From positions 372,001-436,000 of the forward strand of contig CP145418.1 in the NCBI GenBank assembly GCA_036867785.1: a DNA stretch of 64,000 nt, given 5' to 3'. The notes beneath the pieces were generated by a model, which saw only the letters and a list, made by a program, of their open reading frames with translations, was not told where the DNA came from and made no database searches. This stretch comes from Plasmodiophora brassicae (Eukaryota). This document shows, in pieces, positions 1 through 64,000 of the stretch (within the stretch, counting starts at the first letter, position 1; the number at the start of each line of letters is the position of its first letter). The position numbers and the translations under genes were made by a program.

Positions 1-84
1 CTCCCCCGAATCGAGGCCAACCCGTGCAAGCCAAGTCGTAAGACACAACAACAGCAGCAGCAACAGCACGCCTCGAGAGCTATC

Positions 85-528
85 ATGTATTCGCGTTGCA
101 TAAGCAACAACGCTGCCCTGGTCGCCAGGCACGGCGCCGCCCAGCGCCAGCAGAAGCTGTCAGGCGCCAGCGAATCGTCAGTGACCCGCAACGAGCGCCT
201 GTACAAGACGGAGATGTGCCGTCTTTGGGGCGAGAGCCGTTCCTGCCCGTACGGTGCCAAGTGCCAGTTCGCGCATGGCGAACAGGAACTTCGCCCGGTG
301 GAGCGCCACGCCAAGTTCAAGACGGTCCTGTGCAGGAAGTACCACGAGGACGGCGTGTGCCCGTTCGGGGCCCGGTGCGCGTTCGTCCATAAGGAGACCG
401 CAACGACGCCCCTGGTGATCCCGCTGGACACCGTCACGACGCTCAGCCCGCCGACCGCGGCGATGCCGACCCCGGTCGGGTTCCGACGTGCCATCACCCG
501 CGATTCGTTGTTCACTAAACTGTACTGA
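85..528 (+). CDS. Tandem CCCH zinc-finger protein (TTP/TIS11/ZFP36 family)
   Basis: Two C-x8-C-x5-C-x3-H fingers with YKTEMC and FKTVLC lead-ins. Confidence 0.93.
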   Translation: MYSRCISNNAALVARHGAAQRQQKLSGASESSVTRNERLYKTEMCRLWGESRSCPYGAKCQFAHGEQELRPVERHAKFKTVLCRKYHEDGVCPFGARCAFVHKETATTPLVIPLDTVTTLSPPTAAMPTPVGFRRAITRDSLFTKLY

Positions 529-859
529 GTGCTGGGACGCGGGCACCGCTACCTGCTATCGTTGGAGGCGGGTGAGTGATGGTGCACCTCAGCGCTGGCC
601 TACCTCAGAATCATCATCCGAAGACAACAGCGAATCATCAAGTCTGGGGCCCTTTTCAGCCCGATGGTATGAAGCGGCTTCGATACCAGCGCCAGCAACG
701 GGAGTATGTTCGCCATCGATCCGGTTCAACGCCGCCGTCAAGGAGGCGTCCTGCGAAGAAGGACGGGTGCACGCCTTGTCAGCTGAGCGCACGGACGTGA
801 GGTCAGGTTGGCCCATTGGCCCGGCATTGGACCCGACTGCAACTAAGGGGAGACGATCC

Positions 860-1304
860 CTGTCGGCCGTCATCACGACGATAGCCGGCAGCGGTTCGCT
901 GTTGAGCCCAGTCGACGTCGCGCAGGACCCGTCGGGGAACTTGTACGTCACCGATTACGGCAACGCCTGCATCCGGAAGGTCGGTCACCCCGGCGGGTGC
1001 GGTCTCGACGTTGACGGAGCCATCTTCGATGCGGGGCCCAGCGGGGATCGTCTTTGACCGGGCCACAAACATGCATTACGTTGCCGACTCGATCGCCAAA
1101 CGGATCCTGCAAGCCACGCTGGACGGGACATGGACCGTAATCGCGGGCAACGGCACAAGCGGGTACCGGGATGGCCCTGACGAATCAGCCGAGTTCCAAC
1201 AGCCGTTTGGCATTGCGATCGACGAGACGGCCACGTCACCGGTCATTTACGTCAGCGACTGTCGGAACGACGCCCTGCGCAGGACTGTAGATTCGTTCGG
1301 ATGA
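860..1304 (+). pseudogene. NHL-repeat protein, frameshifted
   Basis: NHL repeats PVDVAQDPSGNLYVTDYGNACIRKV, PAGIVFD..HYVADS and PFGIAID..IYVSD lie in two frames, joined by a GGTC duplication at 979-986. The 5' extent is unclear. Confidence 0.75.
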
Positions 1305-1414
1305 TTTACAGACGTCCGTGATCGTAACCACAAGTCATCGTCATGTAGTACAGCCGCATCATTGTCAGGTGACCGGGTTCCAGACGTTTAGGCGCCCCCG
1401 CTCATCTCCCACAG

Positions 1415-1857
1415 AACGCTCTCGAACCACTGCAGCACGTAGACGCCGCAGTTCCACGTGTCCGTTTGCCTGTTGTATATAGGCCTCGGTGGTTGGCCCA
1501 CCACAGCAGGTCGCCACAGCTCTTCGGCAGCCTGCCCAGCGGCCAATTGGATTCAACGGTATATCTGGTTCGCGTACCGGGGGACGGTCATTGTGTGCGG
1601 CAGTCTTCCCAACAACCGCCTGTGCACTATCCGCACCATGCACGCCGGTTTTAGCAAGCGCATGCGCAGCACAGTGACCTCCCCCGGTACGCGAACTAAG
1701 ATGTACCGTTGAATCCAGTTCACCGCAGGGCAGGCTGCCGAAGAGCTGTGACGACCTGCTGTGGTGCGCCAACCACCGAGGCCTATACAAATACGCCAAC
1801 AAGCAAACAGACACGTGCAACTGCGGCGTGTACGTGCTGCAGTGGTTCGAGAGCGTT
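1415..1857. repeat. Inverted repeat (arms about 1415-1600 and 1665-1857) of a Ulp1/C48-like protease fragment, probably transposon-derived
   Basis: The arms are diverged reverse complements. They encode RQTDTWNCGVYVLQWFES (- strand) and KQTDTCNCGVYVLQWFES (+ strand), matching the Ulp1 Q-x-[DN]-x-x-[DN]-CG-V motif. Confidence 0.8.
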
Positions 1858-2271
1858 GAATGCTGACTGAGGACCAGGGCGCGGCTGGTGAAGGCCTTGG
1901 TATCGGAACGTGGCTTAAACGGCTGCCGGCTCCTGCCTTTGTCGTCCATTTCTGGGGGTGACAGGATTTCCTTGTACGGAGGATACCTATCCCACATCGT
2001 TTGAAGCGCGACCAGCACATGTTAGCAAACGAGGGTGTACCCCAGATCTGGTGTCCCCCAGGCGGTGTTTGGTCAACGCAGCGAAGATGTGACATGTACG
2101 TCGATCTCATCGTATGGCGGGCCTCCAAGATCCCTTGCACCACGACGATAAGCCCGTTCCGCCCGCACCACAAGGCACCAGATCCAGGCCTGCGGCTTCG
2201 GTTCGAACTCCGTCAGACGTGGTTGTCTGTAGTATATCAACGGCCAGAACGCGTACCAAAGGAATTTCCTA

Positions 2272-2355
2272 GATGCGACCCTGATATCCACCTCCTCGAT
2301 GCGACCCTGATATCCACCTCCTCGATGCGACCCTGATATCCACCTCCTCGATGCG
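2272..2355. repeat. 26-bp tandem repeat, about 3.2 copies
   Basis: The unit GATGCGACCCTGATATCCACCTCCTC occurs three times exactly, followed by GATGCG. Confidence 0.97.
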
Positions 2356-3029
2356 GATACTGCTCATTGCTCTTCGCGCTACAGCTCACCAACAAGCCGC
2401 AATGGTCGCGCACTCCGCGGTCCGCCACGGCATCGAGCACGGGGAACGGTACGCCGACAACTTGCGCATCGTTGGGCGTTGGACGGGTTGGCGCGCGCAA
2501 AGTACGGCTGGCGAGCGCAAAGTTTTGTCTTGTACGTAGCTTCGATGGGTGGTTGCCTGGTTGCCCTATCTGGACGTTCCTCAGCTGCTAGCCCTTTCGG
2601 CGATATTCCTTCTTCATCTGACGGACCAGGTCCCGGCACTCGGCGACGCATGCGTCGCTGTCGATATGTGACGCCTGTTTCGAAGACGGCCACAGTCAGC
2701 GAACCAGTGACTACGCCTGTGTGCAGGTGGGCAGGCGATTACGCGCGCCAAATTGGCCAACTGCTGCGGGAAGGTGCCCACGCCGGGCGAGTGCTGCTGA
2801 ACGTGCCGAATAGCTTTAGAATGTGTAATGTGTGTGACGTGTGGCCAGGCCGGCGTCGACGTCTGCAGCAAGTCTGTCTACGTTCAGTGCTCTGCTGGTC
2901 ACTATCGCCGCCGCAGCTTGCATGCTGTTCTGAATACCCCGTTGGCCCATTTCCATAACCTGCTTCTCATGTTCGAATCGGTCCTGCTCGTCTGGATCCT
3001 CAAGCAGTACACCATATCCTCGGGCGGTC

Positions 3030-3140
3030 CGGTCTACACGTGGTGCCAGTTGCGGTACGTCTTCGCAGATGAAGGCTGCAGATTCCCAAGTGGCTTCGAG
3101 CACATCGAAGCCTGACCAAGAGACCCTGATCTGGAACTGC
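3030..3140 (-). mobile_element. Chromodomain fragment, chromovirus-type (Ty3/gypsy) integrase end
   Basis: QFQIRVSWSGFDVLEATWESAAFICEDVPQL resembles a chromodomain core. Confidence 0.7.
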
Positions 3141-4140
3141 TGGACCGGTGGGGGCATCTGGTATAGAAGTGCGTGTTAGCTGAGCAGGTGATGCAGATGG
3201 TGAGCTTGCTCTGCTTTTCGGCCTCCGGGGTCCCGGCATTCGATGGACTTGCATGTGCGACAGACGATGCCAGTGTTCGCGCGGCATTGTTTGATTCGCC
3301 ATTGCATTTTTCCCACTCGGATTCTCTTGGCCTTGGCCACTGTATCCGCTTCCTCCTTAGTCGCGAAGCTGGCAATTGCATGGTTTCCGGAGTTCGTCTG
3401 AGTGATATTGCGAACTGCGACTCGACCTCCTCGGTCCACAGCACCTGCGACGCCGTCAGCGCGATCTGGGCGGCGTCGGCTGTCCTGGGTAGCCGATCGA
3501 CAATATGTCATCGATGTCGTGGACCGAGCAGTTGTAAATGATAATCTGTCAGTGGTGCGACGGGCCTGGGCGACATTCGGCACCGATCGCCTGAGCCGCT
3601 CCGTGTATAGCCCGATATTGGCCTGCACCATGGGGGGGGGGGGGGGGGGGGGGTCTGAGATGTGCAAATGTGACGAGGTGTGCTGGCTGGGTATGTGTTG
3701 AGTTTGTACCCTTTTTTAAACCGTGTAGCAGGAATTCGTTCGGGCGCTTCCCTTGCTGATGTTCGATGTGAGATTGAAGTGCTGCAGCCCGGGGAGCCGC
3801 TGGTGCAGCATAGCTGCTCGGTCCACGACATCGATGACATATTGTCGATCGGCTACCCAGGACAGCCGGCGCCCTACAATATCACACAGACGAACTCCGG
3901 AAACCATGCAATTGCCAGCTTCGGGAAGCGGATACAGTGGCCAAGGCCAAGAGAATCCGAGCGGGAAAAATGCAATGGCGAATCAAACAATGCCGCGCGA
4001 ACACTAGCATCGTCTGTCGCACATGCAAGTCCATCGAATGCCGGGCGGGACCCCGGAGGCCGAAAAGCAGAGCAAGCTCACCATCTGCATCACCTGCTCA
4101 GCTAATACGCACGTCTATACCAGATGCCTCCACCGGTCCA
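3141..4140. repeat. Inverted repeat (arms about 3141-3533 and 3812-4140) of a gag/ORF1-like fragment with a CCHC knuckle
   Basis: The arms are reverse-complement copies with small deletions in the right arm. The left arm encodes CITCSANTHFYTRC (C-x2-C-x4-H-x4-C). A G22 tract lies in the spacer. Confidence 0.85.
3632..3653 (+). repeat. Poly-G tract (22 G)
   Basis: Directly visible homopolymer. Confidence 0.95.
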
Positions 4141-4299
4141 AGACAATCAATGAGTTCTGAAGACGTCACCATCCGAAGGCTCCATTCACGCAATAAAACT
4201 CAACCAAGCTGCAGAAATCACTAACCGCATGGCGCCTGGAACCCCACCCGAGCACCGGATGAGTTCCCACCCCATAACAAGAGGCTAGAAGAAGCGCGT

Positions 4300-4816
4300 G
4301 ACGCGAATAAAATCAGAATAACGACGGCCCCAGAAATAAAGTACCTGGGAATGATCACGTTGCGCGCAAATGAGGAAGACAGAAGCGGGATGATGATAAT
4401 GGACCTCACAGGCATAGCGGCCAATATCAGACAAAGGTGCAGAGCAGTCGCGCGCATGTCACTCCTAAAATACAATTTCCCCATCAAGACATACCATATC
4501 AAATATGCAAACGATTCATTGGGGGAAACTAAACTACTACCTGCCGATACTAGGAGCGGAAACTGGGAAATAAATGAAAAGCGTACTTCGCCCGTTAGAA
4601 ATTGCACACAATGAGTACATGAGAGCATGCGCTGGTGCGTTCCGCTCCACACCTACCCCTCTACTGCACGCAATGACAGGATTTCCACTACTGCCAGATG
4701 CCATATGCACAAGCACAACAACGGCAGTACTATCAGCGATTGCCAATGACAGCTTATTGGGACAAGAGTACGACGCATGGGATGGGGAGGGAGATGGCTG
4801 GACCCCCTTGGAATAG
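4300..4816 (+). mobile_element. Degenerate non-LTR (LINE) reverse-transcriptase C-terminal fragment
   Basis: IKYLG motif followed, after a frameshift, by RACAGAFRSTPTPLLHAMTGFPLL, typical of I/Tad-like LINE thumb regions. The DNA is locally more AT-rich. Confidence 0.75.
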
Positions 4817-4829
4817 TAGAGAAAACACG

Positions 4830-5100
4830 ATCTGCCCCTCGCTGGGAACGCATCGTAGAATGCCGGCTAGGGTGCGATTGGCGCGTTCCACAGTGCCGTT
4901 TGCCCATGGCAGTACGCAGAAGCATTATTCTAGTGGATTGCGGACGTCAAAACTGAACACCTTGTTCACCGATGGCGTATCACACTTCACCGCCGAACTC
5001 ATCAAGGAGCTCACCCGACTGCGAGACGTCCAGCATAATGTTACGCCGGCGTACTGCCCATGGACAAACGGCACTGTGGAACGCGCCAATCGCACCACAG
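4830..5100. mobile_element. LTR-retrotransposon integrase core fragment with inverted partial duplicate
   Basis: The + strand gives TLFTDGVSHFTAELIKEL...TPAYCPWTNGTVERANRT. The - strand at about 4830-4910 gives PWANGTVERANRTLAGIL. Confidence 0.85.
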
Positions 5101-5141
5101 TCGGCGTCCCGCGTGCTTCTGCACATGTGTATTGACTGCTC

Positions 5142-7881
5142 CTACTGGGTGTCGCCCAGCTCGACGCGCTTCTTCCTGGCCGCCGCCTTCTGCGCCGCGA
5201 TCTGCGCGATGTTCATCATGCCCATCATGTCCCTGCCGCCGCCGGACGGTTTCGCGGTCACCGGGCTCGCTTTCGGCGGGGGCAGCACCCGGTTCGCTGC
5301 GCTCTTCAGCTTGGCCCCGGCCCTGATGGCCGCCATCAGGTCGGAGTTGGCGTTGCTCCCCGCCGAGCTCGAACTCGACGCCGACGAATCGGGCGCCTTC
5401 CTCAACGCAGGCCGGTCCTTCAGCGCCGCTGCAAGCCCACCGGCGCCACCCGCTGCTGCTGGAGGTGGTGGCGGTGGCGGAGCACCTGCCGGCGGCGGGG
5501 GTGGTGGAGGAGGTGGCACGCCCGCCGCAGGAGGTGCCAGCGGTGCAGGCGGCGCCGGCACGGCACACTGCGCACGTTCACCTTCTACCGCGTTCGTCGC
5601 TGTTCCAATCGCCTTCGTTAGCCGCCGGACCTCGTCGTCGGCCTTGGCGCGAGCGGCGCGCTCCTCGGCGAGCTGGGCCTGCAGGTGCGACAGCTCCTGG
5701 GCGGGTGCGGCCGTCGCACCGCGAAGGTGCGTGACGTCGTCCAGTAGCGCCTGGGCGCGTTTCTGCTCAGCGCCCAGGCGCTCGTTGCAGTCGGCGAGCT
5801 CGGCGCGCAGGTGGTTCGCCAGAGCCGCCGATGCCCGGACGGCGTCTTCCAGCTCCACGATCCGGTCGTCGTTGCGCTGCGCCTGGTCGCGCTGCACGTC
5901 GGCCAGTTGCGCCTGGTACTCGCGAAGGCTGTTCTTGCCTTCGAGCACCTCGACGCGCATCCGCTCCAGCGCCTTACGGTTCGCTTCCGCTTCGGCACGC
6001 GACGCCTGCAGTTGCTGTTCGTACGCCGCATCCGCTTTCGCCCTGTGAACCATCGCGGTGAGCCTACCGACGCTCGTACGAACGCCTTTCCAACGTACCG
6101 TTCTGCTTCAAGTTCAGCGATGCGCGTCTGGAACCGATCGCGTTCCGCTTCGACGGCGGCGCGGACGCGAGCCGCGCCTTCCGACTGCTTGACGGCGGCT
6201 TTCAGGTTCGCCACCGCCTGTTCGAGCGCGGCGCGCTCTTCGGCGGACGATGCGCGAAGTTTCGCTTCGGCCTCGACCAGCTGGGCGTTGGCCGCAACGA
6301 GTTTGCGCTCCTCGGCACGGTGGCGCTCCTCCATTTCGCGGCGCTCTTCGACACGACGCGCTTCCTCCGACCGGACACGCTGCTCCAGGACGCTCTTCAT
6401 GCGCTGCAGCTCGTCGTCGAACTCCTTCCGCAGACGTGCCTCGCGATCGGCCTGAAGCACGCCCTGCTCGCTGGCAACCGCCTGCCGCTGCATGTCGATG
6501 TCACGACGCAGGGCATCGCGTTCGCGTTCGAATCGCTCTCGCGCGCAGCGCTCCTCTTCCAGCGCGTTCCCGAGCGACTTTGCACGCTCCAGCTCCTCGG
6601 CGAGCCTGGCGCGCATGGCCGCCTCGCGCGCCTCGCTCTCGGCGGTCAGCGCCGCCGCCCGCTCCTGCATCTCGGCATCGAACGCCGCCTGCACCTTGCG
6701 AAGCTCGGCGGCGCACTGCAACTCCACCTGGGCGCTCATGTCCCGCTGCGCCTGCTCTGTCTGCAGCCGCACCTGCTCCAGCGCCCGCTGGTCCGCCTCC
6801 AAGCGCACCCTGTACAACATTATGAGTGCGCCCTAATATTCCGCATCGTCTGCATAAACAACTCCGAAGCTACCTACCTCTCCGTCTCGACGGCGATCTG
6901 CACGCGGCACTCTTCGCGGATCCGCTCGATCTCCTCCGTCGACGTCGACTGGGAGCGCTCCAGCTCGACGATCCGCTGCTGGGCGATCAGCAGCGACGGC
7001 TGGCGCTGCTGCGTGATCGCCCGCGACTCATCGCGCATCCTGCGCTCGCGTTCCGCCTGGGCCTGTTCGGCGCGGGCGGACAGGAGCGCGAGCTCCGCCT
7101 GATGCTCCTCGATGAGGCGCGACTCGATGGCGGCCGTGGCGGATAGGACGGCCGCCTGTTGCTGTTCGACGGCCTCGGCGCGGTCGGCGGCCGCTTTCTT
7201 CTCCAGGATCTGGTTTTCCAGTTCGACGCGGCGAAGGCGCTCGCGAAGGTGGTTGATCTCGGCGAGCGCCGCCTGGCGCTGGCGTTCCGCCTCCGACATC
7301 TGCTGTTGGACGGCGATGCGCGCTTCCTGCTCGCGAGCCAGTGCCGCCTGTTGTTCGCGCAGCTCGTCGACGGTCCGCTGCAGGGCAATGCTTGGCGTTC
7401 GGCGACGGGAAGGCGACTCTGCCGGCAGCGACAGCGTCTCATCGACGACGACAGTCAGGGGCGTCGACGATGGTGGCAGTTGCTGAGCGTTCGCCTCTTT
7501 CGTCGTTGCGACTGATGGTGCGGGCGACCCGCTCGCTTTCGATAGTTTGGGAAGCGTTGGGGCGATGACGTCGGTGATGGCGGCGAGAGCAACCAGGCAG
7601 GATACAAGGCGGTCCGGGCGCGGGTTCTCGACAAGGTCGGTGGCCTGGATGACGTCGTTCTTCTGCAGCCCCAGGGCCCTGGCAGCCCAGACGAACTGGT
7701 TCACGTTCTCGAACTCGAGGAACGGCTGCGACACCAGGTTGACCTTCCTGATCATGTCCGGGCGGATACGATTAACGAGCTTGCATAGGTGGATGCCGCT
7801 CTTGAGGACGGAGCACAGGCCGCCCTGCGCCAGCGGCTCCCCGATCATCATCTCGATCCAGCGGCGAACGGACGCCTCCAT
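5142..7881 (-). CDS. Calponin-homology + long coiled coil + polyproline + two WH2-like motifs; putative actin regulator (multi-exon)
   Basis: CH motif LKSGIHLCKLVN...FENVNQF; heptad-rich coiled coil; PPPPPPPP tracts; GLAAALKDRPALRKA and DLMAAIRAGAKLKSA. GT-AG introns at about 6810-6877 and 6043-6098. An upstream exon is possible. Confidence 0.8.
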
Positions 7882-8478
7882 GGCGGGATCAGCAGCGACG
7901 ACCGCAGCCGATCGGTCTCCGTTATTCGGCGACGGGGACGGCGCTGGTGGAACGGCACGGTTCGGGCCACGAGTTACGACCGGCGACGTCGTCGGCGTCG
8001 AGCGCGCGCTCTGTGGGGCACCGCAATGACTGTTGCAGGGACACGGGGGGCGTCAGTCAGTCCAGGTGTTCTGCGAACACACGCGCGATGGGATGGCCCG
8101 ACATGCAGAACTTGTGCTGGGGCTCCAGGGCGCCATGGCACTTGGCGCAGGTCGTCATCGACGACGACGCTGCGATGCAGGTACTCGGTGTGAAAATCTC
8201 GGCGGTGGGGCACGCGCGCGCGCCTCTCGCCCAGTCCGACGGGGGTGGTGCCTTGAAACGAATCGCTCGCTGGCAATCTAGCGTGCTGCGTATAATTCGA
8301 GAGGACACCTGCCGGAAGGCGGTGCGCGGCCCCAATCGCCTATTATATCGCGATCCCGTTTTAGACGTGTCCGAGAATACCACCTGCCGCGCCTATCTCT
8401 GCCTGCTGCCAATGGACGCGGCTCGACCTTTGCCGGCTGACTGAGACGATAACGGGCACGGCCAGACGTGGCGATCGA

Positions 8479-11400
8479 TCATATTGAAGATACACGTGGG
8501 CGGCGCCCTGCTTCGTCTTTCGGATCCACCGAGGTTGCGGCCGCTCGCAGTGCTCGATGCCATACCTCCCTGGAGGCGTCGCACACGAACAAGACGGTCA
8601 GTTTTCGGGCCCCGATGCCCACCGTCATGATCGCTCGCGACGTGTCGGACACTTCGACGGCGTCGATCTTGTCGACCGCAAAGTACCCGCCGACGGCGTT
8701 GCACCCATCGACCCAGCCCAACGTCATCAGGATGTTCCAGCGCGAACCACTGAGATCGGGTGACCCGGTCTCGTCGTCACCAGCGTACAGGATCTCGAGG
8801 CGCGTCCCGTTGTGCTGTTCGCGCGCCCAGACCAGCGTCCGCCGTACCAGCGTCCCGTTGTCCTGCTGGACATCGACGCGGGTGCAGATGCGCACCCCTG
8901 GACCGGGTGCGGGTGCGCGCGACACGTGCCACATTCGCGAACAGAACAAGCGGCACTTGCGCGTCACCACCGCAAGGATCTTGTCGACGCAGCCGAACGG
9001 GCATAGCTCCCACGTCTGGCGTACCAGGCGCGCATTGCCATCGCGCCCAGCGCACCCGATCGTCACCTCTTGGCCGGTCGCGTCAACGTACGTGTCGTAC
9101 AGGTCGGCGTAGGGGATGCGTTCGAACGAGGTGGGCGGCGAGGTGAACGATGCGCCTAGGTACACGTAATGGCTGGACAGGATAAGGACGCGGGGCGCCG
9201 ATGGCGCATCCGATCGTGGTCCAGGTCGAGGGGGATCCTCGATGCATGCCAGTGTCTCAATCAGCTCGTTGGCGGCGAATACCTGGGCCTCCCGGAAGCG
9301 CGACTCGAGGCCGACGCGCAACGCGCCGACCTTGGCGCCCGCGATGATGTCGGCTAGGTAGGACGCGCGCAACGACGGTTGGTCTGACACGCCCATACAA
9401 ACGTAGTCTTTCAGGAGCGGACCGCTCGCCGCGTCGGCTAGTATCCACCTCAAATGGATCCGCATCGTGTCCAGAGCGGTGCAGCAACCGATCCCCGCCT
9501 GTACACGCACGTGTACAGGTTCAGTATCGTATGCGCGTCTCGAGATCACAGGCATACCTTGTGCCCAATGTCCTCTACAGGGTCGTCGGCCAGCTCCATG
9601 TCGTACTGGAGCAGGTCGCGAATATACTGTTCGGGGACGAGGTCGGCCAGGGTGGACGTTTGCAGGTCGGCATTGAGCTTCGCCAGTCGATGAAGGTACG
9701 TGCCTGAGGTTTCGTCCTCAGCGGAAGACGTAGCGGAATCCTTCAGGAGGTGCGTTAAATAACGCATCCGTCGCACGGCGTCGATGGCGGCCGCGAATGC
9801 GGCAGCGGCACCCGCCATCATCGATTCTACAGCTGGCGCTAGGCGACGTCCGCTCCAAGGACGTGCATGGATGGCGTCCACCGCCTTTGAAAGGAGGGAG
9901 GTTGCAACGTGGGCAGCAACCTGGACGTCTTGGCACTGGTCCAGAAATGGTTTAGCCCCGGTGGTGCTTGGCATCTCGACCAGTGACGCGGTCAGGATGT
10001 CGAGGAGTTTGGCGCCAAGATTCACCGTAATGCCATGCGGCGCCTGTGGACCAGTTCCATCACTGCGGCAAATGCCATATCCAGACCGCCCAGGTAGACG
10101 TTACCTTGTAGAGGACAGCGCTAAGCATAGCAGACTGCCAGGTGGCGGTTCGGATTATGTGGAGCGCATTACGTCGGTCCCCTGGGGTTACATTCGTGGC
10201 GGTCAGCAACGACAGGCACAGGCGAAGGTAGGCAGAGAGTGCCAGAGCTCCAACGTCCACGTTGGCAATCGTTGCTGGAATAGCCCAGCGACGTCTCCTG
10301 ATCTCGTCAAGCTTCGTCGCCGGTGATGTGTGTTCGTCAGATGCTGACAGCGGTACGGACGGTGAATGGACATGCGCGGCGAATCCGAACGTCTTGTCTT
10401 TGTCGGTACCGACGGTATCCTGCTGGCTTTCGCCAGAAGAAAAGGATTCGAGGGTGGACAGAAACGGAGATGGCTTGGGACTGCTGGAGACTGGCGTCAG
10501 CGCATTGCCTTCGCTGTCAGCGTGCGGCCGGCACATCGCCTTTTCGCTCAAATGCCTAACGCGTGATTCAATTCGAGAACGAAGTGGATACGTGCTCGAC
10601 AGGGTGACTCTGGATGCATGTGGCACCATCAGCTCGATGCTAGTGTGGAGACGCGCTAGACCGCAATCGAAGTTCGGCAACCCTGGAAATGCGGCTGCCG
10701 AGGCCGGTCTCGTCAAGAGGATATTGGTCTGACCTTGCGCTGCTGTCCCATCATGTTCAATCAGCTCCTCAAGAGAGACGTCCGGCCGTGCCTCCCATTC
10801 AAACATCGTCTCCCCATCAGCGCTCTTCACATCGGCTTTCCGAAACACGTTGTCATGCCGAGCGAGCCACGCCTCGTGAGCACGGCCTGCCATCCGCAGC
10901 CGTCGCCTGCAGCATCACAGGCCTGACGTTCACACCTTCCCCAACAACCGCATCATCCCGCCTACTGACCTTCCAGCCCGTCGCGTGATGTGCGAGATCA
11001 GATCCAGGCGGGCGTCGTACAGGTCCTGGGCATCGATCGTATCGTCGACCACGAACGTGTGGACCAGAGCAACGTCAGCGTCGTTGGGGTCGGGAGCGAC
11101 CCCGGCGACTGCTACAATGTCCGGGCCTGGGCCCGCACGGACAACGAAGTGTCGCTCGCCCGGCGGCCTGACCTCCTGTGCAGCGACCTGACGCCAGTGC
11201 TCCTCCGAGTGCTGCGCGCCCCTCAATAGACGGTGCACGCTGGGTGCGTGCTCGACCTGCATAGGCACCAGGTGCAGCGGACGACGACCGTTGGCGTCGT
11301 CATCGCACCATGGTGCCGATTCGCGTGCGACGATGTCTTCGATGGTGCGCCCATCGGGCAGCGCCAGCCAGGCCTGTAGATTGTCGGCGCTGTCGACTAG

Positions 11401-13672
11401 GCGGCGAACAACGTCCCGCTTGCGGTCGCCGGCGACTGTGTCTGCGATCTGGACAATGCACCGGAACCTGATGCGCTGCAGATGTGCACGAAGTCGCTGC
11501 TCTTGGCCAACGGCCCCGCTGACGCCGACACTGGCCTCGAGCTGGGAGGTGAACGCCGCCGCTTCGGCGATTACCGTCAGGTCGTCGAGAGCACCGAGGA
11601 CGACGCCAACGTCGAACGCCAAAGGCGTCTGTTCAATGGCGGCGCCCGTGGTCACGTCGTTGCTGGCTGGCTCGACCGCAGCGACGAACTCGCCTAGTAG
11701 CGTCTTCACGAGTAAAAGGCGGACTCGTGCGGTCGGCAACGCCATAACCGCATCCCACAGTGCAGCATTTCGCCACGCCAGGTGCAGGAACTTGACGCAA
11801 GCCTGGCGTACCCGGGTGATTCCGTCCGCGTTCTCGATCAGCGGGTCGCTGTCGCGTTCGCTGGCGTCATTGCATGATTCAAGTAGGCCGGTGATGCCGC
11901 CGATAATCCCCGCCGGGTCCAGATCCTTGTGCTCTGCGCCCAGATCGTTCGCGACGATCCGGAACGCGATATGAATCAGCGCCGTCGCCGAGTCGTGCAG
12001 GTGATGTCGAAACGATTTCGTCGCGTTCGCAATAAGCGCGGTGACCAGTGATGGGTACCGAGAGGCGCCGAGCACGGAAAGCGCGTTCAGGGCTTCCGAA
12101 CGCACCGCCCAGTGATCGACAGCGGCGACGGTCTCCAGCAGTCGTTTCGTCGTGACCTTTAGAACGCGTTCGTAATCTATATCGGGAGGCGGTGCCGTCG
12201 ACGAGGATGAACAGTGCACGACAAGTCGAATAACGTTCACGAACGCTTCGACAGCACCAATGCCTGGCGCAGTCGTGCGTTCGTGTGCCAGGATCATACG
12301 CGATATCTGCTGAACGAGTTCGACGAGACCCAATGGACCCGTCCATACAGTGTCGGCGCAAGCGCCGCGCTTCTTGTACAATGTTAACATAAGGGCACAG
12401 CCGGGCCCGGCAAAGACTGGGAACGCGGCTGACGTTACGTCAACGACGCCACGTTTGACCTTTTCGCAGGTGCTGTCATCCTGTAACAGATTCATTGTCG
12501 ATGTAGACAGGATTCCGTTGGCGACATCAAACAGTCGGCAGAGTCGCTCGCGTCGTGGAGCGAGAGCGGTTCGCGCCGTGCAGGACGCCCGATCCATTCG
12601 GAGGCGCGGGCCACGGATCAGTTCGTTGATGACCAGGTCGAAGAGAGCGCTGGCGAACGCGTCCGCCAACGTCGACGAGTGCGACGATAAGGATGCGATA
12701 AGTCGTAGAGCCTCCAGGAAGACGTGCGATTCAGAATCGGTCATTGAGGTCACATCGCGGATGCGGCTCGACGCTGTTCTGACAATGACATGGCCGACCA
12801 GGCATGGAACATAGTCAAGAAACAGATCCAGGGTGACAGCACTGTGTTGGGCCAGGAGGGCAAGCAGGCGAAAGTATTTCGGCAAGGACCCAGGTGCCAA
12901 CGATGCCCACAGGTGGACAACGCGATGGATCTCCCCGATGACGACGTCAATGGCACTTTGGTAATACCAAGGATGCGCGGCTAACTTCAACAGTATCGTT
13001 AGCAACCCGTTTAGGTCTGTTGCACGCACGTTAGGGCCCAGAACCGGCAACGGCAAGGCAAGTGGAAGTACCTGAGTCGTTATGGACCTGTTCGAGCAGT
13101 GTGGGAAGCGCGTTTCCGAGGGCGTCGAATGTGGCAGACGGAATAGATCTGACGCAATCGGTGGTGAGGAATTTGACGGCCGGCTCCAAGTCCTCGTCGT
13201 TGATGGCTGCCAATCGAATCAGCACGGATGCCAGGTTTATCTGGACGTGCGGATCCCTGGGGAATTTCGTCAAGAGCGTGCGGCAAGAGGCGACCATTGC
13301 GTTGGGAGCGGCGCGCCCGTCCGGGCACGATAATGGCTCTACCTTCGCTTCGTGCACGCTGCATGGCATTACGGGCTGATGGGTGGCTACCGAAGAAGCG
13401 TGGTACCTGGTGTGTTCGATGTGGGTGATCAGGCGAAGTAAGAGCGACGCTGCGTCGTCCGACGAATCACATGCAGCCGCCGCCTGGAGCAGGTTCAAAG
13501 CAGCATCCGTCAGACGACCCGCGGAAGGCACGGCAACATCGACGGGTGGCGCCGATCGGCGATTGAGTATGGAGACTAGGGCAGTCCTAGGCGGGGCAGG
13601 CAAGTCTGGCGACGGTTCTGCAATCGACGACCCGCGCCCGCACGACGATGCAGAGTCTTCAGGCGATGGCAT
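8479..13672 (-). CDS. Large uncharacterised multi-exon protein (helical/ARM-like body, possible C-terminal PH-like folds)
   Basis: Five consecutive long minus-strand ORFs (213, 708, 277, 159 and 358 aa) separated by intron-sized gaps or overlaps. No recognised catalytic motif. Confidence 0.6.
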
Positions 13673-14167
13673 CGTCGTCGAGTGGTTGTGGTGCCGCCGG
13701 AAGGATTAACCCGTCGGGGTACGGTTCATCCCGCCCATTGGAATCACCGATCCGAGATTGGTGGTAACTTGCATCCGAGGATGCGGTTTCGGTGCGCTAT
13801 ATTTACCCGAACCAACAGGGAGCAACTCCATCGCCTCGTAAGGCATCACAGCCATCACTCACCACTCATCGTCAGTCATCAGTCTCCCTTCCCTGCCATT
13901 CGGGTCACGATCGGAACCTATGCGAGTGAGCGAGAGACAAGGCGGCCCCGAGGAGCGCACCGACGACGTCGAACCCGCAACACATCTCACCAGCGACGAG
14001 CCGCGATCGGTCACGCTGCAATCCGGAACAACCCCCCAATGAGGAGGACGACACGCCCGACTGAGGATCACGTTGCAACGTGCAAGTCCACTGTCCACGT
14101 CACCGGCGACGTGTTCCGCTGCGGGGCAGCTGCAGCTGCGCAGTGCGGCCAGTCGCGCAACTTTCCC

Positions 14168-15269
14168 ATGCGCCTGCCGAGACGCATGACGCAACGCTGG
14201 CGGCTGGCCGACATCGACGCAGCGGCCGCCGCCATACGGTCCGGCGACGTCGTCGCATTCCCGACCGAGACCGTCTATGGCGCTGGGGCGAACGCCCTCT
14301 CCGACACAGCCGTCAAGCGCATCTTTGATGCCAAAGTTCGTCGCGCGCGCTGTGCCTGCCTCACGCGGCGCCCGTCTAAACCGGTTGCAGGGCCGCCCAT
14401 CCGACAACCCGCTGATCGTCCACGTCCCCGATGCGGACGCCGCACGGCGCCTGGTCGCCATTGATAACGATGCCGTCGAGCGCGATTTCTCGGCGTTGGC
14501 GTCCGCGTTCTGGCCTGGCCCTCTAACGATCGTTCTGAGGCACGCGGCGCCGCTATCACCGCTTGTCACCGCCGGCCTCGACACGGTCGGCGTCCGCGTT
14601 CCCGATCACGACCACGCGCTAGCGCTGCTTCGCGCGTGCGCCGTCCCGGTTGCCGCGCCGAGCGCCAATCTCAGCGGCAAGCCGAGCCCGACGAACGCCG
14701 ACCACGTGTTCCGGGACCTGGGCGGCGTCATTGCCGGCGTCCTCGACGGTGGCGACACCGGCGTCGGCCTCGAATCCACAGTCGTCGACTGCTCCCGAGA
14801 ACCGTACGTCGTCCTGCGCCCTGGTGGCGTCACGCTCGACGCGCTTCGTCGCGTCGTCGGTCACGACCGCGTCGTCGCCCACGACGGCACGACAACGACG
14901 GCAGCAACGCCTCGTGCTCCAGGTATGAAGTACACACATTACGCCCCGAGCATACCGCTGCACTACGTGAAGGGCGACGACAACGCCGCTGTGCAACGAT
15001 ACGTTCACGAGTTGCAAGAACAGAGCCGGCAACGTGTTGCCGTGCTGACGCCTGCTTCCGGTGGCGACCGCGTTGTTGCTGGGGACCGGCTCGTGACGTG
15101 CGGGACGGCGGGCGACGCGTCATCCGTGGCCAGGGCGTTGTACGCGTGCCTGCGGTCGTTCGAGCAGTGCGACGACGTCGACGTGATCGTGGCGTACGGC
15201 TTCCCCAGTGACGGCCTCGGACAGGCGATCATGAACCGGTTGCTGAAAGCGAGTTCGACGATTGTATAA
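14168..15269 (+). CDS. SUA5: Threonylcarbamoyl-AMP synthase Sua5/YrdC
   Basis: VAFPTETVYG, AKGRPSDNPLIVH (across intron 14336-14390), FWPGPLT, APSANLSG, PGMKYTHYAP and a C-terminal SUA5 domain. Confidence 0.96.
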
Positions 15270-15583
15270 ACATGGCCTAGGCGACGACATCGGCATCGGG
15301 TTCGCGATAGGCGCAGGCGGGGCCGCAACGCGGATGGCGAACGCGAGGTGGCTGTCGTGCTCGACACGTTGTTCGGTGGACGATCGCCATCCTTCCGGGC
15401 CCCTGTACGGTCGCCCAACGGTGCCCAGCGATGAGTCACCAGCGATCGCGTGATAATACGAGGGTGGCGTCATCACCGAACCTCCACTGTTGCGTCACGC
15501 TGGGCGTTGCCAGTGGTGTGTATCCTGAAACGGGCCCTCTCATAACTGTTATTCATTTGGAACATCGAACGTCAGCAACGAAC

Positions 15584-16417
15584 ATGAATTCCCTGTGCCG
15601 TATTCTCCTGGCGTTCCTCATCATCGCCTGTATCGTCGCCCCGATCGTCTACTATTCGGTCCGGAACAAGCACGCGAACGGCGACGCGTCGTCCAACGAA
15701 CGGAAACCGTACTCGTCATTGCATTCCATGAACTGGTGCGGGGACCGACCCGTCATCGCCCTGACTTTCGATGACGGGCCGGAACCGTCCACGACGCCGA
15801 ACGTGCTCGCCGACCTGAAGCGGCTGGGCATCAAGGCCACGTTCTTCATGTCGCCGGCGGTCGACGGCGAACCGACCCAGCAGCAATGCGACCTCGTCAA
15901 GACCGTCGTCGACGAAGGCCACGTCGTCCAGTCGCACTCGTACGACCACACCGATTTCCTGCTGAAATCGCCCGAGGAGGTCGACGACAACCTGAGCAGG
16001 AACGAGGAGTGGATCCGGAAGTGTGCTGGACAGGACGCGCCCGTTGTCAGCATGTTCCGCCCGCCGTATGGCAACCTGGAGCCCGCCCGCGCCAAGTACA
16101 TCAGCGGCCTCGGGTACGACATCGTCACCTGGACGATCGATACCGACGACTACACGGGCATCAAGCCGGATCGCATCCTGGCCAACGTCCAGAAGGGGTT
16201 CACGGCCCTGAACGGCAACGGGTCCGCCATCCTGCTGATGCACGACAAGCGGTACAAGGAAGGGCAGGCGGCCGGCAGCCTCGAACTGATCCACCAGTAC
16301 TTCACCGGCCTCGGGTACTCGTTCGTCACCATGGACGAGTGCCGGAAGATGTGCACCGACCCGGTCTGCCAGACGCCCGGCCGCATCTGGCCCGGCGTAT
16401 ACGACCAACCTTTCTAA
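15584..16417 (+). CDS. Polysaccharide/chitin deacetylase (CE4, NodB domain) with N-terminal membrane anchor
   Basis: All five CE4 motifs are present: TFDDGP, HSYDH, RPPY, DTDDY, LMHD. Hydrophobic N-terminus. Confidence 0.93.
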   Translation: MNSLCRILLAFLIIACIVAPIVYYSVRNKHANGDASSNERKPYSSLHSMNWCGDRPVIALTFDDGPEPSTTPNVLADLKRLGIKATFFMSPAVDGEPTQQQCDLVKTVVDEGHVVQSHSYDHTDFLLKSPEEVDDNLSRNEEWIRKCAGQDAPVVSMFRPPYGNLEPARAKYISGLGYDIVTWTIDTDDYTGIKPDRILANVQKGFTALNGNGSAILLMHDKRYKEGQAAGSLELIHQYFTGLGYSFVTMDECRKMCTDPVCQTPGRIWPGVYDQPF

Positions 16418-16563
16418 ACGGAACAAACGTTATGTAATCCGAGCACGAGTTGCTGCTTCCGTTCCCTCTCATTCAGGTACCGGCGATCGCGTGATGGCAA
16501 GGGCATTTGTGTGTTCGGTTACCTGGCTGGCGCGTGTATTTAGGGATGGTTGTCAGTCAGACG

Positions 16564-17451
16564 TTACAGCGAGGCGGCGAACGTGCCCGAGGTGTCCCAG
16601 GTGCCGGGCCAGACGGTGACAGGGTCCAGGCAGACGTTCTGGTGGCAGTTGGCGTAGCACTCTGGCATGGTGACGAACTGGTACCCTTGCGACTTGAAGT
16701 ACGGGACGACCTGCTGGAGGACGCCCTGGGCGACGCCCGGGATGTAGTGCGAATCGTGCATCAGCGTGATGACGCTGCCGGTGCCGCCGAGCGTCTGGAA
16801 CCCGGACAGGATGTTCTGGTAGACTTGCTGAGGCGAGTTGCTGGAGTAGTCGAGCGAGTCGACGTTCCAGGAGGCGAGCGTGTATCCGAGCTTGCTGACG
16901 AAGGCGGCGTACTCCGGGTTCATGGAGCCGAACGGCGGCCGGAACATGGACAGCTCGTTGAACGGCGACTGCCCAGAGCAGTGCGAGATCCAGTCGTAGA
17001 CGGTCTTGAGGTTGTTGTACACGTCCTGGCCCGTCTTCTGCAGGAAGTCGGTGTGGTCCCACGAGTGCGACTGGACGCTGTGCCCTTGCTGCAGGATCAT
17101 CTTCACCAGGTCGCACTGCTGCTGGGTGGGCACGCTGTTCACGGACGGCGACATGAAGAAGGTCGCCTTGACGTTCAGGGCCTTCAGGTCAGCCAGGACG
17201 TTCGGCGTACCGACCAGATCGGGGCCGTCGTCGAAGGTCAACGCGATCGTCTTCGAGTTGCCGCAGTAGTTGAAACTGTGGATAGGGCGGTTCGGATCCC
17301 ACTTGCCGACGTTCGAGAGGTTCTGCTTCGGCTTGATGACCGTGAAGTAGATGATGATCATGATGATGCCGACGATAACGACCAGCACGATCAGCGGCAC
17401 GAGCATGCGCTTGCATGGCGACGCACGCGACGAAGACGACAGTCGTGCCAT
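16564..17451 (-). CDS. Polysaccharide/chitin deacetylase (CE4) paralog with N-terminal membrane anchor
   Basis: TFDDGP, HSWDH, RPPF, DSLDY and LMHD motifs; TM segment LIVLVVIVGIIMIIIYF. Confidence 0.93.
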   Translation of the reverse strand: MARLSSSSRASPCKRMLVPLIVLVVIVGIIMIIIYFTVIKPKQNLSNVGKWDPNRPIHSFNYCGNSKTIALTFDDGPDLVGTPNVLADLKALNVKATFFMSPSVNSVPTQQQCDLVKMILQQGHSVQSHSWDHTDFLQKTGQDVYNNLKTVYDWISHCSGQSPFNELSMFRPPFGSMNPEYAAFVSKLGYTLASWNVDSLDYSSNSPQQVYQNILSGFQTLGGTGSVITLMHDSHYIPGVAQGVLQQVVPYFKSQGYQFVTMPECYANCHQNVCLDPVTVWPGTWDTSGTFAASL

Positions 17452-17672
17452 GGGGTGTAATAAGGGCGACGCGCGAATTTAACTAATGACACCGACTAGA
17501 CCGTCACGAGCCGTGACGCCACGCTGAACGAAGCGTCAGGAGTCACATGCAGAGTAGCCAGGAACACATCGGGCCGATGACTCATCGCAGAGATCCGACC
17601 GGTACGGCAGAGGGCCCTATCCGGCGTCATGACCCCCACGTCAAGTTCTCTAGACGTCCAAGGGCCCATCGT

Positions 17673-19495
17673 TTAATCCATCCTCGGCGGGTTCATGGTT
17701 CTTCTGGTTGGGAAGGTGGCGACGCTAAACTCCCGTTGATCGCCAACGCAATGGTCAATGAACTCGTCGTCCGATCGCCCAGGCCAACTGCCCATTTCGT
17801 TCGTGGGTCGTCTCCTAGGCAACCTGGTTAAACAGCAGAGCAGGGGACTCCACCGGTGCGTTTGGGCACCTTCGGACACATTCTGGAGAGGGCACGACGC
17901 GTCGCCTTGGAGGAGCGACACAAACACGGATGATGGATCGCACCTGAAAACGTGCCGAGTGTCCATCCGGACGCACCCAACCAATTGCTGACGATGAAAC
18001 ATAAGCCAGAATTTCGTTCTATCGATTGACAGGCACAGTCGTGCGTACCTCGTGCTCATAACGGACTTGCCGCCATGTGGACTCGTCTTCGGGTGTCTCC
18101 GATGCTTGGTATGTTGTCACCGTTCGTCGGTAGAGGCAGACTCGTAAACCCAGGACTGAACAGGGATGTTAACACAATCGCAGCGAACGCGACGACGGCG
18201 GCATACGCATGAGGTAATCTCTCCAGGTTTCCGATGGGCGAAACTGGATCTCGTGAACCGCGTTAAACATGATGGTGCCGGTTTCGGGATCTGCTTCCAC
18301 GTCATTCGTGACGGACATGGCCGTGTCTTGTCCCGGGAAGCGAATCTCGCAATGGTATAGCACCCTGAGCAGGACGAGAACGCGTTAGTTCTTCCCTGGA
18401 ACGAGTTGAACAGCTGTAAGAGACCGTTCTTCGAATCCGTTCGGGCGAGCCGTATCCTCGACGGGCAACTCAGGTGGAGCGTGCGTTGCTGACGTGATTC
18501 GAATGGAAAGAAGAACGACGTCGGTAAGGTCACCTGAACCAACGATCAATGACGGAACGCGTCGGACGATAACGACGTGGCTTACATGGCGTTGGAGGCG
18601 GTTCCCGGCTAGATTGGTTGCGAGCCTCAGGCCTAATTGGAACCAGGTCGAGTGTCTCAAGAGCGGCGGCTGCACGAAGTATTCGCTGGCGGTACGCGAA
18701 CAAGATAGAGATTGGATTATGGTCCAGACGCAGCGAGCGCAATCGTGGCATTGCAGCGATTGTGGATATCGTACTGCCGAGGTCGGTGATGTTATTGAAC
18801 GCCAGATTCAGGTTCTGCACCTACCCGAGCGTCACGTCGGCATATATCATCCATTCATTCGCGACAAACGTTGTGTAACAGCGCAGACGGGCCAATGGTC
18901 TTGATCGCGTTATACGATAGGTCGAGCGTGACCAGTGACGATGATGCGAGAACAGGGGTGGCACAGAGGTCAGTGATCCTGCACAAGTGGGGCGTAATCA
19001 GTACCGACGCGGGCACGAATTAGCAAGGTGTCATGCCTACCTGTTCCCGCATGCGTATAGCTCGGTAAGTTCAGGAGGGATACAGTCGATCTGTTTCAGA
19101 CGATTGTCGTTCAAGACCAGACGATGCAGCTGGGTAAGCTTAACCAGGAGTTCATCCATCTTCGCAGAGCGCCATAGGTCAAACGCTGTCTACAAGCCAG
19201 ACCAATGTCCGACCTTCTCAATGCACATCGAGGAAAAGACGAGGACGCCCTTGAAGAACGACCGACACTCTCGGCATTCTGTACCCAGAAAAGTTACGAT
19301 GATTCGGATGTTCGGTGGAGAGCGAATACCTTTCTTTAGCAGCAGAGCTCGCAATTCGTAAAGTCTGTCGGACGTCCACTTCTGCAGGTACTGCACATCG
19401 TCTCCTGTTGGTTTCGGCTTCAGAACGTGGATAGGTAACGCGGCATTGTAGACGGGACCGACCTTGGCTAACGACCCGGTAACCTCGAAGGACAT
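17673..19495 (-). CDS. Leucine-rich-repeat protein (possibly LRRC43-like), multi-exon
   Basis: LRRs LTQLHRLVLNDNRL, LQNLNLAFNNI and LRSLRLDHNPI, plus an LRR cap YRQRILRAAAALETLD. The 3' end is uncertain. Confidence 0.65.
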
Positions 19496-19841
19496 CGTGT
19501 TCGATGCCAATCAGGCGCAGATGCTCATGCAGCACATCGGTGACTGTCCTGTGTCGTACTGTCATCGACTCCCTCCCTCAATGCAACTGAGCATAAATTA
19601 TGGTCGATATCGTGGGACCGGATCGCCGTACCCCAGTACTAAGCTGAGCAGCAAGCACCTAGATTTTCGACCGGCCATCCCTCTTGTGGCATTGTCGAGG
19701 CGTCTGAGGCGTTCGCAGGTTTCACAGCACCGTGAAGCAAACCAGTGACTTGGGAACAATGGCTCTCTGGGAGTTGAAGCACGTGCTGGCCTGGATAGTG
19801 TCCCCAAACGTTTCGTCAAGGGAAGTGAGAATTTCGGAATA

Positions 19842-20679
19842 TCATTCGGTTTTAGAACAATGATGCAATCTTGTGAATGCAGAGTTTGGTGCATTCATGA
19901 CGGCGTCGTATTCGAAACGCGTAATGCACCCGACGTGGGAACAATCGCGGATCAACAAACGTCGACCCAGGTGTGATCGTTGCAGGATGTCGAACGCGCG
20001 CGGCCGGATAACGCAATGCACGAATAGGTTCCACACGACAGCAACGCCAATTCCAATGACAGCACCGACGGCGACTTGCTCCGGCGTGTGAACCTTCATA
20101 TGAATCCTTCGTACCGCATACTATCAGATGACATTTGTACAGCGAGACAGATGCCAACGAACCTGGAGTACGCACACGAGCTCGCCAGCGTCGTTACGGC
20201 AATGCCGACAGCGAGATTTCGTGGCCAGGGGCGACCCATGCGACATCGCATTAGAATAGCAGACGTTGCAATGAAGAACATGAACTGGGCGTGGTCGGAC
20301 GGCATACCATAGCCGGAACGCAGCGACTCTACCCATTCGGTTACAACTCGATATACAGCCGAAACCGTCAGCCATAACGTTAACGCCAACTATCGCTAGA
20401 GGCGCAGTGCAGCAGGCAAACATTGAAACTAGACTGGGGCAACGACGTACCGATTGGTCTGGGTTGACGGATCACGCGTTTGAGGACGACGTTGACAACC
20501 TCGCAGACAATGCAGCCGCACCCGAGGAAGAACGTCTGCAGGTCGCGCCGGGACCAGAACAATGTCGCAACGGCAACGCAGACGGCGATCGGCAGCAGCG
20601 ACGTGTACGCCAGCAGGTGGCTGAACAGGTCGCCGTGATGGTACCAGACGTACGTCAGCTGGACGACCTTCCACGCCAT
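19842..20679 (-). CDS. DOLPP1: Dolichyldiphosphatase (PAP2 family)
   Basis: LTYVWY..GD, KRVIRQPRP, YGMPSDHAQF and SR..YMKVHTPEQV motifs spread over several exons. Confidence 0.9.
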
Positions 20680-20770
20680 CCGCGCGTCCCGAACAAAACG
20701 GTCGGTGTCGCCGAAGTCGCTGACGCCGCCAACCGACAAAATGGGTATCCCGGCCAGCAGCATTGCGTCA

Positions 20771-21266
20771 ATGCCAGGCTGGCGTGCGCCCGGCACCGTA
20801 CTCTCGGTTGCTGCAGGGGCCTGACGCTACCACAGCAAGCGTCGCAGGCAGGGCGCATGCGTTGCGATTCGCTCCTTGCGCCTTCGGGGCCGCTGCTGCC
20901 GAACTGGGAACTGGTGGACGTGACAGCAGCGCCGTCGTGCATCGACTCTAACCAACCAGTCCACTGAGCAGGCACAGCCAGAACGGGGCATCGTTGGCGT
21001 TCTACACTGATCCCGCCAATGCAACCCTGCAAGCGTGTGCAACAGCAATCGGCACCATGCCGCCTCCGCCAGGCAGCCCACTGATCGTGACACTTGGGCC
21101 ACCTGTACATTGCCGCCTTCTCGCAGGTACGCGGCGCCCGGCCGAGATACGACGGGTTTCAGCCCAGGCACGTTGAACACATTCAGGAGCGGCACAATGA
21201 ATACCATCTGCTGATTCGTCATCGGCGATCAACAGACCAGAGTGACTTCCCCCGCCGTGATCGATG
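20771..21266 (+). CDS. Possible small multi-exon hypothetical protein
   Basis: An ATG divergent from DOLPP1 and several intron-like segments with branch/acceptor signals. No recognisable domain. Confidence 0.25.
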
Positions 21267-21313
21267 ATGTGACGGGGTATACGGACTCTGCTACGAGCGG
21301 GGATATGTCATCG

Positions 21314-23761
21314 TCACCAGTAATCGTTGCATGAGCAGTGTCCACAGGCAAAGTTATGATGGCGCGTCGCATCGCGTACGTAAACATGTCGGTCGTACAT
21401 GAGCGAGATACGCTTGATCGCCTGGTGACAAGTGTCGCATAGGCGTCCGTGCTTGAATAAGCGGATCGGCTCGCCATCAGGGACAAGGTCAAAAGCGTCC
21501 GCAATCGCACGTATAACGGAGTGGTGGGCGAAAGGCGGCTCGCTACTGGCCCTAACGGGACCCAGCGCAGAACGTCTGTTCAAGCGTTCAATCAGTCGAT
21601 CATGCTGAGCGGAACGAGATCGGGGAGAATCGGCCACAGCACGCTCAAACTGTACGTTACGATCTGCAAGGTGCAATATCGTTGCGTCCGGCAATGCACG
21701 CAGGCCCTTCGACGCCTTCTCCTCCTGCAGGCGGGAAACGTCCTCGAATCGGCCGGCGCTGTTGTATAGGTCCATCAACAGCGTGTACGCGGATGCGAGA
21801 TCACGCGAGTCCAATGCAAGAGCTCCGATGCTCGAGAATACGCGCTCTGCGCGATCCAGATCGTTATGCCTGCGGCAGGCAACAAGCATCGCCATCCAGG
21901 GTAGAACCCCATTCTCGGCAAAGTCGACAGCGACTCGCTCCGCTGCATCCAGATCACCAGTCCGGCCGTGAAGGTCGACTAAGGAGGCACGGTGCAACGA
22001 ACCCAGAGGTAAAGCTTTGAACTCAGACAGGAGGCATAGAGCGCGATCTCGGTCGCCGACATGGCTACATCCCATTAGCAGAGATGCAAGCGTCCGACCG
22101 GTTGCCGACAGGCCACACGACTTCATCTGCTCGAGCGCTTCCAGTGCATTGGCAAGCTTTCCATGCATGCAATACGCCTCGATGATGGCGTCGAACGTAT
22201 CGATATGACTCTGATCCGGAAGCGAACAACGGCCGTGGAATAAGCCCACTGCTGCATCGAGATACCCCGATTGGGAATATGCGGTGATGAACGAGCTGAC
22301 CGTTAAATCATCGCATAGCAAATCGTGCTGCTGGGCGTGGTCAAGCAGGACCCGCAGAGTTGAATGGTCGTGGCACCGTCCAGACGCCATAATGAGCGCC
22401 CTGAACGTTGGAGACTTGTTCATACTGGAATGTACTCCAGAGGCGCAAAAGAACAATCGTGAAGCATCGGCGATGTTGTCGCTGTTAGCAAGAGCGGATA
22501 TAAGACAAGAGTACGTCGCCACGATCGGAACCTGACCCGCCGCTTCCAGTTGGTCAACCATTGCGATAGCGTTTTGAAATTTGTCATGATGGGCATACGC
22601 TAACACCATCGCATGAAAGACCACAAGGTCGGGGTCCGAGACAGCGCGCCGCGCCTCAAAGACTGTCTTAGCAGCGTCGAGCTGGCCACAGTGGTCGTAG
22701 GCCGAGACGAAGGCGCTCACAATAAAATCGTTCAACGACAGCCATCCCTTGGCATGTGCATACTCGTGAAGCACGGCAATAGAGGAGGCATCCCGTTGCC
22801 GTCCGCAAGCAGAAACGAGAGTCGAGAACACGGGTGCGTCAATATGCACATTGTGGCTCGTCATTCTGAGGAACAGGGACATGGCCTGCGTTATGCGACC
22901 GGCTTTCGCCATCATGAAGAGAACATGAGTGTAGATCTGCCAGGACGGCGGCGTACCAATAGAATCCATGAGTTTCAGGGCGTTAACAGCCTGCTCGAAT
23001 CGGTGTTGTGCCAGCAATGCCGTCATCAGATTGGCGAACAACTGCTGGTTGTGCTGCGGCGCAATGACGTTCTGACGAAGCAGGTCGAACAGTTGCTCGG
23101 CAGTGTCGGCAGCTTGAGGGCATTGGGATTCGGCACAGCACACTGCAAATATGGACAAAAGTCGCTCACTGAACTCGACGCTGCTGTGGACGGCATCGGT
23201 GACCAGGAAGAGCGCCGACGATGGGCTTTTCGACAGCCTACAGATGTTGGCGACCCCGAAGATGACTTCGTGGGAGCGCAACCCGCACCTGGCGTACAGA
23301 TCGAGGGCCTGGCGTAGGAGAGGTGGGCTGGTTTTCTGACAAGCACCGAGGAAGGTACAGAACATCATATCACAAACGGGGACATCACGAGATACGGCCG
23401 CATGAAGCACGGAAGGCGCCTTGGAGGGAAAGTGCCGTTTGCAAAACGATAACATGGACTGGAAGAACGGCGACCGCAGTGGAATGCCACTATCAAGGAT
23501 GCGGTGGAACACCGACGTAGCATGCATTGGGTCGTTCGTCTCCTTCAGGATACGGATGGCCAGCTGCACTCTTGGCCGTCGGAAGAATGCATCAAGTCGG
23601 TGGGATGCAGAAGATCGCCTCCTCGGTTGCACCTGCGGATGCCTGGCAGGAGACGCTACCGCGCATTTCGATGCAGATGCGGAAAAGCCTGCAGCGTTGC
23701 TGCTGCAGTTGAATTGGCCCCTGAGTGCGACGACTGCGGTTTGACGAGCAAACACGAGCAT
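21314..23761 (-). CDS. Pentatricopeptide-repeat protein with C-terminal E/DYW-like deaminase domain; probable mitochondrial targeting
   Basis: About 815-aa intronless ORF with an Arg/Ser/Ala-rich N-terminus and PPR-like repeats. It ends PIRLFKHGRLCDTCH...VRDATRHHNFACGHCSCNDYW. Confidence 0.93.
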   Translation of the reverse strand: MLVFARQTAVVALRGQFNCSSNAAGFSASASKCAVASPARHPQVQPRRRSSASHRLDAFFRRPRVQLAIRILKETNDPMHATSVFHRILDSGIPLRSPFFQSMLSFCKRHFPSKAPSVLHAAVSRDVPVCDMMFCTFLGACQKTSPPLLRQALDLYARCGLRSHEVIFGVANICRLSKSPSSALFLVTDAVHSSVEFSERLLSIFAVCCAESQCPQAADTAEQLFDLLRQNVIAPQHNQQLFANLMTALLAQHRFEQAVNALKLMDSIGTPPSWQIYTHVLFMMAKAGRITQAMSLFLRMTSHNVHIDAPVFSTLVSACGRQRDASSIAVLHEYAHAKGWLSLNDFIVSAFVSAYDHCGQLDAAKTVFEARRAVSDPDLVVFHAMVLAYAHHDKFQNAIAMVDQLEAAGQVPIVATYSCLISALANSDNIADASRLFFCASGVHSSMNKSPTFRALIMASGRCHDHSTLRVLLDHAQQHDLLCDDLTVSSFITAYSQSGYLDAAVGLFHGRCSLPDQSHIDTFDAIIEAYCMHGKLANALEALEQMKSCGLSATGRTLASLLMGCSHVGDRDRALCLLSEFKALPLGSLHRASLVDLHGRTGDLDAAERVAVDFAENGVLPWMAMLVACRRHNDLDRAERVFSSIGALALDSRDLASAYTLLMDLYNSAGRFEDVSRLQEEKASKGLRALPDATILHLADRNVQFERAVADSPRSRSAQHDRLIERLNRRSALGPVRASSEPPFAHHSVIRAIADAFDLVPDGEPIRLFKHGRLCDTCHQAIKRISLMYDRHVYVRDATRHHNFACGHCSCNDYW

Positions 23762-24244
23762 CGACAACACCGCACATCCGCGCGCAATGTTGAAGGCGCT
23801 GCTGAAATCGGTATCGAGTCACTCACTCCGCAAACAATTATTTAGTTGAACAACCAAGGAACGCGGGAACTCGCAAGTCACGACACGCCTCTCTCCACAG
23901 TTCAAACGTTCGAAAAACGCGTCGCGGATAACCTGAGAGTTCTGATTGAAGCATCCGCTACAAGTTACCATCTACGGCGAAGGCAGCCTAGACAAAAGCG
24001 ATGCCGATGTTGTGCCATTGTCTCATTGATGGGATAATCGAGTTACATAGCGATCGCTTAGGTATGTAGGTAGGTCAACCCGCTCAACCGTAACGCAGTT
24101 TGGCACGGATTGCGCAAGCGTGCAGCCGCCGGGGTTGCTGGTGCGTGGTTCTAAAAGTCCGTGGAACGTTCCGTGGTGTTGCCATTGATCATCGATTTTG
24201 GTCGTTTGGCACGTCATTGCATATCGCGTTCAATCCGGGACATC

Positions 24245-24799
24245 ATGACTGCCTCCGAACCGCTTGTCCCGACTCTGCTGTGGGGCCAGGACAAAGAACA
24301 CATCTACGCGACGATCAACGTTCCTGATCTGGAGTCCGCCGACGTGTCCTTCGAGGAGACCAAGCTAACCTTCTCGGGCAGCAAGGGCGAGCGCTCCGGT
24401 GATGCCAAGGAGTACCAGATGTCCATTGAGTTGGCGCACCCGATTAACACCAGTGCATGCAATTGGGCGAAGCGGCCGCGAAATGTCCAGATTGTAATGG
24501 CGAAGAAGGAGTCGGACACGAAGTGGGCACAATTTGCGAAGGACGCCAAGCGATGGAAGGCACATATCAGCGTGGACTGGAACAAGTGGGTTGATTCCGA
24601 CGACGAAGACGATGTTCCTGGGCGATTCGACGACATGAAGGACCTGATGGGCGGCGGCATGGATTTCTCCTCGATGATGAAGGGTGCTAGCGGCATTCCC
24701 GGCGACATCAACGCTAATGAGGAAGACAGCGATGACGACCTTCCGGAACTCGAAGAGACACCCGCGCAAGCGCCGGCCGAAACCGAGGCGTCGGCCTGA
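24245..24799 (+). CDS. p23/Sba1 Hsp90 co-chaperone (CS domain)
   Basis: PTLLWGQDKEHIYATI and ISVDWNKWVDSDDED motifs; acidic tail. Confidence 0.92.
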   Translation: MTASEPLVPTLLWGQDKEHIYATINVPDLESADVSFEETKLTFSGSKGERSGDAKEYQMSIELAHPINTSACNWAKRPRNVQIVMAKKESDTKWAQFAKDAKRWKAHISVDWNKWVDSDDEDDVPGRFDDMKDLMGGGMDFSSMMKGASGIPGDINANEEDSDDDLPELEETPAQAPAETEASA

Positions 24800-24923
24800 T
24801 TTCGCCATGTTCGATACCGGACTATTCCTACTTTACTGATAAAATGTTGTGCTTTCGAGCACCGGCTTCGCAACTCTATCATAAGTGTCGGGGCGTGAGT
24901 AACGCTTGTTCAGGGCACGCGCC

Positions 24924-25383
24924 ATGCAAAAGTCGGCGCCTACCGAGCAAGGGTCGTCAATAGCAGACACGCGTCGTAGTCAGCATGTGCGTACGGTCGG
25001 TGTGTTCAAGGTGCACTCATTACAGCTGGGAACGTACGTAACCTGCAGCCCGCTCAGGTCATGCTGTCACTAACGGCATCCCAGCATGCGTGTTTGTGGT
25101 TCTGCAGGGTAAAACAGATCCAGGCAGCGGGACGCCAGCGCACGTAGCGACCGCAGTTGAAGACGGCCTTGCCACCGGCTATCATCGGCGGGACGTTCTC
25201 AGGCATGTGCCACTAGCAGAACGGTGCCAGTGCGATCGGAGCCAAAGGTCGCTGTCACCGCTGGAGAAGTCTGTCCCCGAGCGAAAGGTCAACAGGCTGT
25301 CTGGAATCCCGCGTGTCGTCTACACAGACGAGCAACTGTTAGAGCTCATCGACGACAAGCAGAGCAAAGCACCGACGGCGTAA
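24924..25383 (+). CDS. Possible small hypothetical protein
   Basis: A short ORF preceded by intron-like GT..AG segments. No recognisable domain. Confidence 0.25.
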
Positions 25384-25661
25384 TAAATCGCCGTCCTCTT
25401 TGGTCACTGGCGGGCCTGTCGCCTTCGCCAATCAACGTTCGGGATGGTTGCTATATTTATAGCTTCACGTGCAGCGCTTTCGCAACACCAGCGTTCGTCA
25501 TTGCGGCAGCGGCCATCGCGAGGCCTGCACGTACCGTGCTCGCGATCGAAGGCGCGATTGCTGGACAGTGAGCGCGTGACTCACGCTCCGCGTCGTTCGT
25601 GGCCGACGTTCCGGTTCCCGCTGTTATTCATTTCCAATCCCGTCCACCGCCGTGCTTCACC

Positions 25662-26198
25662 ATGAGGCTGCTGCCGATCATCATCGCCATCGTCCTCGTC
25701 GGCACACTGGAGGCCAGGCGGCGGCCGCCAACGTACTACCAGTTGCTCAATGTCAGTCAGACCGCCACGGCGGCGGAAATCAAGGCAGCATACCGCACGC
25801 TGGCTTTCAAATTGCACCCGGATCGAAACAGCGACGCCCATGCTGCCAAACGGTTCATTCGCGTTAAGGACGCGTACGAGAAACTATCCAGTGTTAATCA
25901 TCGTGCCGCGTACGACCTGTTCCTCAAGATGCACAATGGATATCATCACGATGAGTGGGACAAGAACGGTAGTTTCTCGCAGTGGCAGAACCTGATGAAC
26001 ATGATGGACATCGCCGACTACCACTGGATGTACCAGATCGTGATCACGCTGCTGGCCATCGGCGCCGGGTCATGCGTGTGCGGTGCCGTCATTACGTTGT
26101 TCCTACCCGTATTCTCGTTCATCAGCTCCTGGCTGTTCTGGATCATGCTCGGCGTCTCTCTCTACAACAGTGCGGGCGATTGGTACAAAGCCAAATAA
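25662..26198 (+). CDS. DnaJ (J-domain) protein with signal peptide and C-terminal TM helices
   Basis: Signal MRLLPIIIAIVLVGTLEA; J-domain YYQLLNV...EIKAAYRTLAFKLHPDRN with HPD. Confidence 0.93.
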   Translation: MRLLPIIIAIVLVGTLEARRRPPTYYQLLNVSQTATAAEIKAAYRTLAFKLHPDRNSDAHAAKRFIRVKDAYEKLSSVNHRAAYDLFLKMHNGYHHDEWDKNGSFSQWQNLMNMMDIADYHWMYQIVITLLAIGAGSCVCGAVITLFLPVFSFISSWLFWIMLGVSLYNSAGDWYKAK

Positions 26199-26432
26199 CA
26201 AATGCTCCCGTGTTTACAACGTGTTATCTGGACATTCCAACTTATCATTACGACTGTGGCTACGCCAAAACTTACTGGTGATATTCGTTCGAGCAGCCTG
26301 GCTCCGTTGTTTTGGGGGCCGGCCGTCGCTCGTAACGGTGTCGGACTTCAGTCCTACGTGACTGTAGGAAAATCTTGTCGTGGTCGGGAGCGTCGCCGCC
26401 CGGGGCGAGCTGCAGACCGGAGCGCGGCAGCC

Positions 26433-27888
26433 ATGTCGACGGCGACGCTTGCCCAGCGGACGCAGGAGAAGCTGATGGACCAGATCAAGGAGCTGCGCAA
26501 ACTGAAGGAGAATCGGAAGTGCTTCGAGTGCCAGTCGAAGCAGCCGGCGTGCGTCGATATGACGCACAACACGTTCGTCTGCATGACCTGCGGCGGGATC
26601 TTGCGCATGTTCAACTGTCGTGTGAAATCGATCTCGATCTCGTCGTTCACATCCAGCGAGGTGGAGGCGTTGAGCTCCGGTGGCAACAAGGTTGCTAAAA
26701 AGAAATGGCTGGCTGGTTTCACCGGAGAATATCCCACGTCGGGCAACACCGAACAGATCAAAGACTTCATTCGAAAGAAGTACGAGGAGCAGACCTGGAC
26801 GAAGAAATCCGGCGCTTCCAAGAGACAATCAAAGCGCAGGGGGTCGAAGAAAGAGGTCGTGAAAGAGGATGAGAACGACGACGATGACGACGTTGAAGAA
26901 GGCGATAGCGAAGCAGAGGTATTATTATCACGTGCACACGTCTGGTTCAACTAGCGACTTACCGATGGCGTCATAGGTGCCTGTTAAAGCTGAAAGAAGG
27001 AAGTCAACAAAGGCAGAGCGGAAGGCCACCAAAGAGCCGCCCAAGCAGCCTGACCTTCTCGATCTGTCTGCGATGTTTAGCACCGCGGCCGCGGTTGGTC
27101 AGACACCAGCACCCGCTGCTACCGGGTCCGACTGGTCGTTTGGTGCACAGCCGCCCGCACCTGCTGCGGCCCACCCGCCATGGGGCCAATCAGCTGCTCC
27201 TGTATTTACGACGCCGGCACCAGTGGCTCCACAGGCGCCGTTCCCAAACGCGGACCCCTTCGCCGACCTGCTGGCGTCGGGCGCCAATACCGCTTCCGCT
27301 CAGCAAGACATGTTCTTTAAGCCCGAATCATCACCGTTCGACGCATCCAATCCATTCGCAACGCCAATGTCCCCGAAGCCCGTTCAAGCCGTACCTTTCG
27401 GGGCCGCCCCATCACTGTCGCGGCCAACATCGTTGGACATGCGCTCTACTGCCTCGAAAAATGCCCCTCAAGCAGGTGACCCTTTCGGCACAGCGCCTGC
27501 CGTGTCGCAGCACTCGTCGTTCGACACGTTCTCGGCTCCCGCGTCGTTCTATGGCAGTTCACCGTTCGGTGCTGCCAATCCACAACCTGTGCAACCGCAA
27601 CCATTCGGCACACCTGTTGGCTACAGCCAGCAGAACGCATTTGCAAGTCAACCGTTTGGGCAGCCTGCGCAACCAGTGTACGCAGCGATGCCACAGCAAG
27701 CCGCACCGTTTGGCGCTCCTCCCCTTCAACAAGCGCAACAATCGTATCAGCAACCGTTCGGAGCCCCTCTCGCGCCACAATACGCTCATCAACCTCAGAC
27801 GGCGCCGGCTCAGCAAGGGTTCCCCGCCTATGGCGAGAACCCATCGTCTCGTCATACGTCCGTCGATCTGTCCAACCCGTTCATGTGA
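26433..27888 (+). CDS. ArfGAP with FG/NPF-rich tail (AGFG/HRB-like)
   Basis: C-x2-C-x16-C-x2-C-x4-R zinc finger; intron 26919-26976; low-complexity tail with DLL, DPF, PFG and terminal NPF motifs. Confidence 0.9.
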
Positions 27889-27987
27889 TATATTCAATGC
27901 AAACCCGCAAAGCTGGTTGATAATAAGATGGAATCATTTGGTCTCTATAGCAGCGTACACGATACGCATGGAAGCGGGCGACCGGAA

Positions 27988-28680
27988 TCAGAGGATGGTG
28001 TTGAAGTACGACGATGTCAGGGCACGACGCCTGTTCTTGTCGAATGCTTCCTCGACGCGTAGGATTCTCCCGAAGAACAAGCACCCGTGCAATTCGTTGA
28101 CGGCCATATGCACGCTCGACTCGCATGAGAATGCCACGAATCCGAACCCACGGCTCTGCCCGGTGCTGTGATCGGCAATGATGCGGGCCTGCTGGCAGTT
28201 CCCGTACAGGTGGAAGCAGCGCCATAGGTCGACAGCATCGACCGACGAATCCAGGTTGCCAATAAACACCTCGAGGAGGTCGGGGATGGGCGGGACCAGC
28301 AGTCGGGTAACGGTGGCCGCTGGACGAAACACGGCGCCCTCCGGCTTATCGAGAAGATTCTGCCGTACCGCCGGGCACACCCATGTGTTCAACGCCTTGA
28401 CCTGTACGAAGCCGCTGCTGTCGGAAGCGGCCTTCGGAAAGGTACCGACTTGCCCCGCGTTGTAGAACGCGTTCATGTAGCGTCGTTGATGCCAAGGATC
28501 GCTAGGAACGATGTCCAGCGGCGTTACTGGGACCGAGTCTGAAGCCGGTCCTTCTTTAGTGCGGCCGTTTTCCCAAGAGCTTCGATCCTTCTCGGAGAAG
28601 ATCAGATGGTATCGCGTATAGTCCACGACGGGCAACCGGTCATTGTCCAGATGATCACCTAGTTGACTTGCCGCCCCCAT
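27988..28680 (-). CDS. Single-RRM RNA-binding protein
   Basis: RNP2 VFIGNL and RNP1 RGFGFVAF. Confidence 0.88.
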   Translation of the reverse strand: MGAASQLGDHLDNDRLPVVDYTRYHLIFSEKDRSSWENGRTKEGPASDSVPVTPLDIVPSDPWHQRRYMNAFYNAGQVGTFPKAASDSSGFVQVKALNTWVCPAVRQNLLDKPEGAVFRPAATVTRLLVPPIPDLLEVFIGNLDSSVDAVDLWRCFHLYGNCQQARIIADHSTGQSRGFGFVAFSCESSVHMAVNELHGCLFFGRILRVEEAFDKNRRRALTSSYFNTIL

Positions 28681-29858
28681 AGCAGTACCATAGACGAGCT
28701 ACCCGATATCGGAACGGAATCGGACGCTGTGTCCACTGTCCGCGCGTTGTTGAACCGGACGATCAGATTAAGGTGTCGGAGCGCGGCGTCGACCGGCGCG
28801 TGCGCCGAACCTTCCTTGTGGTCGTTACAAACCGATTAGGTGGGCAGATCTGCGTTCCAAACAAGTAGCGGCTCGCAAAGGACGCCAGCTGGAGGATGGG
28901 TCATTCTGAGGGCGCTTGATCAACAGAATGCTGGAACGCATTGATGATGAATGCAACATCGTCGGCTAATCTTCTCCTGCAATACTAATGGACGTTCGCA
29001 CTTGTTCTGACATCCAGGTTCGGCTGGAAACAACATCCAATTGCCTCTACGCTGACGTAAAACCCCATCCATGTGACATTCTGTTATACACTCGCCCCGT
29101 CTTCGTCCCGCCTAAAGGCGTGCGCGTCTGTTTATGAGTTGTGATGTATTCGCATAAACTTCCTCTAGTTCCATAAAAATCTGTCCATGGGAACACGCCG
29201 GCGATGCAGTCTGGAATTTTCGTGAGTGAACATTCGATGACCGCAATGACGGTGCTGCTCGTGTACCCGGTACAGCACCCATGTTCCACAGAGATTCCCT
29301 CCCGAAGATGGCAAACAGATTGCCAGAACCGGTTGGTTGGTCTGCACAGTCCTTCGAAATACATGTCAGCCTCTACACCCTTCTACGTATGAGCCAACGC
29401 AACGCGACTTTGAGCAATCACCTTCAAACAAACTTGAGATTAGAAACCGAATACGTCATATCCCTGTTTTATCGTAGACTGATGTTGTCAACTAGACCAC
29501 AGGAGCAGCTACGTCTGTCTCTTATGCGGCGACTCTGGTCTACACTACCAAGTTGACGCTTGAATGCGGAGACGTACGAGTCGCCCATCTCAAGCGGGAG
29601 TTCCTCCCCATATTTAAGACCTCTCCACGGTTGCCCCCGGATCCGTCTGCAGGGCTCGACAAATCTGTCCGAACTGCTGCAATTGCACCAGGCACCTGAC
29701 CTTCGCAGGAACTATCGTACATTGCTCGTGATGATTGATTGACCGAAGACAGCTGCTGCACAGCGCCGCTTTTTACGGCCTTTTTTGCTCTCCACTGGTG
29801 CAGCGATACGGCCATCTCGGCCATTATTGATTGCCGTTTGGCGATCGCCGGTCACCCA

Positions 29859-32800
29859 ATGAAGGTCAAGGCGCGGTATCGGGAACGGGCGACGCCGGTA
29901 CCGGCCGATGCGGATCCCGTCCGCGTTGCCATGTCGCGCGCAGATATCCCTGTTGAAGAACTGGCACATCTCGCCAAGCAAGTGGCCGATCGGCCTCGAT
30001 GGCCGTACTTCGCGTCCGCGCCGTCGCTGCTCGATTGGGTCGATACGCTAGATCGCATTGATGATGTCATTGGAAATCCGCAAACGCAGTCTGTTCATCT
30101 GGTCCCCATTCTTGCCTTCCTACGCCAACTGATTGTTAATGTCGGCGACACTCGCGTATATAACTCTGCAGAGGTAATGTGGTTCGATTCTCTCATCACG
30201 TTGTTTGTTAATATCATGTCCAATTCAGCACCTGGTTGCCCTGCTGGAGCACACAGACCCAGGCGTAATCCTGGGGACACTGAACGTCGTTCGTGCTCTG
30301 GCTCAGTCAGGTCAAGCAGCTATCCGCCTGTCTCATCGGGCACAACCGCTTCTGAGGCCCAGGGTACACGCGCTCGCCACCCTGGTTGTCACGTCTGACG
30401 GCTATTCGATGCGGAATTTGGCCAAGTCAGCTGTGCCTGGTAAAGGCCCTGTGACAGAGCCGGATGTGTCTTCATCTACGGACGAGTTTATCGCACGGCA
30501 TCGCTCTGCAATTGCTTCAGGATCACCAGACGTTTGCCGACTCTATGTTCGCGTCGTTCTTAAGGCAGTGCAAGTGGCCATAGCGCTGCAGTCTCCAGCA
30601 CTTGCATCGACGTCATCGATTGCCCAGCAAATCCTTGGCCTGATCGAGAACTCGAACGATGATGCGGATGCGTCAACGGACGGTCTTGTCGTCGAAGCCT
30701 TGCGAACGCTTACTGAATTGTCAACTGTCCCCATGACGCGACGACGTTTGATTGAAGCCTCCGTATTTGACGAGGATGGCCTCATCATGAATGGGTTCCA
30801 TTCAGCCGTCGAGGCTGCTCGGCGTGGGTCGTCCATCGATCGTCTTAGCGCCTATCTGTCTCTTTTTCTTGAACTTGTATCCTCCGATTCTGGTGAAAGA
30901 GGAAGCGGTGCGAGTTCAACGATTCTCGGCCGCGCCATTGATGCTGACAGTCTGATCCGTTGTTTGTCGTCTCTCATGGAAGACGGATTCATGAACCTTA
31001 TTCCTGAAATATGTGCCCTACTCGCAACGCTCTTGATTGGAAGTAGCGCTTCTCGCGCAGCATTCCAAGAGCAGAATGTACTGGAGAAGGTTTTCAAGTG
31101 CCTGTCGTCCATTCTTTCAGCTCCCGAACCGGACGTGCATAATTCCATGCCAGCATTACAATCTTTGCTGCGAATCGTGACGATATCTGTCCAGCGAAGT
31201 CGGGTTGTGATTCCGCAGACAATAGTCAGTGATTCTGACTTCGTCCGAATCTCCATCTCACTGTGGAACTATGCACTATCGCCTGGCAGCGTTGACGCTC
31301 AAGCGTTATTGCTTTTCGCGACATCGTGCAATGTCGTGTCGCGATTCATTCAAAACCGCCCGCGCTCCCTTCCAGCTATGCATCGGGAGGGTTTGACTGC
31401 GGAGTATTTCAGACGGTTGCCAACCGCTCTTGAACTTTCCAGTCGCGATTATAGATCTGCCCATTTCGACACTGTTGTCAAAGTGTTCTTGGATTTGGTT
31501 AGGTCACTTGCGATCCATAGTTCTGGTTTAGCAGCTGTGCTTGCTGCCGACCCGATCCAACATGTCGTTCCGTTGCTGTCTCTCCCCATCCCGAACGGCA
31601 TCCTGGCCATAGGACGAAGTATCGAGGAATGGATGCGACATTATTCAGAGTTTGAAGAGCCTGTTTTGACGGCTGTCGTGACCTGGCTGAAAGGTTTACA
31701 TGATGACTTGAGTGACGATACTCCAATTGTCAACGGCTGCCAACTACTGAAATGCATTGTCCCTCGGCATGTTGCGAAATTCTGCGCCGTCAATGGTGCA
31801 ACTCAGCTGCTCCAGTTCGCCTCGAGTCCGTCGCAGAAGACACGTCTACGTATTCATGGTATCGGACGCGAAGGTCCTTTCCCTGACCTGTGCCCGCCTC
31901 TGTCACTCGGCGACGATGCTGGTCATCTGACACCAGCAGCGGATTCTCTTGCGGAGGTATACTCATGGCTTGCAGTTCAGCAGGCTAGACTCCCGATGGA
32001 TTCGCTTTTCGAACGCATTCAAAAGGCGACTGAAACTATTACGAAATCCTCTGGATTTTCAAATCCAAACTACCTGTGGCCTTTCGATTCTGAATCCGAT
32101 ACGTCTCCTTGCGACCGCGCTTTAGAGCAATGCGTCTCGATTGCGGCTCTGCATTTCTATTTATCCATCCTACTTCGTATCCTTCGCCGCACACCTACTT
32201 TCCAGTTACGCCAGTCGACGTTATCCTCCGTGTTTGCGTCGATTTCTCGGGTCGTCGCTCGCGTTGAGTGGGCTTTGGTCTGTATCCAGGGCAACGATAC
32301 GCTTGCCCGGTTTCGAGATATCCTGGTTCATTTTGACCGGACGTATCATTGTTTGCAATGCGCCTTTACGGAACGTGGCTCGGGCCGTTCGGCTGAGCAC
32401 GGTGTCTTTCTTCCGCTGTCGCTTCAGAATGCGGCGTACCTGCTTCAGTGGCGCCCGCCGTTCTATGCCCCTGTCAACCTCCCTGTCAACGACTTGTGGA
32501 AGTGTTTAATAGATTTCACTGCCCAGGCAGTCAGGGACGCGCGCCTGTCACTTCTGAAGCAAAGACTCTCTCCGTCTGGGTCGCGGATGGTTGTAAACTC
32601 TATCGTTGCGGAAGGCAAGACGTCGCTGAAACGCATTGTTGAGTTGTGGCGTTGGTCGATCTGCGCAGTGTGCAACCCACCATCATCTAGTGATCATCCT
32701 TGGGCTGGTGGACCCTCTGAACAGCACCGCATGAAGACTCGGAAAACGCATAGTTCTTCTGACGCTCCAACATCAGTGCCTGCATGGTCATGGCCTTTGA

Positions 32801-35800
32801 CTGGACCGATGCCTACTCTGGATTCGCTTCTGGTTGAGTTGGCTGCTTTTCTATCGGATGTTGCCCTACTCCCACCTTCCGCTTTCCAGGACACTCATCC
32901 CAATCTGGGGAAACTGTGTGCGGGGTCTTTCGACATGGTGTGGAATAACTTGTTATCCTTGCCATGTGGTGTTGTGGGATCTGCCCTTCGTGCATCTGCT
33001 GTTTTCCAAAACGCTCGGTCTGCTGCGTTATCGTCGGCTCCTTTGTCAACGTCCAGCACTGCTGCATTGAGTATGGAGCAAGATGATGACGAGGCCAATG
33101 ATGATGATGATGACGATGACGATGGCGATGGTGATGAGCAAGAAAATGACGCTGATGATGACGCAATGGCTGCGGTGGGAAACAATTCCCCTGCTGTGCC
33201 TACTGATGAACATCGAGATTTGCTACTGTCCCAGCTTCAGGAGATGGGATTCGAGCAGCGTCACGTCCTTTATGCCCTGAACACATCGGGATCCAGAGAC
33301 TTTAATCAGTTGATGGATTGGATGCTATTGCATCCTCCAGTTGACGCTGGGATTGTTAGCGCTGAGCAACCTGTATCACAAGCGGCGATATCTCAGTCTT
33401 CGGGGGCGCACCAGCCAGCAGAACCGTCAATGGCTGAACCGATGGGAAAATTCGCATCCGAAATTGAGTCTTGGTTTGGTCCTGTCTGCAATGTCGATGT
33501 TCTATCGCCGTCATATGCATGCACCGTGATTGGTACTCTTTTGAGTTGCGTTGAGGCGGAAGGAGAGAAAGACGACGTCGTACGCGAGGTGTCACAATAT
33601 TGTCTGCGAGTTAAGGATTCGGCTTTTACCGGCGCTCTGTTCGCAGCGGCAACCTCTCGACTTTCTTCTCCGCGTGTCTTAGACGTCATCCTTCGGGTCC
33701 TTACAGAATCCCCGAGTGATGGTGTTGCCATGATTTGTCGCAATTCTGATTTCACGGATGGTCTATTATTTTCTTGCAGGACTGGAACTTCCTCAAGTTT
33801 CCAGATTGTCGCCTGCCTTGCATCAGTTTGGGGAGAAGATGGACTTCGACCCGCGCTTCCACTTGAGACCCGGTTGGCCTTGACACGGGTTTGTCTCGAG
33901 CGCCTGCCCGAATCTGTTGGAGCTTTATGTGTTCTTGTCAGTCAAACCGAGGTTGCGCAAGAAGCACTTGGATGGAATGCCATTTCCTTGATCTTGAACA
34001 TGCAGGGGCCTGCTCTTCCTGAAAGCGACGCCGTTTTACTGCATCTGCTAGAAGATAACAGCCTGCTGCAGAAAACTTTGGTTCGTTCCATCCAAGCTCG
34101 CTCATCATTTGCGAATTTCTATGAGCGCTGTTCCAAACTGCTGTTTAGGGACGTATCCCGCTTGTTGAAATGGCTTCTGGAATCCGTTCAGGTCACCTCT
34201 TCAAACGGCAGTGTCATTTTGGCACCTCGAACAACTGACGACAAAGATAGCCTCGCCTTTCCGGACTCCACCTGGCCTGAGGGTCTCGGCCAAATCCTAG
34301 ATCATGTTACTACTGATCGGCGGCCAGGCCATTCTGACACTTTACGGTTGTTAGCTATTCTTCGATCTTTTCTTCGAGGGCAACGAGCTAGCTGCGACGT
34401 TATTGCTCGTTTTATCATCGAACGTGGGGTCCGCAATGGCGATGACGGCGATGTCGGGACCCGTTTCGTTGATATTGTTGTGCGCGATCTCCTGACAATT
34501 CGTAGCGCCTCGCTACGAGGACCCGACTGCAGCGCTGAAGCAGCAGCTGACCTTGCGAGGAGCCTGAGGAAGGCTGCGCAAGGGCTTCTCGTCGAACTTT
34601 CGTCGTCCTGCGAAGACGTTGCTAACGCTGTGTTTCAGTCTATTCTTCATGCCATGCGCCGTGAATCGGTACACAGTTCCAGTTGTGGTCGTGACCGTCG
34701 CGTCGCACGTTTTGCCTCTGCCCTTTCCGTGCTGCTTCGCGGTGACACCGCGCGAGCGAGTCTTATGATTCGGCAGGGTGTCATACCTGTCCTCGTGCAA
34801 GCGATGGAATCGTTGGATCTTTCTTCGCCTACCCTGTCTGAAAGCGTCGAAGGTGTCATCCGCGCGTTGGAGAACCTTGGCACTCTTGATCTGCAGCATC
34901 CACTCCCGAGAGATTTCTCTGACGAACCATCCGTGCCAGAAAGCGTTATAGCGCCCCAGACTGTGCCAATGGATGTCGATGTCGATGACAATGAGAGTGA
35001 CGTCAATGATGATCATCCAGTCGAGATGGAAGAAGAGGAGGAAGAGGATGAGGATGACAATCGCGATCAAGACAATGAGGAAGATGACGACGACGATGAG
35101 GAAGATGACGAGCATTCTCCGGACAACGAGGCCACTGCTGAGGATGTAGACGGTGGAAACGAAGAGGACCCTGCCGAACAAGACGATTCCGAGTACGACG
35201 AGGACGAGCTTGTCATCAACGACGCCGAAAACGATGAGGAAAATCGTGGCGCTCACTTGCGCGTACTCGATGCCTCTGCATCGGCGGCTCCTTTGCAAGC
35301 GCAGTCCCGAATGTTTTCCCAACACACCATTGAGCAGATTGCGGATGTCCTGCAGCAGAGTGGCGATATTGGCGGTGGTATGATCCAGGGCGTCCAGCAA
35401 GCAACCGACCGCCTGCGAAACATTCTTGACGAGTTCCAACGGAACATTGGCGCTGACTTTGCTGACTTTGGCGAGCTGGTCATTGCTGCACCTGCTGTAC
35501 CGAACCGCAACCGTCGTAACCTGTCTGTGGGCGGTGACGGCGTCGTTGTAAGAAGCTCGATTCAGCGCTCCCCATTCGACGAACTTCCATGGCTTAATCC
35601 AAGGCGTTCGAGTGGAGATACATGGCGCCGTGTTCCTCCAGCTCCTGTTGCACCGCATCCTGAGGCGCTTCGCACAGTCTTCGGACGACAGATTGGGGTT
35701 CCTTCTCGGACGACTGGTGAAACATCCAGCTGGTACTCTCGGATAGCAGCAAGCTCGGGCGATTCCATTAGATCGGCGGCTCTGTCTACGCTCCAGCAGC

Positions 35801-38800
35801 AGGCACAGGCACAGACGTCGTCTGAGCAGAACACTTCGGCCGACTCCGTCGTGCGAGTTGCTTCTGAAACGCTTCCAGTGGCGTCCGGATCTAACGTTTC
35901 TGACCCTTCGACAATCGAGGGTGCATTGGATGTCGAGCATCCTGAGGGTATCAGTGGGCATAATGGACAACCGCAACAGTCAGATTCTGGCGCTATGGAT
36001 GTCGACCTGCGTGAGGAGGAGCGCATTTCGTCTGATCAACCAGATGCAGAGCATTCGCAGCCTGAAGCAGATGTTCCGCCTGAACTGATTGAGCACTCAG
36101 CACTAGATCCGCCACAACCTGACCCAGTGGAATCCCAAGATGCACCACCGGCGGAGGCGCCCGTGGAGTCGACTGGTCTCACAGAAGACGAGCGTCAGGC
36201 GTTTCTGGCGGCTCTGCCACCTGAACTGCAAGCTGAAATCATGCTGCAAGATAGCAGGTTGCAGGCAGCTCACGCTAACCCATCTGAGATGAACCCTTCC
36301 ATATCTGCCGATATCGACAACGCATCGTTTATTGCTGCTCTACCCGACGATATTCGCGAAGAATTTCTTCTGTCACAAGATGACAACTTCCTAGCTGCAC
36401 TGCCTCCTGAATTGATGTCGGAGGCTATTCTGTTGCGTCAGCGTAATCTGTACTCTGAGCGTGACGATTTCCCGGCTCCGATACGTCGGCAACAAAATGT
36501 ATCAGCGCCCTCCCAAGGGACCTCGTCTTCGAACAATGCGGCGGAATCACAGGTGGCGACACCGCTTCTTCCCGTTCGACTGGTTGCGCCTCTTGTGAAG
36601 CTTTACACGATTCGCTCCTTCGATGCCGTTAAGTCCATCCACCGGCTTGTGCGTATCATGATTCGCTTCCAAGAGACGCGGGTTGCTCTGGTCGATTATT
36701 TGTTGAACGTGTGCTCGTCTCCGTCGTATACTCTGGCCCGTGCACTGCGAACTCTCAGGTTCATGTGCGTATCGTCACCTGAAGTTGTATCACATTTCCT
36801 TTCTGGTTTACCGGCTCCTCCGATTAACCGAGTCTTCGGGTTGCTCTCTGTTGCTCGACGTGAGCCGAGCGACTCTGTCTTAACCGGCTTAGTCGGTCTG
36901 GTCGAGGACGTTCTTTCTATTTTCAAAGGCGAAACACTGCCGGCAGACTTGTCGATCCCGGTACTTTCAGGTAACGCCATTGCCGATCTTGCCGCCATAA
37001 CCAACTTTCGTCAGTGTTCCGTCAAAGTTGCTGCCTCTTGCCAGGGGTTTGTCGGTGTTCTCTGCCTTGAGGAGTCGAACAAACGGCGTATTATTCGAGA
37101 GTTCGCGTCTGCAGTTCAGCGTGCTCGGCAGGCGGCGATGGCTCCTGGCGCCAAGTCTTGGGAAGTCTCGCATCAACATTCCCTTGTACTTCGCAATATT
37201 ACAATTTTGCAATCAGCCATTGCTGCATCGTCGTCAGCGCTGGACGAAGCCACCACATTGGTTATCGACACGTGCGTTGCCGATCTAAGCGCTCTATGGG
37301 AATGGCTCGACAATGCTCTGAAGGCGTTTGCGCCCACAAAGCCGTCTGTCAGCGAGCGAAGAATGAGCTCGAGTTCGACCAGCAATGTCGACAATGCCTC
37401 TCTTGAGCGTGCTTTGCAGTTCAAGGCCCTCATCGAAGCACGTTTCTTGCAGCAGCGGATCGCCTCCACGCCGGAGGCCTTTGTTGAGTTCATCTCTTTC
37501 TGCGATACGCACCGTCGTATTCTTAACTACATGTGTTCCCGATATCCCCGGCTCCTGTCCGGGTCGTTCCAAGCACTTTTGACGACGAAGGCGATCAAAG
37601 TGTTAGATTTCGACAACAAACGAAGGTATTTCAGGTCGCAGCTGGAGCAGCAGTTTGGGTCATTTCGATCTCGGTATCGAAGCGTGAAGTTACAGGTAGG
37701 AATAGTTTGGTTACTAGGGACATGCCCGTTTACATTTGCTTTTCAGATCCGTCGTGATCGGCTGTTCGAAGATTCATATCACCAGATCCGTGGCCAAACA
37801 CTCAATGAGCTCCGTTCCCACATGAGTGTGCAGTTTTATGGCGAAGAAGGCATGGACGCCGGTGGACTGACTCGGGAATGGTTCCACGTCATGTCGCACG
37901 AAATCTTCAACCCGAACTATCTCCTGTTCCGGACGGCGGCGAACTCGTCAGTCGTCTTCCAGCCTAACGAATTGTCCTTCTGGAATCCCGAGCACATCGA
38001 CTTCTTCAAATTCGTTGGGCGCTTTGTCGGCAAGGCGATCTACCAAGGTTGCTTGCTTGATGCCTACTTTACGCGTTCATTTTACAAACACATGCTGGGT
38101 GCGAAGCCGTCCTTCTCCGACCTGGAATCGATTGATCCCGATTTCTACAAATCGTTGAAGTGGATCCTGGAGAATCCGATCGACGGTGTCCTTGACCTAA
38201 CTTTCTCTGCCGAGACGCACGCGTTCGGCGAGAAGCGAACTGTCATGCTGAAACCGGAGGGCAGCACCATTCCCGTGACAGATGCCAACAAGGGCGAGTA
38301 CGTTCGTCTAATCACCGAGCTCCGGACGACGACCGAGATTCGCGCCCAGATCGATGCGTTCGTCGACGCGTTCCACGAGCTGATCCCGAAGGAGCTCATC
38401 AGCATCTTTAGTGACCATGAACTAGAGCTTCTGATCAGCGGCCTGCCGGCCATCGATATTGACGATCTGCGAGCCAACACCGAGTACCATGGTCTGTCCG
38501 AGTCGTCCGATGTCGTGCAGTGGTTCTGGAGCGCCCTGTCGACCTTCGACGGCGAGGAGAAGGCGCTGTTCATTCAGTTCGTAACTGGAACCAGTAAGGT
38601 ACCGATTGGCGGCTTCCGGTCTCTACAGGGGATGTCCGGCATCCAACGGTTCCAGATCCACAAAGCGTCTGGCGTCGACCGGCTGCCGTCGTCACACACG
38701 TGTTTCAATCAGCTCGATCTGCCCGATTATTCCTCGCCCGAATCGCTGGCAGAGAAGCTGCGCATCGCCATCCGAGAAGGAAGCACAGGGTTTGGTTTCG

Positions 38801-38805
38801 CTTGA
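29859..38805 (+). CDS. Giant HECT E3 ubiquitin ligase, HUWE1/Tom1/UPL1 type
   Basis: Helical N-terminus, UBA-like (LQEMGF), acidic region, FLAALPPEL repeats, and a HECT domain ending LPSSHTCFNQLDLP...GFGFA. Introns at 30174-30228 and probably 37696-37746. Confidence 0.96.
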
Positions 38806-38961
38806 GATTCGCAGTTATAATTCGTGGTAATAAAACGGCATGTATTCATTGAGCCAGCTCGACGCCGTGCCGATATTAGGGCACCCCGACCGTATACCGT
38901 CTGCGGACTGCGTGGCGGGGTCCGTTGCGTCCCCAGCAGTAATCCGGTCGTTGTTCTCGCG

Positions 38962-41221
<2,260 letters not shown>

Positions 41222-41342
41222 TCTGTCGTCGCCCTGCCTTCTGTCATTATACGATGCCCCATGCTTAGACTGTATGAACGCGTCTGTGTGTGTGTGTTGG
41301 TGCTAGTGTGTGGCTACCACTCTGGACGCTGTGGGGTCGGGC

Positions 41343-43207
41343 CTACAGCACAATCTGGTTCTTGAGTATGTTGACGAGGGCGGTGTCTGTGAGCGCCAGC
41401 GGCAGCTTCACTTGGGAGAACGCCACGTTCGCCCGCTTCTGCTTGAACTCGCGAAGGCGGGACAGAGCTCCCGGCGAAACGAAAACGACGGCCAGGGGCG
41501 ACAGGCGACCATCGGTGATGGAGGCTCGGTAACGCGGATTCGCTGTCGACAGGGACGCGTCGATCTTCTCGGCCAGGCCCGCGGCTAGCTGCTCATCTGG
41601 AGTGGCGCCAACCGGCATCTCAATGGCAACAACAATGTGGCCGGGGAGCACGTCGACGTCCAAGTACGAGCCGAACTCGGGGATGGTGCCTGGCAACTCT
41701 GAAACGGCCTACAGTGGAACTCAGCAAAGAGCGTCCGACGCGCATGAATATGCTCGCAGCTCACATTCACGATTGCCGGAAGCAACTCGGATTCCGCCAC
41801 GATGAATTCGTCGCCGCCGACAAGGCGGAACCCGACATTGGCCCGGCCAAGGATCTTGAACACGGGAAGCGCACCATGGACCATGTCCACGACTTCGATG
41901 GAATCAAACGTACGGTACCGGTACAGGCCGCGTTCGTTGGTCAGCACCAGTTCGTACGACTGCCCGGGACACAACTCGGACAGCAGGCACGTGGGCGGCT
42001 GAGCCAGGTGCCGATCCTCATCCCTGATGAACTCGAGGAACAGGCTGCCGGGGGCGAACACGTAATTCTGAGCCAATCCAATGGGTCAGCGCGAGGTTGA
42101 CCAACCCCCAGGGCAGCCGGAGGGGTACCTGAACGCCATCTTTGGGGAACGTTGGTATCCCGATGAACTCGCCCTCGCTGCTGGCATACCCAAAGGAGAT
42201 GATGGTGACGGCATCGCCAAGGAAGTCCTGGATTGGGGCGCGGTACATCTCGAACGCGCCTGTGACACTGGTGAAGACGACGCGCAAGCTGGGCCATATG
42301 GCTGCAATGAGCCCTCGGTGATCTTCGCCATAGCTGCTGAAAATGCACTCCAGCTCGTCGGCGCGGCCTTGGTTGCGAACGAACTCGCTTTGTAGCTGCT
42401 GGCGAACGTCATCTGGCAGCGCGTCCTGGAAGAACTCGTCCCCGGGGAGTTCGCCTTCGGCGATCGCCGCAACGAACGCGTCCTTGTTCTCCAGCAGGCA
42501 TCGGAACAGGTCGATGACGAGGTTCCCGAACGTCGTGATGATGACGTTCAGGTCGCGCCGCGGCAACGCAAACAGCAGGTAGAGCTTCAAGTGGTCCGAC
42601 AGGTTCGCCAGGTTGTGCACCGGGCGCGGGACGACACTCGTCGCGAACGATGCGTCCAGGCGATTGGTCAGCGCCATCATCCCCGTCGACAGTATGCAGA
42701 CTGGCATCCCCGACGCCGCATAACGGTCGATACGGGACGACAGCATCGGCAACCATGGCCCTGGTTTCAGTTCAGCCTGTGGAACGCGTGCAAGGACGAC
42801 GCGCCACTACCTTTCCATTCGTCGTACGGCAACGACTCGTTGATCAGGGATAGGCGCACGCGTTCCGCCCGGCTTGTCCGACCTGTGATCGGGAAGCATT
42901 TGCTCCGCGCGCCCGTCGTTCCCCCAGACGTGGCCATGAAGAGGGGCACGCCCGGCACCATGATATTCGACGGATCAGCACTCTCCAGCATCCGGTTCGC
43001 GTACGGCTCGTAGTCGGCATACGTCGTCAGCGGGCACTTCTCGCGGAACGCGTCCGGCGACCACGTCGGGTCCAACCCGAAATCGCGACCCACCTGCGTC
43101 GTGCGCGCGTTCCGCCCCAGGATGCTTGCCAGTGCCGCGCTGTTCGCCTCCTCGACACCGCTCGCCAGCTTCGCCAGCGTCGGCGAGTGCCCCTCCCCCG
43201 TCGCCAT
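41343..43207 (-). CDS. GH3: GH3 acyl-acid amido synthetase family protein (4 exons)
   Basis: PLTTYADYEPY, TSGGTTG, YASSEG and GLYRYRTFD motifs. Introns at about 42761-42810, 42068-42128 and 41709-41764 restore a single frame. Confidence 0.92.
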
Positions 43208-43537
43208 GCCCAGTCACGACCCCCGCCAGACGCGAACTACTACCTGGACCCGACGCAAGCAAGATTCTAGAATGACGGCGCCGTGACCCCCTGGACAAGG
43301 AAGGAAGCGAACGACGCACCCCCCTCCACCAAAGTGCCCCCCCCGTAACGCACCTCATGAGAAGGAACATGCCGTCGTCCGGCGCGTTGTCGTGGTCGTT
43401 TTTGCGCGGCAATTATACTTTGCCAAGGTCAGCTTGCTGCGACCATGATGACACATTTTTTGGGGCGGCAGGTCATTTTGTCGACGGGACGGCGGGAGGG
43501 GGGCGCATTTGTCCGCTGTGGCCTGACGCGGCGAACC

Positions 43538-44534
43538 ATGTCGGAGGCGATTGGCATCATGAACGAGGGTGGGGGTGTCGGGGCGTGGCAGCATCGCGGG
43601 GCTGTGACCCTGACGCGTCCGTGTCTGCGTAGCGTACTTTGTCGGGCGCCACGAGCTGATCGACTGGGTGAATAACCTCCTGAAGGTCAACATCACCAAG
43701 GTCGGTGGGGAGGGCGCCGGAGGTCGTGTCGCGCTTGCTGGACTGACTGGTCGGCGTGCAGGTGGAGGAGTGTTGCACGGGCGCGATTCACTGTCAGATA
43801 TTCGACGTGCTGTACCCTGGGAAGATGAACATGACGAAGGTCAACTTCGAGGCCAAGCACGAGTACGAGTTCGTCAAGAATTTCAAGCTCCTTCAGGACA
43901 TGTTCGACAAGGTCGACATCCAGCATCACGTCCCTGTCGAGAAGATCATCAAGGGCAAATATCAGGACAATCTCGAACTGCTTCAGTGGGTTTACGAAGT
44001 CTTCAACCGTACTTACAATGGCGGCGACTATGACCCGATCAAGAGACGATCGAAATCCAAGGGCGGGCTCTCAGCATTTAAAGGGTCACGTGGTGGTGCG
44101 GCCGGGATGGCCCGAGCGCTGCCGGGCAAAGAGAACAAGGTGAAATCGACAACGACGGCGACGAAAAAGCCAGCGGGCGAGGCTGTGAGGCAGACGACCG
44201 CATCGGCCGCGGCAACAACGAAACACGCCGGTCAAGATGACGCTCTCGCAAAGGCGAAGAAGGATATTGAGGAAATGCATGGCGTGTTAAAGGAACTGGA
44301 GAAGGAGCGCGACTGGTAATGCCTGTTTGCGATGGCGTGGATGGTCGGGCCCTGACCTAATTCCGAAACAGGTACTTCTCCAAGATCCTGGATGTCGAAA
44401 AGATCTGCAAAGAGGCCGAGGAGTCCCCGATGATTCAGCAGATCCTTGAAGTACTGTACGCCACAGACAATGACATCGGGGCGGATGACCACCCGATCAG
44501 TATCGACACGACAATGGGCGAGCAGACCGTCTGA
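43538..44534 (+). CDS. EB1: EB1/MAPRE microtubule plus-end-binding protein
   Basis: AYFVGRHELIDWVN, CH domain with KGKYQDNLELLQW, EBH domain LEKERDWYFSKI; three short introns. Confidence 0.95.
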
Positions 44535-44626
44535 TATTCAACACCTACATCTGTTTACAATGTATCGTTCTGACACTCCGACACGTTTCACACGTTCACG
44601 GGCCTATGCAGATACGTTCGCCTTTA

Positions 44627-45890
44627 TCATGTCGCGTTCGGCGAGTCATTCAGCGCCACACACGTCGCCGGTTTCTGATGCCCTTGGTATTCCAGAACAG
44701 CGTCGCCACTGCTTAGATCCCATAGTCGTGCCGTCTTGTCCGAAGAGGCTGCACGTATCGCGCCCGTCAAGACCACAATGCTACCATGAAACACGAGCGG
44801 TCGTACCTGTGACCAGGTACGCGCTGTCGGCAGAGAACGAGCAGTCCCACACCCATGCTTTGTGGCCCGTCAGCGTCTGGGACAGCTCACAGTTGTCTGC
44901 TAGGTTCCAGATCTTGACAGTGCGATCTGCAGACGTCGTCGCCAGGTATCGCACGTCGGGTGATATGAGGCACTTCAGCAAGTACGTATTGTGCGCTGAC
45001 ACGGTTTGAAGTATCCTTGGTTGAGGTTCGCCAGCCAGTGACCTGCTCACGAGCGTTTAGGGCAGACCGGGCGTTGATTGCGCACTCATCATACCAGGTC
45101 GTGAACTTGCCATTCGTGTTCGCAGCCGCAATGACCGACGCGTCACTGGCAACCGACACGGAGCGTAGGCTGCTCTTGTCTTCGGGAACCTGCACCCGTC
45201 GTCAAACCCCCAAGACGTGACGCAAGAACGTCGCCACTGACCAAGGTCGTGGAGAGTTTCCCAGCCGTCAAATCGTAGATACGCACATGGCCAGCCTCAT
45301 CGACAGCAACGATCTCGCCCTACAAGGCCCGCGCTATCTCTGAATTGCCATGCGGCGATAGACGACCCCGAGTACCTGGTTTGGGTGCAGGGCGGCGTCG
45401 TTGACAGGGCTGCCATTGGACAGGTCCTTCTGGCACGTTCCCGCCCGGATGTCCCAGATCTTGATCATGCCGTCCTCGGACGCGGAGAACATCCACTTGC
45501 TCTCCTTCTGGAAGCCGATCGCCATCACGTTCGCCTTGTGCCCATTCAGGCACCTTATCTGCTCACACCCACACGTCAGGCCACACGCGGCCCTGACGCA
45601 CACCGACGAATCATCGAACGTGGCTCTGGTTCTGGTTCAGTGTGGGGATATCATAGAGCCGGACGCTGGGGTTGCCGGCGGCCGCCAGGATCTGCTTGTC
45701 GGCGGTGATGTCGAGCCGGTTGACCTGCTACACACACACACGGTCAGGCGGCGCACGGGTGCGGGCCCAGCCGCCCGCCTGCACGTACCGAGTCCGGGTG
45801 CGGGATCGACTGGCGGCACTGCGCCGACGTCGCCTGCCACAGCTTGATCGACCCGTAGCCGGCCGTCGCAAGGACGACGCTTGCCGCCAT
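44627..45890 (-). CDS. LST8: TOR complex subunit LST8 (WD40), multi-exon
   Basis: [34 protein letters not shown] and [20 protein letters not shown] motifs. Confidence 0.93.
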
Positions 45891-46003
45891 TATCGGATTT
45901 CGCCAACGGACTATCAGGAGGCCGACGAGATGGGTCGTATCAACCAGTTCATTACGACGTGTCGCAGTTGTGGCAGGGACGCGTCACTCTCGGAGCGCTC
46001 GGG

Positions 46004-46744
46004 TCAGAGCTTCGACAGCATGCGGGCGGCTTCCTTCAGGGACGGCGACATCTTCCAGTCGGACTCCTTGGTCGTGTAGTCCAGGGCATGGGGCATCAGC
46101 AGGTACAGGTGCACGAGCACGTCCCGGTAGGCACGCCGGCCGTCGCTCCAGACCCATTCGCCGGGGACGATGCCGCCCACCTTCCAGCCGGATTTACGCG
46201 CGAGCGCGCCGCGCTCCAGGCCCTGGGCGGTCGTCACCTGGACGATGTCGATCCTGCCGCGCCGAGCGATCTCCTCCATGTACGGCCAGTAGTACTTGGA
46301 CAGCGGCCCGCGATGCTCCGGGTGGGCCACCGTCGCCAGCAGCTTGTAGGCGCGCTCGTAGGGCAACATCTGCATGCCGGTCGCCAGCGTGATCACACCG
46401 TCGGGGCGGCAGAACACGATGACCAGGTACGGTTTCGCGCGTTCGTGCTCGGCGTCGCTCTTGCAGACGTCCGTCTCGTACCACTTCCTGGTCAGCATCA
46501 TGCGCCTGGACGTGTGATGCAGCGCCGAGAAGTACGTCGCGTACAGGTGCAGGACGCGGTCGATGTCCTTCTCGGCCATCGGGCGCACGACCCACCCATC
46601 GTCGAACGGCATCGGGAACCACGGCCACGCCAGCGCCGGCAGCGCTCGCACGTCCCGCGTCGAACACGACACCGAGTTCGCCATCGAATCAAAGTTCCCA
46701 TACCCTTCGCGGGCGTTGGCCGCCGGCGTCCCTGGCAATGCCAT
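46004..46744 (-). CDS. Putative GNAT-fold N-acetyltransferase
   Basis: VVRPMAEKDIDRVLHLY start, motif-A-like VAHPEHRG and motif-B-like ARKSGWKVGG; intronless. The start codon is uncertain. Confidence 0.6.
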   Translation of the reverse strand: MALPGTPAANAREGYGNFDSMANSVSCSTRDVRALPALAWPWFPMPFDDGWVVRPMAEKDIDRVLHLYATYFSALHHTSRRMMLTRKWYETDVCKSDAEHERAKPYLVIVFCRPDGVITLATGMQMLPYERAYKLLATVAHPEHRGPLSKYYWPYMEEIARRGRIDIVQVTTAQGLERGALARKSGWKVGGIVPGEWVWSDGRRAYRDVLVHLYLLMPHALDYTTKESDWKMSPSLKEAARMLSKL

Positions 46745-47056
46745 AGCGGTTTCTGGTGTGAGGGTCGGCACACCTCGGCGCTGGGGCAGAACACGTCGCA
46801 GACAGCGCTCACGTGACCTGCAACGAGGTCAAGCATGACAGGCAGGGACCCCACACTCGTCACATATAGGACCAGGCGTGTTTCCGGCCGATGGGCGGGA
46901 CGCACCCATGGCTGGGACTTGAACGGGACCGGTATGTAACCATCAGCCGTTATCCCTGCCACTGCTGGAATAGTACACGTGGAACGATCTGATGCGCTTA
47001 GGACTAATGATGGTCTCGCGGGTACCACCCGCGCCCTTAGTCTTCATCCCCATCCG

Positions 47057-47389
47057 ATGGCGTCGCTCTCGGCCGACGACCGCGCCCTGATGATGGTGGC
47101 GTTCGCCGACGACGACCGCGTCCCGCAAGTCGTCGACTCGTTGCTCGCCCTGGCGACGTCATCGGTGGGGACTCGGCAGCAACCGGGACGCATGCGCTGC
47201 GGGATGGGAGGCTGTGGACGACGTGTCACGCTGGCTGGCGCGTACGCGTGCCGTTGTGGCCGCACGTACTGCCAGGCGCACCGCCCCAGCGAATCGCACG
47301 ACTGCACGTTCGACTTCAAGGCGTTCGGCCAGCAGATCCTGCGACGCGACAACCCGATCGTCCGGACGCGCAAGGTCGTCCCGATCTAA
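47057..47389 (+). CDS. AN1-type zinc-finger protein
   Basis: CGMGGCGRRV...CRCGRTYCQAHRPSESHDCTFDFK...NPIV. Confidence 0.92.
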   Translation: MASLSADDRALMMVAFADDDRVPQVVDSLLALATSSVGTRQQPGRMRCGMGGCGRRVTLAGAYACRCGRTYCQAHRPSESHDCTFDFKAFGQQILRRDNPIVRTRKVVPI

Positions 47390-47429
47390 ATACCCAATCA
47401 TGTCGTCACTGTATTCGCGGGGACTAATA

Positions 47430-48044
47430 CTAGACCGTGAACGCGACGAAGATCGGGATGCGGCAGAGCGGGCAGGTCGCTGCCGGCGCCAGCGCGATCC
47501 ACTCGTCGATGCAGGACTGGTGGAACGAGTGGAAACAGGGCAGGGTTCGTAATGGTTCGCCGTCGACGAACGGCGATAGGCAGATGGAACACGGGAACCT
47601 GGTGCCATCGGCGGTTGCCTTGTACGCGTCGACCGGTAGGTCGTCGAGCCATCCTCGAAGCTGGATCGCGAAGCGCGGTGGCCTGGGATCGGGTGGCGGT
47701 GCCAGGATGGATTCTAGTTTCGACCGCAGGATGAACTCGAGGCAGCGACCGGTGACGAACGCGACGGCGACCGGGACCCAGGTTCGGGGTTCGTGCGTCG
47801 CCAGGTCAGGACGACAGTTGATGGCGATGAACAGAGCGAGGCACATGGCGTTCAACGTAACGACGACGCCGATGAAGCGGCGCGGCATGAGTTGCAGGCA
47901 CATGGCGACGTAGAACCCGAGCGTTTTCGTCAGGAACGCGTCGGCCATCCATGCGAACAGGGCGATGTTCGCCAGGATCACGACGCAGAGCGTAGACAGG
48001 GCCAGGCTGCGCCCTGCACGACCGATCAGCGCCCGGGTCAGCAT
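47430..48044 (-). CDS. Membrane-bound RING-H2 E3 ligase
   Basis: Several N-terminal hydrophobic helices and CSICLSPF...[15 protein letters not shown]...CPLCR. Confidence 0.9.
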
Positions 48045-48224
48045 TGCTGGACGGTGGCATGCAGGAACGAGGGGTCACTCAAATGGGGCTCGACCCAGGG
48101 AGCGGCCGCGGGCGCGGTGCCCAATTTAGGGCCGATCCGACGGCAGCTGCCAGCTCAGAACGCCCATTGCTCCCCAAGATAGATACCGTATCTGTATCTA
48201 GGCGCCAACGACACGTCGTTCGGG

Positions 48225-48974
48225 TCAAACCTTGACGGCTTCATCGTAGGCAGGTGGTGGTGGTGGCATCTGCCTAGCATGCCAGTGTGGACCTGTCGTG
48301 GCAAGCGCGTCCGGCTGTGGTGCAAGTACAGGCGCCACCCGCCCTGGCCGGACCGCGTTGGCGTCTTGGAGATTGACGGCGAACTTCAAGCGGCGACGCC
48401 GCAACGACGTGAAGACGATGAGGGAGACCAGGACAAACAGGCAAACGGATCCGCCGATAATGATACGATTCGCCAGAACGTCGCCGATCGGCACGGCTGC
48501 GCGTTTGCGAGTTCCCGTGACCACCGCTTTCGCCGACGCCTCCTTATCCTTGATCTGCGAGTAAACATCAGCCCTGGGATAGCGTGGACTGAGCAATTCA
48601 GTTCGTAGGTACCGCATACTCGAGGTAGCAGTCGACGACAGCGCCACCTATAGAACTGGGGCACGTGACCCGCGTCCACTTCCGATCGAACTCGAGATGC
48701 GTGGGCATGTTGTCGTCCCGGCACGTCCACGGCTCATCTGTCCCGCGCCGACGAGGATTCAGGCGACATCTCTGGCAAACAGGACGCGCGGGCACATACA
48801 GACGAATGCCGGACCTGGTGCGCGCGTACACGTAACCGTCGACGGCCTATACGTGCTGATTTCGGAGGACTCGTGCAGTCTCAGTCGAGGACCGCGGAAC
48901 GTTATAACGCTGCCGCGGGCAATGGCACACATGAGCAAGGCCGATGCGAACACGACCCTGAGAACCGGCACCAT
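48225..48974 (-). CDS. SARAF/TMEM66-like type I membrane protein, paralog A
   Basis: Signal peptide, RPRL-like..TYRPSTVTC / WTC..LEFD..WTRVTC..CYLEY domain, TM helix, RRRR, PPPAY tail; two introns. The family assignment is an inference. Confidence 0.7.
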
Positions 48975-49250
48975 CCTTTGTAGAGCGAAAAATGTCGACT
49001 CTGCGTTGTGGGTCGCGCGTCTCGCCTCCGACGCCGCAAGGCCGTTTGGCAATCGGGATCGGGCGGGCATGGCGACGCCGACACGTAGAGTCACGTACGG
49101 TTTGCAGGCACAATCCGCAATCGGAACCGCAGGGAAAGGTCGTGTGGGTCCAGCACGACCTGTCCGTTGCTTAAGCGTCGCCAGAAACTCCAATTTGCAG
49201 CCGTATAAGGACACGAAGAATCGTTGTACTGCTGCACCTCGACGGGTACG

Positions 49251-49974
49251 TCAGGCATTGACGGCTTGGCAGTATGTAGGCGGAGGTGGGACCGTTTGCC
49301 CAGGATGGTACTGTGGCGCGGTCGCGACATGCGAACCTGGCTGCATGACAACTGGCTGGAGGGTCGGCTGCTGGGCCGTATAGCTGGTCTGGCTGCTCAG
49401 CCATCGACGGCGACGACGGCGACTTTGTATACAATGAAGAATGATGCTGATTAAGACGACAGCACCGATGACGCCGCCCACGATCGCGCCGACGCTGACC
49501 TTCTTCTTAATCTAGCGCGCCACTCTGTACGTAAGTTGACGTATCATAACAGGTGGTCCCATGCATACCGCGTATTCAAGGTAGCAAGTGGACTTGTCAA
49601 CATAGCCCGAATCTGGAAGACGGCACGTCACCTGCGTCCACCTCTGGTCGAACGCGAGACTGCTGGGCATCCGTCCGTCCCGACAGGACCACCTCGCAAC
49701 TACGCAGGGTATTGCCCACTCAGATGAAGCCATATCTGACCAGAAACGCTGACGTACAAACAACGTCCTGACCGGCTCTGTGCGTACACGTAACAGCATG
49801 CGGATGGTACGTCTTCACGTCGGAGAACGGGTGCATTTTCAATCGGGGACGTCGGAACCACGCGTTGGTGTAAGACCCCACCCGAAACGTCACGTCGAAC
49901 TCCTGCCAGACATTCTCCGCAATCGCACGCGACCATATGACGGATACGACAACCGTAGTGAGAAGTAGCGTCAT
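49251..49974 (-). CDS. SARAF/TMEM66-like type I membrane protein, paralog B
   Basis: FDVTFRVGSYT..RRPRL..KTYHPHAVTC, WSCRDGRMP..VTC..STCYLEYA, TM helix, RRRRR, PPPTY tail. Confidence 0.7.
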
Positions 49975-50362
49975 CCTCGCTAGCACGACGTCGTCGTTGC
50001 AAGTAGGTGTTTGACGCTACACCGCTCCGTCGACGCCGCGGCAAGACTGCGTGACCGGTGTCAGGGTCACCTCTCGAGTCCGGCGCGTACGGCGTTCCAC
50101 GCCATTGTCGCCTGTAAGGCCAAGGTCTCAGAGGCATCGTACTCGACGTTGACGAATGGCTGTTCACTTGGAGCCGGCAACTCAAAATTGCATGGCCAAA
50201 TCTGCTGAGGAAGACTCTGGAACTTCGTGTAGATCAGGCACTGTCGTCGGCTTGGCTGCAGGAATTACGAAAACGTAAACGACTAGTGCAAATCGTTTGG
50301 AGAGGTATGCACTTGGTCATCAAGACAGGTTTGGGGGCATTCTCACCGTGTACGCGGGTTCA

Positions 50363-50994
50363 TCAGTGTATCGACCGGTCAAAGCGATGCCGAACATCAG
50401 TCGAGTTCAACTTGGAGAACGAAATGCGTCGCCGTCGGCGAAGTCGCCCGTGACCGGAAACGGCGAGTGCGATCAAGGCGACGGCAACGAATACGCCGGC
50501 CGCGATTTCACTCAGTCTGATGGTCCTCCTAATCTGCTCATCGGCTAGTCAGATCAACAGCAGAGAACAGCATATGATTGACACGTACAGAATATTCAAG
50601 GCGACAGGAGGAAGTGTCAACTGAGCCTGAACGCGGGGCACTGCAGGTTACCCGAGTCAGCGACCTGTCGAACGCGAGACCGTTGGGCATCTCGAAGTCC
50701 CAGCATGACCATTGTTCGTCTACGATTTACCCAGCACGTCAACGACTTAGCTATCGACTCGACCAGCCACGCGAACGTACAGAAAAAGCCTTGCCCGGCG
50801 TGGTGAATGCACGTCACGGAACGTGGGTTGTACGTGCTGACCTCAGACGGCACAACGCTCTGCAATCGCGGACGACGAACCCAGTCTGAGGTGACTTCCC
50901 CAGGCAGGAACGTCACGTCGAACGTGTCCCAGCGGGACTTGGCCGTGACACACGACCAGATGACAGCGGAGACACATACAACAGGAAGCCTCAT
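50363..50994 (-). CDS. SARAF/TMEM66-like membrane protein, paralog C (short tail)
   Basis: Same domain and same two intron positions; exon 2 encodes QWSCWDFEMPNGLAFDRSLTRVTC..SSCRLEYS; TM helix followed by a short tail. Confidence 0.65.
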
Positions 50995-52266
50995 CGGCGG
51001 GCGGCCACGTTCTTCGTTGACTGTCGTGCCCACAGCACATACCAGATCGCGTGCCCAGCACGCTACCCGCTTGGATTCTGCATGATGTCCGCGTGCCCAT
51101 GTGGCCACGCGACCCTACCCAGGTCACTCTGTTTCCACCCTCGATACACTACGTCCCATGCGAACGCTCTTTGCGTTGTCGTAGCGTTAGTGCATTGTCC
51201 ACTTCATTGACAATTGGGGTTGGCGTTCGACACGACCGACAAAGGAGATCGCGTCTGTAACGGTGACGTCGATGCGGTTAATCCTGCGGACTGGAAACGC
51301 GATTCGACACCCCATCGTGGGCCGAAATAAAACAGCTGAGCGATTTCGGGTATCTCAGGGGCACCTGGACCGTTACCAACATATGCACCCTGGTCGTTCT
51401 ACTGGCATCCTGTTACCGCGTGCGTAATCGTGTGCGAGCCATTCACCCGTTTCAACTCTCGTTTAACACATTTGGAACAAAGTACGGTGTCCATAAGAAC
51501 GCAAGCCTGTCAAATATAAGCTGGTCCTCTAGATAACCCGTAGCTGGCTAAGCAGGGTACGATACGTGCTATAGAGTGTCATGTCTTATACCCACGTATT
51601 GCTCGCAGTTCGGCAACTTGATAGTAGTATCTCACAGTGTCAAACGCGAGCCGTTTGGCGTTTGGTGGTCGAGAGACACTATTAATGCGCTTCTTACATA
51701 GGACGCCACGAGTCCTACAACGACTGCCTGACCGATTACGTTGCCGTACTCAAAACCCCCTGGCTAGTTTCGTGAGCGCACGATACCGAATCTGAGGGGA
51801 GGGCGCGTCTTGATGTTGGAGTGGACGCTCTATTGCTGATTGGAGCGTTGCCAATCATCGGTGACCTCCCCCGACAGGAACGTCAGCGTCGGGCGTGTCC
51901 CACCGACACTTGGCGATTACTCACCAGCATACTCACACAAGACGCCTCCTCTGGGCAGCAGCAGCATCAGGCAAACAGCCCTTTACCACGAGGCAGATCT
52001 GGGTTTGCTGCTCTGTCATGGGTCATAGCCTCCTATCACAAGCTGTTGAAAACGCTCCAGGGAGGGTGGCATGGCCTTGATTCGAAACTTAAATGGTTAT
52101 GCGGTTGCAACAACTCCCAGATAGGCATCTTCATGTACTGAAACTGACTGTCGCTGAACTGCGAGAATGACGAAAACGTAAATGACTGCAGCAAATCGTT
52201 TGGAGAGTATTCAGTTGGCCGGCAAAGACAGGTTTGGGGACATTGTAACTGTGTACGCGGGGTTCG

Positions 52267-52900
52267 TCAGTGAATCGACCGGACAAGGCGATGATGAACA
52301 TCCGTCGAGATCAACTTGGAGAATGAAATGCCGCTGCGGCGAAGTCGCTCGTGAACGGAAACTGCGAGAGCGATCAAGGCGAGGGCAACCAATACACCGA
52401 CCGCGATTTCATCCAATTTGACTGTCCTCCTAATCTGCTCACCGGCTCGTCAGACCAACAGCAGTGAGAGCAGTACATGGTTGACACGTACAGAATATTC
52501 GAGGCGACAGGAGGAAGTGTCAACTGAGTCCGAAAGCGGGGCACTGCAGGTTACACGGGTCAGTGACCTGTCGAACGCGAGACCGTTGGGCATCTCGAAA
52601 TCCCAGCATGACCATTGTTCGTCTACGTACGATGTACCAGCACGTCAGCGATTTAGCGATTGACCCGACCAGCCATGCGACCATACAGAAAAAGCCTTGC
52701 CCGGCGTGGTGAATGCACGTCACGGAACGTGGGTTGTACGTTCTGACCTCAGACGGCACAACGCGCTGCAATCGCGGATGGCGAACCCAGTCAGTGGTGA
52801 CATCCCCAGGCAGGAACGTCACGTCGAACGTATCCCAGCGCGACTTGGCCATGGCACACGACCAGATGACAGCGGAGACACATGCAACAGGAAGCCTCAT
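52267..52900 (-). CDS. SARAF/TMEM66-like membrane protein, paralog D (recent duplicate of C)
   Basis: Closely similar to paralog C at the nucleotide level, including introns and flanks. Confidence 0.65.
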
Positions 52901-53811
52901 CAGTGGGTGGCCACGTTCTTCGTTGGCAATTTGACTGACGCTCGACCGGACAGACACAGGACGTCGCTTCCGTTTCGGTGACGTCAATGCGATTAATCCT
53001 GCGGATTGGAAGCGATTCAGCACCCCATTGAGGGTCGAAATGACGATTTGGTCAAACACACCAGAACCCTTATCAAACATATTCTGAACGTTTCTATGGC
53101 ATCCCGTTGCCGCATGCGTACGCGTATGCGAACCATCCACCCGCTTTAACCTTTCATTCAATTACAGACGTCCAGCGCCGTTTGAGAGTCGATATAGCGT
53201 AGGCCTCGGCGCCTGCGTGGTCATGTGCCCTCGCAGAGTATGAATGCGAGATTCCTACCGGAGCAGACCACCGGCTGGGCCCGCCATTCACCATTGCAGG
53301 ATACCCAGGGATAAGAACGGGGACACGCTTAACGCCAAACATATTATGTCCAGCCATAAGAACGTAAGGCTGACAGTATAAGCTGGTAGCCTGGATAACC
53401 CGTAGCAGAGTGTCATGTCTCACTCCCATGCACTGTCCGCAGTTCGGCAACTTTGAACACGTGCCGAAGTCCTATTTCATTCCTAAGCAGGGACCGAGCA
53501 GTACATTCTGGCATTGCCTCGATGACATGCGGATCGCGAAGGACGCGTCGCTTTCGACTTCGGCAGTTCCCATGAACTAGGCAAGCGTAGCCATCGTTTT
53601 TCAGCAGCAATGCCTCTTGGGGCACGATCGTCGTCAGACACGTCGGCCGTCAGGTCTAAAAATATGGTCCAAACCGAACACTCGGTCAGCTATGCTCTGC
53701 GTGCGCAGGTTTATTTCCGGTCACCCTCGCAGTCTGCGCGGTCCAGCGGGTGGCCGGACGGCGGACAGCTTCTGCATCAGAATTCAAGCGTCGCCGCCCG
53801 TGTCAGCAAGA

Positions 53812-54639
53812 ATGGTGCGATTGCTCGTTGCTGTTGCTGCAACTGCGATGTGGTCGTACGCGTTCGCGAAGAACCTGAGGAATGTCGGGGGGAGGTTCGA
53901 CGTAACGTTTCGGCCGAACGAGTTCACTTCCGGTGTGTTTGCCCGTCCCCGCTTGCAGATGCACACGTTCTCCGACGTCAAGACGTACCATCCAGGTTCG
54001 GTGAAATGCACGCACGAGGCCGGTCAGGGTGTTTTCCGTACGTCGATATGTCATGTCGGGTCATGCGCGTAACTGAGTAGCTGTCTCTGGTGTGGTTCAG
54101 ATGAGAGCTGGTCGTGCCGGGACTGGTGGATGCCACGCCATCTCGAGTTCGAGAGGAGGTGGACGCGGGTCACCTGCGATACTCCGGGCTTCGATCGTCT
54201 TGTTGATATCTCGACCTGCTATCTTGAGTACGCTGTAAGGACGACCTTGTATTGTTTCAAGCAGTATCCGGTTAGACCCACAAGTTAATGTGTTCAGGTC
54301 AAGGAGAAGCCTGGCGTCGCTGCGAAATCGTCCCGCGGTCGGAAGACGGGTGGCAGGGCCGCCCGCGTTGTGGAAGTGGAGCGAGTTCGATTTGAACAGA
54401 AGCGAGTCAACGTCGGTGCGATTGTGGGCGGAATCGCCGGCTTCCTTGTCCTCGTTCTCGCCATCCTTCTTGCTGTGCGACAGAGCCGGCGCCGCCGCAT
54501 GCTGAGCGCGCAGGCGAGCACTGCCCAGCAAACGATTCTTACGCCTGTTGTATTGCAGCCCAGCTCGCTGGTCATGACCACGATGCCGCACCCTTCTGGA
54601 CAAGCCCCTCCTTCGTCTGCTCCATACTACCAAGGCTGA
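53812..54639 (+). CDS. SARAF/TMEM66-like type I membrane protein, paralog E (inverted)
   Basis: Signal peptide, FDVTFRPNEFT..RPRL..KTYHPGSVKC, WSCRDWWMP..LEFERRWTRVTC..STCYLEYA, TM helix and Pro/Gln tail. Confidence 0.7.
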
Positions 54640-55025
54640 AGAGCTGCACGACGTTTCCGATGGTTTTGATAAATGTTGTCTCACCTGCTCCCGTTTGCGA
54701 GATGTCGATATCAGCAGTCTGATTGTGAGGCAGCGCCGTACATTAGGCGATGGACAGGAGACCCTTGTTCGCTAGCCGTCTTTAGGTCAAAGAGAAGAAC
54801 ACAGACCCAGGATGGACCAGCGTCTCTGACACGTTGCGGCGTCGGCCCCGGCTGCTACTGCATAACTCACCAGTGCCTAATAAATGTGGGTTCGGCATCA
54901 GAAGCAGCGTATCGGTTGGCGGGAACTTGCCGTTCTGTGGCAGGTTCCGATGCCGCGTGCGAGCACGTCCCCATGACTGACTCGTCCCGAGTCAACGACG
55001 CGGTCATGCTGTCACACAGACCACG

Positions 55026-57948
55026 ATGCCTGTAGCGATGATCCTGGTGCTGGTGTGGTGGTTCGCCCAGGTGAAAGGCGGGGTGGGATTGGATGGCCAG
55101 GGTGCCTGCACCGTCGGGGAACTGTACGCCCTGGTGGCATCGGAGTCGGGCACCATTCGGACATCCTTCACGTCCATCGAGGAAGTTGTCGCCATTATGC
55201 GCGATCAGTGCGACACGTACGACGGCAACGACTTTGGGGAACTCCAGACCCGAACACAGATCAATTCGGTCGGGCTGGAAGATGCCGACATCGGCGCATG
55301 CGAGTTCTGACCAGGCTGGCCAGCCCCTGGACACCGACCCGAGACGCCTGTCCGAGGCCTGGGTCAACACCTGGATGCTGAACCGGGCGATCAACGCGTC
55401 TTGTCTCTCAGAGTACGTACTCGGCAGGGGGTCTTCCTACGTGCAGGACAACGCCATCCCGGCGCGGCTCGTGTTTGAGTCCACGTCCTGTATCTACAAC
55501 CAATCGTCGAACATCAGCGACATCTGCCGTACTGACTACCCCGCCTGTCCCCCATACAGCCAGGTTGTCACCCATCCCATTCGGGTCTGCTTGCATTGTT
55601 CCTTCCTGCCCAGCGCACCGCCCAATACATACTCCCAGGTCTCAGATTGGAACGCGGTGCATGGGCCGACTTGCCCAAAGTTTTGCCTGGATCCGGTACG
55701 CTACGATAACCTGATCGACAACTGGATCATGTCGTTCACGAAGCCCATCGACCTGTTTGTCGACGACATGTAACCATGGGATTGCCCTACAGCGATCCGG
55801 ATATGACAGTGAGACGACAGGCTGAATTCGTCGTACTGCAGCATGGCGGTGGCGTTGTACTTCTGGACACCAGGGGGGACGTCACGGTACGCTCCATCGC
55901 TAGCGTCGTACAACGTGACGATGGCGGATGCCATCGGGTATTCATTCCCGTTGTTCTGGCTGGACACAAACACGCCGATCGACCAGGCGAATGGGATCCT
56001 GTACACGCGCCCGTACCAGGACCCGGTCACCCGCCACACGATGATCACGCTCATGCTCCCAAAGTACTGATTGCACACTGCTGGACGAAAGCGCCGTTGA
56101 TTGCTGCATCCCAGGTACCTTGCAGGTGGCCGCTTCATTGGCATGTTCTGTGCCGACATGCAGCTGCACCAGCTGACGCCCGTTCTGGCATCATTCTCGC
56201 CGACGACGTCAAGCATGTCGATAATCACGATCAACGGGTTCGTCATCGTCGCGTTACCGTCCGTGTTGAGCGCGTTGTTCTGCCCCGGCCCCAACTGCGA
56301 CGCCAACGGCGTCTACAATCTGGCCCTGGGCGGGCAGGTCGCCAAACTGTCCCAGAGCCCGCTCGACGACGTCCGCACCGCTTCCCGTCTGATCGAGTCG
56401 CAGGCGATCGCGACCGTGACGATCCGTGCGGTCGCGTACTACGCCGTCAGCGTCCCGGTGGCCGGCATGGACCAATGGGTGCTGACCACGTTGGTGCCCA
56501 GCCACGAGATCGATAGAGCTGCCGTATGGCAACTAACGACAACGGATGCTGTTCTTGTTCTCGACAGCACCAGCAACGTCGGCCAGCGTTTCCGGGCCCA
56601 TCTGGCCAACAAGGGCCTGCACAGCACGATGTGGGTCGCGACGGTCCAGGCAGGAACGACAGCGATCGCCTCCGTCAATGGCACACTACCCGCGGGGGAA
56701 TCCACAACCATCTCGTACGACCTGGTCGGGGTTCGTGACAGCCGTGCCGCGTTCCTAACGATCGACGTCGCCGGTGCCGCCCGGGTCGGACCGACCTGCT
56801 TCCCCCCGCTCCAGGTGAAGATCCCGATCGAGCCGCAGACCATCTACGAAACCTTTGTCATGGACAGGGCCGTTATCCTATTGGTGCTGTCCACCTACGC
56901 CATCACGATCCTGTTCCTGTCCATCTGTGCACACGTCGTATGGCGTTTCAGGACCTGCACGATGATGAAGGCTAGTTCGCCGCGGTTTCTGATGACAGCG
57001 ATCGCGGGGGCGTTCCTGTTTGCAACCGCCTCGCTCGCGTTCGCCGTTCTGCCGACTCCGGACGCAGCTGGGCTGATAGTCTGCCAGGCGCGATGGTGGA
57101 TGACCACCTTTGGATTCGTCACAACGTTCTCCCCTTTGTTTTTGAAGACGTACCGCATCCACAAGGTAACGCCGACAACCCGTCGAGGTGTCCACCTAAT
57201 GCGTCTGTACAGATCTTCACGATGGTGAACGTTGTTTCGATGACGAACGCGTACCTGTTCCGTCGGGTGCTCGCTCTCGAAGCCATATTCCTGACCCTGC
57301 TCATTGTCCAAACAGCGGCGCCCAGTTTGCGCTCTGTTCCGATCGAGTTGACCGCCAGCGATATTCCAGCGCATGTCGACAACGCCGTTACCGTTCTGCC
57401 ACAGTGCACGTCGAACATGATGATTGTGTCGGTCGTGCTGATATCCGGGTATGCATTGACCGCCTGGGGAGCCATTGTAGCGGTTAGCGTTGCACCGGGG
57501 TCGGAGTCGTTGCCCGGGTGTACTGACCTGGCCTCTGTAGTGGAACGCGAGAGATGCACCGTCCGATTTCAATGAATCGACACACGTCGCATTCTGCATC
57601 ATCTCGATTGCGGTCTACGCGATCGTGATGATTCCGCTTCAGATGTTCATGGACGGGTCGCCGAACCAGCTCGCCATCGTCCGTGGCGCCGGCATCAACG
57701 TCGGCATGTACGTCGGGTGAACGACGCGCTCGCTGACGACGCTCCGCTGATTCGCCCCATACAGCCTGCTGTCGATGGGCGTCCTGTTCCTGCCTAAAAT
57801 GGACAAGATTGTCAAAGGCGAGCACAGCGGCCGTCTGAACCAGCTCGGCAAGGACGCCACCACGCCCGACCGTACCGCGACGGCGAATGCTGCGCGCGTC
57901 GCTGTTCACATCCCACAAGACATCGCAGCGGCGAACGCGAAACAGTGA
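55026..57948 (+). CDS. Class C (GABA-B/7tm_3-like) GPCR with Cache-like extracellular domain, multi-exon
   Basis: Signal peptide; YTRPYQDP...FIGMFCAD Cache-like segment; MKASSPRFL, CQARWW..GF...LFLKTYRIHKIF, PSDFNES and LFLPK 7TM motifs. Confidence 0.85.
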
Positions 57949-58081
57949 CTGCACCGCAAAGAGCCATTGCCACTCTGTCCGTCCCCTGAAAGACGTCAGA
58001 AGTCAGAACTGATCTGGTGAGGTCGGTCTATTTACGGCAGTGGCGGGCGACTGGCGTCGGGCAGACAGGCAGTGTTCGGAC

Positions 58082-58966
58082 ATGCCGTGGTGGCCGATCG
58101 ATGGCGTGCTTGGGTATGCGAGCGCGCTGTCTGCCCACTCGCTGGTCTTCACGATGATCGTCGCGCTGATTACCGTCGTCATCGTCCGGCGTGTACTGCG
58201 CCTGGTCGGATCCGGCCGGCGACCTCGACCGTTCGTTACTATGCGTCGACTTCACACGTAATTGTCGGCGCTACAACCGTGCGATCTAGGGTGTACCGCG
58301 GCGAACAGAACGATAAAGGCAAGTTCCACGGTAGAGGACGATTGCAATGTGCCAACGGGGACGTTTACGAAGGCCAATTCCGGAACGGGAAGTTCCATGG
58401 CGAAGGTACGTGCGACACAGTGGATCCGGGCAAGGGCATCTGATACCCGCGAAGGCATGTACAGGTTCAACGATGGCAAATCGTTTTATCGAGGGTCGTT
58501 CGCGCATTCCATGTTCGAAGGACAGGGCGAAGAGGTATGGATTAACAGGCTAGTGGATGAGGTTCCCTTTTGTAACTGGCAACCTGGTTAGGTGTATGGC
58601 GATTCAGGTGCGGTTTACGTTGGGCAATTCAAAGGGTCGAAGCGCCATGGTCGTGGTGATATGACGTACACGAGTGGAGCGAGTTACAGTGGCAAATGGG
58701 CGAATGGGTTGAAGCATGGGAATGGCACATACTGGTACGCGGGCAATGGCGGCAAGTTCATTGGCCATTTCGAGGACGGCGCCCGGAATGGCCCAGGTGA
58801 ATACATCTGCAAGGCGTTCCGTGTCGTCGGCAAGTGGACGAACAACGAACTTGATGCGGACGCCATCGTCTATGCGAAGAAGGGCTTCTCGTTGGACTCT
58901 CTCCAGGAGTTCGTCGGCCCCGGTAAACCTCTACCTTCCGATATTCGCCACCCGAGCAGTAAATAA
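58082..58966 (+). CDS. MORN-repeat protein with N-terminal TM segment, multi-exon
   Basis: Repeated YxGxF/Wxx[G]x[FRK]HGxG units. Confidence 0.88.
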
Positions 58967-58999
58967 CGCCAATCATCTGTATTGGGATGCGACACGCTA

Positions 59000-59590
59000 C
59001 TGAATGATGCATTGCTGTCGTTCTTGGCCGTCAGCCCTTACTTGCCCGTGCCACAGCTCCGCTAATACACGATCCTCACGATTCTGGGATCCACGTAGCA
59101 GGGCCTGACCATAGGTAGTCTTGCCAGGGTGGTTCTTGGCTTTCGGCGTTTGCGTACTCGTGCCACATCCACGCTGACGCGTGATCCTCACGATTCGGGG
59201 CTTCACGTAACACGCCCTGGCCATAGTCTGGCCAGGTTGGTTCCTGGTCGTCGGCGCTTACTTGTTCGTGCCACAGACCCGCCGATGCACGATCCTCACC
59301 ATACGGGGCTTCACGTGGCAGGGCCTGACCATCGTCTGGCCAGGGTGATTCTTGGCTGTCGGCGTTTACGTGCTCCTGCCACGCTCCCGCTAATGCATGA
59401 TCCTCACGATTCTGGGCTTCACGTAACACGCCCTGATCGTAGTCTGGTCGTGGTCGTCGCCCTGTTCGTCGCGGTCGGCGCCTTCGTTGCCTTATACCGC
59501 TCTGGAACGATCGCGAAATGTCGGCGTTTGCTTGCCTGTGCAACAGGTTCGCATTCTGGGCTTCACGTAGCAGGGCCTGACAGTAGTCTG
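59000..59590 (-). repeat. 108-bp (36-aa) coding tandem repeat, about 5 units
   Basis: The anchor motif recurs at 59089, 59201, 59309, 59417 and 59561 (spacings 112, 108, 108, 144). Confidence 0.9.
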
Positions 59591-60995
59591 GCAAGGTTCG
59601 CAAATCGATCAGCTCGTACATCAAGATGTATGCGTCGCGGTACACATGCGTCTCGCACGCTTCGTCAACGTCTTCGACTGGTGTCACGGCAGGATCGGCC
59701 ATGTCGTCGAACGAGAACCAATTTCCGTCCGCGTATCTAACGAACGTGATATAATGCCCGGATGTCAACGATCCCCCCAAGTGGCACACCGCTGATTTGA
59801 GCACCAGCATGTACCGGCAATCGTCGACGAATGCCGACGCGTCAATCGTAAATCTGGAGGCGTCGATATAGCAAGGAACTTCGACTCGTGCCCGGTTCTT
59901 GGAACGATCCCACGAATATCGTTTCAGGATAATCGGGATCATCATCGGCGCCTGCTCATCCCATTCCGCGTTTCTGTCTTGACAGATGAAACGATGGACC
60001 TGTTCGTCGGTAAGCACCCTTTCAGGGATCAGGCTTGACGTTGACAGCGCCGTGACATCAACGTCTTCGTGCTCATGCTGCCGTCGTACACGGACGGTGC
60101 CGCCGAAGAGATGCTCGAAAAGGATCTCAGTCAGGGACGAGGTTCCTGTCACTGGGGCCTCGAGGCAACGATCGTGAGACATACGGGCGTCGACGCTGCT
60201 ATCGGCATCGGCGCCATGGTGCAGGGTTTCCGCCATAGCGAGGAACGGGGCATCCAAGGTGTCCAGCAGCCAGCCGAAGAACTCAAAGGCGTCCATCTGC
60301 AGATCGATCTCGTCTGCTGTAAGAAACCTGCAGTCAACGAGCAACAGGCGGAACTCGTGGACGATGGCGCGAGGGACGGAAACGCCAGCGCGAATGATGT
60401 TAACAATCACGAGAAGCAGACGGCGTAGTCGATCACGAGACGAATCGGTCGGGATATGACGCGTTAGCAAAGAATCGTAAGAGGTGTCGGCAGCGAACAT
60501 TGAGAACAGGACGGCGTTTAAATAGCAGGAATTTGTGTCGTGCTGTATGCCTTGCAGCTTGGCGATCTGCGGATCGGCAAGAATACCGAATTCCTCCATC
60601 TGGAACGCGCTCAGAAGATGGATACCAAGGCCGGCATCGCCATCGGATAGAGCCACGATCTTGCGAGCTCGGCTAAGTGACAAGCAGCTGTTCGGATCGT
60701 TCATCTTCGACAAGACCTGCGCGGTGGCCACATCATTCACCTCCGACGTCTCATCAATCCGAAGCTCGCTCAAAAGGTCCGGAGTCGATTGCTCCATCGC
60801 TCCGGCGACGTCGCCGATACACGCCGTCCGAAGCTCGCTCAAAAGGTCCGGAGTCGATTGCTCCATCGCTCCGGCGACGTCGCCGATACACGCCGTCCGA
60901 AGCTCGCTCAAAAGGTCCAGAGTCGATTGCTCCATCGCTCCGGCGACGTCGCCGATACACGCCGATATTACAGCACATAACCCGAAGATGTACAT
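59076..60995 (-). CDS. CYLD-like ubiquitin-specific protease (C19) with predicted signal peptide and tandem repeats
   Basis: Cys box GIQHDTNSCYLNAVLFSMFA, QMDAFEF and His box SGHYITFVRY..WFSFDDMAD; hydrophobic N-terminus MYIFGLCAVISAC; intronless. Confidence 0.88.
   Translation of the reverse strand: MYIFGLCAVISACIGDVAGAMEQSTLDLLSELRTACIGDVAGAMEQSTPDLLSELRTACIGDVAGAMEQSTPDLLSELRIDETSEVNDVATAQVLSKMNDPNSCLSLSRARKIVALSDGDAGLGIHLLSAFQMEEFGILADPQIAKLQGIQHDTNSCYLNAVLFSMFAADTSYDSLLTRHIPTDSSRDRLRRLLLVIVNIIRAGVSVPRAIVHEFRLLLVDCRFLTADEIDLQMDAFEFFGWLLDTLDAPFLAMAETLHHGADADSSVDARMSHDRCLEAPVTGTSSLTEILFEHLFGGTVRVRRQHEHEDVDVTALSTSSLIPERVLTDEQVHRFICQDRNAEWDEQAPMMIPIILKRYSWDRSKNRARVEVPCYIDASRFTIDASAFVDDCRYMLVLKSAVCHLGGSLTSGHYITFVRYADGNWFSFDDMADPAVTPVEDVDEACETHVYRDAYILMYELIDLRTLPDYCQALLREAQNANLLHRQANADISRSFQSGIRQRRRRPRRTGRRPRPDYDQGVLREAQNREDHALAGAWQEHVNADSQESPWPDDGQALPREAPYGEDRASAGLWHEQVSADDQEPTWPDYGQGVLREAPNREDHASAWMWHEYANAESQEPPWQDYLWSGPATWIPES
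60759..60965 (-). repeat. 69-bp (23-aa) coding tandem repeat, three copies
   Basis: Units start at 60759, 60828 and 60897 and encode ACIGDVAGAMEQST[L/P]DLLSELRT. Confidence 0.97.
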
Positions 60996-61249
60996 GGCCG
61001 CCCTGAAACGCGTTCCCAGACGCCTGATTGATCTGCGTGTTGTACCTTCCCAACGGCGATGGTTACCCAACCGTGCGTAATCCTCTGTGTCCTCGACTTC
61101 CAGCTCCCACGAACGCCGTGCGGACTGCGGGCGTGTCCGTCAATCCTTAGGGCGGCCATCCTATACCTAGTCGGCACAGTGTCTTGAATCAGGACTCATG
61201 ACCGCGGCCGCAATTCGGGACAGCCGGAGGGTAAAAAAACTCCGTCGGT

Positions 61250-61420
61250 ACATTCGTAAAGTGCGCCCAGTGCATTCGTAAAACGTGCGTCTGGATTGAT
61301 AGGTTCCAGTGGCTTCGTGAAGTGCGTCAGTGCGTTCGTAAATGTGCGTCCGCACTCCGCCGTCCAGTGCGTTCGTAAAGGTGCGCAGTGCGTTCGTAAA
61401 CTGCGTCAGTTGGTTCGTCC
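61250..61420. repeat. Cluster of short imperfect repeats (CAGTGCGTTCGTAAA-like)
   Basis: About 6-7 copies of TTCGTAAA or variants, interleaved with GTGCG. Confidence 0.8.
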
Positions 61421-61620
61421 AACAGCAACAGGGATGTAAACTGTGACGTTACCTATGGAGGGATCTAAGCGCAAAAGCAACTGAGAAGGGTGGCGACATG
61501 GCACGTGGTGGCAAGAACACAGGAAGCGGCCGTCCTTCGAAAGCTGCTCTGGTGGGTCGTGATCAGCAGGTGAGGCAGCGTGAGGCCGCCTGGCTCAGCT
61601 TCTGTTTGTTGTAGACTGGG

Positions 61621-61670
61621 CCGCCCAACTAGGCCACGAGAGCAGCTGCTCTCGTGGCCTAGTTGGGCGG
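61621..61670. repeat. Perfect 50-bp spacerless palindrome
   Basis: CCGCCCAACTAGGCCACGAGAGCAG followed directly by its exact reverse complement. Confidence 0.97.
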
Positions 61671-62339
61671 TCCGGTACATTAACTGTCAGATATTCGGCC
61701 AGAAGCCAATAGACGTCGGCACGAATCCACCAGTACAATACCTTCAGAATTCGTCGCGCGTGCCAGCATGGACAAGCGAAAAGAACCGAAATGATTTTTC
61801 CATACCTCTGCAGAATCCCTTGGAATACCTCGAACGAGCAGTTCGACGCCTCGCTTCGCTACGTATCAGTAAACGATACTCAGGGACGACTGTACGACAT
61901 GGAGCTAAGCAGCAGCAGCAGCAGCACGACGAACGTTACAAGCGCTGCGACCTTCGATGCGAGCATCTTGCTAAGGCCACCAACGTGGATCCGACGTCCA
62001 TCCTGAAGCTGCGCGGAGCGTACAACCGCTACGTGGCGATCTTCGAGGACAGTGAAGCTCAGCAGCCGCGAGGACGCCGACTTCCCCCTCAAGGCATACG
62101 GCTGTGCTCATGTGTACGATGCGGCGGAACCCACTTCAAGTGATGCCGACTTAAAACCGACCACCGTCCAGGAGATCGAGACGCCTCTCAACAGCCTGAT
62201 ACACCAAGCACGCCTCAATGGCATGTCGCGCCAAGGGGGGTTGCACGCCTTCGACTCATCCTGCGACGACACGTCAACGAGTTCCGCACACAGCTTATTC
62301 AAACGGTCCCGTCAAGATCGAACCCGTGCACGGGTACCC

Positions 62340-62780
62340 AGCTCGAACCAGATGCTACACAGTACCGATGCAGCCCACGTTCGTATAACCCAAAGCAGAA
62401 GGAGATCCTCGACGAGCTGATCAAGATGCTATTGCGAAACAATCTGACCTACCTCATCACGATCTACATCTTCAGATGGGCAAGTCCCGTTCTCCTCGTC
62501 AAGAAACCGGACGGCAAGGGGAATCGCCTATGCGTCGATCTACGATGCCAGGTGAACGCGCGTACAGCCCCAACCGCATGGCCTATGCCAAACATAGAAG
62601 CGGCAAGTCGGAAGCTCGCTGGTATGACCTGGCTCCTCACTATCGACACGCACAAGGGGTTCCGGCTTATGCCCATCGCGAAAGAATGCCAGGAGATCTT
62701 TCGTTTATGACCGACGACGGCGTGTTCACACCTACCAAGAGCATCCAGGGCGCAACCTACTTGGCCATCCCGGTACACCG
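62340..62780 (+). mobile_element. Degenerate Ty3/gypsy reverse-transcriptase fragment
   Basis: WASPVLLVKKPDG..RLCVDLR..VN..T...AWPMPNIE..IDTHKGF, then a frameshift to FMTDDGVFTP. It stops before YxDD. Confidence 0.88.
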
Positions 62781-63208
62781 GGGCACCATTCGATAAGGTT
62801 CTGCCGCAAATGCTGTGTGCGTATCGCCAAACTACTGTAGATATGTACGTCCGGTACCCTGGTTGCCGACCATCAACGCGGGTTCTTGACGATAGGTCTC
62901 GCGAGCATTTCTATCGTATTGCCGTCGACGGCTACCGGTAGGGGGAGTTCGCCAACTTGCGACCCGTTGATGCAAGCGACCAGCGGCGCTTGGCAGAATC
63001 CGATCGCGATTGTCGGTGGCGGGAAAATTGGGTTACCCGCGAGTGCCCGGGGGGTGGTGGCGCGCCGACGGCCAGGCCTGCGCATAAATGTTGGATGCGC
63101 CACTGTGGGGTGAGGTGAGGCGGACGGGATTGCAGTCCGCCGCCTCGGGCGCAGCGCGCGCATTTCATCGCGCGCCCGCCCGTCTCGGCTACGGCTGCAC
63201 ATGCACAA

Positions 63209-64000
63209 ATGGAGAGCCAGGCCGACAACTGCCTGAAATCGACGTCCATACTTGATTCGATGTCGGAAGTCAACCTGACCGCCTACAAGCGCAAGGAGAA
63301 ATCGCTGGCGCTGTTGGCGGCCCGGTTCCTTCGATGCTGTCCATCGCCGTCCGGAGACAGCGTCATCGACCTGAACGCGATGGCAAGCGAACTCGGTGTC
63401 GGAAGACGTCGTTTATACGACATTATCAATATTCGTCAGAAGCGACGTATCGTTGTCTGTTACTGCTCTGACCATCCCCTTCTTCTAGTTGAGACAATCG
63501 GGTGTGCGACTCGCGCCGGGAAGAACAAATACACCTGGAAACCTGATAAGGTCTGTCGCCCAAATTCGTGTTGATCTTCCCGGCGGCTGATGAGCTGAAC
63601 ATCGTCCAGATCAAACAAAAGCTGTCCAGGCTGCGTCATGTGGCGTATCAGCAATCCCGTACCGAAGCCGGAGAGATGCTTGTGAGTGATTTCGTGGCAC
63701 CGGCCCGCTATTGCAAACAATCTCAAGACGTTTTTCAGGCAGGATACCTTCGTGATGGAACGAGGCGATCGTTTTCCTTGGGGCAGCTCTGTGAACGATT
63801 CATTATGTTCCTGCACACCGAACCCGAAGGGATGGCCTCGCTCGAGGCGGTCGCTGACACGCTGTTCCCTGTTCAGGAAGGCAGTGACCCGTCGACATGG
63901 CAGGCCCGGAAGAGCTGCATTCGCCGTCTGTACGACGTTGCTAACGTACTGACTGCTGTCGGCGTCGTGCAGAAGGTGCACTCCTTACAAACACGACGTC
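63209..64000 (+). CDS. Atypical E2F transcription factor (E2F7/8-DEL type, two DNA-binding domains), 3'-truncated by the window
   Basis: RKEKSLALL..LGVGRRRLYDIINILE..GKNKYTW and a second IRRLYDVANVL domain; intron 63435-63488. Confidence 0.9.

What the first reader, a model, noticed from the sequence alone, without database searches (positions are those of the whole stretch)
21314..23761. Plant-editing-type PPR-DYW protein in a non-plant eukaryote, with the catalytic glutamate lost
Seen: an intronless PPR array followed by a degenerate PG box (KGLRALPDATIL), HHSVIRAIA, RLCDTCH and the terminal CSCNDYW. Known: DYW domains are the cytidine deaminases of C-to-U organellar RNA editing in land plants, are patchy elsewhere, and need the glutamate of HxE. 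Here HSE is HSV (GTT codon at 21515-21517), while the zinc ligands and DYW end are kept. Inference: a mitochondrial pseudo-deaminase used for RNA binding, splicing or processing, or a partner in an uncharacterised editing system. Horizontal acquisition is possible.
Basis: partly seen in the sequence, partly recalled or inferred. Interest (0 to 1): 0.85.

Follow-up and report, generated by a model that had tools for sequence, protein, structure and literature searches.

The report
Dead-deaminase PPR-DYW gene in a plasmodiophorid
A clubroot-type plant parasite carries and transcribes a plant-style RNA-editing gene whose enzyme centre has lost its key residue, and it is one of a family of about 34 such genes, half of which are crippled in the same centre.

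Summary
Window 21314-23761 (-) is one 815-codon ORF. It scores 96.2 bits on Pfam PPR and 56.7 bits on DYW_deaminase, against a cut-off of 24. It ends in CSCNDYW. Alignments to a solved synthetic PPR-DYW and to plant DYW proteins put V749 (GTT, 21515-21517) where the catalytic Glu of HxE sits. Both zinc sites are kept.

Spliced RNA contigs from 4 runs of 4 studies cover the whole ORF with no differing letters and no intron.

The gene is not a one-off. A search of 1.84 billion representatives plus trees gives a 34-row plasmodiophorid-type DYW clade. Of these rows, 22 are named Plasmodiophora brassicae. Seventeen of 34 have a complete HxE+CxxC signature, 11 lack only the Glu, and 6 are broken elsewhere. 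Outside the clade 117 of 118 are complete.

The window's copy is among the most degenerate: the PG box is lost, the gating segment is about 10 residues short, and HSEK reads HSVI.

Best reading: a mitochondrial pseudo-deaminase that binds RNA, with any chemistry supplied in trans. Localisation, targets and editing in this organism are untested. Recent transfer from the host plant is not supported.

The parts
21314..23761 (-). Complete intronless ORF of 815 codons plus stop (stop at 21314-21316): PPR-E1-E2-DYW protein
   Evidence: ORF and translation. (Pfam PPR 96.2 bits, DYW_deaminase 56.7 bits). (four RNA contigs colinear over the whole ORF, no differing letters, no joint inside it).
23594..23761 (-). 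Residues 1-56: basic, Ser/Ala-rich N-terminus with the look of a mitochondrial presequence. The public gene model starts only at Met79.
   Evidence: residues 1-60 hold 8 K+R and 1 D+E; the public model P0002 has 737 aa; blastp alignments to paralogues begin at query residues 6-61, upstream of Met79. RNA contigs reach 23802-24284, beyond the ATG at 23761. Targeting itself is inferred, not tested.
23048..23593 (-). Residues 57-238: family-specific helical N-terminal region conserved among the plasmodiophorid paralogues
   Evidence: paralogue sequences share this region. (consensus of alignment A1). (PPR_long hit over 174-334). Boundaries come from my reading.
21914..23047 (-). Residues 239-616: PPR array resembling the PLS type; I read it as P-P-L-S, P-P-L-S, P2-L2-S2
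   Evidence: query 285-434 aligns three times, in steps of about 100 residues, to the P-L-S triplets of the synthetic PLS-type protein 9kfx. Query 488-815 aligns to its C-terminal part, residues 278-612 (138 bits). The motif-by-motif parse is my own reading. A self-BLAST found no internal repeat.
21701..21907 (-). Residues 619-687: E1 and E2 motifs
   Evidence: continuous alignment with the E1-E2 part of 9kfx. (Pfam E_motif only 19.1 bits, below its 27.3 cut-off). (four helices, 3-68 of the 199-aa model, pLDDT 91-97).
21317..21700 (-). Residues 688-815: DYW-type deaminase domain, fold kept
   Evidence: PF14432, residues 746-815 = profile 24-93. (AF2 model, mean pLDDT 91.0, pTM 0.79). (Foldseek: 9kfx_A E 8.2e-15, TMq 0.86; OTP86 DYW 7o4e/7o4f TMt 0.70-0.76; DYW1 7w86 TMt 0.71).
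21668..21700 (-). Residues 688-698: degenerate PG box (P-D in place of P-G; the W-I-E part is absent)
   Evidence: column-wise comparison with plant-like references.
21524..21667 (-). Residues 699-746: shortened gating segment. PG-to-HxE spacing is 56 residues against 66-68 in canonical domains, and the model has no beta-finger.
   Evidence: spacing table. (blocks 111-130 of the model have pLDDT 69-74 and no strand between helix 102-114 and helix 132-143). The role of the gating domain is taken from PMC7611903 (passages).
21515..21523 (-). H747-S748-V749: HxE motif with the catalytic Glu replaced by Val (GTT at 21515-21517). The next residue is Ile where K/R is usual.
   Evidence: alignments. 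(codon). (no differing letters in four RNA contigs that cover it).
21425..21439 (-). C775-x-x-C778-H779: the two Cys ligands of the catalytic zinc, and the first His of the structural zinc site
   Evidence: (H163 of the 199-aa piece, = H779, is invariant in 50 rows; C159 and C162 are at least 90% conserved).
21317..21361 (-). Residues 801-815: H802, C809 and C811 of the structural zinc site, and the terminal D-Y-W
   Evidence: H186, C193 and C195 of the piece are invariant in all 50 aligned rows. Zn2 ligand roles from PMC3239186 and PMC7611903 (passages).

Best explanation
This is a nuclear gene of a plasmodiophorid, most likely Plasmodiophora brassicae itself. It encodes an 815-aa PPR-E1-E2-DYW protein that is imported into mitochondria and binds a specific transcript through its PPR array.

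Its DYW domain still folds and can still hold both zinc ions. It has lost the proton-shuttling Glu (V749), the K/R that follows it, the PG box, and about 10 residues of the gating segment. It therefore cannot deaminate cytidine itself.

I commit to this mechanism: it acts as a site-recognition (pseudo-deaminase) subunit. The C-to-U chemistry at its site is supplied in trans by one of the roughly 17 paralogues that keep a complete HxE+CxxC signature. This resembles plant E+ PPR proteins with DYW1/DYW2, and the inactive Tad3/ADAT3 subunit beside active Tad2/ADAT2.

Shown: the gene, its transcription, family membership, the lost residues, the kept zinc ligands and fold, and the paralogue family with its states.

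Inferred: loss of activity (from published mutagenesis of other DYW proteins), mitochondrial location, RNA binding, the existence of C-to-U editing in this organism, and supply in trans.

Odds: catalytically dead but functional RNA-binding factor, about 0.75. Within that, trans-editing helper about 0.4 of the total and a non-editing role about 0.3.
For: Family and lesion.

Fold kept: AF2 pLDDT 91.0. Foldseek top matches are the synthetic PPR-DYW, the OTP86 DYW domain and DYW1.

Expression and sequence in RNA: in each of 4 runs from 4 studies, one contig covers 20451 to 23802-24284 with no differing letters. The same contig joins 20328 to 20451 across a 122-nt stretch that the window holds and that ends GT..AG on the minus strand, so it comes from spliced RNA.

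Candidate active partners exist: 17 of 34 clade rows have a complete H-x-E and C-x-x-C, 8 of them named P. brassicae.

The domain seems to be kept for a reason other than catalysis. The four Zn2 ligands (H779, H802, C809, C811) are invariant in all 50 aligned rows, including all 16 degenerate clade rows aligned there. Meanwhile 17 of 34 clade rows have lost a Zn1-site residue or the Glu, against 1 of 118 outside the clade.

The nearest full-length paralogues (P0181 42% over 765 aa, P0189 41%, P0255 40%) keep HSE. The Glu was therefore lost after an old duplication, yet 815 codons stay open.

The Glu is needed: in PPR65, Ala at any HxERx24CxxC key residue gave complete loss of editing (PMC6397227). 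OTP86 E894 is described as the proposed proton shuttle, and deleting the beta-finger reduced editing (PMC7611903).

Precedent for a Glu-less deaminase paralogue serving as an inactive subunit: Tad3 (PMC3239186).

Precedent in Rhizaria for DYW-PPR together with mitochondrial C-to-U editing: Paradinida (PMC11946409).
Against: No C-to-U editing has been reported for plasmodiophorid mitochondria. The P. brassicae mtDNA paper mentions RNA editing only in its reference list, and the searches found none. I could not test it here.

No orthologue from another species was found. So neither the age of the Val nor purifying selection on this copy is shown.

Mitochondrial targeting rests on amino-acid composition only.

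In plants, PPR proteins that rely on a trans deaminase have usually lost or truncated the DYW domain rather than kept a full dead one (recalled, not from a call). Full retention fits a non-editing structural role just as well.

Four 'complete' paralogues, including the window's two nearest (P0181, P0189), also have gating segments shortened by 11-23 residues. The pool of truly active partners may therefore be nearer 12-13 than 17.

Contigs cannot give expression level or transcript ends.
Confidence: 0.4

Rival explanations
1. Non-editing RNA maturation factor. The protein binds a mitochondrial transcript and helps group II intron splicing, end formation, stabilisation or translation. The dead DYW domain is kept only as a folded RNA-contacting or protein-docking cap, and no cytidine is deaminated at its site.
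For: It carries the same lesions as above. The P. brassicae mtDNA is described as having 54 introns, with group II introns and unclear splice rules (PMC6823432), so there is much demand for splicing factors. No editing is on record for this lineage. The full domain, with its invariant Zn2 site, is kept rather than truncated.
Against: Seventeen family members keep a complete deaminase signature. The family as a whole therefore looks like an editing family. The C-terminal P2-L2-S2-E1-E2-DYW arrangement is that of editing factors. Nothing here links this protein to an intron.
Confidence: 0.3
2. A decaying paralogue: transcribed, but no longer doing anything useful, on its way to becoming a pseudogene in a family that is shedding members.
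For: It has four separate lesions in the catalytic apparatus. It has a long terminal branch, 1.11 changes per column against a median of 0.81. Half of the family is damaged. No orthologue was found to show constraint.
Against: The ORF of 815 codons is open, and its nearest paralogue is only 42% identical. All seven zinc ligands and the terminal DYW are intact. The model is confident (pLDDT 91.0). It is present in RNA contigs of four studies.
Confidence: 0.12
3. Still a catalyst. Another residue takes over the proton shuttle, or the domain carries out a different reaction, such as RNA cleavage (as once claimed for some DYW domains) or another base conversion.
For: The Zn1 ligands H747, C775 and C778 and the Lys five residues before C775 are kept. 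Iyer et al. mention a claim that some DYW domains are endoRNases (PMC3239186).
Against: Ala at the Glu abolished editing in PPR65. The U-to-C (DYW:KP) variant also relies on a catalytic glutamate, according to the title and abstract of PMC11713852 (search listing only). The PG box and the beta-finger are also damaged.
Confidence: 0.05
4. Not a mitochondrial protein of the parasite at all, for example a factor delivered to the host cell that interferes with host organellar RNA editing.
For: The organism lives inside plant cells. Host PLS-class PPR genes change expression during clubroot (PMC13247141). No localisation data exist.
Against: The N-terminus is basic and acid-poor like a presequence, and I read no hydrophobic signal-peptide core in it (reading only). 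The family is deep and lineage-specific, with a conserved N-terminal region shared by all members. The protein has no complete deaminase centre with which to act on host RNA.
Confidence: 0.03

Closest known systems
Land-plant PLS-class PPR-DYW editing factors (e.g. Physcomitrium PPR65/PPR56, Arabidopsis OTP86; the synthetic PLS-DYW protein of PDB 9kfx)
   Same: PPR array followed by E1, E2 and a DYW-type deaminase domain. It has the same fold (Foldseek TMq 0.86 to 9kfx, TMt 0.70-0.76 to OTP86). It has the same Zn1 ligands (H, CxxC), Zn2 ligands (H, H, CxC) and terminal DYW.
   Different: The catalytic Glu is Val, and the following K/R is Ile. The PG box is degenerate and the gating segment is about 10 residues shorter. 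Identity is only about 26-31%. The repeat unit appears to be P-P-L-S rather than P-L-S (my reading). It sits in a separate clade.
The plasmodiophorid DYW-PPR family (database names 'DYW domain-containing protein [Plasmodiophora brassicae]', e.g. PBRA_004378, PBRA_007680)
   Same: It is a member: the 34-row clade has 99/90 support. It shares the N-terminal region and the R-H-H-x-F type Zn2 motif. The nearest paralogues are 40-42% identical over the full length.
   Different: Seventeen rows, including the nearest full-length paralogues, keep HSE and CxxC. This copy is one of 11 that lost only the Glu. It has the shortest PG-to-HxE spacing among those 11 (56 residues) and, unlike 8 of the other 10, also lacks the Lys after the motif.
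Protist DYW-PPR proteins linked to mitochondrial C-to-U editing (Naegleria and other Heterolobosea; Paradinida in Rhizaria)
   Same: A non-plant DYW-PPR, presumably mitochondrial. A Willaertia magna protein (P0193) is among the hits. Paradinids, also Endomyxa, have PPR-DYW and C-to-U editing (PMC11946409).
   Different: The paradinid sequences are reported to keep the His, Glu and Cys residues. I had no paradinid or fungal sequences to place in the tree. Editing is not documented for plasmodiophorids.
Tad3/ADAT3, the inactive paralogous subunit of the Tad2/ADAT2 tRNA adenosine deaminase
   Same: A deaminase-fold paralogue that keeps the zinc site but lacks the Glu of HxE, and works beside an active paralogue (PMC3239186). 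This is the functional analogy I propose.
   Different: It belongs to a different division of the deaminase superfamily (helix-4 versus C-terminal hairpin), has no PPR array, and acts on tRNA. Heterodimerisation of the window's protein is not shown.
Plant E+ PPR proteins working with DYW1/DYW2 in trans
   Same: The specificity factor and the deaminase are separate polypeptides (PMC7611903 passage).
   Different: There the specificity factor has a truncated DYW domain that the partner completes. Here the full domain is present but dead.

Membership tests
PPR-DYW protein (Pfam PF14432 DYW_deaminase with PPR repeats) | DYW_deaminase profile match above the curated cut-off | tested here: met
   56.7 bits against a cut-off of 24, E 2.2e-15, residues 746-815 = profile 24-93 of 93. 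The first 23 profile positions (the PG-box side) are not matched.
PPR-DYW protein (Pfam PF14432 DYW_deaminase with PPR repeats) | Array of PPR motifs upstream | tested here: met
   PF01535 96.2 bits, PF13041 94.6 bits, PF17177 59 bits. phmmer hits to designer and natural PPR structures.
PPR-DYW protein (Pfam PF14432 DYW_deaminase with PPR repeats) | E1/E2 motifs between the array and the DYW domain | tested here: inconclusive
   Pfam E_motif scores 19.1 bits, below its 27.3 cut-off. However, there is an unbroken alignment of residues 488-815 to the P2-L2-S2-E1-E2-DYW part of 9kfx, and four confident helices in the model.
PPR-DYW protein (Pfam PF14432 DYW_deaminase with PPR repeats) | DYW deaminase fold | tested here: met
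   AF2 pLDDT 91.0. Foldseek: 9kfx_A E 8.2e-15; OTP86 DYW E 6.4e-08, TMt 0.75; DYW1 E 6.3e-06, TMt 0.71.
PPR-DYW protein (Pfam PF14432 DYW_deaminase with PPR repeats) | Second (structural) zinc site H, H, CxC and C-terminal D-Y-W | tested here: met
   H779, H802, C809, C811 and DYW at 813-815. The four ligands are invariant in 50 aligned rows.
Catalytically competent DYW cytidine deaminase (C-to-U editing enzyme) | Zn1 ligands: His of HxE and CxxC | tested here: met
   H747, C775 and C778.
Catalytically competent DYW cytidine deaminase (C-to-U editing enzyme) | Catalytic Glu of HxE (proton shuttle) | tested here: not met
   V749, codon GTT at 21515-21517. It is the same in the window and in four RNA contigs.
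Catalytically competent DYW cytidine deaminase (C-to-U editing enzyme) | K/R at position 4 of the HxE[K/R] signature | tested here: not met
   I750. The K/R requirement is taken from PMC6397227.
Catalytically competent DYW cytidine deaminase (C-to-U editing enzyme) | PG box | tested here: not met
   It reads A-L-P-D-A-T-I-L-H where the references read K-x-P-G-x-S-W-I-E.
Catalytically competent DYW cytidine deaminase (C-to-U editing enzyme) | Full-length gating domain with beta-finger | tested here: inconclusive
   PG-to-HxE spacing is 56 residues against 66-68 in plant-like references. The model shows no hairpin there, and pLDDT is 69-74. A model cannot prove absence.
Catalytically competent DYW cytidine deaminase (C-to-U editing enzyme) | Editing of a defined cytidine in organellar RNA | not testable with these tools
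Organelle-targeted PPR protein | Import into mitochondria | not testable with these tools
   Composition only: residues 1-60 hold 8 K+R and 1 D+E. No targeting predictor was on hand.
Tad3/ADAT3-like inactive deaminase subunit (functional analogy only, not homology at family level) | Lacks the Glu of HxE while keeping the zinc ligands | tested here: met
   The Tad3 property is from PMC3239186.
Tad3/ADAT3-like inactive deaminase subunit (functional analogy only, not homology at family level) | Forms a complex with an active paralogue | not tested
   No informative result; see Tried and rejected.
DYW:KP variant (U-to-C editing) | Catalytic Glu kept, K-P in place of P-G | tested here: not met
   The Glu is absent and the box reads L-P-D. 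The KP features are partly recalled. The reliance on a catalytic glutamate is from the title and abstract of PMC11713852 in a search listing.

The most novel reading that the evidence does not exclude
Plasmodiophorids run a plant-like mitochondrial C-to-U editing system, so far unreported. It is built from two kinds of DYW-PPR paralogue: about a dozen active deaminases and about twenty pseudo-deaminases such as this one. The dead copies choose the sites and pair with, or hand over to, the live ones. This would be an ADAT2/ADAT3-style division of labour evolved independently inside the DYW family.
Probability: 0.2. Interest if true: 0.8.

Novelty: new variant of a known kind. Interest (0 to 1): 0.58.

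Why it matters
DYW-PPR proteins outside land plants are few, and where they have been studied they go with mitochondrial C-to-U editing. In this lineage-specific family of about 34 genes in a major crop parasite, half have lost catalytic residues while all keep the structural zinc site.

This gives two testable predictions. First, clubroot mitochondria edit C to U. Second, full-length dead DYW domains have a non-catalytic job.

Either result would bear on an open question in plant RNA editing: what the DYW domain does besides catalysis, and how editosomes are assembled from several PPR proteins. The system has no MORF-type helpers on record.

It also corrects the public gene model, which appears to lack the first 78 codons.

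Tried and rejected
1. The genome search 'own': no genome is held for this window. The paralogue census therefore had to come from protein databases.

3. The search for homologous proteins restricted to residues 620-815 found only the window's own protein. The word index does not reach the divergent C-terminus. The full HMMER scan replaced it.

4. The search for related loci in metagenome contigs: 24 pattern matches, none confirmed by tblastn. No orthologue was obtained.

5. The look-up of sequencing runs (did not complete): no holder is on record as RNA. The RNA nature of runs X10, X17, X18 and X20 was a guess by the tool. I infer it from the spliced joint.

6. Complex prediction of the window's E-DYW part with the DYW part of the complete paralogue P0167: no verdict. 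It is not used as evidence either way.

7. Self-BLAST of the protein for internal repeats printed nothing at E <= 1. The P-P-L-S parse therefore remains my reading, plus the triplet-stepped alignments.

8. Recent transfer from the host plant: rejected, because the clade sits apart from the 3 plant-like reference rows of the 40-row tree and is deep and star-like.

9. DYW:KP (U-to-C) identity: rejected (see membership test).

10. Chance ORF or annotation artefact: rejected.

11. Literature: no paper in the searchable library treats plasmodiophorid DYW proteins or plasmodiophorid mitochondrial editing. PMC13386178 counts '31 DYW in Rhizaria' and refers to Table S10. Supplements were closed, so I could not see which species these are or whether active-site states are listed there.
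Full report
**1. The observation**

The minus strand of window 21314-23761 holds a single ATG-to-stop ORF of 815 codons.

- Pfam gives PPR 96.2 bits, PPR_2 94.6 bits and PPR_long 59 bits.
- Pfam DYW_deaminase (PF14432) scores 56.7 bits against a gathering score of 24. It matches residues 746-815, which are profile positions 24-93 of 93.
- The E_motif model reaches only 19.1 bits, below its 27.3 cut-off.
- Against PDB sequences the best match is a synthetic PLS-type PPR-DYW protein (9kfx, E 4.3e-67). Residues 488-815 align without a break to its C-terminal part.
- In that alignment, and in alignments with plant and protist DYW proteins, the tripeptide H747-S748-V749 lies under H-S-E. C775-x-x-C778-H779 lies under C-x-D-C-H, and the last seven residues lie under C-S-C-x-D-Y-W.
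- The Val codon is GTT at 21517-21515 on the minus strand.

**2. Is the gene real and expressed?**

Twenty public runs from 9 studies hold the stretch. I laid four runs from four studies that the tool guessed to be RNA (X10, X17, X18, X20) on window 20300-25000.

- Each run has one contig colinear with 20451 up to 23802, 23865, 23978 or 24284. Each covers the whole ORF with no differing letters and no indel.
- In each run the same contig joins 20328 to 20451. It skips 122 nt that the window holds and that read CT..AC on the plus strand, i.e. GT..AG on the minus strand.
- That is a spliced intron of the next gene downstream on the same strand. These contigs therefore come from RNA.
- It follows that the DYW gene is transcribed, has no intron, and carries GTT in RNA as in DNA.
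- The contigs extend 41 to 523 nt beyond the ATG at 23761.
- Contigs cannot give transcript ends or levels, and a contig across two genes does not show a single transcript.

**3. Which organism?**

The window is GC-rich (52-67%). It carries ordinary nuclear eukaryotic genes:
- a CS/p23 gene;
- ArfGap;
- RuvB-like 2 (TIP49);
- a UCH peptidase;
- Sua5;
- a 2798-aa HECT ligase;
- a CH-domain protein;
- a polysaccharide deacetylase.

All named close relatives of the DYW protein are Plasmodiophora brassicae proteins.

The window's own RuvB-like 2 lies in the database on a 1.3-Mb contig with its name withheld. No P. brassicae-labelled orthologue appears among the 120 listed hits, and the next best are at most 80% identical. 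I infer that the window is P. brassicae itself or something nearly identical to it. This is an inference, not a label I was given.

**4. The family**

A HMMER scan of 1.84 billion cluster representatives with the C-terminal 199 residues found 1608 proteins at E <= 1e-3 and 713 at E <= 1e-10. The best 150 were listed.

*Trees.*
- A FastTree of 151 C-termini separates a 34-row clade (local support 95) from 117 other rows. I left out one row, P0217, which has a C-terminal extension.
- An IQ-TREE analysis of the 34 rows plus six references supports the clade at 99/90. It supports the clade's union with two unnamed environmental sequences (P0172, P0175) at 100/99, against three plant-like rows and Willaertia magna. 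For this tree the HxE and CxxC columns were removed.
- Inside the clade the tree is star-like: 21 of 37 inner branches are below 80.

*Composition of the 34 rows.*

| Rows | Count | Source |
|---|---|---|
| The window's protein | 1 | - |
| Named P. brassicae | 22 | 3; 9 of 10 looked up; 10 of 10 |
| Logan-only, unnamed (P0008, P0010) | 2 | |
| ENA, unnamed (P0166) | 1 | |
| Not looked up (cap reached) | 8 | - |

The rows are representatives at 50% identity taken from the top 150 hits, so the true family may be larger. A 2026 survey counts '31 DYW in Rhizaria' (PMC13386178, passage seen).

**5. Active-site states**

| State | Rows (of 34) |
|---|---|
| Complete: His and Glu of HxE and both Cys of CxxC | 17 |
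| Glu lost only | 11 |
| Broken elsewhere | 6 |

- Among the 11 Glu-lost rows, the replacement is Val in three, Pro in two, Thr in two, Asp in two, and Cys and Ala in one each. All 11 are P. brassicae or the window.
- Among the 6 other rows, the His is lost in three and a CxxC cysteine in five.
- Among the 23 rows assigned to P. brassicae (including the window), 8 are complete, 11 are Glu-less and 4 are broken elsewhere. The look-ups were chosen among degenerate rows, so 17 of 34 is the fairer figure.
- Outside the clade 117 of 118 rows are complete. The single exception, P0300, also reads HSV.
- On the best tree the Glu-less state needs 8 changes (bootstrap range 7-10). Well-supported branches alone force only 2. 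Repeated loss is therefore likely but not proven.
- By contrast, the four ligands of the second, structural zinc site (H779, H802, C809, C811 in the window's numbering) are invariant in all 50 rows of alignment A1.

**6. How degenerate is this copy?**

Four lesions are visible:
- the Glu is lost;
- the residue after the motif is Ile, where K/R is usual; 8 of the other 10 Glu-less paralogues keep Lys;
- the PG box reads P-D and lacks the W-I-E part;
- the distance from the PG-box Pro to the HxE His is 56 residues, against 66-68 in plant-like, Willaertia and environmental references. It is the shortest among the 11 Glu-less rows.

An AF2 model of the last 199 residues, built with the 50-row alignment, has mean pLDDT 91.0 and pTM 0.79. 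Its two weakest stretches, at pLDDT 69-74, fall in the gating region, where it draws no beta-hairpin.

The model's best structural matches are 9kfx (E 8.2e-15, TMq 0.86), the OTP86 DYW domain (TMt 0.70-0.76) and DYW1 (TMt 0.71). The fold and both metal sites are therefore kept, while the parts needed for chemistry and its regulation are not.

Published work supports this reading:
- Ala at any key residue of HxERx24CxxC abolished editing by PPR65 in E. coli (PMC6397227, passages).
- E894 of OTP86 is described as the hypothesised proton shuttle, paired with K915. Deleting the beta-finger markedly reduced editing (PMC7611903, passages).

**7. Architecture**

- Residues 1-60 are basic and almost free of acidic residues (8 K+R, 1 D+E).
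- The public model of this protein (P0002, 737 aa) starts at Met79. Alignments to paralogues begin at query residues 6-61, and the paralogues share the segment just upstream of Met79. I therefore take Met1 at 23761 as the start and the first ~56 residues as a presequence. This is inferred.
- A family-specific helical region follows, then a PPR array from about residue 239.
- Query residues 285-434 align three times, in steps of about 100 residues, to the P-L-S triplets of 9kfx. The array is therefore PLS-like.
- Reading the motifs by eye, I get P-P-L-S, P-P-L-S, P2-L2-S2, E1, E2, DYW. That is a four-motif unit rather than the plant three-motif unit. This parse is my own: a self-BLAST found no repeat, and a scripted tabulation was not run.

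**8. Mechanism**

What is shown is a transcribed, full-length PPR-E-DYW gene with a dead-looking catalytic centre, inside a family that also holds intact centres.

I infer that the protein is a mitochondrial, sequence-specific RNA-binding factor that cannot deaminate.

- **Preferred model (about 0.4).** It marks a site for editing carried out by a complete paralogue. Candidate partners exist. The C-terminal architecture is that of editing factors. Inactive Glu-less paralogues are known to serve beside active ones in another deaminase family: Tad3 with Tad2 (PMC3239186). Plant E+ proteins use DYW1/DYW2 in trans (PMC7611903).
- **Main rival (about 0.3).** It has a non-editing role such as splicing or stabilisation. 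The P. brassicae mitochondrial genome is described as having 54 introns and unresolved splice rules (PMC6823432), and no editing has been reported for the lineage.
- **Other rivals.** A decaying copy (about 0.12), residual or altered catalysis (about 0.05), and a non-mitochondrial role (about 0.03).

Against my preferred model:
- editing in plasmodiophorids is undocumented;
- no orthologue was found to show constraint;
- targeting is unverified;
- four of the 'complete' paralogues, including the window's two nearest relatives, also have gating segments shortened by 11-23 residues.

**9. Origin**

The clade is monophyletic, deep and star-like. It sits next to unnamed environmental sequences that share its R-H-H-H-F type motif, not among the three plant-like reference rows.

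A recent transfer from the Brassicaceae host is not supported. Paradinids, also Endomyxa, have PPR-DYW proteins and mitochondrial C-to-U editing (PMC11946409). I had no paradinid or fungal sequences, so whether the family dates to the endomyxan ancestor stays open.

**10. Novelty**

The proteins carry automatic database names ('DYW domain-containing protein'). A 2026 survey counted DYW domains in Rhizaria.

Six searches of the paper library found no study of plasmodiophorid DYW proteins, of their active-site decay, or of editing in their mitochondria. The two clubroot papers that mention PPR proteins treat them as generic genes or deal with host PPRs.

The supplements of PMC13386178 may hold relevant tables that I could not see. 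I rate the finding a new variant of a known kind: a known domain family, in a lineage where it is barely described, with an unusual half-dead make-up.

**11. Verdict**

- Interest is 0.58. The single gene is one of many and its function is untested. The family pattern gives clear, cheap tests, chiefly RNA-versus-DNA comparison on the mitochondrial genome, for a possibly unrecognised editing system in an important crop parasite.

Noticed in passing
window 20329-20450 (minus strand), with exons around 20300-20328 and 20451-20763: A 122-nt GT..AG intron of the gene just downstream of the DYW gene is spliced out in contigs of all four runs laid. The same contigs run on through the ~550-nt spacer into the DYW ORF, so transcripts of the two genes overlap or read through. 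The 127-aa ORF fragment had no Pfam match.
   Followed up: partly
window 23528-23761 (codons 1-78 of the ORF): The public gene model of this protein (737 aa) starts at Met79. Paralogues conserve the segment upstream of Met79, and RNA contigs cover it. The model seems to lack the N-terminus, including the presequence-like part.
   Followed up: partly
window 24245-24799 (+): A CS-domain (p23-like co-chaperone) gene lies head to head with the DYW gene. Its contigs have word depths of 937 to 55774, against 46-168.5 for the DYW contig in the same runs. These are contig depths only, so this is no measure of expression.
   Followed up: no
window 30409-38805 (+): An uninterrupted 2798-codon ORF with a C-terminal HECT domain (329.5 bits) and a UBM motif: a giant E3 ubiquitin ligase without introns.
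   Followed up: no
proteins P0189, P0253, P0004, P0181 (paralogues, not in the window): Four paralogues with a complete HxE+CxxC signature have PG-to-HxE spacings of 43-55 residues instead of 66-68. 'Complete signature' may therefore overstate the number of active, normally gated deaminases.
   Followed up: partly
proteins P0166, P0172, P0175, P0236 (ENA and JGI records without organism names): Environmental DYW-PPR sequences sit at the base of, or next to, the plasmodiophorid clade and share its R-H-H-H-F type motif. Unknown protists therefore carry the same DYW lineage, all with complete signatures.
   Followed up: no
protein P0300 (unnamed, outside the clade): The only one of 118 non-clade DYW domains without the catalytic Glu also reads H-S-V.
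   Followed up: no
proteins P0008 and P0010 (Logan assemblies, unnamed): Two family members not in any P. brassicae-named cluster have lost the His of HxE and both Cys of CxxC but keep the structural zinc site. Degenerate DYW domains may also occur in a second, related organism.
   Followed up: no

Follow-up and report, generated by a model that had tools for sequence, protein, structure and literature searches.

A Plasmodiophora brassicae class C GPCR with a double-Cache ectodomain in place of a Venus flytrap

The gene PBRA_002250 of Plasmodiophora brassicae, an uncultivable crop pathogen that causes clubroot, is an intact, conserved gene for a class C (GABA-B/glutamate-type) GPCR, and its ectodomain is a double-Cache (dCache) of the type used by bacterial chemoreceptors and histidine kinases, which replaces the Venus flytrap. 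It lies at 55026..57948 on the + strand of the window (the whole stretch of DNA analysed, 64,000 nucleotides, in which all coordinates are given) and was assigned through matches to P. brassicae proteins, among which three database models of PBRA_002250 differ slightly from one another; residue numbers are those of the database model P0002 (856 aa) unless stated. The product runs from a probable signal peptide through a dCache fold of ~415 residues with a Cys-rich insert and an Ig-like stalk to a complete 7tm_3 bundle. As a whole, the evidence is best explained by a double-Cache class C GPCR with an amine-type ligand and G-protein signalling, in which the Cache was joined to the bundle independently, a reading to which we give a probability of roughly three in four.

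The class C seven-helix bundle occupies residues 553-807 (56872..57798 including introns, + strand), where Pfam 7tm_3 (PF00003) matches P0002 at E 6.4e-31 with 108.4 bits against a cut-off of 33.5, covering profile positions 7-251 of 251. A bundle of this type had been proposed from the letters alone, in what we call the sequence-only reading, and it is borne out at near full profile length. Seven helices are indicated by hydrophobic windows and by model helices between residues 547 and 812, and Cys623 (kept in 6/6 sequences) and Cys715 (in 5/6) form a predicted pair between the top of helix 3 and extracellular loop 2. The bundle carries the motifs KTYRIHKIF (644), FNE (750) and FLPK (804); GABA-B subunits share with it the class C strings KTxR(I/V)HxIF, FNE and FxPK. 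FxPKxx is described as a class C motif in PMC11437087. The best solved relative of the bundle is GABA-B2 (E 1.2e-12 with the single sequence, 4.1e-25 with the profile), but GABA-B has a Venus flytrap and neither Cache nor Ig-like stalk, and the likeness is limited to the 7TM.

The hydrophobic N-terminus MPVAMILVLVWWFAQVKG (55026..55079, +), read from the sequence, is probably a signal peptide. Structure and profile comparison place the dCache fold at residues ~21-435 (55098..56520 including introns, +), where the model shows a long N-terminal helix (26-60) followed by two PDC modules, first the membrane-distal and then the membrane-proximal one. In Pfam, dCache_1 reaches 16.9 bits on P0002 against a cut-off of 45 (E 0.005) and MCP-like_PDC_1 18.1 against 27; the relatives P0010 and P0158 score 23.6-23.7 bits for dCache_1. 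Thus, from the domain check suggested in the sequence-only reading, 7tm_3 stood well above its cut-off but dCache_1 did not, and as Pfam alone is insufficient for the Cache part, profile and fold comparisons were needed. The sub-threshold Pfam matches coincide at residues 257-395 with weak PDB matches to chemoreceptors and histidine kinases.

Structural superposition gave Z scores of 12.8-16.2 over the model range 21..438, with 210-246 aligned residues, an rmsd of 3.5-4 A and targets almost fully covered. All 50 structural matches listed are prokaryotic sensor ectodomains, two of the rows (9a69_B and 9a65_B) being integrative chemoreceptor models with an rmsd of 98-99 A; the best match listed is the tandem Cache of PscC (6mni_A, Z 16.2, rmsd 3.6 A, 228/258 residues). 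Foldseek with the ectodomain model returned E values of 3e-5 to 5e-4. The model has a mean pLDDT of 51.9, with values of ~60-82 at residues 280-540 and below 50 at residues 59-143, 154-225 and 236-276, one presumed pocket wall among them. An ectodomain-only family profile, built on an alignment of only 5-6 sequences, found 30 matches among PDB sequences at E up to 1, 25 of which are prokaryotic Cache ligand-binding domains and one CACHD1; the best, Mlp24, has an hmmsearch E of 1.2e-8, and PctA has 2.4e-5. Among full sequences, the ectodomain's best relative is the bacterial dCache_1 histidine kinase P0157, whose dCache_1 lies above the Pfam cut-off at residues 185-348; in hhalign the family profile matches its residues 160-357 with 97.4%, E 1.3e-11, over 198 columns. 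That the ectodomain is closest to bacterial Cache is therefore a statement based on one bacterial sequence plus solved structures. In the ESM Atlas, used only as a lead, Cache/PDC families appear in 9 of 10 feature rows and dCache_1 names in 6 of 10 structure rows. The peptides that the sequence-only reading had named are present, ILYTRPYQDPVTRHTMITLMLP at the end of the + frame 55813-56070 and YLAGGRFIGMFCADMQLHQL and VPVAGMDQWVLTTLVP in frame 56101-57228, and family profile, hhalign and structural superposition all point to a dCache where it had seen a Cache-like sensor.

A Cys-rich region had been placed ahead of the Cache fold. It exists, with 10 Cys between residues 24 and 198, but lies inside the fold: the long N-terminal helix comes before it and matches, in superposition, helix 1 of solved dCache domains. 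The insert comprises ~160 residues (~61-218; 55218..55769, +), defined by conserved Cys columns, between the N-terminal helix and the initial strands of the distal module. Seven Cys are kept in at least 4 of the 6 family members, and conserved Cys of the insert are 104, 133, 145, 152, 194 and 198 (columns kept in 4-6 of 6). The insert is modelled with a pLDDT below 50, and Pfam finds in it neither a VWA nor any other family at E up to 10.

The beta-rich spacer expected before the membrane is real: an Ig-like domain of ~110 residues separates the dCache fold from the first membrane helix (residues 436-547; 56521..56856, +). Folded alone, this stalk reaches a pLDDT of 76.3 with eight strands in a beta-sandwich, and its C-terminal end is the invariant Cys528-Phe529. 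Its structural matches are macroglobulin-type, transglutaminase and other Ig-like sandwiches at Z 10-11, none of which stands out, together with GH3 C-terminal, MSP and PapD domains at E 4e-4 to 2e-3, and the profile search gave weak HYDIN matches in this region (E 0.008-0.9). We rejected its assignment as a HYDIN/ASH, MSP, PapD or macroglobulin member, all of these being generic Ig-like sandwich matches. A metagenome protein, P0113, carries stalk and 7tm_3 without the Cache part.

Prokaryotic dCache_1 domains (PctA/B/C, Mlp24, Mlp37, PscC, Tlp3, mmHK1S-Z2; PF02743) have the same fold and the same PY...D core, which the profile picks up at E 1.2e-8 to 1e-4. With respect to them, the receptor adds the ~160-residue Cys-rich insert after the first helix, scores below the Pfam cut-off, lacks the YxxxxRxWY half of the ligand motif, has a probable signal peptide for the first membrane helix and the Ig-like domain for the directly following one, and has a eukaryotic 7TM bundle as output. 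In prokaryotic dCache_1 receptors the membrane helix comes directly after the domain and is 'always located C terminally', in the wording of PMC8915833; the receptor differs in having a stalk between Cache and helix 1, which leaves signal transfer without a solved model.

Contrary to a premise of the sequence-only reading, a Venus flytrap is not universal among animal class C GPCRs: GPR158 (mGlyR) and GPR179 (PDB 7ewl, 7she) likewise have a Cache-type sensor in its place on 7tm_3, with an EGF-like Cys-rich domain (PMC11437087). They have one Cache module and an EGF-like linker, whereas the receptor has two modules and an Ig-like stalk. The GPR158 7TM can be aligned to that of the receptor (E 5e-5 with the single sequence, 3e-16 with the profile). 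GPR158_179_EC (PF22572) has no match to P0002 in Pfam at E up to 10, while it scores 96-97 bits on P0045 and P0066, which are animal members. In hhalign the family profile reaches 28.5% over 50 columns against an animal GPR158-like protein, compared with the 97.4% to the bacterial dCache_1. A further parallel in domain content is TP_7830 of the diatom Thalassiosira pseudonana, a Cache_1 + 7tm_3 receptor reported by Krishnan et al. 2012 (PMC3251606), which has the same PF02743 + PF00003 pairing in another member of the SAR supergroup; its domain is above the Pfam threshold and the receptor's below, in a comparison with the published description of TP_7830 only. Two protist/metagenome proteins with Cache and 7tm_3, P0022 and P0052, are not alignable to the family ectodomain (hhalign 0.9% and 0.3%).

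Another eukaryotic group with dCache_1 domains is alpha2-delta/CACHD1, of which CACHD1 is a weak profile match (E 0.006). These proteins have a VWA insertion and a role as channel subunits, whereas the receptor has no VWA or VWA_N in Pfam and is not a channel subunit. A 2022 survey describes every eukaryotic dCache_1 protein as having a VWA inserted in one dCache_1 (PMC8915833), and the receptor's dCache, being VWA-less and bacterial-like, falls outside that description; a 2025 survey found no Cache-bearing GPCR among the non-metazoans it examined (PMC12716839). The combination of Cache and class C bundle has precedents in animals and a diatom, and the receptor is not a new kind. It is distinct from GPR158 in its double Cache closest to bacterial ones, its Ig-like stalk and a 7TM that branches apart.

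Besides the receptor itself, the known family comprises a paralogue in P. brassicae, one protein from a chytrid and others from metagenomes. The paralogue, P0159, is 30% identical over 831 columns (E 1e-103), with all eight exons conserved full length, and it shares the full-length architecture with P0123 (Blyttiomyces, a chytrid) and the metagenome proteins P0010 and P0158. Word-index homologue searches with the largest exon and with the ectodomain (20-545) gave nothing beyond the protein's own cluster, and the same search with the family profile added one protein, a bacterial kinase. The domain scan covered 61 of the 150 listed 7TM relatives; of those outside it, 54 candidates are at least 450 aa long. 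In a 7TM tree (61 rows, quick maximum-likelihood search, 29/58 inner branches open and deep resolution weak), P0002 and P0159 group with an SH-aLRT of 95, and with the 7TM-only P. brassicae protein P0009 at 96, within a starred set of 11; two GPR158-like rows fall in another starred clade. The family members P0010 and P0123 stand on long branches, away from P0002. We infer that Cache and class C bundle came together here in an event separate from the one in the animal GPR158/GPR179 line.

The candidate ligand pocket has as its core Y284 (codon 56014-56016) and D314 (codon 56155-56157) in the distal module (56014..56157, +, with the intron 56064-56114 between them). Both are invariant, in 6/6 sequences of one alignment and 5/5 of the other, and no other ectodomain positions are as conserved. 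The ectodomain profile aligns them with the PY...D of Mlp24 and PctA in the PDB; its positions 260-328 lie ungapped on PctA 9koo_A 138-206, bringing the Tyr to 144 and the Asp to 173 if the chain index equals native numbering. Y144 and D173 of PctA are contacts of the amino group (PMC8915833), and the roles of these Tyr and Asp residues in bacterial sensors are treated there and in PMC10589655. The C-terminal half of the dCache_1AA motif (Y144 and D173 of PctA) is thus present as the invariant Y284 and D314. The N-terminal half, YxxxxRxWY, corresponds to Y121, R126 and W128 of PctA (PMC8915833); the pattern Y....R.W[YF] occurs in 0 of 6 proteins (P0002, P0159, P0010, P0123, P0130 and P0157), in a region poorly aligned and modelled, where a shifted equivalent is possible. 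From the amine motif (AM_motif of dCache_1AM, PMC10589655), which takes in an upstream insertion bearing an Arg/Asp pair as well as an aromatic cage, the shared Asp and one aromatic could be placed, and the other positions fall in residues 236-276, with a pLDDT below 50.

Tyr and Asp at these positions do not by themselves define a ligand. As the carboxylate-binding Arg/Tyr half is missing, an amine-type ligand is likelier than a free amino acid; root-exudate sensing, proposed in the sequence-only reading, would be a candidate role. A small molecule would bind the membrane-distal Cache module, in a predicted pocket lined by Y284 and D314, the putative counterparts of the residues with which bacterial dCache_1 sensors grip amino acids and amines by the amino group. 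The stalk, acting as a rigid link, would carry the change induced by the ligand to the class C bundle, which would work as a dimer and signal to a heterotrimeric G protein. Because the model is below a pLDDT of 50 in parts that include one wall of the pocket, its geometry is not established and the pocket is a presumed one.

The Cache fold could also be real without having such a ligand, as a dimerisation or a protein- or glycan-binding platform, or in a receptor that acts with no ligand at all. The Cache of GPR179 binds a protein partner, pikachurin, and forms a dimer interface (PMC11437087), so that a Cache fold is no proof of a small-molecule ligand. The complete lack of the carboxylate-binding half among the six proteins checked would suit a platform too, as would the large insert of low model confidence that sits on the distal module. 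Further, P0130 joins the same ectodomain to a single membrane pass and another cytoplasmic part, which makes the ectodomain a portable module whose output is not bound to G proteins. Nevertheless, the most conserved positions of the ectodomain are the counterparts of amino-group contacts, and everything that matches it closely by structure or profile is a chemoreceptor domain for small molecules; we consider a platform, or a receptor without ligand, unlikely.

The best model of the receptor gene has eight exons (55026-55268, 55324-55584, 55639-55769, 55821-56063, 56115-57165, 57213-57482, 57541-57707 and 57765-57948, all +) and runs from the ATG at 55026 to the TGA at 57946-57948: 2550 nt and 849 codons, with no internal stops and seven GT..AG introns of 47-58 nt each. 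The 849-aa product differs from the database model P0003 only in having 4 more residues at the N-terminus and 7 more where exons 3 and 4 meet; a second ATG at 55038, the start used by the database models, would give 845 aa. For the 55-nt first intron and the 57708 donor, the model follows conservation, as the resulting residues are kept in the paralogue P0159 and in other members, and for the same reason an alternative 88-nt first intron and a 57717 donor were dropped. Transcripts were assessed in contigs from four runs of four studies, typed as RNA by guess, which contain cDNA since splice joints are present in them. They support the joints 55584/55639 and 55769/55821 of the receptor gene. 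Among the contigs listed, sense-strand joints are confined to the 5' half (55490-55820, in 1 of 4 runs), and none spans the + strand introns 55269-55323, 56064-56114, 57166-57212, 57483-57540 and 57708-57764. A 70-nt joint at 55490-55559 (1 run, side 24) breaks a conserved frame and is treated, for that reason, as a non-productive splice and not as a coding intron.

The 3' half of the gene is overlain by a spliced antisense transcript, which covers receptor exons 4-8 (55965..57985, - strand) and is defined by splice joints of RNA contigs. Its introns (56616-56688, 56844-56898, 57081-57153, 57205-57254, 57334-57391 and 57463-57526) all read CT..AC on the + strand, that is GT..AG on the minus strand; four of the six joints occur in 4/4 runs, a fifth in 3 and the sixth in 2, with 0 other letters in the listed pieces. 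After splicing, this RNA has no coherent long frame (the best is 255 aa and Arg-rich), and a Pfam search of the two longest unspliced minus-strand frames found no family; on these grounds we rejected it as a coding RNA.

These joints, together with sense joints listed from one run only and one of them frame-breaking, would fit a conserved frame that is not one receptor, its halves being separate transcripts or the locus mainly a template for the abundant antisense RNA with the sense strand silenced in the sampled stages. We regard this as highly improbable. A single exon encodes the proximal Cache module together with the stalk and helices 1-3, in a 375-aa open frame (56101-57228) with no stop between them, in agreement with the single gene for Cache and 7TM parts assumed in the sequence-only reading. 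All eight exons are open and conserved over their full length against the 30%-identical paralogue, the antisense RNA has no coherent frame of its own, and RNA contigs cannot demonstrate that a transcript is absent. That the ectodomain is instead a highly diverged Venus-flytrap or periplasmic-binding fold, on an ordinary class C GPCR, is barely credible: the 7TM is nearest GABA-B and its close relatives often carry ANF_receptor or Peripla_BP, but P0002 has no ANF_receptor, Peripla_BP or SBP match in Pfam at E up to 10, the 30 PDB matches of the ectodomain profile include no periplasmic-binding protein, all 50 structural rows listed are Cache-type sensors, and the periplasmic-binding fold that the sequence-only reading had named as its counter-case appeared in no search.

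A wider reading of the double-Cache receptor, decidedly speculative and improbable as a whole, is that a class C GPCR of zoosporic eukaryotes, among them plasmodiophorids, a chytrid and their uncultured relatives, took up a VWA-less, bacterial-type double Cache separately from the animal GPR158 line. At the swimming stage the receptor might then detect an amine-type compound, for instance an amine from host roots or soil, and the spliced antisense RNA, started from a promoter region shared with the downstream MORN-repeat gene, might gate its expression. GPCR signalling in P. brassicae is the subject of Bi et al. 2019, according to a review (PMC9180986), and we found no paper naming a ligand for any P. 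brassicae receptor; nor was the tag PBRA_002250 found in the main texts searched. The recognisable predicted pocket offers a concrete target for ligand screening, and the ectodomain should be expressible by itself. For receptor evolution, the family represents a second, apparently independent route from a Cache sensor to a class C bundle. It fits neither the description of PMC12716839 (no non-metazoan Cache GPCR) nor that of PMC8915833 (VWA-bearing proteins only). Present family libraries overlook this Cache domain, and public database entries name the product only 'family 3 GPCR profile domain-containing protein'.

The sequence-only reading had described a class C GPCR in which a Cache-like sensor replaces the Venus flytrap, and the peptides it quoted are present in stop-to-stop frames of the + strand at 55026-57948. 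In the largest open frame (56101-57228, +, 375 aa), YLAGGRFIGMF is followed without a stop by VPVAGMDQWVLTTLVP, a beta-rich stretch and three hydrophobic helices. This frame, together with the profile and fold matches and the 7tm_3 match described below, bears out the central claim that one gene joins a Cache-type sensor to a class C bundle.

A homologue search with the large exon returned a single cluster, from P. brassicae, whose members are three gene models of one locus: SPQ98844.1 (659 aa, truncated), CEP01985.1 / PBRA_002250 (856 aa, P0002, whose residue numbering is used throughout) and XXQ35960.1 (838 aa, P0003). Their sole database name is 'G-protein coupled receptors family 3 profile domain-containing protein'. 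Four splice choices (within 55269-55820 and 57700-57765) differ among these models and our first hand model, and one public model is cut short by read-through at 57166. RNA-derived contigs join 55769 to 55821 (intron 55770-55820) and 55584 to 55639; the latter intron (55585-55638, 54 nt) coincides with a gap in the paralogue. A 70-nt joint seen in one run (55490-55559) disrupts the conserved frame. We chose a 55-nt first intron, which retains the invariant D80, R85 and E88 on comparison with relatives, and donor 57708, which yields NVGILLSMG, identical in the paralogue P0159, because both are conserved in relatives. In the resulting model, the split receptor gene (55026-57948, +) comprises 849 codons, uninterrupted by a stop and spread over eight exons that seven GT..AG introns, each 47-58 nt long, separate; its product equals P0003 plus 4 N-terminal residues and 7 residues at the exon 3/4 joint.

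The membrane part is a full class C bundle in profile terms: P0002 matches Pfam 7tm_3 from position 7 to position 251 of the 251-position profile, with 108.4 bits (E 6.4e-31) where 33.5 would suffice. When exons were scanned one by one, two of seven pieces matched 7tm_3 (E 1e-13 and 7.4e-6) and the remaining five matched no Pfam family. The closest solved structures to the single sequence, all confined to residues 550-820, are GABA-B2 (1.2e-12), GABA-B1, mGluR7 and GPR158 (5e-5); the family profile gives 4.1e-25 for GABA-B2, 8e-19 for mGluR4 and 3e-16 for GPR158. The strings KTYRIHKIF, FNE and FLPK and a Cys pair (623/715) are found in P0002. The nearest 7TM relative of both Cache-bearing P. 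brassicae receptors, P0009 (P. brassicae PBRA_009229, 346 aa), is almost without an ectodomain; unless its gene model is truncated, it consists of a class C bundle alone.

The Pfam check of the earlier claim succeeded for 7tm_3 and failed for dCache_1, which at permissive thresholds reached only E 0.005 and 16.9 bits (cut-off 45) over residues 274-344, where MCP-like_PDC_1 gave E 0.0037 and 18.1 bits (cut-off 27); no periplasmic-binding family appeared in P0002 at these thresholds. An exhaustive phmmer search found 2073 proteins at E <=0.001, and in nearly all of the 150 matches listed the best-matching stretch is wholly or mainly 7TM. Beyond the query cluster (P0001), the ectodomain is common, among the matches listed, only to P0010 (metagenome, 1017 aa, aligned 83-819), P0123 (the chytrid Blyttiomyces sp.), P0130 (metagenome) and P0030. 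The last is a fragment of PBRA_008959 (P0159), a P. brassicae paralogue that can be aligned with P0002 from end to end (30% identity, 831 columns, E 1e-103). The receptor family is small and common to P. brassicae, a chytrid and uncultured eukaryotes. Its profile reached a bacterial hybrid histidine kinase (P0157) with E 1.1e-12 in a collection of 5.8 billion sequences; hhalign sets family residues 227-434 on P0157 160-357 (probability 97.4%, E 1.3e-11, 198 columns), and the dCache_1 of this kinase, at 185-348, exceeds the Pfam cut-off. Searched against all PDB sequences, a profile of the ectodomain only gave 30 matches at E <=1, 25 of them Cache domains from prokaryotic chemoreceptors, kinases or cyclases, with E 1.2e-8 for Mlp24, 4e-7 for a uracil chemoreceptor, 2.4e-5 for PctA and 2.9e-5 for Mlp37. 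The others are CACHD1 (0.006), HYDIN three times, over the stalk, and bystin; none of the 30 is a GPR158 or GPR179 chain.

An AlphaFold2 model from a six-sequence alignment is weak (mean pLDDT 51.9), with a long helix at residues 26-60 (65-81), about 60-82 for residues 280-540 and values below 50 for 59-143, 154-225 and 236-276. Foldseek against the PDB matched its membrane part to class C receptors and its ectodomain to PctC, Mlp24, PscC, mmHK1S-Z2, TlpQ, CtaA and other dCache domains (E 3e-5 to 5e-4). With VIA-align all 50 matches listed are prokaryotic sensor ectodomains (Z 12.8-16.2; 210-246 residues aligned in targets of 225-290, at an rmsd of about 3.5-4 A); two are integrative chemoreceptor models for which the rmsd is meaningless. 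These matches span 21..438 of the model, and on this basis the ectodomain folds as a complete double Cache of N-terminal helix, distal module and proximal module; ESM Atlas, taken as a lead only, agrees with the Cache assignment. A periplasmic-binding fold is represented by none of the 30 profile matches and none of the 50 structural ones. The Cys-rich region of the sequence-only reading is present, with six well-conserved Cys; it does not precede the Cache as had been proposed, lying instead within its fold after the first helix (about 61-218), and has no Pfam match and no confident fold in AlphaFold2.

Folded alone, the stalk (436-547, closed by an invariant Cys528-Phe529) reached pLDDT 76.3 with eight strands. 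Its structural matches (Z 10-11) are macroglobulin-type, transglutaminase and similar domains, and those of Foldseek (E about 1e-3) are GH3 C-terminal, MSP and PapD domains; the stalk is a generic Ig-like sandwich, with no single family prominent among its matches. The metagenome receptor P0113 has stalk and 7TM without the Cache part. In P0130 (967 aa) the Cache-plus-stalk ectodomain belongs to a single-pass protein, which marks this ectodomain as a portable module. The cytoplasmic part of P0130 has neither 7tm_3 nor any Pfam match, and its strings FFSYQW...VWLDILSIPQ recall HET/TIR-like death-fold-associated domains.

Cache domains on class C bundles are already known in general. GPR158/mGlyR and GPR179 have a single Cache module and an EGF-like linker (PMC11437087), whereas the PBRA_002250 family has a double Cache and an Ig-like stalk. 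A survey of animal relatives found Cache absent from sampled non-metazoan GPCRs (PMC12716839); Krishnan et al. 2012 place Cache_1 on a diatom 7tm_3 receptor (PMC3251606). Our domain scan of 61 relatives (14 + 47; 54 further candidates left out) found 7tm_3 with an above-threshold Cache-type family in four: P0013 and P0022 (protist or metagenome, MCP-like_PDC_1) and the animal GPR158-like P0045 and P0066. The combination is therefore recurrent. The metagenome protein P0052 (1504 aa), with VWA_N (49.7 bits) and a sub-threshold dCache_1 before a strong 7tm_3, unites an ectodomain like that of alpha2-delta with a class C bundle, another unusual combination; other relatives carried LRR, ANF, Peripla_BP, SBP_bac_1, Bmp, 5'-nucleotidase, LamG or nothing recognised. 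Against the family ectodomain profile, hhalign gave P0066 28.5% (50 columns), P0022 0.9% and P0052 0.3%, far from the value for the bacterial kinase. What sets the PBRA_002250 family apart is its Cache, which is double, bacterial-like and free of VWA and holds a Cys-rich insert, together with the Ig-like stalk. In a quick maximum-likelihood tree built from the 7TM domains of 61 proteins (one of 62 labelled proteins excluded for a short envelope), P0002 pairs with P0159 (SH-aLRT 95) and P0009 joins them (96), within a starred set of 11 that includes ANF-type and PDC-type receptors and P0010; both GPR158-like proteins fall in a separate starred clade. Support is weak deep in the tree, and the branches of P0123 and P0010 are long; we read the fusion as probably independent of the GPR158 line, an inference limited by the weakness of the tree.

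Y284 and D314 are invariant in two alignments (6/6 and 5/5 aligned members). Profile alignments set them on the PY...D of Mlp24, and profile 260-328 lies ungapped on PctA chain 9koo_A 138-206, with Y284/D314 at chain positions 144/173. PctA Y144 and D173 touch the ligand amino group and Y121, R126 and W128 the carboxylate (PMC8915833); amine sensors have the same Asp and aromatic positions without the Arg (PMC10589655). The YxxxxRxW[YF] pattern is in none of six proteins checked. From these residues we tentatively infer a ligand with an amino group and not necessarily a carboxylate, the deciding pocket wall falling within the unmodelled part of the ectodomain.

Contigs of the locus came from four runs in four studies, with no differing letters in the pieces listed; among these, sense-strand joints (55490-55559, 55585-55638, 55770-55820) occur in one run, a count that neither ranks sense against antisense nor demonstrates the absence of a transcript. 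Six CT..AC joints, that is, minus-strand introns, cross exons 5-7 of the receptor gene, four of them in all four runs, one in three and one in two. The minus-strand transcript is a spliced antisense RNA with six introns (55965-57985, -), overlapping receptor exons 4-8, its contigs reaching from 57985 at least as far as 55965; after splicing the strand held no coherent frame, and its two longest unspliced frames matched no Pfam family. The short gap that precedes a + strand MORN-repeat gene (58592-58966 matches MORN) contains the 5' end of this RNA, and a divergent promoter common to both is therefore possible.

Elsewhere in the window, an 834-aa open frame (21314-23818, -) with PPR repeats and a terminal DYW-type nucleic-acid deaminase domain (E 2.3e-15) has the architecture of a plant-type RNA-editing factor in a rhizarian. 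A single uninterrupted 2875-aa frame (30178-38805, +), unusually long and without introns in an intron-rich genome, has UBM and UBA-like regions and a terminal HECT ubiquitin-ligase domain. Finally, a ubiquitin C-terminal hydrolase (UCH) frame (59076-61139, -) carries in its N-terminal part three copies of a roughly 24-aa unit (ACIGDVAGAMEQST.DLLSELRT), and further peptide repeats in its C-terminal part.
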